55,773 nucleotides of DNA from Elsinoe ampelina (taxonomy: Eukaryota). Of this stretch, positions 1 through 55,773 are shown piece after piece; within the stretch, counting starts at the first letter, position 1; each line of letters starts with the position of its first letter. The stretch lies in contig ML992522.1 in assembly GCA_010093995.1 (NCBI GenBank), positions 62,001-117,773 of the forward strand. The letters run 5' to 3'. The position numbers were made by a program, and so were the translations under genes. A model generated the notes under the pieces. The model saw only the letters and a program-made list of their open reading frames with translations, was not told where the DNA came from and did no database searches.

Positions 1-2687
1 AGGGTCCTCACACTGACTTAGCGGCGAAGGCTGTAAGTCAAACCCCCTCTTTCTCCAGTCCATCAATCATGCCCAGAAATACTGACAACCTGATCCGCTA
101 GTGCGATCGATGTCGCGTCAAAAAGGTAATCTACTGTAGCACTTGCCATCTGCTTGTCCGCCGCTTGGTCGGGCGTGTTCGTCAACGACTGATCACTTCG
201 AACAGCTCAAGTGCGACCGCGGATCGCCATGTTCTATATGCCGGGAGCGAGACCTGACTTGCACAAAGTCGCCTAGAGTGGCAAGACCAAGGCGTCGACA
301 TCAGCCGGTATCAGCAAGGAAGTCGGTAGTCCCGCTCCTCAGGTCTATCAGGCCAATCTGACAGCTTTACTGACTATCGTGAAGCACGGGTGGGACGACT
401 TCTCCGAGACCACAATGGGAAGCCGCGCATGGCGCCGGTTCGCTTCCAACACCATCAGGTGCGACTACATGTCAGGGTTTCGAGCCAGCAGTGGCTCGTC
501 GCACGTCCTCGTCAGCAGCAAGACCATCCATCTCGGGGTTCACGGGTGCTTGCACCGATGGGGATGAACGAACGTCTCCACGACGGCAAAGCCCCTGGAA
601 TGCCAACCGAACAGTCAATTCCCTGGCCTTCGTAGAAGGCCCAACTTCGTTGAGTGCACATTCTACCATGGCCATGAGCTTCCTAGACAGGGTGGTGGTC
701 AATGACAGGCAACAAGGTCATGACATCGACACCCGATCTTTATTACACGGCCTTGAACAGATGGTCCAGGCGATCAGGATGCACAAAGTTTTGACAGATG
801 AGTTTTCCGATATGACCAGGCAGACACCTTCCAGCGATCGCAGAGGCTCAATGCCGCCCATCGAGGCTTCTGTGGCCGCTATAGGAAAGGCACAAGGTAG
901 GATCTCAATCATCGAAGCCAATTGAATTCAAAGTATATTGATCGAGGCTGAAATATGAATAGCCACCGAAGCTGTCGTCCTGTCATTCATCGAAACCCTT
1001 CTGTCTGGCCGTGGATTATCAGATCTTTGCTTGCGAGTCTACTTTTCTAATGATCATTCCGAAGCAGACTACATCATCTTAAACGCTGCTCTGAGGTGTG
1101 AGTATTCCACCATGGCTATTCCTCACCTGAGACTGCCGGCTGAGGATTATAGTCTTTTTTGACAAATCTATGACCAGCGACGACGATACTGCTGCGACCA
1201 AAATTGCAGGAGAGCATCAAGCGAGGTGTCAAAAGAATCTTGAGATGGCAATTCTCGCTCTGCCGCTACACATCGTGCCAACACACGAGATAGTCTTGGC
1301 TCTTGTTCTTGGGGTTAGTTGACTCAGACATCTGGCTTGGAACGTATAATGGCTGACTGTTTCGAAGGCGGTACATGCAGTTGATGTACTCAAGCCGCAC
1401 TGGGCATGGACGCTTATAACAACGGCATATCAGGCTGCTTTCTCTTTAGGATGCCATCTGCGCAAAGGTCCATCGTCGACCTTCTCGGAAAATGCGAATC
1501 CTGCTGGCCTCCTGTTCTGGGTGATATACTTTATCGAAAAGAACTTGTGTTTGAGGCTCGGACGGCATTCAATCATACCCGACGGGGAGATCACAGTCAC
1601 ATTACCGGGCGGTAGTCCTGGCATGGAATATGCCAGAACGGTCATTCAGCTGGCCGGTGTGGCGGGAAAGATCTACAAACAGTTGTATGGACCCGAGGCG
1701 CAGGAAGCCCTCCAACAACAGCAGCAACTTCCTGTGCAGGAGCTATCTCAAGAGCTACAAGACGTGTCCGCAAGATCTCAGGAAGCTCTGGTGAGTACTC
1801 CGTCATGCATCTCGATACGTCAAAGCCAGATCCATTGCCCCATTTCGTTGATTAATCCATCTGCCATATCGACCGACTGTATGTTTATCCGAGCAGTGTG
1901 CTGACTTTCAGGTAGCGAGTATGGCTTCGATTCAACAAGAGTCCTGGATGGAAGGACACGATTGAGTTCTTATCCTATTCAGATACCGTGCTCCTGCATT
2001 CACTACAAACACTGATTCACCGCACGTCCTCAACCACCAGTGGTGCACCGAGCCGGATGACATCCGACTGTGTGGAGTCCGCCCGACTCGCATTGGCTTG
2101 CCATGCTTCCTCCCCGGTGGTTGTGGCTGGTACGCAATCGGTCTTCTTGTCAGCCTACATGAGCTGGTGAATCTATCTTTCAGCCATCTCTACCAGCAAC
2201 TAATGATCCCACTAGGTTCATCATACTAAGGCCCTTCACTCCATTCCTCGTGCTATTCTGCAATGTTCTGGAGACGGGAGATCAGGACGATCTGGGTCGG
2301 ATGAAACGATTCGTCGACTCGTTAAAAGCACTCGATCCCGACTCGGAAATCGCCAGAAAGCATCAACGTTTGTTCCAAGTCTTCTACGATGTAGCGATGA
2401 ATTATTCCGAACTCAAGTCGCAGACACTGCTGCCCCACGATGGCGGCGCAGATGCTCTATTATGGCACCAGGAAGCCGACGCTTATCTCAACGCCATGGG
2501 CTTGTGGACGACAAGCGAAGGCGGATCGAATCCTGCTCAAGGACTGGACACAAATGCGTCAGGAACGGGCGACGGGCAATCGTGGCAGACTACGGAGCCA
2601 GATCCACATACGGCATACTTGCCGCACTGGTTCCAGGTAAGCCAACAGATGACCGGCCTTGTGGACGACGAGCAATTTCTGTTGTGA
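1..2687 (+). CDS. Zn(II)2Cys6 fungal transcription factor with fungal-specific TF middle domain; multi-exon, start lies upstream of the window
   Basis: Splicing introns 33-101 and 126-205 (GTAAGT/GTAATC donors, CTGAY branch points, AG acceptors) gives AAKA-CDRCRVKK-LKCDRGSPCSICRERDLTC, a complete six-Cys binuclear cluster. Later exons give WVIYFIEKNLCLRLGRHS and PFLVLFCNVLET, typical of the middle homology region. Stop TGA at 2685-2687. Internal exon boundaries were only partly traced. Confidence 0.88.
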
Positions 2688-3085
2688 TTGATGCAGGCAG
2701 CTTTGAGGCGTGGAAGGTGCTTATGGCTCCATTGATCCGATCACGTCACTTGAGGTGGACATTGAATCCACTGTGACAAGACATGGTATCAACGCAAAGC
2801 ACGGATTTTGGGCTTTCCGGGATCATCATCCCCCAAGCACGTCGTTGGCCACGACTTGCTTGACACAGACAACCCTAAACATGCCATTGTTTGCCTTCCC
2901 CTTGATCATGTCGAGCAGCCCCTTGGTTGACTGCACTGCCTGCGCAAGACCTTCAAGTTGCCTGTTGTCCCGCCTCCTTAACCTTCATTTCAAACAGTCA
3001 AACAAACAATTGTCTTGGGCAGCGAGCAGGCAATGTTCAGATAATCGATGATTATTTCGTAAGCTATACATGACCCAGCAAAACG

Positions 3086-5971
3086 CTATGCATCTTCCCC
3101 GTCGCCGTTACCCAGCACATCACCCACCCCCTTGCTTACAGGAATCACATCCCTCGTCCCTGTGGGTGTAGACGGACTACTCTGCGTCTCCAACGGCGTC
3201 TTGATCGGCGTCGTCTGCACCTCCTGACCACCACCCACTGCCCCATCCAAACCTCCGTCCGCGACCTCAATACTCTGCACCACCCCATCTGCCTCATCCC
3301 CTTCCATCCCCGCCGAATCCTCAAACTCATCCCCGCCTTCACCCCCACTCTCCTCCCCCGACCCCAGCAGCAGCGGCGACCCCAAACTCGCCGGCGTAGG
3401 CGGACTCACCCTCCACCCCGGCCGTCCCGCCTTGCCCCTCACAATCCCCCGAGTGTCATCCTCGGCATCACTGACCGGACTCCTCCCCCTCCACCCCCAG
3501 CCCGCCTTGGGCCCCACCCCTGACGCCCCGGGACTGCCCCCGGGACTCCCCCACCCCCCTTGGCCCCTCACGCGTAGCACCGCGTTATCCCACCCCGTCA
3601 CACCCCCCATACCCGTCCCCGCTCCACGACCAAAGATGACCAGCCCGAGACACAGCAGGAGCAACGTGCTCTGCACGCCGACCAGGACCCTCAACCCGCG
3701 CCCTTCCTCCCCGAGCCGCTCCACGCCCGCTTTCAGGTCGCGCATTTCCCTCTCCCACGTCCGCCGTTGGCCTTCGAGTTCGATGACGGTCGACTGCCAC
3801 AGCTCGTCGTACTGTTGGCGGAAATCCAGCAGCTCGGCGCGGACGGTGTCGTTCAGGGAAGAGAGGAAGGAGGAGGTGCGGGAGGACTGGGATTTGGAGT
3901 GCGAGAGGAAGGCGTCCCGGAGGAGGAGCGATTGGTGCTCGATGTATTGCAGGGAGAGGGTGGCGTTGCTTTCCAGGGCGGAGAGGCGTTTGTGGAGGGA
4001 TTTGAAGAAGGATTCTTGCGTTGATGGGGCGGGAGGGGGTGGGGAGGAGGGGGAGCGGCGGGTGGGAGGGGTCGAGGGGGAAGAGGAGGGGGAGGTGGAG
4101 TTGATGGATGATGACGAGGAAGGGTCTGGTTGCTGAGAGGAGACCTGCTTTGATGGAGAGTCGAGTGAAGCAGGCTCGACCATGGGAGTCGGTGTCGTGA
4201 TGCTGACTTTTGTGGAAATGCTCGTGACAGAGGCGGTGTCGCTGGTCAGAGGCGTCGAGTCGGACTGAGTAGAGCTGCTTTGTGCAGCTTGCCTGGTCGG
4301 TGATGCAGCTGCGGGCGAGCAATTCGTCGCTTGTGAAGACGTGTCCATTGACGGCTTCGGTCTGTCCACTGTGGGTCGGCTAGTAACCACCGCAGTAGCA
4401 TTGATGTAGTGCTGTAGTCCTACTTCCTTGACAACGGGGGTTGTGTGGTTGTTTGACTTGCCTGAGATGCCAGAAACTGTTCCTGTTGTTGTCTGCGCTT
4501 CTGATGTTGGGGACGATGAAGTGGTCGATTGCTCTGCCATGCTTGTCGCAGTCTGTGATTCAGTACTGACACTAACAGACTGGTCGATCGGAGTCTCTGC
4601 TGCGGATTTGTCCGCTGCGACAGAGGCCTCTGTCGGTTCTTGAGGCAGAGCAGGCGATGCAGTCCCTGCGCCTGACTCCGCTTCTAGTTCGGGTACTTCT
4701 TCGGGATATTCTCCTCGTGCAATCTCATCCTGATGTCGGAACTCCTCGATCATAGTCGTTCCGTGTACTCTCAACAGACTTATTGGGCAGTAGTACTCGT
4801 TCCCGTAATGACTCAATATCTCGATCCTCAGATATCTCGCCCAGATGAGAGACTGCTCGACTAGGAAAGGCTGCACTTCTCTCGTGTTCCGAGCTTCGTA
4901 CACGCCCAGCTCTCGCCATTTGTCAGGTTTTGCAGGATATCGGTCCGAAACGCTGATGCGGAATGTCCTGAAGATGGAGGAGAAGAACTCATAATTTGCC
5001 AGTACTACCGTGTCTATCAAGATGTCATCGCACAGCTCTACGATGAAGAATTTGTTTTTGACGCTGCAGATGTTGAGCATGTAACTGTCTTTGTTTTCGA
5101 CCAATACCGAAGAAGCAGACTTGCACTCGCGATTCGTCTTCATGATGGTGGCAGCACAGTCGAATGACGCGTAGTTTGTGCGTTCTTTACAAGTCCGACC
5201 AGCGTCCTTGCTACGGATGCTCTGTTCGGGCGTCGGCTTGTCTGATGTGCGGTCTCGGTCTTCGCCTCCTCCATTCTTGGTCTGGCCGATTGGGGCTTGA
5301 TGTGGGCTGTTGGTAGCATCTCCGAAGCCGCCAAAGTCCAGGTCGATTTCGGTGTCCTCTCCTAGCACATCCAAGGCATTGCTTGCGCCGGGTCGTGGTC
5401 GCTTGGGTATATCCTCAGCAGACCTGTGTTGTCCCACATGCTCGGGCGATTGTCCGACTTTTGCAAGATTCTTTTTCTTCCACTCCTCGAACGAAAGAAA
5501 GTTGGCGGTATCCAGAGGAATCTCTTCAGCTTCTACAGTCGGCGAAGGAGTCGGTGTCGTAAGCGTGGTCGTGCTACCTGTGACCTCGGACGTGCTTACT
5601 GGCACAGATTCGCTGCTCGTGCTTTTCTCCGAGACGGCGGATGTCGACTGCGCTGTATCCGAGGATGATGCATGTTGCCTCTCTGGTGAAGCCTCGGAGA
5701 TGTGCTGTTCTTTCGGCGCACCCACAACAGTGGCCGTCTCTTTATCAGACGTCTGGACCGAGCCGGTGGTCGCAGGTTGCGAAGTCGCTGTCCGACTCGA
5801 AACTACACATTGCTGCGGTAGTCTGTCGGTGATATAGTTGACACTGCCTGATTGACAGGTCGGGACGTTGCTTGTCACGCCGCTGCTATGGCCTGCCGCC
5901 GTGGTCGAGGCAGCATGTGAAAGGATGAGCTCAGCGGAGATAAGACCGAGGAGGGGTAAAGAAGGTCGCAT
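3086..5971 (-). CDS. SLP1: Mid-SUN (Sad1/UNC-like) domain ER membrane protein, Slp1/SUCO family
   Basis: 961 aa ORF with an N-terminal signal peptide, FLSFEEWK motif, SUN domain (RTNYASFDCAATI...NKDSYMLN...ELCDDILIDTVVLANYEFFSS...YCPISLLRVHG), an S/T-rich linker, a coiled coil (QESFFKSLHKRLSALESNATLSLQYIE) and a C-terminal TM helix. Confidence 0.9.
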   Translation of the reverse strand: MRPSLPLLGLISAELILSHAASTTAAGHSSGVTSNVPTCQSGSVNYITDRLPQQCVVSSRTATSQPATTGSVQTSDKETATVVGAPKEQHISEASPERQHASSSDTAQSTSAVSEKSTSSESVPVSTSEVTGSTTTLTTPTPSPTVEAEEIPLDTANFLSFEEWKKKNLAKVGQSPEHVGQHRSAEDIPKRPRPGASNALDVLGEDTEIDLDFGGFGDATNSPHQAPIGQTKNGGGEDRDRTSDKPTPEQSIRSKDAGRTCKERTNYASFDCAATIMKTNRECKSASSVLVENKDSYMLNICSVKNKFFIVELCDDILIDTVVLANYEFFSSIFRTFRISVSDRYPAKPDKWRELGVYEARNTREVQPFLVEQSLIWARYLRIEILSHYGNEYYCPISLLRVHGTTMIEEFRHQDEIARGEYPEEVPELEAESGAGTASPALPQEPTEASVAADKSAAETPIDQSVSVSTESQTATSMAEQSTTSSSPTSEAQTTTGTVSGISGKSNNHTTPVVKEVGLQHYINATAVVTSRPTVDRPKPSMDTSSQATNCSPAAASPTRQAAQSSSTQSDSTPLTSDTASVTSISTKVSITTPTPMVEPASLDSPSKQVSSQQPDPSSSSSINSTSPSSSPSTPPTRRSPSSPPPPAPSTQESFFKSLHKRLSALESNATLSLQYIEHQSLLLRDAFLSHSKSQSSRTSSFLSSLNDTVRAELLDFRQQYDELWQSTVIELEGQRRTWEREMRDLKAGVERLGEEGRGLRVLVGVQSTLLLLCLGLVIFGRGAGTGMGGVTGWDNAVLRVRGQGGWGSPGGSPGASGVGPKAGWGWRGRSPVSDAEDDTRGIVRGKAGRPGWRVSPPTPASLGSPLLLGSGEESGGEGGDEFEDSAGMEGDEADGVVQSIEVADGGLDGAVGGGQEVQTTPIKTPLETQSSPSTPTGTRDVIPVSKGVGDVLGNGDGEDA

Positions 5972-6664
5972 TGCGGCATCGCATGTCGAGTCGCCGCTGG
6001 ACGTGTCGCTGTGTGATCACGTCCTCAGTCCTGGAACCATGCGGCCGTGAATTGAGAGTGTGCTGGCATGATCAAGAGCCCTCAAAGAAATCCGGACTAG
6101 GTGCGAGGGCAGCGATTTTTTTTGTCAGGCTAGGGACAAAGCCAGGTGGTCAAACTAAAGAGCCTCCGTAAGTTATCTGTGCCCTGAAATATCCATGTCC
6201 AACGCCGAGGACGTCATCCTACTCCACTGTCTCATGAGACTCTCGTCCCACCTCCACCGCCTCGGTATCGTTCCCACGTCTTCAGAGAGCGGGGATGAAG
6301 TCTTGCCATGATCAGAGGTCGTGAAACATGCCACTGGGGAGATCGGCTACGCATGTCACACAAGATTGAAGGGGAAAAGGGAAAATATTTGTATTCTGAA
6401 GCTGGTATAATAGTCCTGTTTTGCCTGGCACGCAGTGGCAATGGTGGTATCATTCGTTCAGATCGTCATCTGTCCTTTGCTCTTTGCTCCTCTGCCCTAA
6501 TGCTGTCAAACGCCACGCATGCCATCGCTGAATCTTGCCCTTGGATGCAGAAATATGTCGGGATGTCAAGGACGAAAGTACTTCAAGGAGAAGGCGCAGC
6601 GCACGAAATTATGGTCTAGTGTCTTTTGGTCGTATCACTCGGACTATTGTCCGAGCTGTCATTG

Positions 6665-8279
6665 TTATAAGCCTTCCTGCCCGGCCTTGCAGACTTTGAT
6701 GCCCTTGCCCCATTCCGAGTTGAGGACCTGGTGGGCACTGATTCTCCGTCCAGCATTGGGATCGAGAATTGAGTAGATGACATTTCGACAACGTGCCTGC
6801 AATGGTCAGCAACGAGTACGCTCCACGTGGGCCTTGATGAAAACTTACCCTGTGTAGAGATTCAATGGGAGCGTAACCCTCCTCGCTCTTCCTTCCCTGA
6901 ACATATGCAGCGTAGTACTCGTCCTCATCCTTTTTGGCCACACGCCACAAGTGCCTACCGGTTCGCATGGCCATGTAGATGACACCACATGCCCAGACAT
7001 CGACGGCGCGGGGGTCGAATTCCTTGTCGGTATACTCTTCAGGTGCAATATAAGGAGCACTGCCACAGAGACCTGCCGTCATATGTGCCTCGGTCTCCCA
7101 AGCCATGCGGAAGCATTCGCCGTTGCCAAAATCGGTGATTTTGAGCGCTCCATGAGTGGTCAGGAGCAGATTCTCGGGCTTCAGATCGCGGTGAGCGACA
7201 CCCATTTCGTGGATGTACTCAACGCCGCGCATCATCTGCAAGAAGTAGCAATCGGCTTCTGCCACTTCGAGCTTTTGTGCAGCCAGGACCAGGGAGTACA
7301 GGTCACCACCAGCGCAGAATTCCATGACTTCGCAAAAGTCACCCTTCGCATCGGCGAGAAGATCGAGGGTGTGAATGACATTCGGATGGCGCAGAGAAGA
7401 AGATATGCAGAACTCGGCATTAAGTCGTTTGGCGTACTTCTTCTGGTCTTCTTGAGGACGACGGCGGAATTCCTTGACAGCATAGAGCTGTTCGTGTTTC
7501 GAGTCGTTAGGGTCCTGCTTGTGTGCGATCCTTACGATGCCAAAGGCACCGCGTCCGACAATCTCCTGGCATTTGCCATACTTTTGTACCAGAGTTGCAG
7601 TTGCGTTCGGGCCGTCCTTCTTTTCATGCGCGACTCGGGTCCTCTCGTTCTTCAGCTGATCGACCCAATTTGCCATGAGTGACAAAGGTTGTTCCTCGTG
7701 GTGTTCCCGCTTTTTCCCGCCCATCCAGTCGCGCAACATATCGCTGAGCTTTTCCTGCCGTCTGGCGCTCTTCAAGAAGTGATGATGCTCACCGGCGTCG
7801 TCGACCCAAAATCTGCGAGGAGGCTGATTTGACACGCTGTCTGATCTGTCTTTTCCAGCGCTGCTGCCTGAGCGTTCCATCTTGTTGCGCTCACTTTTCG
7901 AATTGTCCCTCCTCATGGAAGATTGTCTCGACCCCAACTTGGGTCGTTGTGCAGGATTGCCATTTGTTTCGTCCGAGGACTCGATGGTAGCGTCTGGAAC
8001 AGCGACCTCCCTCTTGGGATCTCGATGTCCCTCGTTCGAGTCCTTGGCAGAGAACATACGGCTCAGTCGGGAGGTGAAGGTGGGTTTCTTGGGGTGGCCT
8101 GTAACAGGGGTTGGTTTGTGGTCGCCATTGGTGTGACCATGATCGGCGCCGGCCGTAGCAGGTGGTAAAGAGATGTCTTCTTTTTGGAGGTCTTCAGAGA
8201 CTGTCGAGACGGTCGGGGCGGGTGAAGGTTGAGGTTGTGAAGGTGTACTTGGCGCGTCACTGGCTGGAGCGGCGGCCAT
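6665..8279 (-). CDS. SAT4: HAL-family Ser/Thr protein kinase (Sat4/Hal4-like, ion homeostasis)
   Basis: Motifs GRGAFG, AVKEF, EFCISSSLRHPNVI, HRDLKPEN, DFG, GLCGSAPYIAPEE. Intron 6797-6848 (GTAAGT..CTGAC..CAG) restores the C-terminus ARCRNVIYSILDP...KAGQEGL* (stop 6665-6667). The ORF-track end at 6609 reads through this intron. Confidence 0.9.
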
Positions 8280-10265
8280 TCTCGGAAAGTGGGATGTCGT
8301 GTTCGCTATGAGATGATTGACCGCGTGAAAATATTATTGGTAGCGGCGCCGCCAGAAGACGAACGCCCAAGGGCGCAAAACGCGCAGAAAGGGCGAAAAG
8401 GGCGAGTGTGAATGTGGGAAGAAGAAAGAGAGAGACGAAAAGGAAGTCGAGTGGGATGTGAGGTGAGCAGAAGCAGGGCTTCACCACTTGCAGCCAGCCA
8501 GCGTGCAACCTCTGGACCTGCAATGAGGGGGTTGAGCAGAGCGGGCCAGACAAATTGAACCACAGCAGACGTGTTTGGGCTCCTGACAGGCGGACGGGCA
8601 CTGACAGACGGCGGTTGCAGGCTCACAGGCGGGTCTTGGTTGAGACAAGCCCTTTCCAGCGCAGAAAAGCGGTCGAAGATGCTGACAAACTGAGAATCCG
8701 TTTCGATGCCAGACTTTTCGTGACGTCGTGGCTGTGTAAAAAAAGGCCCCAGAGAGTGGGACAGTATGTAGCTCCAGCACCAGCAGATGGATCTCGGCTG
8801 GATATACAGATCTGGCTAAGAGAATAGTCGTAAGCACACGGCTGGGAAGGTGATGCTGGGTGTGCAGCAGGCAGAGATCCAGGAGATGGTCATGGGCGAG
8901 GTCTTCCCCTCTTCTCTGAATGATGCCACATTCTCTGTATGAGGTTACTCCACTCATGACCTGCCGATTTGCCCTCGACCGCAAAGCACATTGCACATCG
9001 CACATCGTATGAGGCATTTATTTTACTAGTACGCCAGGAATACTACAGTACGCCTCGCCTCCACCTTGTCCCAATCCGACCAAGCTCAACCTCACTTTCT
9101 GCCCTTTTTTTTTCTCGTCTGATCGTGCGTGTCTGTGTCCGGAATTCCTTTTGTTCCGTCCGGCAATTGGGGCATGCAACTACTTCCGGGCGCACTTGAA
9201 AGCATCACAGTCGCGAATTACCCAAGGGCTACACGAGCAGCCAGCGTCCCGGAGATGAAGACGTGATCAAAGGAGAGGACATATGCATACAAGACGGCTC
9301 AGGGAGAGGTCGCGTTGTCCGCTGTATGTCTTGGTATGTTTGTGCTTCACCGCTGTCCAAGTCACTTGTATGCTTGGTATGTTTGTGGGCCTCGGCACAA
9401 ACGAGGCTCGTGCTCCGGCGGTGCTGATGAGAATCGTCAAGAGAGAATCATCAAGAGATGCAGACATGGGCGCAGGGTCTCCCTGGGCTCAAAGTCCCTG
9501 AATCGTGCATACGTGGAAATGCTTTGCGCAGGACGGTAGTCTTCTACCGAAGAAGGTCATGTATCACATCGTTCTCGTGGCTGACCGACTATTGTGCATC
9601 GCAATCGAAAAAGAGCTGCATCCGGGCATGCTCGTTGCCATGAAAGGGCAGTTCTTTGCGGACGAATGAACGGCTCCCGGCGAGCGACAAAAAGCTTGTC
9701 TGCTCTGCTAAATTCCCTCCCCGGCAGATCTGCAACTTTGGTTGTTTGCCTTTCGACCTCTATCAAGAAAAAAGTCAATTCCCTCGTCTCGACACGGTTG
9801 CATTTCAGGTGCTTTACTTCCAGGACATGCAGCATCGAGGCATATTTCATGTTCATGCACAGTCATGCATGGCATTCCGCGTGCGGACAGTGGGGATGAA
9901 ATCTTGGCAATGGTCGACCGTTCCTTTGTCCCTGTTGCTCGCCGAGAATCCTACCGTTAGGTAGAGACAACGTCTGGCTAGACCCTCTGGTCCTGCGACC
10001 ATGCCGTCTATACTGTCACGGATCTCCAAACGGTTGGTCCAATTGCAGTTGTCTTGCAGATACGCCACGCGGTGAACTGCAGCATCTTCCGTCTATCGAG
10101 GCACGCACTCTCCTCTATCTCTGTCGCCTTCACCATGCCCTTCACAATACCGCCGTGCTACTCACTTCTCATCTAGGTGTATCCACGCAGCCATAGTCTA
10201 CAGGGTGACAAAAGGACCATAAGTTGGCTTAGATGCCTTAGATACACCAGACCGACGATCACAGC

Positions 10266-13200
10266 ATGGACACCGTCAATCTCAAAACCCTACTCGATGC
10301 AGACCCGAGACCGTCCTTTGTCATCGACATCCGCGAGCCTCCCACCAACTTGGCTCACTTACGGCCCGTCTTCGTCAACAAAAGCCTCAGATCGCGACAA
10401 GACATTTTCAGGACGCTGACCGACGACGAAGCTGAGGGAGCTAGACTTAGGAGGTGGGCAAACACTGTAAAACCACCGAGTCCTCTGGACCAGCAGGAAG
10501 ACCATATACACCTTGGTCCGGGGAACACGCTGTGGTTCGGCTACATCGTCGAGGAAAGATGGAAGGTAGTACAGACTTTCCAGACCAAGTCACTAACGAT
10601 ACCCTTTGATATCGTCACGCCACCTGCGGAGAAGAATATTCAGGAGTTGGAGAACAAGGACATGGTACCGAGCGTCACGCCAGCTACCAGGTCCGGTCTA
10701 TTCAGAGCCGCTTTTGATCTCAGTGATGAAGCGGTCGACACATTCGAGGGCCTCTCCGAGCACCTAAATATCATGATCAGCTTCGATTGGTCTTCGACTT
10801 GCCTCGGACCTGTCGAAAGCTGGCCTGCAGACTTGCTTCAATTGGTACACGTCATGCTACTCGATCCAGCACCGCAATGTCTGTTCATGGGCCATGACCA
10901 CATTCTGATATACAATGTAGCCTATGCGCAATTTTCCGGCCACAGACATCCTTCCATCATGGGTCAAGGGATCTTCAAGGCTTGGAGCGAGGCCATAGAG
11001 CTCAACATCGACATCTTCAGCTTCATTGACAGCACCGGTCGTCCATACATCATGAACGACTTCAACATGTCAATTGACAGGCACGGCTTCCTCGAAGATA
11101 TCTACTTGAGATGGACCACCATCTCATTGAAAGGCCCTTTGAGAGGTTACCTATGTGCAGCGGCTGATGAGACCACGCTCAAGGTGACTGCTCGACGGAA
11201 AGCCATGTTGACAAAGGTCTCGGCCTCGTGCAGAGGTATTCGTGACATGACCTCTTTCTGGAATACCGTCCTGGAAACTTTGGGCACAAATGGCAAGGAC
11301 TTTCCTTTCGCATTTGTATATTCCAAGTTACAACAAGTCGACAGTATCTACAACCTCGAAGGTATCTTAGACTCTAATCAGCCATCGGACTTGCTCCCAG
11401 CTACCATCGATCTAAGCTCCTGTACCGAATGCTTCGTGCCCGTGCTGAAAGAAGCCGAACAGACGTTCAGTCCAATACCTATCCGGGAGACCGACGGTAC
11501 CCTGCCTGAGTGCATCGTCCAACTTTCGACGACACGTGGCTGCGGTGATAGGTGCGCCGAAGGTATCGTCTGCCCAATACGACGCGCGAGCGACAATCGA
11601 ATTCTCGGCCTGCTCGTAGTAGGCTTGAACACTCGCAAAACATTTACCCCCGACGACCGAGGTTTCCTACAATTCCTTATGAGGTCACTCGGTGATCTTG
11701 CCACAAACACCATAAATGCGCAGGAAACGGATCGCCTGGCCCAACAAGCAGCGACTCAGCAGCAAACCCTGATCAAGGCCCTCGCCACCACGACCAACGA
11801 GGCCAATCAGATTTCTGTCAAATGGCAACGTCTCGTCAAGACCATGGAAATGGTTGATGTCGGCTTCTACGAATTTGATCTAGAGCACAATTTGGTACAG
11901 GCAAATGAAGCATTCTTTACCATGTCGGGATACCCTAGAGACAAACTCAACACGGACCGGGCACAAATCATCCACCCAGATGATGTCAAAGTCTGCGACG
12001 AGCTCTGGGAGCGGGCAATAGCTGGGGAGCACGCCAGCGCCGAGATGCGCTACAAGTTCCACAAAGGCAATACTCCGGCCGATCGAGATGGTCTTGATGG
12101 CTTCTGGGTGACAGTCGCCATTGTCCCCGTCACGGACCCAAAGACCGGCGAGATCATCAGTATTTCTGGCTGCGTTACGGACATTATGCCTCAGAAGAGA
12201 CGTCAAAATGATGCCATCAATCGAGCGCAATCTGCCGAGAGACTGCGAGCGAGTGAGGAGCGCTTCCACCGATTTGCTTCACACGCCCTCTGTCCCATCA
12301 TGATTTACGACTCCAATAGAAAGGTAAACGATACTGGAAATCCAACCAGAGCGAATGCTGACCTTGATTGCTTAGCTTCAATTTTGCAACGACGCATATT
12401 ACGATCTGATGGGTTTCCCACCGGGAGATTCAAGGATCTGGGAAGCCGATTGGGCCACCCTCATCGTGGACGAGGACTTGCCCGAAGTCATGGAGAAATG
12501 GCTCGAGACAATTCGAACAAAGAAGGCTCTGCAACTGACGTGTCGACTGACCAAACCTTGGACGGCCCCGGATGGTACCAAGGGTCCTACGTGGATTGTG
12601 GCAGCCTCCTATCCTGAGATCAACGGAGATGGCGAGATCACCGGCTGGGTTGGGATTGCATTTGATATCTCCCAAACCAAGTGGGCAGAGACCGTACAGC
12701 AAAAACGCCTCGAGGAAGCTGTCGAAGCCAAACGACAGCAGGAGAACTTCATCGACATGACATCTCATGAAATTCGCAATCCCCTAGGAGCTGTCGTTCA
12801 TTGCGCAGACTCGATTCTCGCCTCCCTTATGGATATGGAAGGACTGATCAAAGATACTACCACACCTCTCAGCCAAAGGGCTCGGAAACAGCTGACCGAC
12901 ATTTTCGATTCGTCCTTCGACGCGGTCAACACCATCATTTCTTGCTCAACACATCAACGCCGCATCGTGGACGACGTGCTCACCTGGTCCAAGCTCAATT
13001 CTAACCTGCTCAAGATAACTCCCTCGTTAGTTCGCTCGTCAGCCATCCTTCAAGACATCCGCAATATGTTCGAACTAGACGCTGCCAAAGTCGGAGTGGA
13101 CTTGGTCGTTCAACAGGCAGTCGACGGTCTTGACATCCTTTCCGCAGAGTGGGTAATGCTGGATCCTGGCCGCCTGATGCAAATTCTGATCAATCTGGTG

Positions 13201-14214
13201 ACCAACGCCATCAAGTTCACACGCGAAGAATCTACCCGCCGCGTTACCGTCACTATGGGCGTGACCTCTTCCAAGCCCTCCCTTGATCGCCTCCCGATCG
13301 ACTTTGTCCCTTCCACGACCCCAGCAGCCGACATGTCAGACAGCGAATGGGGCACTGGTGCACCAGTCCACCTCTACTTCATGGTCGAGGATACAGGTTG
13401 CGGCCTTTCCACCGAAGAGAAGTCCAAAATCTTCGCACGCTTCAGTCAAGGATCCCCTCGGACGCATACCAAGTATGGTGGTTCCGGTCTTGGCTTGTAC
13501 ATATCTCGCGAATTAGTCGAGCTTCAATCAGGCGAGATCGGTTTTGCGAGCCAGGCAGGAGAAGGCAGCAAATTTGGCTTCTTCGTGCGAGGCCGAGTGG
13601 CCACGTGCCCGGATAAGGGTGTTACTCCAGTATTGCGAAGTGGACGACTCAGCAAGACAGGCGAAGGCCTAGGGCAGCGATTCTCCGTAATGGTCGTAGA
13701 GGACAACATTGTCAACCAAGCAGTACTGAGCAAGCAGCTCCGCAAATTGGGCCACGAAGTCCACGTCGCCAACAACGGTAGTGAAGCACTCAAATTCATC
13801 CAAGGAAGTCGACACTGGCGCGGTGATGACGATCCTGAGGAGAAATCCAAAGCCGACTCACCCCTCGACGCCATCTTCCCAGCCTCTACCATCGAGCCCT
13901 CAGCCCAACACCGCACCACCGCCCGCCCCTCCGACTTGGAGATCCGGCCCGTCTCGCGTTCTTCCCTCCCAGAACTCTCCATCATCCTCATGGACGTCGA
14001 GATGCCCATCATGGACGGCTTGACCTGTGCGGCTCGAATACGCCAGCTGCAGGGCGAAGGGAAGATCCAGGGCCATATTCCGATTATAGCAGTGAGTGCC
14101 AACGCGAGGAGTGAGCAGGTCGGCGAGGCCTTGAAGTGTGGGATGGATGATGCGATTAGCAAGCCTTTCCGGATTGTGGATTTGATGCCGAAGATTGAGA
14201 GGTTGGTGGGGTGA
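10266..14214 (+). CDS. Hybrid sensor histidine kinase (PAS/GAF-like sensor region, HisKA, HATPase, receiver), resembling fungal group XI
   Basis: Two ORFs joined by intron 12324-12375 (GTAAAC..CTGAC..TAG). H-box FIDMTSHEIRNPL, N-box QILINLVTNAIKF, G-boxes DTGCG and GGSGLGL, receiver VVEDN..MDVEMPIMDG..ISKPF. Confidence 0.93.
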
Positions 14215-14844
14215 AGCAGCCATCGATTCGGAGGAGGGAGTGAAAGACACGCAGATTGTCGAACGGTCTCGAAGGGAGGACAGCAGTTGAATGGACGGAG
14301 GGAGGCACAAGGGTAGGACGTGGTCGACGGCCAGCTGGAGGAGAAAGGGTCAAATGGGACGTTCCAGGAGTGAGATTTGGGTCAGCGTGGAAACGAAAGA
14401 GGATCATTCACAAGATACTCAAGAGCTAGCGATATCTCTACTGGGTCATGGGCACTGGATTAAGCAAGGCGTTCGGGGTCATTCACGGGGTGGGCGGACA
14501 GCTGTGGGTTCAAGCATGGCGTTGGCGGCCAAGTGTTTGCAGACTCCTCCATAGCAGGACAGGACAAGGAGCGGTCAATGAAGTGATGAACGTCACCAGC
14601 CTTCTACATTACCGTGTCCTTTGCCACTGCGGATTCTCATCTATCGAATTGCACTCTACTTCAGCTACGAACTCTCGGACTTCATAGACCTCCAGTATCC
14701 CCGTCCTGTGTCATGCAGCTCGACACAGGCGGCTCAACGGCTGGCTGAGTGATCCCATAAGCCTCTGGCCCCCCAATCAGTCCCTCACGCGCTTCAGCTG
14801 CATCCAGCAAGACGCAAATTGCACATGTACATTCCTCGACACTC

Positions 14845-15303
14845 TTGACTGATGCTCCACAGCCAGCTATCCCTCCCCCCTTGTATCACCCAATCCCTTC
14901 CGACGTCCGAGAACAGATCGATCTGCACGCAAGGGAGACGCACGCAGAGACGCCAAACGTGTCGCAAAGAGCTTTGCCACCAAAGCATACATGGCTGGGA
15001 CAAGAAAAGGTGCTTACCATTGAAGTACAACCAACGAGCTTGGCCACGTCGCCGGGCGGACATCGCCACACCCCTAGTCCTGTGGCGATTGTCCGTGCTT
15101 TGGGAACTAACCTCGACATGGCCTCCCTGATAGAGCTCATCGGAACCGCGCATGGGTCTCGATGTGTCTTTTTGGATACGATCCGAAGGTGCAAGAAGAA
15201 GTGGTTTGACGAGCGGGGGGAAGGACTCGGCCATTGGCCACCTTGTGATGCGAGGGAAAGGGGTTCGTCGTGTGGCTGCCACAACTCACTCATCTGTGGC
15301 TGA
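14845..15303 (+). other. Possible small orphan gene or gene remnant
   Basis: The frame is open from 14761 to 15303 with a protein-like, Cys-containing end, but it has no in-frame ATG near the 5' end and no recognisable domain. Confidence 0.2.
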
Positions 15304-15674
15304 GCATTCATGCCTACGTGCAACGAATGTATCATGCCGTTTGCAGGTTCGCTGTTCACGATGGCTTTGGGGCTATTTTCCTTGTATGGCTTACCTGTTA
15401 GAGTACGCTGGCTTGTCGACCGGGAGTGAAAGGAGCACGAGTGCTGGTGGCTCGAATGATGTCTGCCGGACCGGTTCGGGGGAGACTCCTCGCTCCTCGG
15501 AACTAGGGTGGCTTGCTGTCTTTTCGTGTGCTTACGTCTGGCGCAAACCATCTACGCCCTGGACTGGAGAGAGTCAACGTTGCGTCTGGGTTGCCTCGTT
15601 TAGCACATCCTCAGTATGAATCGATTTGATGTCGTCCATGCCCATGTAGGGCACCAAAGCTTGCGTTCAGCTGG

Positions 15675-15817
15675 GAGGTAAGAAGGTACCCATTCCTTGC
15701 GAGCATTTCTGCCCTCTTAGGGGAAGTCTGCCGCGTCGGCATTGAGGTAAGAAGGTACCCATTGCTTGCGAGCATTTCTGCCCTCTTTGGGGAAGTCTGC
15801 CGCGTCGGCATTGAGGT
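15675..15817. repeat. Tandem duplication, 69-bp unit, 2 copies plus 5 nt
   Basis: GAGGTAAGAAGGTACCCATT(C/G)CTTGCGAGCATTTCTGCCCTCTT(A/T)GGGGAAGTCTGCCGCGTCGGCATT starts at 15675 and 15744; 67/69 identical. Confidence 0.95.
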
Positions 15818-18800
15818 GATTGCTTGGAAGTTCCTGGCTAGGAGGCTGACGATCCATGAGCGCTGTTTGACAGCATATCATGATGTAGATCTGAATCTCC
15901 CCTTGGCTGGGCGTAGAAACGGTTGTTTTGGGAGGTCTTCGGGTGGCTGGAATTACGTGAGCTATGCCCGTAAGCTTTTCTAAATGTACTGGCGGGAGGG
16001 GTGTCTGTTGGCACTCCAGGTACGATGTCGTCTGCTCCAACCCCGAACCTCTAGGACGCCTGGAAGTAAGCGGGAGGAGGACGAATCACTCCGCATGCAG
16101 TTGATGGTAAGTAAGCAACGCTGCCAACTGCGAAGGACAATCACTGGCGTTGGTGATTTTGGCATGTTCCGAGATCAGATCGTGTGGGTATCCGAGGGTC
16201 AACTCGATCTTGTCAAAGTAGGTTGATTTAGAGTGTCCTCTCCACGGTTCCAGGCCGATGAAGTGCGAAGTAGGTTGGTGTCTGACCAGGATGGAGAGAG
16301 TATGGAGAAGGGGTTTCCCCGGTCGAGAGCAGAAGGTTTCGCGTAACCGTTGAAGCCATTTCGCTTCGTGATCGATATTGTTTTGTGACTCTATGATCTG
16401 CACGCGGACGTCGTTCCTGGAGTACGATGTTTGACAGAGTTCGACCTGAAAGTGGAACTCGCATTCTAACGTTGAACATAACTAGAGTCTGGTTATTGGC
16501 GATGGATGGTTGGGAAATGATCATCAAAGCAAGGAAGGTGGTAGTAGCACTCCTCGACGCCATCTGGTGCACTTCAGAGAAGGTTGAAACTTTCGTATAG
16601 CTTGGACCATGCCCATGATGCGAGCTTGCTGAGGTCCTGCTTCCAAAATCTCGTCAAGATTCTGACCTGCAAAAATAGACACGGTAGATCAAATATCCGT
16701 ATCTCGGTGGACTTGCCCTAGATACATTGAGATCTCAAGACATTGACGCGAGTGGCATGTTTGAGCTGGCGACGCCGGACAGTCTCGTGAGCATTGTCTT
16801 AGTGTCGGAAGGTCAATAGTCTCGATCTGTATTTCGGCCAGACTCGGTCGAGTGACAAGCAGCATTCGCCTGTGTGGTATCGAATGCTCTTGGCAGTCCC
16901 TGCTGAACGCTGGCGACTTGAGATGCAACGCTTCGTCGAAGAAAGAGTGTCCTCGTTTGGGGCTGAGTTCGCGTCACATGGCCGAAAGTCGCCCGAAACT
17001 GCGTATTGTGGCTGTCTGGCGTTGACACCAAGACGTGATGCGACTTCGTCAGGCGATCAAAGGCTTCGATCGCCGTGGGGAGGCATAACTTTGATCTGTG
17101 GAAAGATGTCTGGTATGTCTGGGCATTGTCGTCAACGCATGAAAAAGAACGTTACCAAGCGAAGAAGTTCGGTCAGGACGGCGATACCAAGACCCAAGCC
17201 TTGGACAGAACAGCGATCCTTTGAACCGAGCCAAGCTCAAATGTCAATGCTGTGAAGACTTCAGTGCAATCAGTGCTTGGCAATCATAGCCACATTGCTG
17301 GTCAGTGAGATGTGAGGCTGGAAAGGTTGGCACCTGCGAACAAGGGCAAGAAAGACCAAGTGAAACAGACAGAACTATAGACAGAGTAGCCAAGACCACT
17401 GGTTGACTGCATTTGCCGAGAAAGTCAATTGGAGTAAAACTTGGGGATCAGGCCGACCTGGTGAGATGATGGTCGACAGGAACAAGGTTCAGGAGCCGGA
17501 GATGGAATCGAATGTCATGAATCGCTAGGATGGATGGACACTTGGACAAGTATCCTTATTCAGGGACACAACGATGAATGGTGCGGTCAGAGACTGCAGG
17601 GTCATGAGATGGACTTTACCAATAATGGGTGTATCAAAGCAATTGGCGCTGGTAGTCGATTCGATCGTTGGGGTGTTTTAGCAAGTGTGCTGGGTAACAT
17701 TAGCGCAGTGAAATTTCCGGCGGTATCAGTTTCTGATTCGTCCCAGAGCCGTGACAGGTCTGCTTTGGGAATGAAGGATTGGCTCGTGGGATGATATTTA
17801 TCCTTCCCCTCATCGAATGGTAGCAGAGCGAGGGCTTGCGAGTGAGGGGCATTTCAAGGATACTACTGGAGATCGAAAGTCGGTGCAGCCACTCACAGCG
17901 TTGCTATTCCCGTGGTCGAGCGAAACACCATTGTTGAAGCAGAGCCCTAAATTGGATCAGAGTCTCCCACACAAAGACAGGGATTGAACAATTCTACTCG
18001 TCATACAACTTATCTCGAGAGGCAAACATTCGGATGTCCAGTCCCGGCCGATCCACGCGGTGTGAACACCATACGACTCTGTAGCGAGATGAATGAAGCC
18101 GATGTACAGGTGGGATGTTACGAAATGCGGTGAGTGTACGATCCAGCTCGCCACATGCTCGCACTCTCGCTGCTTGTCTAGCCCGGCGACGGCAGGTCCT
18201 TGGGATGCGGTTGGATTAGCTTAGGCGGTCTGGCAGATCCGGACAAATCCTTTGATCAGCTGCGTCGGCTGGCTGCGTAACTTACCCAAAGCCCACGACC
18301 CTTGCAAGCGAACTTCTGATCTGCAAACCGGGTGTCACGCCGACCCTGCGAAAGTGACGGGTCAGAGCTCCGAGTTGGCATGCAAGCCATGAGCAGATCT
18401 GCCGCAGAGCGATCTTCTCGAACAGTTCTTGGTCCTGCAGGCAATCATGCAATCATGCGCCTGTGCCGCTGGGTCGCCCAATATACTTCGTCTGGAAGTG
18501 CGCCGACGGCGGCAGAAAAGGTGCAACCAAGTTTGCCATCTACTTTGTGATTCGCTAATGCCAGTACAGAGATGTTCACTAGGGATCTGCTCGTCGAGAC
18601 TGGCCGCATACTGCATCAGTGGTGGTAGATCAGCAAATGGGATCCATCTCTCTCCGGCTTGGTAGCCTCGGTTATCCATGGACCATCACTTGACGCAAGC
18701 GAGGTCCGACAGAGTGTGTACGGAGTTCGCGGTCGCCAAAGGAAGAAGCCAGGTATCACTATCTTTGATCACGCCCTCGTGAAGCAGAACCATGAGATCA

Positions 18801-21800
18801 TGGACACGGTACAAGCGCCGTGTAACAGCCCTGCAGGCGCCTCGACCGCTATTTTAGACAAGGTTGGGCTGCAACAAGATGATTAGCATTGCTTGATTAG
18901 ACGATTTGAAACATGACCATGACAAGCGACTTGCCCGCTCGGTATGGTATGCGAGGTCTGCGCCCACACACATGCGAAATGGCAATCCAGGGAAACGGCT
19001 GATCGACCGAGTACAATTTTGGTGGAGATTTCATGCAATGCTTGCAGACAGTGGCTTGCTGAAGCATCTTTTCATTGGTTGTACGATTCATGTCGTGCAT
19101 CCAGGGCTCACTATCCCGCCCGAACGCTCGTAGTGCCATGTCGACTTTTGGGCGCTAGGTCAACATAGGCGACGGATAATTAGACGAATCAGTTCGTTCG
19201 TCCTGAAGCAGCTTCACATGTTGCGATTGAAGACGCTCGGAGACGACATTCGACTGCTTGTTCACTAATACGGCGCCGAGGAGATGCCAGCACAGAGATT
19301 GACAATTTCGGGCGTGAGGAGATTCTCGCCCAGCCCTGACGTTGATCGACCTGACCCGCGAATGACGATTTTTGCAAACACCGCTTTCCTCTGACACTTT
19401 CGGCTTTCTAGGTAGGTCAGACATGAGCGCCGTCGGCAATTTCTCAGAAGCCGAACATCTCGGAGTCCATCTCCGCCGGCATCTAGACGCAAGAAGGCTT
19501 GATCTGATCTCAACAGCCAGTATCGTAGAAGGAGTTGAAAGGTGGTATGGCTTGAAGTAGACCAACGACTATCGACTCCTGTTCGCCGCGCGTTAGACAC
19601 GGAATGCCAACCAGACCCCTCGGAGCAGGTAAGTATGACGAAAGAAATACTGTAGAACGGCAGCTTTCCGCTGGAGTAGCCGTTCCTGGAGTAGGCAACT
19701 CTGGGCGCAGTGAACGTGCTGCGTGGTCACTCGTTGATGATGCGCTTGTGAGGCAACAAAGTCGACCACCTTCTCGACTGACGTTGTGACTCCCGAAAGC
19801 CAACTGACATTACATGGTGCTGAGTTTGAGATATATCGGGGTAAAGTTGGTACATATCTTTACGTACTACCAGATACAAAACTCTGTGGGCATTCGAGGT
19901 TCGGGCTGAATGCCCAGGGCGCGGCAAAGCTTGTGATGGACTAAAGTCGGGGTCGGCTCAACGCCTGACAGGCTGCAAAGCAGTTCGATGCATATTGGTC
20001 GAGCAGCAGGGGCCGCTGCTTAGCCCGAAGCAGGCAACCAGGCCGACGAAGCTCCTGTAGCGACCCGTCAATTTGGTCGTCATGAATCAGGGAGAGGTGG
20101 TCTGTGGTGCGGGCAGCGGGCCTCGTCGATGAGAGGATCGTTCGTGACATTATTATTATTCGTTACAACCTGTTCGTATGCACCGAGACATAATGACTAT
20201 GCAGGCTGGATGTGGTTGCGATAATACTTGTGCACAGTGACGTAGATGGGTGCTGTATCCACCCGTCTATCGGTGACAAAAATGCGATCGTGACAAGCAT
20301 TATTGCAGGTTTTGAGACCTCTGAAAAGCGAGGATATGCATGCTTGGTCCAACGGGCGCAGGGTCGATGGCGGTCTGGACCTGAGGGATCCAGTCACGTA
20401 TCGAAATTCAATTGGCTCGGTGCGACAGTGTGGGTAGCGCATGTTCCACTCGAACGGTGCAGCGAACTCGGCATTCTTGCCTAACCTTGTCGGAGAGTGG
20501 AGGTGGGCGTGGAGTGTGCTAAGCAGAGACTGCAGTAAATAGTGTGCTTTTTTGAAGCCCGCCTGAAGGTGATGAAATTTCACGGTCCACGACCGTTCCC
20601 GTCTATAGCTTGCTAGCCTGCTTGGTGTTATGCATGTCGGATCGACAGCTCCGTACCTGTAGAGCTGTGGCTGAACGACGCGTCTTGTGCTCAGCGACAT
20701 GTCTGGCTGTGGATCCCGCCGTCTGTCATGGACACGCGCCGAATGAGTTATGCGAATGCGCGGGCATGCTGGCTGTGCTTTCGACTGCATGATATATGAC
20801 GGCATGGAAGACAACGTGACTTGTGCTGCTGCCTGCATACTTCTGCAGAGCAAGTAGATGGCCGACGCGCAACGTTTCCAAGCGGGCGTGGTTCATTATT
20901 CCCGCCCAGCGTCCGTCCGAAGAGGCTCGTGTAGAAGCAGCGCTGACTCGTCCCAATTCATACCCGTCGACGGCGCCGATGATCAAAGATTTGACAAAGC
21001 AGCACACAAAACCAACCCGTTCATCCGTTGCCTGTCTTCACCGTCGGCGGGCATCGGCAAGCACGGCCGCGGCCATAGTTGACCATCCTTCTCGGTCCGT
21101 TGTATCGTCTCACGGTGCAGCGAGGATGGGTGTCACTTGCTGTTTGCGTAGCGTACGAGCCGACAGCGGCGAGGGCGAACACGACAAAGTAGGGCTATTG
21201 CGGCCATTATCATGAAACCGTCCTGGTCGACCAGTTGGAGGACCAGACTTGGGATCACGGCGGGAGCCGTTGACGGTCCTCGAGCTCGAGGTCCCGTGTG
21301 TGTGCGTGCCATGTCTGGTTATTTTTGTCGGTTTTACTGTACCCATTGCGTTGCTCGCCAAGCCCAAGCATGCCCGCGGTGGTTTTTCTCGCAGCAGGGA
21401 AGAGAGTCATTGATCTTTAAAGGAAAGCTGGTCCACTGCCGTGCAGCAGCCAAACTCACTTTATGATAGCCTTTGCGCTCCCGTTACTGCTTGTCTGCCT
21501 TGTTGCTTTGTTGCATATTGCTACTGCTGTCACTCTTGCTTCTGCTGGCCGAACCACTCTGGCGGTACTGGCAGTCTGGTATCCCCACCAGTTGTCGCAT
21601 CCATCACACACCGCGCTCGCCTCTGGCCTCTCCAGCAACACCGCTACCACTCTCCCGTCGCACTCGTGCAAAGTGCCCTCTCGAGTCTCTCCTACTGTAC
21701 CAGCACCTCGCGCGGAGATTCGCGGACGCAAGCAGCAAGTCCTGGCGCAGCAGAGACCCCCAAAACAGCCGGGAAAAAACGTCACTGCTGCGGATATTTT

Positions 21801-22362
21801 CTCTTTGCACCCTTTCCGTCAACAGAGACAAGACACGCGCGGTAGTCGACTCGACTGCCCGGCACTGCAAATTCTGCATCCCATCCTGCCCAGTACCCAC
21901 GTCTCTCTCTCCTACACCAGGTGACCTCTCCCCCCTGGGACGACGACATCTGAACATACATCCTGCAGCTCCCGAATTAACTCTCGGGTCGACTCTTTTA
22001 GACTTTGGTGGCCGCCGAAGCTTCCGACCTGCTTGACTCGCCGAATCGAGCTTGGAGTGGGCCATTCACTTTACAGTATCCCATCTCGCACCTTTTAGCA
22101 GTGCCTTAGCTCGCCGTAGACGACGCACTCTGCTGCTGTTACTGCTGCACTACAGCACACTACCACGCACCTCTGCCACACTGCTCTGCCACATACCCCT
22201 CTGCCCAGCGCCCCAGGCACAACCCGTCCGATTCTTCTTCTGCCCAACCGGCCACCCGGCGCTGAAGCTTCTCCTGCTGATCTGGTCTGGCTCATCTCCA
22301 TCGAACGCCGCCAGTAGATACGCTTTGGGCCCTTGGACCAACTCTGTCGCGACTGATTAACC

Positions 22363-22388
22363 CACGCACGCACGCACGCACGCACGCA
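22363..22388. repeat. (CACG)6.5 microsatellite
   Basis: Read directly from the sequence. Confidence 0.95.
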
Positions 22389-22569
22389 TCGACACGCCCA
22401 CCGCCGGACCTGATCTCTGCGGTCCCCCCTCGTCCCACTGACTGCTTCATCACCACCAGGGCAGGGCATTTTTCTTTCGCATCCAGAAAGCACGGGCCAC
22501 CTGTCTGACGCGCAACGGCTAAGGTTCCCTTTTTGCTTTGCCTCTGTGCTCTACCAATCCAAATTCTTC

Positions 22570-22600
22570 GCTGGTCGCTGGTCACTGGTCGCTGGTCGCT
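22570..22600. repeat. (RCTGGTC)4.4 heptamer tandem repeat
   Basis: gctggtc gctggtc actggtc gctggtc gct. Confidence 0.9.
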
Positions 22601-22971
22601 ACTACCCTCGCCCGCTCCCACGGCCCTCCACCCCACTGGCTCACCAAACTTTCCAACCATATCCCGCGACCACACTTGACTCTCAACTTCCATTCATAAG
22701 ATCCGCGTCGCTCTCTGGCCCTCCCCCAGAAGCTTCACCGATCGCCCGTTGCAGGTCCCAGAAATTACATCTGCGGGAGCCTGCGCTTGCTCTTCTCTGC
22801 CACGGCTCTACCCGCGCCTGTTACGGTCAACATACCCACAACTTGCTCTCACCTCTCCAGAGCTCTCCCTCTTAACTGCTCTCCTCTCTCAGAAAGTCTC
22901 TACCCTTTGTACTTTGTAGCCAAAACCCCTAACCTTCACCTTCGTCGACAAACTATAGCCATCTGCCAAAC

Positions 22972-24312
22972 ATGAGCGGCAGTGGCTCTGGGCCTCTGGT
23001 GCCCACCTTCTCCGGCTTCGTGCAGAACAGCATGGACGGTCTCGTGCTTTTCGAGGCTTGCCTTAGCGGGAAGCTTCATCACGTACCCCGAAGACCACAC
23101 GATAGAGAACGAGCAAACCTGATCAAGAGCGGCAGCATCTTCATCTACGAAGAAAACGCGTCGGGCATCAAGAGATGGACCGATGGCGTCGCCTGGTCTC
23201 CTTCGCGCATCCTCGGCAATTTCCTCATCTACCGCGAGCTCGAGAAACCATTTCCTCCCGGCGAGAAGAAGCGCGCAATGAAACGCAAACGCTCTTCTCA
23301 GATTGGAGATCCCAGCAATCCTCGCACCTCGGAAGATCGTGACGGAGCTGAAGTCAGCATGCCTCCAACCCCACCCTCCCCAAAACCAATGCAGACACCG
23401 ACTGGAGATTCGACGACGACACAGGAATCCGAGCGGGAAATGGACAGACAGTTGATCGGCTCACTCGTGGACAGCTACGGCTTTCGCCCGGATGGGCTCG
23501 TAAAGAAGACCATGAGCGTCGCCATCAACGGAGTCTCCCACCATCTGGTTAGCTACTACAAGGTTGGAGACGTCAAGTCGGGAAGATTGTCGCGACCTCT
23601 GGAAGATGCTAGGCTCGCCAGTCTCACCATCCGGCCAGAATTGTACTTGAAGCAGAACTTCCGCACTCCAGTCGAGGACACGGAACATTATGTGGTGGAT
23701 CCTTCAAATATGCACGCTCACCCTGGACAGACCGCGTATCCTTCAATGATGCCCCAATACGCCATGCGACCGGGAACACAGTACATCCCAGGCTACCCGG
23801 CCATGTACAACGTACCAGCTTCTCAAGCAGGCATGTACCAGCCTGGACTGCCCCCAGCTCACAGCTACCCGCAGCAGTACCCGGACTATTATCAACAGAA
23901 GCACCAATATAACACCTCGACTCCGACCTCAGCGGGAGCTCACTCAGCAGGTGCACCTCCTTACCAACATGCCAGCTCGGCAACACCTCATCACGCCCCG
24001 CCAGCGCAGAGTCCATATACGGCGACAGCGACGACGCACCATGGCACTAATAGCCCGGCTCAGCACATCCCATCGGCTCCAGCGCACCACACAACCCACC
24101 AGAACAATTATCACGCTAGCAGCTCACATCAGCAAGCCACGGCTGGCAGCCCAGATGGAGTGAATAACAGCATGCAACACGTTGGCTCTGGTAGTTACGA
24201 CATGTATGATCGCAGGACGACCAGCGGGTACGGAGCAACCGGGACAACATATGCACAGACCGGCCCGTCGAGCTATACAACCAGCCACGGAGGCCCAGCC
24301 AGGATGTGGTAG
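22972..24312 (+). CDS. WOR1: Gti1/Pac2 (WOPR) family transcription factor, Wor1/Ryp1/Sge1 clade
   Basis: Intronless 446 aa ORF. WOPRa (LFEACLSG..RRPHDRER..IKSGSIFIYEENASGIKRWTDG..WSPSRILGNFLIYREL), clade-typical PFPPGEKKR, WOPRb (GSLVDSYGF..GLVKKTMS..HHLVSYY), and a Q/P/Y/H-rich tail. Confidence 0.93.
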   Translation: MSGSGSGPLVPTFSGFVQNSMDGLVLFEACLSGKLHHVPRRPHDRERANLIKSGSIFIYEENASGIKRWTDGVAWSPSRILGNFLIYRELEKPFPPGEKKRAMKRKRSSQIGDPSNPRTSEDRDGAEVSMPPTPPSPKPMQTPTGDSTTTQESEREMDRQLIGSLVDSYGFRPDGLVKKTMSVAINGVSHHLVSYYKVGDVKSGRLSRPLEDARLASLTIRPELYLKQNFRTPVEDTEHYVVDPSNMHAHPGQTAYPSMMPQYAMRPGTQYIPGYPAMYNVPASQAGMYQPGLPPAHSYPQQYPDYYQQKHQYNTSTPTSAGAHSAGAPPYQHASSATPHHAPPAQSPYTATATTHHGTNSPAQHIPSAPAHHTTHQNNYHASSSHQQATAGSPDGVNNSMQHVGSGSYDMYDRRTTSGYGATGTTYAQTGPSSYTTSHGGPARMW

Positions 24313-26613
24313 AAATGACTTCAGGCAGGACGGATTACGCTTAATGAAGGGTGGTGTTCTGTTCATTGCATCGTTCACGGAAGAAGGGGGAAAAGACTCA
24401 TGTCAAAAGTATGGAGGTCCACGTCGTCGTTTCTAGACGAGATTCGTCGTTCAGCGAAGGTGCTTGGTAGTTTCTAATTGATGCGATGGCAGGGCACAAA
24501 TTCCTCGGAATCGCTCGCTATGAGGCCTCAGATAGGCCAGACAATGTATCACTACGACACTCTTTCACACTCTTTGCACCTCGTACATCTTGCCCTGAAT
24601 TTGACACGGCTCGAGACTGGAGCTCTGACACGGTACCGACAATAATAGCCCGTCAATTTGATTGCAACCCTGAAGCTATGCCACTTGATAGACAGGTCTA
24701 GGTTCGCCGATCCGTCCCTTTTACATCAACCTCGGACAACGCGTCTAATCAGAACCGTACGATAGCTCCCTAAACCAAGAACTCGTCCCAAGCAATGTTT
24801 TTTGTCGTTATGCAACTCCTGACCTTGGGGTCGTGCTTGTGGCTCAGCGTGTGGGCAGATCTTGCCGACTTCCAGTGATGTGTCGGCTGTCGTTGAGCGG
24901 CGGCTCTCGAGGACCCGAATTGTATGTTGAGAGATGCCGACGAACGGTCATGGACGGTGAGAGCATCCATTCGGCCGGACTCGATCGTTCGACTCCTGCA
25001 GTTCAAATGCTGTGATACCATCATCAACGTTGACGAGCTTCTCAATTCAGTTTGATCCAATTCCACCTTTGAATTTGCATAAATATCAAGGTTAAAACTC
25101 GAATTTGGCCTCAGGCTAGACGGTCCCTGCCGCAGCCATGTTCGTTTTATCAAAACCATTCATCGGCAACGCGAGTCTGCCGATTGAATGTATCCACCCG
25201 TCCGGCGATTGCGTATCTCGATCTCCTTGCAATCCTTCAAGTGCAGAGATGTCTCATCCGTGGAGGCTGAAATGTAAGGGAAAAACAAGAAGGTTGAGAC
25301 CTCAATCCATCTCCTTGGAGCATCAATACCAGCAGCAAGCTTGAAGCTCGTTCCAATGGCAATTGTATAGAGCATCTTACAGATCGAGTCAATCTCTATG
25401 CTTAAAGAGCAAAGTTCAACCGCATATCTCACACCTTGAGCATGCTCAATCGGAACTTGAAAAATGCCTATCTTGACTACCCGTAAGCTTCATCATCTCA
25501 CAATATGTACAGGCGTCTCGGAAATTTGCGTGGACGCTACCGATGTTATGGGCAGATTTTTGTTTGGTACAGAACGAGCCGACCTCTGCCCCCGCGGAGT
25601 ACAGTACAGTACCACAAACAGAGTCAGGGACAGAGTTTTTCGCTTCCTACTGGCACGGGAAAGACACGCCGATTACCCATTTGTGCCGCATGAGTACCAG
25701 CGTACGGATCTCTCTCAATGGCTGGCGATGCAAAGCCGGTGGCTTCTGACCCAGAAAACCATTCTTCCCAATGGACTCGTATTCGGATCGACCACAGCAC
25801 TGTCCCAATAGCGGATCCAAAGGAGCATCAAGCAGCCCGGCGACTGGAACGTCGAATCCAGAGAACGAGAAACGGGTACATTCCTAGGCGCTTGATGGAC
25901 AGAGAGGCGCACAAAACAGGCCCGATAGCGGCTCTGCAAACACCTCACGCGTCGAATTGACCATTTGACACCAGGGGAGGATCATCAAGCAATCCGGAGG
26001 GATGAAACATAGACGATAAAACCGAATGGTTGCCGGTAGTGCTGCGTAAACTTGAATGGCGAAGTCAAAGCATGCGCCGTTTCGAGGTTGTTGGAAGTGA
26101 ACTGAATCGACGCACACGTGTGATGGCTAAACGACACACCATGCCCAACCACGAACGCGCCCACGAACGACCCCGACTTTGATGGAAGATGCACAATCGC
26201 CTGAACGGTTCCTTCAACTCCCTCAACGGCACGCTCACAATTCTACGTTGGGAACGATAGGGAGCAGACGTCACTCGTTCCCTTGTCAGACATGGCATTT
26301 GACATGATTTGCAAACGTGATTAGCACAACACGGTGGAGGCCTGGATCTACAATGACAAAACCACACATGCCAAAACCCAGCTTCGGTTCGTCCGGACCA
26401 TTATTGCCTCCGCGCGTTTGGGCTCCAGGAAATTGGAATATGCACCCTCTTTTCTTATTACTTCGTAAGCTCCACTCGAGGGCGGTCCCGCGGCATTGCC
26501 ATGTTAGGTCAGCCGCAGAGAGCTCGGACCTCTTCCCGACGACTTTGCCTCACCTGGAACCAAAAATACGAACAGCAACAGGCAATCAGGTCATGGAAGC
26601 AAGACAATAATCA

Positions 26614-28292
26614 ATGTTCGTTGCACGTTGTCAATCGACTGCGAGACAATCAATTCATCCTCTGCGATTGAAAGGGCAGAGACTGGACCGCTGGCGTGCG
26701 GCTGGCTCGCCCACGTCGTCCCCACTCGTGACCAGCTCTTCTCCATCGCTTCCTCTTGGCATCGAGCTGGTTACTCATCGTCAATATTCAAAGCCTACTG
26801 GGACAGGATCAAGGGCTTGCTGTACATCAGCTGTACTTTCGCATCATGGCCGCGTTGCACTGCCCGTGAGAACGACATTGTTCCAGAGGTCAGGGTGCCT
26901 CAATTTCTCTTCAACAACACGTCGTCGAGCATCACCTTCAAGCAACGGCAATGATACTCCTAGCGAGCAGGATGGACAGGTCAGTCGAGAATCTCAAATT
27001 TTCAGACACCAGCATGGGAAGTCTAGGACATTGCCCGGTGCCAACCTTGTAGGAAGACCTACGACTGCTCACCTTTCAGTTGGAAGACTTGAAGGCATTC
27101 AGCACACGCGACACAGGGCCTCTGCCGTCTTGGTCTATATACTCCCCTCGCAACCATGACTTCATCATCCTCTTCTTCATATGCAATCATGGTGCAAGGA
27201 TGTGTTGCTAACATGATGCATAGCCAGGTACCCCACGATCAACCCAACAGATCTCCCAACGAGTGAACGACACGCGTCTAAAGACCAAGGAACTGGCACA
27301 GAAGGTCAAATCATCCTTACCCGGCATCACTTCTCACGAAAATATCTACAATGTACCCAACTTCCTCACCCTTACGCGTCTCGTCGCTGCACCCGCCGTC
27401 GGCTACCTCATCGTCCAAGGAGACTTGAAGTGGGCACTGGGTCTCTTCTTCTACGCTGGTGTCACCGACCTTGTCGATGGGTGGATGGCCAGAAAGTACA
27501 AATTACAGACTGTTGTCGGTAGCGTCATCGACCCAATGGCAGATAAGCTATTGATGACGGTCATGACCATTACATTGGCAGCTCAGGGGCTGATGCCAGG
27601 TAAGCACAACGTTCGCCCAGCAAAAAGCAAATGCGAGATATCACACCGCTTCTATTCTATCCCTGCACGTTACGCCCCTCTCGCTACACATTACCAGACC
27701 ATCATTCCACCCCGCTTCACAATCTGCAAGGTCGCTAACAGACTCCACAGCATACCTGGCGACGCTGATCCTAGGTCGTGACGTTACACTCGCTGTGGCT
27801 GCAATATACTATCGCTTTGCCTCGTTACCTGCACCCAAGACACTCGCCCGGTACTGGGACTTCTCCCTACCTTCTGCACAGGTACATCCTACTACCGTTT
27901 CCAAGTACAACACCTTCCTGCAGCTTCTCCTCATCGGCGCTTCACTGGCGGTCCCTGTCATCGCCGCTGAGCCTGCATTATTTTCGACTCTGCAAGGCCT
28001 TGGAGCCACAACGGCCACCATCGATCAAAGCATTACATACTTTCAGTACCTCGTCGCTGCAACAACGGCTTGGAGCGGACTCAGCTACGCCTTCCTCAAG
28101 GACGCAGTCACGATTCTTGGGACCGACGAGGCACTAAAGCAGAAGCAAGGCAAGAGAGGAAGGGCCATCATTGGCGTTTGCTTTGGTACAGTCGTGGTCG
28201 TATCCGCTTGGCTTGCCCTCTTTCGGGATCAAAAGGCGCCAGTCAAGTACGGGAATGATGCGCAGGAAAAGGTGCCGATTGACGAGACATGA
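26614..28292 (+). CDS. CRD1: Cardiolipin synthase (CDP-alcohol phosphatidyltransferase)
   Basis: Exons 26614-26979, 27224-27599, 27751-28292 join in frame. R/S-rich mitochondrial-presequence-like N-terminus; ENIYNVPNFLTLTR; catalytic motif TDLVDGWMARKY..GSVIDPMADK; ILGRD; YWDFSLPSAQVHPT..SKYNT. Confidence 0.92.
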
Positions 28293-29386
28293 GGTGTACA
28301 ACAGACACACAGTGTCATGACACGATCAACGATACCTCGCTTCCCCACTGTTTCCTTGTCTTCGAGGTCTCGGACCGAGACCTGTTACAGTGTCTCAGGG
28401 CACGGTTTCATGTGTCAAGAGAGACCAGCCCTATGCCTATGTATAGACGGATCTAAATATGGCCATGTGGTAATGTAGCTACTGCCTTGAAACTGTCTTT
28501 CGCATCAAGGCATCTGTTATTCCCGGCTCTCATTGTACAAGTGAATTGCTGCAAACATGGTGCCTGTGAAACCTTGTCTTCGGATATCTCGGCAAAGCGG
28601 ACCGAGAGCCGCAAATCCCTGGGAAGGAGCTTCCGACGACTCTGGTGGGTGGTCGCATTCGAAAGAGCATCATGCCTCACGCTTTATCATGACGAGCTTC
28701 ATCAATGTCTGTCAAGCTTCATGTGAATCTCAAAAAACCATCTTGGACTGTTTTGACGGTCTGTCGAGCCTGGAGAGTGGAGTACCGTCGGCCGGCATGT
28801 GGCGCTCTTTGAGGCAAGATGGCGAGGTTGGAGTTCACGACACTGCCGGCAGCAGCGAGTCGAAGTAAGTATGTTCACAAAGGTCAGTATTGATGGCACA
28901 GGAGAAGGCAAATGACGATGATTAGAGCAGTCCGTCGCACTCGTGCTGATGCTACATGTCCGACTCCTGGCCTTTACTCAAGAGCGGCAATGCTGACTCT
29001 TCACTGGCTACCTCGACACCTATGAAGGCTATGGATCTTGCAGACGGACCACATCTACTGTCTGGAGCCACTCAAGTCACTCGAGAGTGATTACTGAAGC
29101 CTCTGAGGGTGTCTTCCCTCGCTGTCACCTGGATTGGCCTTGCCCCTCCTAGGCCGCCAAGCTGGCCAATCAGCGTCGACCTGGCGTCGACTCAGCCGCA
29201 AGAATTCCACCTCTTCCTCCGACGCGCTGCCCTTCATAACAAAGTTGCACGCCAAAATCCATCCTTCTCTTCTACACCATCCAACGCGCCAACCACCGAC
29301 CACGTCAACCACGCCAAGTCGCATCGATATCGCATCGCATTACTTCTACGACTCCACCCCCGAGCTTCATCATCCACTAAATCGAA

Positions 29387-29969
29387 ATGGCCGGCGGAAA
29401 AGGTATCATACGCGTCGACCTCGGACTATGACAGTCATACTAATGCACCTCTACAGGCAAGACAGGCGGTAAGACCGGAGGCAAGGCCGGCGGCGATGCA
29501 GGCAAGAGCCAGAAATCTCACTCCGCAAAGGCCGGACTACAGGTACGTTGTATCGGTCCTATCGCGTCGACCCCTCCCTCCAGATTCCACGCGTCGCAAA
29601 CCTCGCTCCAACCTCGCTCTCAGTTCCCATATTCTGACTTTTCCTCCTCAGTTCCCCTGCGGCCGTGTCAAGCGTTTCCTCAAATCACAGACCCAAAACA
29701 AGATGCGCGTCGGCGCCAAAGCCGCCGTCTACGTTACCGCAGTCCTCGAGTACCTGACCGCCGAAGTTCTGGAGCTGGCTGGCAACGCCGCCAAGGATCT
29801 CAAGGTCAAGCGCATCACGCCCAGGCACTTGCAGTTGGCTATCCGCGGAGACGAGGAGTTGGATACTCTCATCAGGGCGACGATTGCGTTTGGAGGTGTC
29901 TTGCCGCATATCAACAGGGCTTTGCTGCTCAAGGTGGAGCAGAAGAAGAAGAAGGCTGTTGAGGCGTAA
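29387..29969 (+). CDS. HTZ1: Histone H2A.Z
   Basis: Exons 29387-29402, 29457-29542, 29652-29969 give [84 protein letters not shown], diagnostic for H2A.Z. Confidence 0.97.
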
Positions 29970-30795
29970 AGGACTGGATGCGATACCTTGGTCGAGATGA
30001 TGGTGACGGGGAGCGGGATGTACGAGGGGAGGGAGGAGTGTCGCGCGCGCATCCACCGCGTCGAAGGAGGCGGGGTTGTGCCACGGACTCATCTCATTCG
30101 GAAATCTTCTTGTCGCGGCGGTTCGAGAGACACGGCGTTTGATGCGGGAAACGGAGCACACGTAGTCACGGAACGAAGGGTTTGGCCTTCTACAATCTGC
30201 TCTTTTTTGAGAATCTCCTTTTTTTGGTCTCGAGTCGTTATGTAGTACCACAATGATGTTGAACTTTACTGTCTTCTTGCTTGTGATTCTGTGCTATGCT
30301 AGCCTGACCTGTTCGAGTATGGCGCATGGACGATGGTGTTTCGCCATTCACTCGAGATGTCCCTCCTCACCATCCCACTTCACTGTCTCCTCTGCCGCTC
30401 GTGATCATGTTGTCCTACACCACCTCTTTAACGCCCGCAGCCGGTGCAAGACATGCGATGGACCTTCTCTGACCAGTGACATCCAGCAAAGACCTCGTCC
30501 ATACCCCTATCTCCCTTGCCCCAGCAGGGTCTCCCACTCCCAGATTGCGAGCTCAATCCGTTGAGACCAGACGATACAAGCTGGACCAGTCCCTGACAAA
30601 GCAAAAGACAGAGAAGGCCGGTGGGTCGATCCAATCTGCCATCCTGCCTCTGCCAACTCATGCGCCCCGCCCAGAGTCACGAGGATGCCACATGGCCGTG
30701 AGAACTTGTACAGGTATGTTGGGACCCAATATCCACAAGTCCAGCCCAAAGCAAGCCAACGAGGACCCCCTGGTTGGCAAAGGCAAAGGGGGAAC

Positions 30796-32237
30796 TCAAC
30801 TCGTCCACCTCCCGACCACACACAACCCCCTCGTCACCCCCCTCAACTCCTCCAACGCCCTCGCCACCGCCTCTCCTTGGCCGGCCTCGCTGGCGAACTC
30901 GACGAAGAAGATGTACCGCCACCTGCGCTCGGTGTTCACCCTGCCACCACCACCACCACCTCCAGCATCGCCTCCACTATCGCCTCCACTACCACCCCCA
31001 CTATCGCCTCCACCATCCACCACCCCTGTCACTCCCAAAGCCGAATCACCGTCTGGAGGAGCGAGCGCAGGCGTCGCCAAGCCAGAAGAAGAAGAAGGAG
31101 GAGAAGAAGAAGAAGGATCAGGGTCAGGACGCGTGTACATGCTACTCAGACTCAGGCCTTGTTTCTTGAAAACAGCCAGAGCGTCAGCGAGCGCGCCCGG
31201 GCTGCCGTGGACGGGGACGCGGAAGTGGAGGAGGGTTTTGTGGCGCGCTCGGGCAGGGGTCGTCGGTGGAGAGGCTGGAGATGGATCTGGTGCCGGAGGT
31301 GCATCTGGGTCGGACACGGGGTGGGGTTTGGAACCGTCCTTCTTCTTTCGGGCGAGGACGAAGAATCGAGTCTGGTTGTCGGATCTGTCTTCGATGTTTT
31401 CTCGGAGGATGTCTAGGTTGTTGAGCTCGGCGGCTAGTTTGCTGGCGATGGCGGCTTCGGTGGTTGTGCCGTCTGGGCTTTTGGCTACGAGGGAAGCGAT
31501 CTTGGTGGCGGCTGCTGAGGTTGAGGAGCTGTCGACTTTTTCTGCGTTGGGGAGGGATGAGAGAAGGCCGGTGCATTGTCCCCATGCTTGGGGGTGGGAG
31601 TGGATGACTGTTAGCTTTTGCAGGTCTGGTGCGGGCTGGGAGCGGATTTGTGGTGTTCCGCCTTCGGTCGTGTTGGTCTGTCCGTCACGAAAGCCGGAGG
31701 CGTTGATCTTGAAAGGTCTGCTTGAGGATGATGAGGAGGTGGTTGTGGTAGGGACGAGGCGTCCCATTAAGCAGTGGTGGACGTCGACGAACTGCTCCCC
31801 AATGATGGTGACATCTGGATGAGAGGTCGGTAGGGAGGCGAAGAGGTCGAGAGTAGGCAAGACGGCGCCATTGGATGAGTTCTCGAAAGGGACAACACCG
31901 TACTCCGATTCTCCGTCCTGGACCGATGTGAAGACTGATGCGATGCTTGGAGACGGAACCAGTGTAGCAATAGATGATTGCGGGAATTGTTGCAGGGCAG
32001 CCTGAATCAGTGAGCTTCAGTGTGACAGGCCATGGTGTTCTTTCTTGTATGATGTCGGTCGAGAGGTAGCATCAGGGATGAGGGGCACAAGGGGATATCG
32101 ATGGTCAAACACACGCGGTGCAAGCGACTGGAAACCCTCATTCAACACAGCAGGTAGATTTTTCAATTGATTTCAAAACAACTCACCTGATGTGTATATG
32201 TTGCCTTGGGTCCAAGGTATGCTACTCTGTCTGCCAT
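30796..32237 (-). CDS. PHA2: Prephenate dehydratase (PDT plus ACT domain)
   Basis: Exon 1 at 32237-32187 (MADRVAYLGPKATYTHQ), intron 32002-32186, then YGVVPFENSSNGAV, HSHPQAWGQC, IEDRSDNQTRF, PGALADALAVFK..TRP..WRYIFFVEF. Confidence 0.92.
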
Positions 32238-32667
32238 AATTTCGGTGGCTCTATGGAAATAGTCGTCCTAGATGGTGGAAACTTTTGGTGCCATACTCTC
32301 GGCAAACGATTCAGAATGACGCTCAGGCAAGATAGACCGGAAAAGGGAAGGATTGACACACGAGAGTGTGGTTGATGTCCGTACTTGTGCGAGTGCCACA
32401 AAATATGGAAGTCCGACGTCGCTCGAACTTGTATGTGGGGCTGGCTCAAGCATGTTGAATGAAGCGTGTGGGAACAGTCACACAGGCACGGATGTACAGA
32501 AGTGGATAGCAAGGCAACACATAGAGGTCATACACGAGCGCAAAGTAAATGGCAATTTGGACATCGTGCCCGGACTAGACTACCCCTTCGTCGCCACCAA
32601 AATGTCCATGAGCCAACTCCTCGTCTACCGCCACTTCCGTCAGCGACGCACGCCGACCACCAGACCG

Positions 32668-33083
32668 CTAGTAGCTCATGGTCATGGAGTCACGCAACGG
32701 ACTCGGCGCAAACGGCGGGTGCGTGAGGGAGGATCGCCTGCGCTGCATCGCTATCTCGGTTGGTGTCATGCCGCATGGCTGCTCGTACCAGGGGATCTGA
32801 GCCGATCAGCATGAGTCCACACATCCACGTAGTCGGTAATGCTTACCTGTTCAGGCTGGTTGTCGATCATGGCAATACTTTCACCAAGTGTGGCGGCTTC
32901 CTTTTCGGCGGCTGCTTCAGCAGCGGTCTCCTCCTCGGCGACAGCTCTGACGGCCACATGAACCGTGGCGGGGACAGGAGTGATTTGCTCCTGGGGAAGG
33001 CGGGGTGCAGAATTCTCCTCTTTGACTGAAGGAGAAGGCTTGTCGATTACTTGCACCTCACCATGGGTTGTGGGGGCCGATTG
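32668..33083 (-). other. In-frame stop-codon readthrough extension of eRF1 spanning a 3'UTR intron (32797-32846)
   Basis: TGA CAA TCG context. 79 open codons up to CAG|GTAAGC, a 50-nt intron with CTGAT branch point and CTCAG acceptor, then 42 more open codons to TAG at 32670-32668. Confidence 0.7.
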
Positions 33084-34397
33084 TCAATCGTCGTCATAGA
33101 ACTCATCATCGTCGTCGAAATCGGCCAACTGTTCAAAATTGACTTTGTAGCGCAGGATAGCTCCGATACCACCGAATCCCTTGACGAACTGGTTGCCTTC
33201 GGAGGATCGATCAGAGACGAATTCCAGAGTTGCACCAAAGTCACGGTACTTCTCGGCCAACCATTCGAGGAACGGCATCTGGTCAACCACTTCCATCTCC
33301 TGACCAGTGTCCTTGTCCATGAACATGGAGCGATCCTGTTCTTGCAGCTTGCTAGTGTGGAGGACGACCTCGCTACCGGCAGCAGATTTGAGTGTCCAGC
33401 GGGTGATTTCCAAGTTCTCAAAGACGATGAGGGTCTCGCAAGCGCCGAGCTCAAGGGCCTTGAGCGTATCCTCAATACCGTAGCAGACACGACCGCTATC
33501 CTGAGAAATCTCCTCAAAATACTTGTTGATGAGCTTCTTCTCCTGGATGAACTTGACATTGCTCAGAGTCTCCGATGACAATTCGATGGCTTGGTTGAAG
33601 CCATTCTCACCTCCGTAGGAGACATCGACGACCTTGATGACCTTTGATTGCAGACGCTGATCGAACATGTCGGACATGTTGAGATCGTTTTTGAAATCGG
33701 CACTGCCGGCGAGGATCAAGCCAGCCACGTTGACCTTGTCGTTTGTGATGAAGTTCTGAACAGCCACTTCAGCGACTTTGCGGACGTAGTTATGACGCTT
33801 CTCTTCGCGAAGACGGGCGAAACGCAGAGCTGATTGCCCACCGCGACCGTGCTTCTTTGGTAGATCGACGGTGAACTTCTGCTTGATATCGCGAGTGTTG
33901 CCGCTCAATGTGCCGAACAGAGCGCCGTTACCGTCCATGATGATGAAGCCAAAAGACTGATCGGACTCAAGGAGCTCACTGAGGGCTTCAGTGTGAAACT
34001 TGTTGTCGCACAGGTACAGCGAGGTGTTGATTGGCTTGAAGGGCTCGAAATCGATATTGATCTTCCTCTCTTTTCCTTCGGCGGTGATGACTTCACCACA
34101 GTAGACGACCAGGCCATTGGGAGGAACCTTGGAGTACAACTTGAGACGCTGCTGAGTCGAAGTGATGGCGGACAGGACAGACTGTCTGTTGACGCGTGAT
34201 TTAATGTTGGAGGCAGTGCCGAATTCTTCAGCCAACATTTTGGAGACACGCGAGATCTGATCCTTGGGAGGGATGATGAGAGAAATCATGCTTGTACCGT
34301 TTCCGCGAGCCTGCTCCAGGCGTTTGATGAGCTTTTTGATCTTCCATATTTCGATATTCTTCTCTGCCTCTCCTCCTTGAGGCTGCGCGCTACTCAT
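33084..34397 (-). CDS. SUP45: Eukaryotic peptide chain release factor 1 (eRF1)
   Basis: Intronless 437 aa ORF with GTSMISL, TASNIKS, YLCDNKF, GRGGQS, GFGGIG and an acidic C-terminus; stop TGA. Confidence 0.98.
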
Positions 34398-34423
34398 GAT
34401 GGGCGCGGGGCGGTGATGCGCGC

Positions 34424-34500
34424 CTGGTTGTCAGATCTGAGAAGTTCTGGTCAGCAAATGCCGGTGGTGATGAAGAGGGCAGTATGAGACGAACATTTAC
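34424..34500 (-). other. Probable 5'UTR intron of eRF1
   Basis: On the minus strand GTAAAT...CTGAC-AACCAG, ending 26 nt before the ATG. Confidence 0.45.
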
Positions 34501-35222
34501 AAGATGCAACAGTCAGCTCTGACCTGAGACTGGACTGCTGAGGGATTGTGAATGGCAAAGGAACAAAATTGTCAGGCGCCTGAGTGGATGAATGGCTTGG
34601 CGCGGTGTCCTTTCTGCGAGGACCACTGACATCACTCAAAAAAGCGGGCCAATTTCGATTTTGAACCAAATTGATATCCGCAAATTGAATGAACTCGGGC
34701 AGACTTTCACGATCCACAAAAGCTACCCGCAATGATCCCGGAGTTTTGTTGACATGTCCAGACTTGTCATATCAACGGCCTCTATCGACAATCGGATCCT
34801 TTACATGCCCATACCTGTCAACGTAGTCACTTTGTCCACAATGGCATATCCGCGGATCCAATCGGACGAGCAAAAAAAACACCCATGATGCGGGTTAGCG
34901 TAGAGCAATCTCCAACGGACCGAGACGAGCGCCAAAAGAATCTCGTCCCTCGTCTATCGCCGCCAAAACCCATAATAAAACTATGTAGATAAGCTCCTTA
35001 TGCTGCCTCTCTCAGCCTCTGATGTCAAGTTCTTCTTCCTTTGGTGACTTTTCCTTTTGCCGGCCAATCTTGTCGCATACTGTCTTTTCTCCAGCGCCAT
35101 ATTCTATGGATCATGTCTTTGTAATTGACCTTTATTAGCAGGTGGAAAAGTTGCAGACAATAACATCGCGCGGGGTTAGCTTGGCTTCTTGAATCCTCGA
35201 CGTCAACAGTCCTACCTATACC

Positions 35223-37253
35223 ATGCCCTCGAACTCCAACGGAAGGCAGCCTCTACCCACTTCATGGGCCGACTATGAGCGTGGTGGACGCCGGGATTCC
35301 TCCGAATCCACAGCCAGCAGAGTACACTTTTCAGAGGAAGACGCCGTGGCAGATCGAGACTATGGCACAGTTCACAGAGATGGTTCCTTCTCACAAAACC
35401 TGCGGAGGAGGAGGTCGTCCATGTCCATGCGGATCAATACTTTGAGGAATGCAGGAGGTGTGAACAGTATCGACAACTTTGCCAGGTCTTGGACTCGAGC
35501 AGGTCTATTCCATGAGATCACACCAGCGCCTCGCCCATCTTTCCGCATCACAGACACCGACGAGGAGCAGTCCGAGAGCAGCTATACCAGGCAAGATGTA
35601 GAGGAAGCATCACCACAAGAGCACAGATCACTGTTGAGGTCGGCTTTGGAAGCGGATGGTCGGAGGGCTTCGGATAATGTTATAGTCGAGGAGGACGGTC
35701 ACCCTTCAAAGGGATCCTGGACAAATTCCGATGGGAGCACAACAACTCGGGGTCATCCATCTGCTCGAGACGACAGCACTTTTCAGGTCGAACCGCAACT
35801 GCAATCAGTCTTTGGAGGTAGCTATGGCACGAGTTACGGCAGTGTCGTGTCACGCCTGGACTCGTCTATACGGCACACTGGCCGCCTTTCACGACCGTCA
35901 CTAGCACCACCTCTGACGAGTGTGCCAGTCCATTTGGGCGACGTCGGTGAAGCCGGCGAGCAAGAACCACTTCTCGTCAAGCAAGTTGAAGAGGAAGACG
36001 GCAAGATCATCAACGTCGTCGTTGGGCAATCGACCCTACCACAGACCATCTTCAACTCTGTCAATGTGCTCATTGGAGTTGGTCTCCTGGCCTTGCCCCT
36101 CGCGCTGCAGTATTCTGGTTGGGTGATCGGTTTACTCTTCCTCCTCTGGGCAGCCATTGTCACGCAATACACCGCCAAGATACTCGCCAAATGCCTCGAC
36201 GTTGACTCCTCCCTGATTACCTTTGCCGACCTTGCCCTGGTTTCCTTCGGCCATCGCGCCAGGCTCCTCACCTCGATCCTCTTCTGCGCCGAGCTCCTCG
36301 GAGCCTGCGTCGCACTCGTCGTGCTCTTTGCTGACTCTCTCGATGCCCTTATCCCCGGCCTCAACGTCACTACATGGAAGATCATCTGCGGACTTCTCCT
36401 CATCCCGCTCTCCTTCCTCCCTCTCCGCCTCCTCTCCTTCTCCTCCGTCCTCGGCATCATCTCCTGCACCACCATCGTCCTCGCCGTCTTCATCGACGGT
36501 CTCCTCAAGCCCGATGCCCCAGGCTCGCTCCGCAGTCCAATGTCCACCCCTCTCTTTCCCGACAATTGGGCCACCATCCCCATCTCCCTCGGCCTCCTCA
36601 TGTCCCCCTGGGGCGGCCACTCCGTCTTCCCCAACATCTACCGCGACATGCGCCACCCCTACAAATACCGCCGCGCCGTCAACACGACCTACATCATCAC
36701 CTCCCTCCTCGACATCTTCATGGCCGTCATCGGCCTGCTCATGTTCGGCGACCAAGTCCGCGACGAAATCACCTCCAACATCTTGCTCTCGGACGGCTAC
36801 CCGGCCTGGATCTCCGTCATCATCTGCGTCTGCATCGCCGTCATCCCCTTGACCAAAATCCCCCTCAACGCCCGCCCCATCATCTCCACGGTCGAAATCC
36901 TCCTCGGCATCGACGTGCGCACCGATCCTCCTTCCACCCCCTCCGCAGGCGCAGCGCTCACCACCCGCCGCATCGCCCGCGCGTCAGTCAAGATCGCAAC
37001 GACAATCATCTTTGTGTTGCTGGCGATTGTGCTGCCGAGTTTCGACACAATCATGAGTCTGGTGGGGAGCGTGGCGTGTTTTAGTATCTGTATCATACTG
37101 CCGTTGGCGTTTCACCTCAAGTTGTTCGGCAAGGAGATTCCCAGGGCGGAGAGGTGGGGGAATTGGGTGTTGATTGTGGTCAGTACCGTCATGGCGGTGG
37201 TGAGTACGGTGTTTAATTGTTTGCCGTTGGAGAGGTTGGGGTTGGTGAAATGA
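35223..37253 (+). CDS. AVT1: Vacuolar amino acid transporter, AAAP/Aa_trans family (Avt1-like)
   Basis: GGVNSIDNFARSWTRA in the N-terminal region; GQSTLPQTIFNSVNVLIGVGLLALP; GGHSVFPNIYRDMRHP; PLTKIPLNARP; about 11 hydrophobic segments. Confidence 0.9.
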   Translation: MPSNSNGRQPLPTSWADYERGGRRDSSESTASRVHFSEEDAVADRDYGTVHRDGSFSQNLRRRRSSMSMRINTLRNAGGVNSIDNFARSWTRAGLFHEITPAPRPSFRITDTDEEQSESSYTRQDVEEASPQEHRSLLRSALEADGRRASDNVIVEEDGHPSKGSWTNSDGSTTTRGHPSARDDSTFQVEPQLQSVFGGSYGTSYGSVVSRLDSSIRHTGRLSRPSLAPPLTSVPVHLGDVGEAGEQEPLLVKQVEEEDGKIINVVVGQSTLPQTIFNSVNVLIGVGLLALPLALQYSGWVIGLLFLLWAAIVTQYTAKILAKCLDVDSSLITFADLALVSFGHRARLLTSILFCAELLGACVALVVLFADSLDALIPGLNVTTWKIICGLLLIPLSFLPLRLLSFSSVLGIISCTTIVLAVFIDGLLKPDAPGSLRSPMSTPLFPDNWATIPISLGLLMSPWGGHSVFPNIYRDMRHPYKYRRAVNTTYIITSLLDIFMAVIGLLMFGDQVRDEITSNILLSDGYPAWISVIICVCIAVIPLTKIPLNARPIISTVEILLGIDVRTDPPSTPSAGAALTTRRIARASVKIATTIIFVLLAIVLPSFDTIMSLVGSVACFSICIILPLAFHLKLFGKEIPRAERWGNWVLIVVSTVMAVVSTVFNCLPLERLGLVK

Positions 37254-37662
37254 AATAATCTTGAGGATCGAGGAGCAAGAGAGGGAAGAATGATCTGGGA
37301 ATGAGGGAGGGAGAAGAGGAAAAGGTAAATTGATATCGATGGATTGGTCATAGCATGGTGTCACTGTAAGGTCAAACAAGCGTACATGTACATATCTGTT
37401 GCATACCAATCATGAACGACTTCACCACTCAGGCGTGCTTCAGACAGCGACGATTGCAAACTTGTGCTACTCGCAGTGTGGTTAACAGACATGAAATCCC
37501 ACGACCTTTGCACTGGCCCTTACACAACACAAGATTCTCAAAGCAGACTGATAGGACTTTCAGGATAGTAAAGCGCATTTTATCGTCTAGACATCTACCT
37601 TCTAATCACAGGAACCAGAAAAAACGCAAACATAGATCCACCCTCCTCCTCGTCCTCGCTCC

Positions 37663-39633
37663 TCAGATGAACCTCATCCTCTTCGCAATCGCCACACAAC
37701 ACAACACAAACCCCAGCATCACCCCTACAATCCCAAACCACCACCCCAACCCATCAGCATCCTTCCCCGGCACATTGACGTTCATGCCAAAGACACCCGC
37801 AATGAGATTAAGCGGCACCAAAATGGTCGCAATCAAGGTAATCTTGCTCAGCATCTGATTAGCATCGTTCCCCTGAGCGATATTGTCCAACGAAATCTGC
37901 GCCAGATAATTCGCGTGGCTCCGGCTCAACATCTTCTCGAAATGCCCCAGGTTACTCATCATCGTGACGACATGGTCCTGCACGTCGGACAGGTACAGCC
38001 CCACGTCACCGCGCGGCGTGACGGAGTATTGTTCCGTGCAGCGCTTGCTGAAGCCCTTGATGACGTCGGCCTTGCCGCCCAGTAGACGGAGCATCTGCAT
38101 GACGCGCTTGCGGCACTCGCCGATCTGGCGGAGGATTTGCTGGGCGTCTTCGAAGCGCGAGATGAAGACTTGGTCTTCGATGGCGTCGGATTCGTTCTCG
38201 ATGTCGCGGATGATGGGCGCGAACGAGTCGACGATTTCGTCGATGAGGGCGTAGCAGATCCAGTCGGCGCTGAGGTTGACGTAGTCGCGGAGGCGGCCGA
38301 TACGTTTGCGGACGTGGCTGGCGTGGTAGTTGGGGCAGAAGCTGAAGGTTAGGAGACCTTCGCGGAAAACGACGGCGTAGACGTTGATGGGGTCGAGGTA
38401 GTTCTCCGACTTGGGGTCTTCGTGGTAGAACGATCGGAAGCAGACGAAGTAGTAGGACTTGAACAGCTCGACCTTTTCGCGGGTCTCTTGGGTAGTGATG
38501 TCCTCCCTGGTCAGGGGATGAATGCCGAACGCTTTGCAGATGACGGCTACCTCCTCTTCGGACGGGTTGAGCATGTCCAACCACCAGACACCACCTTCAG
38601 GGCCGAGCTCGAATAGGTCGCGGAAGCCTTCGCCGGGCATGAGTAAGCCGCCGAGCTCAGCAGAGTGTACGGTCTCGTCGGCCTCAGAGGAGAAGAAGGT
38701 CCATCGGTTCTGCTGCCTGGTCGGACCCGTGGCAGTGGCTGGCCGGGAGAGACTGGTAGTTGAGCGGTGCATGTCATCGTCGACGCCAAGCTTCTCATCC
38801 AGCTGATCAGAGGCACAGGCACCAGAATCACAGGATCCCAGCTTGTCAGCCCTACCAGACTCCAGCTTGGTCCTACCAGAACGGAGGTCCTGGAAGATCT
38901 TGCAGTCCTTCTTTGCTTTCTGATTCTCGGCAGCAAAGGGGTGAGCCACAGGGGTCTTCTCATGCTGCTCGGCCACGAACTCATCCAGGTCTTCGAAATC
39001 GATAGTGTAGGTCTTGCCAGTATTTTCTGGAGGGAAGCAGACATCATCCTCAGCCAAGCTTCGTAGAGATTTGGTATCGCCAGCGAGTTCTGGAGAACGT
39101 ACGTCGCTGAAGGTTGGACGGCGGCTGAAGCGATGAGTGTCGTTGGAGACGGTCCTCTGCAGGCTGATCATTGACTGGTTCCTGCTCCCAATGGTCCCGG
39201 CTCTACCGCGTCGGCGTGTGGGGTCTGCGAAAGCATCCACGGAGTTGGGTGGCGAGGAGGACCTGGAACGCGAAGACTCGCGGCTGCGTCCTGCAGTGGG
39301 ATCAAGGGTTGGTCGTCTAAAGGTGCTTCGACGCGCGACAATGGGGCTTTGCTGACCAGATCGACCTGTCCTGCCTGAGCGAATACTGTCGTCGTCGGCT
39401 ACAGCTTGTTCGAAATCTCTTGCTACCATACCAGGGGACAGATAGTGAGCAAGAGGAGCTCGGGGGGTTGCGATCTGCTGCTGAAGGTCGTCTTGAAGGC
39501 TTGCCAGTGTCCCGCGGCGGGAGCGTTGTCCATCCGCTCTCGGAAGGGCTTCAGGCTGGTTACGGTGGTCATCTAACTCAGGTTCAGGAGTGCTGAACCT
39601 AGTGTGGGACCCAGAACGTGGGGTGTCCGTCAT
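37663..39633 (-). CDS. CorA-family Mg2+ transporter (Alr1/Alr2/Mnr2 type)
   Basis: WWLD..FGIHPLTREDI..ETREKVELF..YYFVCF, KADVIKGFSKR, SRSHANYLAQ, and the GMN signature (GVFGMNV) between two C-terminal TM helices. Confidence 0.93.
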   Translation of the reverse strand: MTDTPRSGSHTRFSTPEPELDDHRNQPEALPRADGQRSRRGTLASLQDDLQQQIATPRAPLAHYLSPGMVARDFEQAVADDDSIRSGRTGRSGQQSPIVARRSTFRRPTLDPTAGRSRESSRSRSSSPPNSVDAFADPTRRRGRAGTIGSRNQSMISLQRTVSNDTHRFSRRPTFSDVRSPELAGDTKSLRSLAEDDVCFPPENTGKTYTIDFEDLDEFVAEQHEKTPVAHPFAAENQKAKKDCKIFQDLRSGRTKLESGRADKLGSCDSGACASDQLDEKLGVDDDMHRSTTSLSRPATATGPTRQQNRWTFFSSEADETVHSAELGGLLMPGEGFRDLFELGPEGGVWWLDMLNPSEEEVAVICKAFGIHPLTREDITTQETREKVELFKSYYFVCFRSFYHEDPKSENYLDPINVYAVVFREGLLTFSFCPNYHASHVRKRIGRLRDYVNLSADWICYALIDEIVDSFAPIIRDIENESDAIEDQVFISRFEDAQQILRQIGECRKRVMQMLRLLGGKADVIKGFSKRCTEQYSVTPRGDVGLYLSDVQDHVVTMMSNLGHFEKMLSRSHANYLAQISLDNIAQGNDANQMLSKITLIATILVPLNLIAGVFGMNVNVPGKDADGLGWWFGIVGVMLGFVLCCVAIAKRMRFI

Positions 39634-40052
39634 TTTGTCGCGTGGGTAAAAGACTTTCGAGTGGATCTCTTCCTAGCGCCTTATATATTGGGTTTATGAG
39701 TGAGCGGCGCGCTTGCGCTCACTTTCTCACTTGAATCAACGTGATAGAGATGTCGCTGCTCCTTTGCTTCCCTGCCCGCTCGGACTGGTAACGATTGTTC
39801 AATTAGCCCATCGAATGGTGGTAGTGTTGGTAAGTTATGCTGTATTGCCAGAGGTAAATGTCGTACAGTCGGTCAAGTTATGGTGGCTTCTTGCAGCCTC
39901 CGCAGACGGCCCAGAATCTGGGACCGAGGAGAGGTCGGAGGGAGGAGAAGTGGTAGTAGAGTCCCGCCAACTTGGTGGTAGTTTTGTGAAGACGCCGGGG
40001 CGTCAGAGTGTCGAATGGAAGGATAGGTCGAAGAGAGCCTGTCCTTTCGAAA

Positions 40053-40086
40053 TCAGGATTGCCTGGTGGTCAGGATTGCCTGGTAG
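40053..40086. repeat. 17-bp direct repeat, 2 copies
   Basis: tcaggattgcctggtgg / tcaggattgcctggtag, upstream of the CorA gene. Confidence 0.85.
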
Positions 40087-40784
40087 TCACAATCGTCGTG
40101 GTCTACTCTTGTCTGTACTGGACCGCGCCGGTTTGCCGGTAGTTATGGAGTTGTTCAGGTTGGCTCAGGTGCCTGAGGATGTAGGTGATATAGACGGTAA
40201 ATGTCGTCGGTGTCGATAGGTAGAGAAAGACCAGGTGTCTGAGGAGGAACAGAAATCGTTGGACCCGTGTCGGAAAAAACGCTGTTTGGGCGTCGTCGCC
40301 AAGTCAGTCGAGATCAGCAGGGCTTAAGTTTTTAAGATCGATCCCACTGGTCGGCTCTTTTCCTGGCTACCATGACTGCCACATGGACCAGAAATGAATT
40401 CGTCGCGAAGCATTAATGTATATGGATATTTAGAGTTACTGTCCCTCCATGCATGTCCTTCTGATCAGTAGTCTCGACTTTGCTTCTGGACCAGATCTAA
40501 CAAAATGTAAACCCCTTTGTACCTTCTGCAGGGCTGCGCGTGCACGTCACTTCTGCCGTTCTGCGGCCTTTTTTTTCTGCAGGTGCCGACTAGCTTGAAG
40601 CAATGCACGGCTGTTGCCGGCCCTAGCCTGACGCAGTCGGAACTCCACGAACGTGTCCCTTTGACATGTGGAGGGAGCTTCACTATCAATCAATAGTCGG
40701 TGGCAAGTCTGTCCTATCCATCTACACGGCTTCCAGGAGCTTGGCTACGATTAAACACGGTGCAATCATCTCCACAATCCAGCC

Positions 40785-41198
40785 ATGGACGCGTATCTGG
40801 ATAAGGCCAGGGACATCTGGGAGGGGCAGATTGTAAGCAGCTTTCACCTCAGCTCGCCATGTAACCTTGACTAAGACATGTGTCCAGGACTTTGAAGGTC
40901 AGCGATTGGCAGAGGTGCTATCTAACGTCCTTCTTTCAGTCGTAGGGGTATGTATGTCCTTACAACAATCTCTCTCTTGCATTGACGGAACAAGGTCACC
41001 GCATTCCTGGCTGGCTACATCTCAGACAACATCACATACACACTCTGGCTTCTGCTTGGAGGAGCAGCATTCGCATTGCTGATCGTCGTACCACCCTGGC
41101 CCTTCTACAATCGCAATCCTGTCAAATGGCTGCCATCGACAAAGACATCAGGGGGAACCAGTTTCAACATTGTGGTAGACGGGAAGAAAGTTCAGTAG
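40785..41198 (+). CDS. SPC1: Signal peptidase complex subunit 1 (SPC12 family)
   Basis: Exons 40785-40832, 40888-40947, 40995-41198 give MDAYLDKARDIWEGQIDFEGQRLAE..two TM segments..VVPPWPFYNRNPVKWL..VDGKKVQ*. The ORF track does not show it as one ORF. Confidence 0.92.
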
Positions 41199-41431
41199 TC
41201 ATGAATCATGATTGATCATTCAAGCAAGCCAACTTTGACTGCTAATGCATGCCTCGTAAGCGACCATGCCATTCCTTGCGCTTTAGGCGCCCTGCCGGGT
41301 ATCGCTGCTTCTCGTCCATCATGCCTTTCAGATGACTCTCCGGCGCTGTCACTGAACGCGAGAGCGTCTCTTCTCTGGTCTGCCACAAACAGTATCTATT
41401 CCCGTATTGCTCTTCGCCGCCAGCTCCTGCT

Positions 41432-41927
<496 letters not shown>

Positions 41928-42466
41928 GATGCCAGATGTGAGTCGATCAGGTGTGGTGTGTGGCCGCCTTGGGTATGTGAACAGGTGATTTTGGGTTTGC
42001 AGTGGAAGATCGTGAGAGTCAGGAAAGGTCGGAAGCTTTATAAGGTGAGAAGGTGAGTGCTGTGAGTAAGGTGAAGCTTCAAGAATGCCTTGAGATGTCT
42101 TTTGAGCCGCATCGGGCTTTGCGCAGCTAAGATCCGATTGCGGGCAGCTTGGTGGCCGTGACATGTGATTGGGCAGCCTTTGCATTCCCAGCCGCACATG
42201 AGACTATGACATCGCAAGCCTGCCCGTGTCTATCTCTCCCTCTCTTTTCACAACCATGACTCTACTATCCATTTCCGACCTCATCCACTGCAGCCGCAAC
42301 GCAACCATCGCTTCAAGACCGCCGTAATCTCCAATATCACCTCCCCTGCACGACCTCCATCCCGCTCACTCGCCCCTGCTTCGTCGCATCGCAAGCTCGT
42401 GCGCGCGATAACGGCCGCTACCTTTGTCGACGACAACAACTCCCTCCTACACAACTCAAGCAGACC

Positions 42467-43783
42467 ATGACTGCAGTACTAGTGCCTCAATCTCATATAT
42501 CAAACATGCAATCAGAAGGCAACGACATTGCCAGTCCACACCTCCGGGCGCGGCGCCAGAACAACAAGCAAAATCGACAGCAATTTCAGAACCATGAAGC
42601 GCTATCGGACTCTAATGTTCCCATCGCCGGTACACCAAAGGGCAAGAAGCCGCAAAGAAACAGCCAATACGCGGACCGCACTGCTTCGGCAGCTCTTCCC
42701 AACAACAAGCAGGCGCATAGTGGTCAACATTCAAAGAGCCGACCTGTATCTGTAGCAGCACCTAACGGTAATCTGACCGCAACTCCTGCCAAAGCATCTT
42801 ACGCTGGAGCTGCATTCAATGCCTCGCCTGCCCCATCATCCTTGCCAGTCCCAAAGTTCTTCAGCAAATCAGTTCCTGGATCTAATGCTGCATCGGGCCT
42901 CCAAGCGAGAGTGGAAAGAGACGGTGACAGATCGGATTCCAATGAGCCAGTGTCGCAATCGACCTTGTCGCCAGGTCCCACTCGAAGCTCGGTCAAATCC
43001 CCTCTAGACATGTTCTTTGACGCTGATCGGCAAGAGAAAGCTCGCATCGGATCTGGCAGCACTTCTCGGCCAGGTCACTTCTCCTCACAATCTCGCAGTG
43101 AGACTCCCACCAAACCTAGAGATATGTTCATGCTAGAATTGGACGGCACCTCTAGTCCAGCTGCCAGTCAGTCCGGCACTCCCTCTTCCACACGACCTCA
43201 GCCTCAAATCGAGCGATCCCGCACTGCTCCGGATAATGTACCCACCCTGCAGCAGTCCGAAGACGCTCGTCGAGCTCAGCAGACGCAGTCACTCAAATCA
43301 TTCCTCAACCTCACTGCGGCAGAGTCGCCAAATAGCTCTCCTTTCTTGACAACTCCTCAGAACAATACTTTCGCTTCTCCAGCACACACTCCCCAGCAAG
43401 ACCCTAGTCTGCTCTACGGTAATCGCAATCTTTCACCACTATTCCAAGCCGCCCGATCTCCTCCAGCTCAACCTTCTCCCCAGTATCAACGCTTCAGTCA
43501 AGCTTCACCACATCCCAACAACAACAGCTACGCTAATGTGTACTCGGCAAATCAATATGTATCTCCTGCGAAATCTCCGAACCCTACTCCTGTACATAAT
43601 TATAACATGTACCAACCAAATTTTGCCGGATCAAGGCCCTCACAATGGCCTCACAATGGTTCTCAGAACTGGCAGCAACCTCCGATGAATGGATTGCCAC
43701 CACAAGCAAGCCCTCAACAAAGCGGAAACGACAATGTACGGGAGATGGAGGACAAGATGAGAAGGATGCTGAAGATGGGATAG
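42467..43783 (+). CDS. Disordered protein with a PNRC/Edc1-type motif (candidate mRNA decapping activator)
   Basis: 438 aa S/P/Q/N-rich ORF containing YAGAAFNASPAPSSLPVPKF (42800-42859) and several short amphipathic helices. Confidence 0.75.
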   Translation: MTAVLVPQSHISNMQSEGNDIASPHLRARRQNNKQNRQQFQNHEALSDSNVPIAGTPKGKKPQRNSQYADRTASAALPNNKQAHSGQHSKSRPVSVAAPNGNLTATPAKASYAGAAFNASPAPSSLPVPKFFSKSVPGSNAASGLQARVERDGDRSDSNEPVSQSTLSPGPTRSSVKSPLDMFFDADRQEKARIGSGSTSRPGHFSSQSRSETPTKPRDMFMLELDGTSSPAASQSGTPSSTRPQPQIERSRTAPDNVPTLQQSEDARRAQQTQSLKSFLNLTAAESPNSSPFLTTPQNNTFASPAHTPQQDPSLLYGNRNLSPLFQAARSPPAQPSPQYQRFSQASPHPNNNSYANVYSANQYVSPAKSPNPTPVHNYNMYQPNFAGSRPSQWPHNGSQNWQQPPMNGLPPQASPQQSGNDNVREMEDKMRRMLKMG

Positions 43784-44206
43784 CGAGCGCGCTTCATTCA
43801 TTTTCAATAACGTGCAGTCTTTCAGCGAGGCGTTCAGGATTCAAGCATGGCGGTATGGAGTCATATGTCTCCGTTCTATATTCTGGATGGATCATGGGAC
43901 ACCACCTGGCGTGGAATCTGGTTGCCGTGGAAGGGCTCATCAGGAAGGAGTGAGGGTATGGACGGATGTCATGATCGGTATTCACGTGGTCTGAAGTACA
44001 TGATGACGATCTACAATGACACCCATCCATATAAACGTACGTAGTCCAACAAGAAAATAATAAAAACAAATTTGCTGGCTGGCGAGCTGCAAAGCTCGTG
44101 GTCACAATACGAACCTCGCCTCATTCGTGCTGTGAACCACAGTGATTGGGCCCACTGACACGACTCTCCTTTGCCTATATATGCATGATATGTTTCATTT
44201 CGGGTA

Positions 44207-45565
44207 TCATATAAATCCAACATCCCCCTTCCACTCATCCGCTCCTACCTCCCTGAACTCCACCCCCTCCCCAAAATACCCAGCCTCACTCCAAGCCCGC
44301 ATCGTCGCCCCATCATACGGCCCATGCGCATCCCCACCATCCCTAGCGTCCGACCAGCGATACTCCCACATCTTCCCCTCCCCTGCCTCCGCCCCACCAT
44401 TCCCCGCCGCCGGCGCCGTCCAATCTTCGCCTGTCTCCCGCTTGTACTGCCGCATGAGCAACTCCCTCTCCTGCTCGTAGATCTCGGGCTGGCCTCGCGA
44501 GAACAACTGGTCTGCTGCGCCCGTGATGGCGTCGACGGTTTCCCTCCGCTTGGTCTCGGCCGGGTCTTCGGCTTCGTATTTCGTCGTGTCGACGTCCATC
44601 TCGTCGCCACCACCGTTGGGGTCGAGTTTTTTCCGCTTCCACTTTGGGATCTTCTTCTCGGGTTTCTTCTTTTTCTTGCCGCCGAGACGCTGGAGGGCTT
44701 CGAGAGGGGTTTCGCCCACGTCGAGGTGTAGGATGAGGGTGGAGAGGAGTTCGCTGTTGAGGATGCTGTCCATTTCTGCGTCCCGTCGGCGGCGGTCGGC
44801 GTCGCGTTGTTCTTGTGCTTCTCGGGCCTTTTTCATGTCTTTTTTGCTGAGTCCGTCGAGCCAGTTGTCGTGGACGGCGTCGGGGTCGGTGGCTTTTCTG
44901 ACGAAGTTGCCGGATTCGTCGAATTTGCCTTCCTCGGCTTCATCTTTCATGTTGAAGGCGTCTAGCTTGGGCGCATGTCTCTTCTTGCTTCCGGCTCCTA
45001 CTTCTGCGGCGTCCTCGTCCTCTGGGTCTAGCATGTCCCGTTCCTCGTCGTCGCCGCTTTCGCTCGAGCTTTCGATTTCGTCTCCCACCTTGCCTTTACC
45101 CTTCCCATCGAGCAGCAGATTCCCACTCACGTGTCCTCCGCTTTTACTCCGCAGCTCCTGCCCCTCGATGTCCTTCACATCGATGAATCGCACTTCCTTT
45201 CCCTTCTTCCCCTCCCTCTGCACCTCCTCGTCCGCATCCCCGTCCCCTGCCTCCATATCGGCAAACATATCCATCTCCTCCTCATCTTTACTCCCCTTCC
45301 CATTGGCCTTGCCCGCATCTGGACGCTCATACTCTCCCCCACTGCTATCGCTGTCGAACCCATCCAGGTTCACGGCATTGCGCTTTGTATGTTGGCCGGA
45401 CCGCCCGATCTCGTCGAGATCGAGCATCGTATCTTGTTCATCTGCATCATTGGTGTCTGGCGCGAGGGTAGAAGGGTTGCGGTAATCGAAGCGGGGCTTT
45501 TTGGCACTGTTGAAGCGGGCGGAGGATTCGGCGGTCCGTTTTTGACGGGCAGGGTTGGGAGGCAT
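44207..45565 (-). CDS. LIN1: LIN1/CD2BP2 (U5-52K) GYF-domain protein
   Basis: Acidic N-terminus, DAFNMKDEAEEGKFDESGNFVR, DNWLD, ETPLEALQRL, and a C-terminal GYF domain WEYRW..HGPYDGATMRAWSEAGYF. Confidence 0.88.
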   Translation of the reverse strand: MPPNPARQKRTAESSARFNSAKKPRFDYRNPSTLAPDTNDADEQDTMLDLDEIGRSGQHTKRNAVNLDGFDSDSSGGEYERPDAGKANGKGSKDEEEMDMFADMEAGDGDADEEVQREGKKGKEVRFIDVKDIEGQELRSKSGGHVSGNLLLDGKGKGKVGDEIESSSESGDDEERDMLDPEDEDAAEVGAGSKKRHAPKLDAFNMKDEAEEGKFDESGNFVRKATDPDAVHDNWLDGLSKKDMKKAREAQEQRDADRRRRDAEMDSILNSELLSTLILHLDVGETPLEALQRLGGKKKKKPEKKIPKWKRKKLDPNGGGDEMDVDTTKYEAEDPAETKRRETVDAITGAADQLFSRGQPEIYEQERELLMRQYKRETGEDWTAPAAGNGGAEAGEGKMWEYRWSDARDGGDAHGPYDGATMRAWSEAGYFGEGVEFREVGADEWKGDVGFI

Positions 45566-45897
45566 TGTGAGCGGGGGTTTCTGGGTAGAAGAGGGTTATA
45601 CTGAGCTGAGAAGAAACTCAAAGGGATAGTTGTCGCATCCCTGTAGGGAATCGGGAAGATAGTCGCCAATGTGAAGTCATCTTTTTGAGAGCTCGGAGCA
45701 GCTGTTCGCGGAGTGACGTTGGGCGTGACCAATGAGATGCTTTGCGCGGCGGACGGGCCGCAAAGCCGAGCAAGCAAAAATACATGGTCAGAGAAGGCGG
45801 ACTCATGCTCTCACATTGATCTGGTCCCCCCTGCTTTCATTTTGGCTGGGCAGAGGCATTTGAATAGCCTCTCAGAAAATACTGTAGGTGTGTGAGC

Positions 45898-47295
45898 ATG
45901 TCGAGCTCGAAACGGGAAAGGCAGGAGGCCACAAGTGAGGATGGGCGAAGGACGAAGCTGAGGAAAATGGAGCATGGATCCAACGGACACAGCTCGGAGA
46001 AAGGAAGCAATGCCAACAGGAATAGACCATCGGGAGCTATCGATGCACTTGACAAGCTGGTATCGAATCCACTGACTCTGAAGATCCTGGATATCGGGGA
46101 GCTGAATAGTATCCGCGAGCTGAGGGCTAGAGCAGCATCTGGCGCATACGATGCAGGACCTGCTACAGTTGCGACAAGCACTCAAACGCCATTGTACCCG
46201 GCATTCGATGCGTCAGATATCGGAGATCTCTCCAGTCCCTTTCCTAGCTTACCAGAAGTCAAGTCTGGGCTGTACTCTTCCGCCCCCTTCATCCATACTT
46301 CTGTCATTCGGGTAGACAGCGTATCCGGCAAAGCGTACACCAACAATGGTATACCCATTGAGTCGTATCAACAGGGTGCAGAGCGCAATTATGAGCGACT
46401 TGAGTTTCTTGGAGACGCCTACATAGAATTGATGGCATCCTCACTCATCTTCTCTCGATACCCGCATCTCACTGCTGGCCGACAGTCACAACTAAGGGAG
46501 ACTTTAGTGAACAACACTACCCTCATGCGCTTCTCCCTTCATTACGGGTTCGATCGTAAGCTCGAAGAGCACGGTCTCGATACCGCGCAGTTCAACACAA
46601 GCAAACATCCAGCCAAAGGTAACAAAGGCCTGAACAAGATTCTGGCCGACTGTTTCGAAGCCTACATTGCAGCTCTCGTCCTCTCCGACCCCACCAATGG
46701 CTACACCACGGCCCAAAATTGGCTCTGGACACTATGGAACCCTCTCCTGATTCAAGAAACGGGCGAAGGCGATCTGTCCCGCCTCCAGCAGTGGAAGCAC
46801 CAATGGGACCTCCTCGCTCCCGATGTCGCCCCCGCCGCCCTTGCCCATACTATCCACCATAAGCCCACTCCACGCCCCTCCCAGCGACCTTCCAAGCCCA
46901 CATCAACCATCGTCTCACAAGAAGACCCCACCTCCCTCCTCGCCACCATGCGCCAAAATCAATCCTCCACCAACCCCTACAACGCCAACGCCAAAGCCCT
47001 CCTCCAGAAACGTATCGCGCCGGGCCACATCCGGCTCGTGTACCGGGACTACAAAGCGCCGGTAAAGCTGAAGAAGACGCAGATTTTCTATCAGGAAGTG
47101 GCGCTCACGGGGTGGGGGTATGAGAATCTGGTGTTGGGGAAGGGGGAGGGGGAGAGCAAAGCGGAAGCCGGGAATAGGGCCGCTACGGATGCGATGAGGA
47201 GGAATGAGAGCGTGGTCAGGGAATGTGAGGAGAAGGTGGAGGTGGAGAGGGAGAGGAGGAGGAGGGAGAAGGAGGAGGCGGAGGGTGGGTCGTGA
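45898..47295 (+). CDS. Ribonuclease III (single RNase III domain plus dsRBD-like C-terminus; Rnt1/Pac1-like)
   Basis: Signature NYERLEFLGDAYIE, second acidic cluster KILADCFEAYIAAL, C-terminal NAKALLQ...GKGEGESKAEAGNRAA. First ATG at 45898. Confidence 0.87.
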   Translation: MSSSKRERQEATSEDGRRTKLRKMEHGSNGHSSEKGSNANRNRPSGAIDALDKLVSNPLTLKILDIGELNSIRELRARAASGAYDAGPATVATSTQTPLYPAFDASDIGDLSSPFPSLPEVKSGLYSSAPFIHTSVIRVDSVSGKAYTNNGIPIESYQQGAERNYERLEFLGDAYIELMASSLIFSRYPHLTAGRQSQLRETLVNNTTLMRFSLHYGFDRKLEEHGLDTAQFNTSKHPAKGNKGLNKILADCFEAYIAALVLSDPTNGYTTAQNWLWTLWNPLLIQETGEGDLSRLQQWKHQWDLLAPDVAPAALAHTIHHKPTPRPSQRPSKPTSTIVSQEDPTSLLATMRQNQSSTNPYNANAKALLQKRIAPGHIRLVYRDYKAPVKLKKTQIFYQEVALTGWGYENLVLGKGEGESKAEAGNRAATDAMRRNESVVRECEEKVEVERERRRREKEEAEGGS

Positions 47296-47546
47296 TGGCT
47301 GCTACTTGGATGGTGAATGGTTTCTGCGGGATGAGGGAAGGCTTAGAAGAGGGTTGCATCAGTCCACAAAAGTATATTGCGCAATTCCCTGGATCAAGAC
47401 GATCAAAGTTACATTACACAATACCAAAACCGCTAGAACTGCTTGTTCTGCTTATCAACATCCCCACCCTTTCCAGACATCCGTCTCGTGTTCTTCACTA
47501 TCCAAGCACTTCCGTCCATCATACGACCAATAAACCCCATGCCCAC

Positions 47547-50500
47547 TTACACAACCATACCCAACCCAACCACCACTGCCCAAACCATCCACCCCAAACC
47601 CACCATCCCCTTCGCAGCCCCACCTTCGCTAGACCCCCCACCTGTCCCTCCCCCCTGCCCTCCCTGCCCTCCAGCACCACTCCCCAGCCCCTCTCCCGCC
47701 ACATCCCCCGGCACCCCCTCAACAGTCGTAGTACTCACCTCCTGCACGCTGACCCCCACCCGCCTGCCCCCGACCGTGATCGTGCCCCCCCTCGCCTCCT
47801 CCAACGCACCCCCCCCCTCGACCCCATACAAACTCCACTCCCCGACCGTGGGCCCCTCTTCGCCTTCAGCCTGACACCCTTCCACGGTCAGACTGACATA
47901 ATCACCACTCCACACCGCCTGGGGGAAGGAGAAGAAACTCTGGTTCCCCACGTAGGGCTGAATGATGGCCACCGTGGCGGGGTCGTAGGGTTCGGAGACG
48001 GTGATGTTGAGTGTTGCGCTCGTGATGGGGACACTATCCGTGGTGGTGGGGGAGGTGGCGTTGAAGATGCTGATTCGTGCGGCGAGGGGGGGACGGGCGC
48101 CCCAGTCGAAGGAGACGCCGAGGAGGGGTTGGTAGGGACCGCGGGAGGAGAGGGAGACGGTCATGGTGGAGGCGTTTTGGGTGGTGGGTTGCCAGCGGGT
48201 GGAGGAGGAGCCGTCGATTGCGGCGAGGGGGTACTGGCCTGGCAGGGTTGTGGTCGTGGTGCTGGCCGGGAGGCATTGGAGGATGTTGCCTGCTGAGGTG
48301 GTGTTGAGGGAGTATTGCCTGTTGGGGAGGGTGAGGGTGTCGCCGAGGGAGATGGTGAGGTTGGTACCGGTGGAGAGGGAGAAGCCGAGGGTGAACAGCA
48401 TGGGTTGGTTGGCGTAGCGGTCAGTGCTGTTGGTGGGGAGGTAACGTGAAGCGTCAACCCGGGTGATGTTGGTGTGGGTGGCGTTCATGGTGGCTTTGAG
48501 ACCGGCACCGCCAAAGATGATGGTGCGGAGGGAGACGTAGTCGATTTGAGGCGGTAGAGCAGGGTTGAGAATGAGTTGCTCTTCGACTCCGCGGGCGCCG
48601 AGCCAGCCCATGGGTCCGACTTGGTGCCATCCACCGTGACCGGTCATGAAGGGAAAGGCAGGGTTTGTGCCTCCGTTGGTGTCAAAATCGTCGACCTGCT
48701 GCTCGGAGAATTGATACCATGGAGCTCGAGTGTACGGCTGGAAGCCGGCAAGAGCGTACGTGTATGCGGCACACCCACTTGGTGAAAGAGCATTGGCTGA
48801 GATGGAGTACAGGGAGTAGGTCATGGCGGGTCCGTCCGGTGACTGAAGATTCGTGTACTATTCAGTGTCAGTAATACAGGCATGGCAAGTAATGTATGGG
48901 TACTCACGTAATTCAACGAGGTTAGCTTATCCTCCTCGGTGTAATTCTCAGAAGAATAGTCGAAGGGGTAATTGATCAAATCCACAGCGTTCTGCTTGAT
49001 GACTGCTGTGTTATTTGCTCCACGATATTCTGACAAAACACCAGACTCTGCAAATGGAAGTGCTGGATTGCTAGCGATGTCTGAATAGTTTGTCGGGTAT
49101 GAGAGATTGAACTGGTCCGAGTAACCCTCTGCGAATTCAATGATCTTAGCAATGGACGCAAGGGTGAAGGCGCCATCTGGGACTTGGTTGGCGTATTCGT
49201 CAGGATCAGTCAGATTTCGGATAGAGAATCCTTGTACCGTCTCGTTGTAGTAGACCAATTGTGCAAAAGCTTGCAAGATGCCGTCGTTGATCGGGACTGC
49301 TTGATCTCTGAACCACTGATCATCACCAGTGATTCTCCAGTACAGCAAATTGTTGAGAAAGATGTCGCTGTTGAGATGATACTGGTAGTCCGCACACGGG
49401 CCGGTGCCAGTGCAATTACCAAATCTACCACTTGTCCATGGGTAGAGGATGGATCCTTCAGAGTAGCCATACTGCTCGGCATTCCTGCCGGCCTGTTCAG
49501 ATAGCTGGACTCGATAGTTTGGTATCTGAAACGCATACTGCGGATGTGAGATGGACAGCCCTGGGGCCATGAAGATATCAGCGTCCCAGAATACCAGTCC
49601 AGCATACGAGTCAGATCCAAGGCCTCCAACACTAATAGACCACTTGGCGAGATCGGAGAGATTCGATGGCAGAGTATTCTGGAGGAGATAGTGGGCGTTC
49701 GCTTTGGAGATGATGTGCATGTTCAACACATTGTCGTCTTCTGGAAGAGAGCCATCTGGCAGAGCGTAATCATCGATCAAGTCATCATCCATTAGCTCTT
49801 CCCACGCTGCAGAACTGCTTTGGAACAGAGCATCGAAGGTGGAATTAGCAGCTTCGAGCGATGCACTTCTGGCGACTTCTTGAGGATCTTCGAAGCCGTC
49901 TGATGAAGCAATACCAACGTACTTTGTGACAACGACTGGTGTGTTCGCTGTCAGAGATAGTGGAAATGACTGACGCCAGGTTGACTCATTGACATATCTG
50001 ATATTGGACGTGTCTTCTCTTTGACCAAGACCATCGCCCTCGAGTGTGGAGTAGATCCAGGCAGTGATGTCACCAAGCCAATTTGGAGACACGGACGTGA
50101 AGATGGTGTTGCTGTCATTCAGCTCACCTCTTTGACCTCCATTGGATCGGACAGCACCACGACCATCTAGATTATCGATGACAGTCGCATTGAGGTCGGA
50201 AGCAGATGAAGCTGTAAGTCTGATGACGGCAAGATTTGGGTTTGACCTGTCCACAAACATGTCATAGTTGATGCTGACATTAACACCATTGGCAGGAGCC
50301 CAGCTGTACGACCATGTCTGCAGACCATTCTTCAGCGATCTGGTGGACGAGAAATTGGAGACGGTGGCAGCGTCCACGGTAGCATCCAGGACTGCGTCTC
50401 CGATCTGCAAGTGAAGGTTTGGCCAATTCGGGATACCAGCGATGACACTCTCGCCACCGTTCAGGAGATTCTCAGGGAAATTTGTGCGAGTAGTGTTTGC

Positions 50501-50895
50501 TTGAGAGTTGAAGAAGCCGGCGACGGTACAGAAGGTCTGTCGAGGATTGTCCAGAGGCCAGCCATTGATTGGTAGATTACCACCATCTGGCTGTGTAAGG
50601 TTGACGTCGGCCTCGAAGAACGGTCCAGCAGCAGCGAGACCGCATCCGATGTACCTTTCCAAGTCAACAATGTTCACATGCAGGGGTTGTATCGATTGAT
50701 TGCTTACCCGTTCCCGATTGGTGCCCTGGACTGATATTGACCCTGGATGAGCCGATTCGTCGAGAGGATCCAGTTGTCGTTGTCCCACGTTGTGTATTCT
50801 GAGGTTATGCTAAAGTCATCCTGTGCCGTGCTGGATCCGACAAATAGCGACAGACCCAGCAGGGAAGTAGCGGCGAGCCGCAAAGATGCCATCAT
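47547..50895 (-). CDS. ATH1: Acid trehalase, glycoside hydrolase family 65
   Basis: Signal peptide; introns 50655-50707 and 48858-48907; motifs YQSRAPIGNGYIG, GGLGSDSYAGLVFWDAD, YPWTSGRFGNCTGTGPCADYQYHLN, TDPDEYAN, DGPAMTYS, PAFPFMTGHGG, AIDGSSSTRWQP. Confidence 0.92.
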
Positions 50896-51496
50896 CAAAG
50901 TGTTTCTTACACTCAATCTGTACATCAAGATGTTCACTGTTCGTGATACCAATTCCAATAGCGATTAAAGACTAATACCCCTCTTCGCCTACCGTCGGGA
51001 TACACAGGCCAGGCAGAGGTCGACTCACAACCAGGCACGTGGCCGGGTCCAACCTATGACTTATACCGGGCATCTGATCCAATGAGTCCAACCAGGCCGG
51101 CCAGCAAAGTTGAAGCAAAAAGAGGGGATGACGTCCGCGGCGTCTGATGGAGGAAGCGGGACGAGCCCAAAGGGCCCAACCGCTGCGGGCCCCCGCGAAA
51201 TGACCACTGTGGCCTGCATTTTGACTCGGAAAGTAGCCATTTGAGGGAATATCAGTGGAACCTTGCCTGGCGGACCGAGTATTGCTGACGATTGTTTGCG
51301 TCTTGGCCCAGTTCCCGCTCGCTTGTTCATCTTCAAGCAGCAAGTCCGGTGTCGCTCATTGCTTGTCACTATTCCGTGCCGTTGGACCAAGCTTGAGCTG
51401 CAATTATTACCCCACCATCCTGCATCGACGTTTCTCTAGAGCCTCATCGATCATCAACCAAGCAACCTTTCTCTGAATCAATCTCCATTCCAAGCC

Positions 51497-52438
51497 ATGG
51501 CAACAACCACTACCACCACTGTCAAGCCCAATCCGTCAGAACCCCGACCCTCCCCTCTCCGCCACGCCCTCGAAACCAAAGGCTACGTCCTCCTCCCCTC
51601 CATCCTCACCCCCACCGAACTCTCCACCCTCCGCACCGCCGCCGCCTCCGCCACCACCCTCGCCCGCACCTCACAATGGCCCCACATCCGGACCCTCCCC
51701 AAACAATTCCCCCCATGGCCCAGCACCCCGGGCCCAGACGGCATCTGGGGCGTACAACACCTGCTCCACCCCTCCCTCCCCTCCTCCCCGACCTTCGCAG
51801 CAAGCTACTTCCACCCCCTCATCCTCTCCGCAGCATGCGAGATCCTCTCCTCGACCCCCTCGGCCTCCCAACTCGTCATGGAGCTGTACAACCTCCTCGT
51901 GACGCCCGACCACGACTTCAGCCTACGATGGCACAGAGACGACATCCCGCCGACCGCCACACCTGCAGAAGAAGAAGAACGACTCAGCAAACCCATCCTT
52001 CACGCGCAGTGGAATCTCGCGCTGTACGACGACGAAAGCCTGCTCGTTGTTCCGGGGAGTCAGAAGCGTGCCAGGACGCAGGCGGAGAGGGACGCCGGGC
52101 CGTACGAGGAGGACATCGAGGGCATGGTGGGCGTGAGCGTGAGGGCGGGGGATGTGGTGTTTTATGATAATAATATCCTGCATACCGGACGGTATAAGAC
52201 GGGCAGGGAGAGGGCGACGTTGCATGGGAGTATTGGACTCAGAGGGGGGGATCGGGATCGGGCGAGGAATGTGCTGCAGCATGGGGTTGGGAGGTGGGTG
52301 GGGGAATGTGATTTTTCGGGATTGGAGGGGGAGTGGGAGGGGAGGAAGATGGGGGAGGTGGCGGAGGGGATGAGGAGGGGGTTGGTGGAGATGGGGACCG
52401 GGGAGGGGGTGGGGTGGAGTCAAGGTGGGGAGGAGTGA
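51497..52438 (+). CDS. Phytanoyl-CoA dioxygenase (PhyH)-like Fe(II)/2-oxoglutarate dioxygenase
   Basis: GYVLLPSIL start, IWGVQHLLHP, MELYNLL, HxD motif (WHRDD), WNLALYDD..VVPGS, AGDVVFYDNNILHTG..RATLH. Confidence 0.85.
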   Translation: MATTTTTTVKPNPSEPRPSPLRHALETKGYVLLPSILTPTELSTLRTAAASATTLARTSQWPHIRTLPKQFPPWPSTPGPDGIWGVQHLLHPSLPSSPTFAASYFHPLILSAACEILSSTPSASQLVMELYNLLVTPDHDFSLRWHRDDIPPTATPAEEEERLSKPILHAQWNLALYDDESLLVVPGSQKRARTQAERDAGPYEEDIEGMVGVSVRAGDVVFYDNNILHTGRYKTGRERATLHGSIGLRGGDRDRARNVLQHGVGRWVGECDFSGLEGEWEGRKMGEVAEGMRRGLVEMGTGEGVGWSQGGEE

Positions 52439-53022
52439 TGTTTGGCATGGGAGGGAGGATGGTTGCATAGCGTGGGATGGGATGCGAAGGAAACACGGTC
52501 AAGTGAAATGACAAGTGAGTCAATGGTAATATTCCTCGTTGCATTTGCAATCTATTTCCTCTACTTCAACCAAGACGGCGACGTGCATGACGCAGGAACA
52601 ACAGCCTGGTGAAAGGCAGGTACGCTCCGCATCCGCTCGTCAAGCCAGTCGATATTCAAAAAAGAGAAGACGGCATCTCGTGTGCAATTGTCCTTGGAGG
52701 TGGCCTCGTGTCTCTTTGGCCGGGTATCATTAGGTGTTTGCGCTGTGGTCCGCATTGAGGGTGACGTGTACTCTGTACTCCGGATGATGCGTGTATTAAA
52801 CTCCAGAAGGGGCCGACCCGTGCAGGTAGGAAAAGGTGGAATGAGGTTACTTGGGTTGCTATTCTAGTGCTGGGGTTGAGCGTCGGGGTAAGTGTACAGA
52901 TGGGACGCTGGGGTGTGGTGGTCGTTATTCGTTACTGCGTGATGGGTTGGTGATACAGGTTGGTCGTGGCGGCGTGGTTGAAGGTGAAGGTGAGTGATGA
53001 GAAGAGATGGTCCAGATACGCA

Positions 53023-53379
53023 TCAGTTGGATGATGAGTCGTCATTGCATGAAGCTGACGACCTGCTGAGGCGATCAAAGTCCGGGAAAGAGATGTAACC
53101 GCACTGTGACGGGTCGGAGCCGCGACGACTGAGAGTCTCCCACTCAATCTTCTCCTCGTGAAAGGATGGAGCAGTAGGTGAAGAGATCTCTGGCTGGACG
53201 ACAGGCTGTCGCGTCGCAACGGCGACCATGCGAGCGAGAAGTGAGCTGGCAGTCATTGAAACCGAGCTGGGCTGCGCGCGACAGGGATCCGAGTTGCGAC
53301 GGTCGAGAGAAGGAGGTGATGGCGAAGGTGGAGTGACTGGAGTCGGTCTGAACATGGCGAACATGTCAAAACCGAACAT
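53023..53379 (-). CDS. Small hypothetical S/P-rich protein
   Basis: 118 aa from the ATG at 53379, with a compact motif-like block RRGSDPSQCGYISFPDFD. It is preceded by a CT-rich leader-like region. No family recognised. Confidence 0.55.
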   Translation of the reverse strand: MFGFDMFAMFRPTPVTPPSPSPPSLDRRNSDPCRAQPSSVSMTASSLLARMVAVATRQPVVQPEISSPTAPSFHEEKIEWETLSRRGSDPSQCGYISFPDFDRLSRSSASCNDDSSSN

Positions 53380-54838
53380 CAAAAGTGGTGGTGGTTCGAT
53401 ATGGCGCAGTCCGGTGAATTGGAGCTGTCCTTCGGATAAAGTTCACAATGGTGGACACGCGACGGGCGTCGTCCTTGATAGTGTCGGTCGAAATGGGATC
53501 AACTGACGTCTTTGATGGTTTGATTTAGTTGTTGTTGAATGTCAGCAGGCATAGAGTCTGGTTGAATGTGGTTGACTGAAAGAGTGAGTGCTGATCTGAC
53601 TGGAGGGAGAGATGCGTTGGACGTGTAGGGACGAAGAAAGGGCTGCGGAAAGACAGGCGGTTGGGCTGAAGGGTACATATAACAAGGTACCAGGTCCCGC
53701 AGCCAGTCGAGTTTAGCAAGGTCCTGAAGGATCGAGCTACGCGAACAAGGGGTCGACGAAATTCTTTTGTGCGGCAGCTCTGGACAGAATCGCGTACACA
53801 CCGTCCCGTGCTGTTGCTGGCACGCACTGGCACGCATTGGCACCAGTCACGATGACGCCGGGGAAGAGAAGGAGACCCAATACCGGCTCATCCGTGCGCC
53901 ACACGAAATCAAGAAAATCGTAACAGATCCGGCTCCACTTTGCGAACGGAAGAGCCCTGCCAAACTTCCATGCGTCGCGCTAAGGGTTGGGTCTTGAGAG
54001 GAGAAATGGGGCTCGCATGGATCATTTCGTTACCGCTTGCTGATGTCCGAACGTGTTCGTCTCACAGGGAGTCGGTTTGTGTAACCAACACGTCAGGTCA
54101 ACCATACGCTGTAGACAAATCCAGGTCATGCTTGCAGCCTCAAACAGGTCGACTGCCATCGGAGAACCAACAGATCGAGCAGTGTGTCTCTGCCAGCGAA
54201 CAGCGCTTCAGGCATCAACCACTTTCGGGTCAGAAGACACAAGCCGGGACAACGAGTCAGAGGCTGCTTTCAGGCTGTCGCAGGCACATGGCAATCGACA
54301 GCCAATCCGGCGCAGCGGGTCGAAGTGGCCGTCAATCGCTGCCGTCGATCGCGAGGTACAGAAGAAGACTGCAACACTGCGCGCAGTATTCTTCCGACCA
54401 GTCACTCGAGGCGCTGCGCAGGGCTTCTAGCGTCCACGGGTGTATCCTCTGTCGCAGCCTCGGGGAAGCAAGATAGCTGGTCTCGTAATAGCTCGTGTGA
54501 TAATGGCGAGTCAAGCCTGTTTCTCATAATTTACCGCCTTTTATTACAAGGACTCACCGCAGCTAATTTCACGATCTGGCCATGTCCGACGACTCGACAT
54601 GTTGGCGGTGAGCAGACATGATTTATAGCTCCGGCGAAATAATGACGATGCACACATTGTGTCGCTTGACCCCTTTGTGAAGGTGGATCGGAGATTGGGA
54701 TAGGTCCAACTCACTTTCCCTCCTTTCGCCGTGGTGAATTTGACTGCCGTGCGTGCCTCCTCGGCAGAAATCGTACAGTATGTTCTTGTGAGGTAAAATC
54801 CCATCTCGACCCCTCTCACCGGCATCGAGCTGAGCTTA

Positions 54839-54860
54839 GGAGCAGGGAGCAGGGAGCAGG
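54839..54860. repeat. (GGAGCAG)3 heptamer repeat
   Basis: Read directly from the sequence. Confidence 0.85.
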
Positions 54861-55773
54861 TTTCTCAAAGAAGACCGACTATGACCGAACTATTGCTTCT
54901 TGAACCTTGTATAGCTTCCGTCTGTACCCCCTACAATACCAACGACCAGTGAAGCTCTCCTCCTTGCGTCCTTGGTCCAGGCGGGGAACCTCCATCTCCA
55001 TCTCCACCTTTTTTGCTCCTGTCAGAACGGAACATTTGCGTCGGCCCGCACCTCGCTGACCAGACGATCCTCCAGGGAGTCCAGGCACGATCATCGCGAT
55101 GCTGCTTGCTGCCATCCTTTTTCTGCTTCACCTGGACAGCCATGTTGTACAAGGCCCACAACCATGCCGTCGGCCCTGACAGAACCTCTGCAGATGTGCT
55201 GCAAACACTGCCAATCTGTACGACAAACAACACCCCTGTCGGCGCACCTTTCTATTTCTGAATTTGACCAAAAGTCTGCACGACCAATGCACGCGAAACG
55301 CCTTTGCATCGCAGGAGACAGCCACATCGACCCGACGACCTGGGTTCTTTTTCCCCCCCTCCTCTTCCCCCCAACGGTCCTCCTGTTCCTTCCAACGTCA
55401 TGATTTTTAACATGTTACCCCAAGCGTCGCGTCCGTGTCGCGTCCGTCTTCTACTGCGGGTGAACGAGAGGGTGCGAGGCTGCAGTGGCAGAAAGTGTCT
55501 CAGCCAACACATGAAAACTGGTCAGGAGCTGGTAGGCTGTCCGGATGATGGACTTCCTCGGTTGACTTGAATTTCGAGATCTCTCAGATCTCTGATGGAT
55601 TTGACACCCTCTGCTTTGGGCGATCTCGATTTTGTGGCGAGTGACCTTGCCTCGGTCGTCGACTTTCGCGCCACACTATGTTGACTTGTGTGTGGGGAGG
55701 GAAAGAGATTTATTACTGCCTGATCCACCCAAATTAGGTGGATTGTAACTACATATATACTCAACCTGATGAA

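What the first reader, a model, noticed from the sequence alone, without database searches (positions are those of the whole stretch)
32668..33086. eRF1 stop codon looks leaky: in-frame extension crosses a 3'UTR intron (readthrough/NMD autoregulation)
Seen: the eRF1 CDS ends GAC GAT TGA CAA TCG. The same frame stays open for 79 codons (QSAPTTHGEVQVIDK...AEEETAAEAAAEKEAA...NQPEQ) up to a strong phase-0 donor CAG|GTAAGC. After a 50-nt intron (32846-32797) it continues for 42 codons (IPWYEQPCGMTPTEIAMQRRRSSLTHPPFAPSPLRDSMTMSY) to TAG. A run of 121 stop-free codons has a chance of roughly 0.3% under uniform base use, somewhat higher at this GC content. The junction lies 237 nt past the stop. Known: UGA-C and stop-CAA contexts favour readthrough; an exon junction more than about 50 nt downstream of a stop triggers NMD; readthrough plus NMD autoregulation of eRF1 has been reported in Neurospora crassa and for plant eRF1-1. 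Inference: plentiful eRF1 gives clean termination and decay of the mRNA, while scarce eRF1 lets ribosomes cross the junction and stabilise it. The principle is not new, but this instance would be missed by standard annotation.
Basis: partly seen in the sequence, partly recalled or inferred. Interest (0 to 1): 0.85.

Follow-up and report, generated by a model that had tools for sequence, protein, structure and literature searches.

The report
Leaky eRF1 stop with spliced 3'UTR intron
The gene for the protein that ends translation (eRF1) in this fungus has a leaky-looking stop codon followed by a conserved in-frame extension that crosses a genuinely spliced intron, the layout already shown in Neurospora and plants to let eRF1 control its own level.

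Summary
Observation confirmed. The eRF1 CDS (34397-33084, minus strand) ends TGA CAATCG. The frame then runs 79 codons, a 50-nt GT..AG intron (32846-32797), 42 codons and TAG.

RNA-derived contigs from 3 studies skip exactly those 50 nt and run about 130 nt past the TAG.

Comparison makes it convincing:
- Among 31 distinct related fungal eRF1 loci, 31 use TGA and 28 have C at +4.
- The post-stop frame is open for a median of 83 codons, against 16 and 6 in the other frames.
- The extension ends in a peptide conserved at amino-acid level. In this window it is in frame only after the intron is removed.

Relatives also carry a hairpin 11 nt after the stop and a longer stem-loop. Models of both fail to detect them in this window.

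Best reading: a new member of the known eRF1 readthrough-plus-NMD circuit (Neurospora crassa, plant eRF1-1). Readthrough and decay themselves were not measured. An Elsinoe fawcettii annotation assigns this extension to the neighbouring gene.

The parts
33084..34397 (-). eRF1 coding sequence, single exon, 437 codons plus TGA
   Evidence: Pfam eRF1_1, eRF1_2 and eRF1_3 at E 6e-29 to 2e-48.
34437..34494 (-). 58-nt 5'UTR intron (GTTCGT..CAG)
   Evidence: Joint 34436->34495 in contigs of X1, X5 and X10; sequence.
33078..33086 (-). Leaky-type stop context TGA CAATCG
   Evidence: It matches stop-CARYYA at 5 of 6 positions and plant eRF1-1 TGACAATCA at 8 of 9 (PMC5397192). Among 31 distinct related loci, 31 use TGA and 28 have C at +4.
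33053..33077 (-). Eroded counterpart of the family's stop-proximal hairpin
   Evidence: Folds at -6.1 to -7.8 kcal/mol with z -0.4. Family model R1 gives only 10.1 bits, E 9.9, at the stop.
32999..33062 (-). Thermodynamically stable extended stem-loop (10-bp outer stem with one A.C mismatch, 8-bp inner stem)
   Evidence: -24.2 kcal/mol, z -1.9. It uses the segment homologous to the relatives' GCGAGG arm, but family model R2 does not detect it.
32847..33083 (-). Readthrough extension, part 1 (79 codons)
   Evidence: On one RNA contig with the CDS. 74% identical over 66 aa to residues 3-68 of an Elsinoe fawcettii gene model.
32797..32846 (-). 50-nt 3'UTR intron, phase 0, GTAAGC..CAG
   Evidence: Skipped in contigs of X1, X5 and X10 (three studies) and, as a net 50 nt, in relative X6.
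32668..32796 (-). Readthrough extension, part 2 (42 codons) plus TAG
   Evidence: 90% identical over 31 aa to E. fawcettii P0001 residues 69-99, directly following residues 3-68, so the same junction and frame are used.
32671..32706 (-). Conserved C-terminal tail of the extension (PSPLRDSMTMSY)
   Evidence: It lies in frame 2 of the unspliced DNA and in frame 0 only after the intron is removed. Shared with L004, L012, L014, L018, L021, L030, L035, L038, L054 and L068, with synonymous codon-family switches. The ORF piece holding it ranks 2 of 2248 in the window against a 7-locus motif HMM (8.6 bits, E 0.18).
32535..32667 (-). 3'UTR remaining after the second stop, up to the ends of the RNA contigs
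   Evidence: The X1 contig ends at 32540 and the X10 contig at 32535. This is only a weak hint of the poly(A) site.

Best explanation
This is the eRF1 gene of a filamentous ascomycete, close to Elsinoe (Dothideomycetes). It carries the readthrough-plus-NMD ('RT-NMD') 3'UTR known from Neurospora crassa erf1 and plant eRF1-1.

Shown here:
- The stop is TGA followed by CAATCG.
- A 50-nt intron 237 nt downstream is spliced.
- The eRF1 frame stays open across the junction for 121 codons.
- The extension is conserved as protein-coding sequence in relatives.

Inferred mechanism. When eRF1 is plentiful, ribosomes terminate at TGA and the exon-junction complex stays on the mRNA 237 nt downstream. UPF1-dependent decay then removes the message. 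When eRF1 is scarce, a near-cognate tRNA decodes TGA and the ribosome translates across the junction, strips the complex and stops at TAG. That stop leaves about 130 nt of intron-free 3'UTR, so the message is stabilised and more eRF1 is made.

In relatives, readthrough is probably boosted by a hairpin 11 nt after the stop. In this window that hairpin is eroded, so the CAATCG context is likely to carry more of the load.

The extension ends in a conserved peptide. It is therefore more than a spacer, but what the peptide does is unknown.
For: (1) Splicing and continuity. Single contigs of 1886, 1901 and 1750 nt in X1, X10 and X5 (three studies) cover the CDS, TGA, extension, joint 32796->32847 and TAG with 0 other letters.

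(2) Context. TGACAATCG against plant eRF1-1 TGACAATCA and stop-CARYYA (PMC5397192).

(3) Relatives. From 80 metagenome loci, 31 distinct Pezizomycotina-type sequences including the window were taken. TGA occurs in 31 of 31 and C at +4 in 28 of 31. Frame 0 after the stop is open for a median of 83 codons, against 16 and 6 in the other frames, and is the longest frame in 28 of 29 loci with more than 450 nt downstream. The other 48 loci use mixed stops (TAA 20, TAG 11, TGA 17) with a median of 24.5 open codons.

(4) Coding signature. pN/pS of the extension is 0.36-0.95 in 12 pairs, and lower than in both shifted frames in 11 of 12. The tail RPSPLRSVMTAS-type motif varies by synonymous codon-family switches: Ser TCG/AGC/AGT, Arg CGN/AGA, Leu CTN/TTG.

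(5) In the window the tail is in frame with eRF1 only after the RNA-confirmed 50 nt are removed.

(6) Geometry recurs. Class A: predicted introns lie inside the extension and the frame is kept in L002, L004, L005, L006, L007, L011 and L017. L011's spliced 120-codon prediction matches the intron-less contig L010 (119 codons, same ...IGAAA end). Class B: the next stop lies 15-36 nt before a GT donor (L012, L014, L022/23/26, L028, L030, L035, L054, L065, L068). Arabidopsis eRF1-1 has its next stop less than 25 nt before the intron.

(7) Relative X6 has 5 substitutions in the extension. Three are synonymous third-position changes, none creates a stop, and the listed indels fall only after the TAG.

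(8) The E. fawcettii gene model P0001 reads the same frame across the same junction.

(9) EJC-dependent NMD through spliced 3'UTR introns exists in N. crassa (passages in PMC10578600 and PMC6173133).
Against: - No measurement of readthrough, NMD or eRF1 dependence exists for this organism.
- The runs are contigs, so isoform ratios, poly(A) sites and rare variants are invisible.
- In this window the open frame alone has p about 0.02.
- The tail-motif HMM match is weak on its own: 8.6 bits, E 0.18, rank 2 of 2248.
- The stop-proximal hairpin that marks 30 related loci is not detected here (10.1 bits, E 9.9; z -0.4), nor is the family's extended stem-loop. Any structural boost to readthrough may therefore be weak here.
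- The context departs from CARYYA at its sixth position (G, not A).
- The pN/pS alignments were guided by the frame-0 protein and the pairs share ancestry, which favours frame 0.
- Most introns in the other loci are my sequence-only predictions.
- In L021 the only candidate 3'UTR intron lies 129 nt after the next stop, which would not fit the model if it is real.
- Whether this fungus has EJC and UPF genes could not be checked, because no genome is held.
Confidence: 0.72

Rival explanations
1. The point of readthrough is the protein, not the mRNA. A minor C-terminally extended eRF1 isoform, with a conserved tail of RPSPLRSVMTAS type, has its own function, such as a degron, a binding site, or a nascent peptide acting at the second stop. 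NMD coupling would then be secondary. This is compatible with the best explanation rather than exclusive of it.
For: The tail is conserved at amino-acid level with synonymous codon-family switches in 11 distinct sequences including the window: WIN, L004, L012, L014, L018, L021, L030, L035, L038, L054 and L068. A related R[ST]xLRxxxxV end follows predicted introns in L002, L006 and L017. pN/pS is below 1 in 12 of 12 pairs. In plants, by contrast, the extensions are reported as not conserved and the extended protein as inactive in termination assays (PMC5397192, passage).
Against: No Pfam family is found in 5 extension peptides. There is no peroxisomal-type C-terminus (the window's extension ends ...MSY). 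Outside the two ends the extension evolves fast: 35% amino-acid identity between the window and L004, against 89% for eRF1. Nothing shows that the isoform accumulates.
Confidence: 0.35
2. The 3'UTR intron makes the mRNA an NMD target, but the stop is not leaky. The open frame would be chance, or a by-product of GC-rich composition.
For: 2.0% of composition-preserving shuffles give 121 open codons. The window lacks the family hairpin.
Against: Frame 0 is the longest frame in 28 of 29 related loci (median 83 codons, against 16 and 6). TGA occurs in 31 of 31 and C at +4 in 28 of 31. The conserved tail is in frame only after splicing. Substitutions follow a coding pattern.
Confidence: 0.05
3. The extension ORF belongs to the downstream prephenate dehydratase gene as its 5' exons, as in the Elsinoe fawcettii gene model P0001, or it is an independent small ORF.
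For: P0001, named 'Prephenate dehydratase-like protein', starts inside the extension and reads it in this frame across this intron.
Against: The window has no ATG in the extension before codon 72 (...ESIAMI...); P0001's start Met corresponds to V-I here. Conservation and the RNA elements in relatives begin at the eRF1 stop itself. The tail is in frame with the eRF1 stop in every locus where it was found. RNA contigs join the extension to the eRF1 CDS, and no listed joint links it to the dehydratase exons, whose contigs start at or below 32353.
Confidence: 0.03
4. The extended protein is made by alternative splicing that removes the TGA, as in fungal cryptic peroxisomal targeting, rather than by readthrough.
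For: 13 related loci have an intron that ends 2 nt before the TGA, so an alternative acceptor could in principle bypass the stop in those lineages.
Against: The window has no intron near its stop, and all three RNA contigs retain the TGA. The universal TGA-C and the hairpin 11 nt downstream in relatives are features typical of readthrough. Contigs cannot exclude rare isoforms.
Confidence: 0.04

Closest known systems
Neurospora crassa erf1: autoregulation by readthrough and 3'UTR-intron NMD (Kurilla et al. 2020, FEBS Lett 594:3504; title seen in reference lists; text not held)
   Same: A fungal eRF1 with a leaky stop and a spliced 3'UTR intron, the layout named in that title. EJC-dependent NMD via spliced 3'UTR introns is documented for N. 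crassa (PMC10578600 and PMC6173133 passages).
   Different: A different class (the window is close to Elsinoe, Dothideomycetes; N. crassa is a Sordariomycete). Nothing has been tested functionally here. I could not see whether that paper reports the hairpin, the stem-loop or the conserved tail. From memory only, its abstract proposes similar circuits in many fungi.
Plant eRF1-1 RT-NMD 3'UTR (Nyiko et al. 2017, NAR, PMC5397192; passages read)
   Same: TGACAATCA against TGACAATCG here. An intron more than 50 nt after the stop (130 nt in Arabidopsis, 237 nt here). The next stop is in a non-NMD position. The model is that a readthrough ribosome strips the EJC.
   Different: In Arabidopsis the next stop lies less than 25 nt upstream of the intron, whereas here the frame crosses the junction and ends 126 nt beyond it. 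Plant extensions are reported as not conserved and motif-free, whereas the fungal extension ends in a conserved peptide. Plants keep a second eRF1 paralogue with an ordinary 3'UTR.
3' RNA structures that stimulate stop-codon readthrough in viruses and Drosophila (reviewed in PMC13517186 and PMC13170385; search listing only. Firth et al. 2011 is recalled, not seen)
   Same: Relatives carry a 5-8 bp hairpin starting 11 nt after the TGA, with covariation (CG:11, UA:3, UG:3 at the closing pair). Two lineages have different stem sequences at the same place.
   Different: This is a cellular housekeeping gene. The 3' arm can alternatively pair with a downstream segment to form a longer stem-loop. In this window the proximal hairpin is eroded.
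Bacterial RF2 (prfB) autoregulation by +1 frameshifting at an in-frame UGA (mentioned in PMC5397192; details recalled)
   Same: A release factor senses its own abundance through competition at its cognate stop codon in its own mRNA.
   Different: There recoding is needed to make the factor. Here recoding is thought to protect the mRNA from decay, and the normal product is made by termination.

Membership tests
RT-NMD 3'UTR of eRF1 (definition in PMC5397192) | The 3'UTR carries an NMD-inducing element: a spliced intron 50 nt or more downstream of the main stop | tested here: met
   Joint 32796->32847, 237 nt after the TGA, in contigs of three studies. The spliced 3'UTR is about 499 nt.
RT-NMD 3'UTR of eRF1 (definition in PMC5397192) | The main stop is in a readthrough context (stop-CARYYA, C at +4) | tested here: met
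   TGA CAATCG matches 5 of 6 positions and has C at +4. This is a sequence criterion only.
RT-NMD 3'UTR of eRF1 (definition in PMC5397192) | [quoted passage not shown] | tested here: met
   The TAG starts 126 nt downstream of the junction. The contigs end 128-133 nt after it, with no further joint listed.
RT-NMD 3'UTR of eRF1 (definition in PMC5397192) | Measured readthrough above a +4 mutant control, with the mRNA raised in NMD-deficient cells and lowered by excess eRF1 | not testable with these tools
   No raw RNA reads, ribosome profiling or mutants for this organism were on hand (one search listed contigs only for the holders).
RT-NMD 3'UTR of eRF1 (definition in PMC5397192) | The layout is conserved in orthologues | tested here: met
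   31 distinct loci; E. fawcettii.
Readthrough stimulated by a 3' RNA structure | A stable structure starting about 8-12 nt after the stop, supported by covariation | tested here: not met
   Met in relatives: model R1 hits 30 loci at the stop (E 0.0032 or better, 17 of them seeds), and 87.4% of cells are paired against 37-50% when slid. In the window: 10.1 bits, E 9.9; -7.8 kcal/mol, z -0.4.
Functional readthrough isoform with a targeting signal (fungal peroxisomal PTS1 type) | A recognisable signal or domain in the extension | tested here: not met
   No Pfam family in 5 extension peptides. The window's extension ends ...MSY, not an SKL-type tripeptide (read directly).
Selenocysteine recoding of UGA | A SECIS element in the 3'UTR | tested here: not met
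   No Rfam match at E 1 or better in 32400-33300.

The most novel reading that the evidence does not exclude
In Pezizomycotina the eRF1 readthrough extension may be a built device rather than a passive EJC-clearing spacer. It begins with an RNA toggle: one arm (GCGAGG) can pair either upstream, forming a hairpin 11 nt after the stop, or downstream, forming a 60-nt stem-loop. It ends in a peptide kept at amino-acid level across lineages, whether the intron lies before it, after it, or 100 nt upstream. One possibility is that the tail acts while still attached to the ribosome at the second stop, which itself needs eRF1. Another is that it marks the extended eRF1 for removal. Either would add a second sensing or clean-up layer to the circuit. 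I found no held paper describing the toggle or the peptide, but the key 2020 paper could not be read.
Probability: 0.3. Interest if true: 0.65.

Novelty: new member of a known kind. Interest (0 to 1): 0.42.

Why it matters
eRF1 dosage sets how faithfully every stop codon in the cell is read, so how eRF1 is controlled matters broadly. This locus shows the readthrough-plus-decay layout, established in Neurospora and seed plants, in a Dothideomycete close to the citrus-scab genus Elsinoe.

The comparison with 30 other fungal loci indicates that the layout is old and under selection across filamentous ascomycetes.

There is a practical consequence for annotation. Gene finders see the extension as coding and can attach it to the wrong gene, as in the E. 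fawcettii 'prephenate dehydratase-like' model.

The conserved hairpin, the alternative stem-loop and the conserved tail peptide are concrete handles for experiments on how readthrough is tuned.

Tried and rejected
- Own genome: none is held, so UPF and EJC genes and codon usage could not be checked.
- RNA holders: no listed holder is on record as RNA. The holders are contigs whose RNA origin I infer from two missing introns. Parts without cover (32354-32534) are not used as evidence.
- Earlier findings of this scan: two word searches returned only viral, phage and algal cases, none bearing on this locus.
- Kurilla 2020 and Zhang & Sachs 2015 are not held. PMC9661723 does not mention them. PMC5009743 and PMC9118705 held nothing relevant.
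- The MAFFT alignment A1 of the post-stop region put no gaps in the loop and misaligned the 3' arms, so I used an equal-length subset (A2) and covariance models instead.
- RNAalifold on 12 sequences returned only the proximal hairpin, with the window broken in 4 of 6 pairs.
- R2 did not find the window's stem-loop, so its homology to the family element rests only on the shared GAGG arm and on thermodynamics.
- The intron scan is an ad-hoc regular expression. It gave many alternative acceptors and none for L003, L008, L010, L012, L013, L024, L038, L068 and L075. L001, L016, L018, L021, L071 and L074 remain unresolved.
- Rfam: no match.
- Pfam on the extensions: no match.
- Selenocysteine, an independent ORF and a neighbour-gene exon were considered and rejected (see rival explanations).
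- The similarity I noticed between the tail and the Neurospora arginine attenuator peptide comes from memory only and was not tested.
Full report
**1. What is in the sequence**

On the minus strand, a single-exon ORF runs from ATG 34397-34395 to TGA 33086-33084. It encodes a 437-aa protein with Pfam eRF1_1, eRF1_2 and eRF1_3 domains (E 6e-29, 2e-48 and 2e-35). It ends ...GAC GAT TGA CAA TCG.

The same frame continues for 79 codons (33083-32847) to CAG|GTAAGC. A 50-nt segment at 32846-32797 has GT..AG ends and a CTGAT branch-like site 9 nt before the acceptor. After it the frame runs 42 more codons to TAG at 32670-32668. Without splicing, the frame would run 105 codons to a TGA.

**2. Is the intron real?**

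The search for public runs listed 13 holders from 5 studies. I laid four of them. In X1, X10 and X5, which come from three studies, single contigs of 1886, 1901 and 1750 nt match the window with 0 other letters. Each carries two joints:
- 32796->32847, which skips 50 nt (CT..AC on the + strand, so GT..AG on the gene's strand);
- 34436->34495, which skips 58 nt in the 5'UTR.

Because the window's DNA holds both segments and the contigs lack both, the contigs derive from spliced RNA, even though the runs are only guessed to be RNA.

The X1 and X10 contigs run on to 32540 and 32535, which is 128-133 nt past the TAG. The X5 contig ends at 32673. A relative (X6, organism B) has the equivalent joint: it skips 51 nt with one letter between, a net 50. 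Its 5 listed substitutions inside the extension comprise 3 synonymous third-position changes and 2 replacements, with no new stop. Its two listed indels (at 32620 and 32646) lie after the TAG.

**3. Chance**

In 20,000 dinucleotide-preserving shuffles of the 499-nt spliced 3'UTR, 2.0% have at least 121 open codons and 8.3% have at least 79. The other two frames have 6 and 5 stops in the same 363 nt.

**4. Relatives**

A scan of metagenome contigs with the eRF1 protein returned 80 loci (590 stretches matched a pattern, 537 were confirmed, and the best 80 were kept). I located the C-terminus and stop in each with tblastn.

Thirty-six sequences, including the window, have the ...[F/Y]YDD-type tail. 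I dropped three AT-rich or aberrant ones (L055, L057, L076). Two more are duplicates (L024 = L021, L036 = L035). That leaves 31 distinct sequences. Among them:
- TGA is the stop in 31 of 31.
- The next base is C in 28 of 31. The three exceptions, L022, L023 and L026, are near-identical to one another.
- The unspliced post-stop frame is open for a median of 83 codons, against 16 and 6 in the other two frames.
- It is the longest of the three frames in 28 of the 29 loci with more than 450 nt downstream.

The remaining 48 loci (other eukaryotes) use TAA 20 times, TAG 11 times and TGA 17 times, with a median of 24.5 open codons.

In 13 loci an intron ends 2 nt before the TGA (...YD G|gt...ag|AT TGA C).

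**5. The extension is translated sequence**

The last codons of the extension are conserved:

| Loci | Extension ends in |
|---|---|
| L012, L014, L030, L035, L038, L068 | RPSPLRSVMTAS-type |
| L054 | MPSPQRSVQMAA |
| L018, L021 | RPSPLR(H/N)VQSVN..SAH |
| L004 | SSPLRASITASY |
| window | PSPLRDSMTMSY |

The codons differ by synonymous family switches: Ser TCG/AGC/AGT, Arg CGN/AGA, Leu CTT/CTC/CTA/CTG/TTG. This is the signature of selection on the amino acids.

In the window, the motif lies in frame 2 of the genomic DNA relative to the TGA. It comes into frame 0 only when the RNA-confirmed 50 nt are removed.

An HMM built from seven loci ranks the window's ORF piece 32671-32805 second among 2248 stop-to-stop pieces of the whole window. 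The score itself is weak (8.6 bits, E 0.18). The link to the family is carried mainly by L004, which shares RRRSSL....P....SPLR.S.T.SY with the window.

Over whole extensions, pN/pS is 0.36-0.95 in 12 pairs. It is lower than in both shifted frames in 11 of 12; L035/L068 is the exception. Two caveats apply: the alignments were guided by protein, and the pairs are not independent.

**6. Geometry of intron and second stop**

Two arrangements recur in my sequence-based predictions.

(a) The intron lies inside the extension and the frame is kept:
- window (RNA-confirmed);
- L004 (81 nt, phase 0);
- L011 (58 nt), whose spliced 120-codon extension matches the intron-less contig L010 of a relative (119 codons, same ...IGAAA end);
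- L002, L006 and L017 (phase 1, directly before G|R[ST]xLRxxxxV*);
- L005 and L007 (54-55 nt, both giving 93 codons).

(b) The second stop lies 15-36 nt upstream of a GT donor: L012, L014, L030, L035, L054, L068, L065, L028 and L022/23/26. L012, L030 and L035 share the sequence that follows the predicted acceptor.

Arrangement (b) is the Arabidopsis eRF1-1 arrangement, where the next stop lies less than 25 nt upstream of the intron (PMC5397192).

Ten loci stayed unresolved. In L021 the only candidate intron lies 129 nt after the second stop, which would not fit the model.

**7.

*Proximal hairpin.* In all 28 distinct non-window sequences folded, the minimum-energy structure has a hairpin starting about 11 nt after the stop (median -11.8 kcal/mol, median z -1.8). 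It is usually CCTCG(C/T)-loop-(G/A)CGAGG. L005/L007 have GGCTC/GAGCC and L075 has GGCTCC/GGAGCC at the same place, while encoding different peptides.

On a 17-sequence alignment, 87.4% of cells pair, against 37-50% when the partner is slid. The closing pair is CG:11, UA:3, UG:3, and 0 of 500 shuffles reach the covariation score. The Leu codon in the 5' arm is always CTC and the Glu codon in the 3' arm is always GAG, which argues for constraint at the nucleotide level.

A covariance model of stop plus hairpin (R1) hits 30 loci exactly at the eRF1 stop (E 0.0032 or better; 17 are seeds and 13 are not). It finds only chance-level matches elsewhere.

*Extended stem-loop.* The 3' arm can instead pair with a segment about 50 nt downstream, just after a conserved CTGACGG, enclosing an inner CAGAnn/nnTCTG helix. 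On 12 sequences, 75% of cells pair against 38-45% when slid. Double changes occur at three positions, for example AU:5/CG:4 and GC:3/UA:2/AU:1/CG:1. One of 500 shuffles reaches the covariation score. Model R2 (7 seeds) finds 10 further loci at the expected place, with E from 3e-8 to 0.13.

*In the window both elements are eroded.*
- R1 gives 10.1 bits, E 9.9, covering only the stop context.
- The local fold is -6 to -8 kcal/mol, z -0.4.
- R2 finds nothing at the site.
- A stable stem-loop does form at 33062-32999, using the homologous GGTGAGG arm (-24.2 kcal/mol, z -1.9). Its homology to the family element is not established.

**8. Who is it?**

A protein search with the 42-aa second part of the extension returned one hit: an NCBI protein named 'Prephenate dehydratase-like protein [Elsinoe fawcettii]'. 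Its residues 3-68 match extension codons 14-79 (74% identity), and residues 69-99 match the next 31 codons (90%). The match is contiguous across the same junction.

So a gene finder scored this frame, with this intron, as coding, and then fused it to the neighbouring gene. The window's downstream neighbour on the same strand (30796-32016) is the homologous dehydratase.

In the window the model's start Met corresponds to V-I, and there is no ATG in the extension before codon 72. The RNA contigs tie the extension to eRF1 and list no joint into the dehydratase exons. I therefore read that model as a mis-annotation.

The window thus comes from Elsinoe or a close relative (Dothideomycetes; lineage).

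**9. Mechanism**

Shown: a leaky-type context, a spliced 3'UTR intron more than 50 nt downstream, a frame crossing the junction, a coding-type conservation pattern, and a second stop in a harmless position.

Inferred by analogy:
- termination at TGA leaves the junction complex in place and the mRNA is degraded by NMD;
- readthrough strips the complex and stabilises the mRNA;
- because eRF1 competes with near-cognate tRNA at its own stop, the loop is negative feedback.

The basis for the analogy is the plant experiments (PMC5397192, passages read), the title of the N. crassa paper, and statements that spliced 3'UTR introns trigger EJC-dependent NMD in N. crassa.

**10. Novelty and score**

The principle and a fungal example are published, so this is a new member of a known kind. 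It is well supported by sequence and RNA evidence, and untested functionally.

I found three features in no held paper: the family-wide hairpin, the alternative stem-loop, and the conserved tail peptide. I could not read the key 2020 paper or its supplements, so I do not claim they are new. They raise the interest somewhat and define clear experiments.

Noticed in passing
34437-34494 (-): A 58-nt intron in the eRF1 5'UTR (GTTCGT..CAG, CTGAC branch-like site) is spliced out in contigs of X1, X5 and X10.
   Followed up: partly
L003, L006, L012, L013, L014, L022, L023, L026, L028, L038, L065, L071, L074 (around the eRF1 stop): In 13 related loci an intron of about 49-66 nt ends just 2 nt before the TGA (...YD G|gt..ag|AT TGA C). 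The leaky stop and its hairpin therefore sit at the very start of the last exon. The window lacks this intron.
   Followed up: partly
L040, L049, L051, L058, L062, L069, L072, L078: A second, unidentified eukaryotic lineage has eRF1 ending ...(A/D/E)(Y/F)F. It also uses TGA, followed by C in 7 of 8 loci, with 25-42 open codons after the stop in those 7. These are mostly short contigs of about 1.5 kb.
   Followed up: no
window 30796-32353 (-) and protein P0001: The Elsinoe fawcettii protein named 'Prephenate dehydratase-like protein' begins with 99 residues that correspond to the eRF1 readthrough extension of this window. This is probably a gene-model fusion of the eRF1 3'UTR with the neighbouring gene.
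   Followed up: yes
L018:3290-3330 and L021:4245-4285 (just after the second stop): A perfect 9-bp inverted repeat (GAGCGGCTG ... CAGCCGCTC) lies within 10 nt after the extension's TAG in both loci. Its function is unknown.
   Followed up: no
window 33070-33075, 33055-33060 and 32999-33006 (-): In the window, both possible partners of the GTGAGG arm (the upstream CCCCAC and the downstream CACCCCGCC) carry C where relatives have T, opposite the arm's A. The same mismatch therefore appears in both alternative helices. This is unexplained.
   Followed up: partly
L002, L004, L006, L010, L011, L013, L016, L021, L071, L074, about 54-69 nt after the stop: An invariant CTGACGG (read as Leu-Thr-Ala, always with the codons CTG ACG) and an upstream CCAGA (Pro always CCA) form the inner helix of the extended stem-loop. 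This is codon-level invariance that points to RNA constraint.
   Followed up: partly
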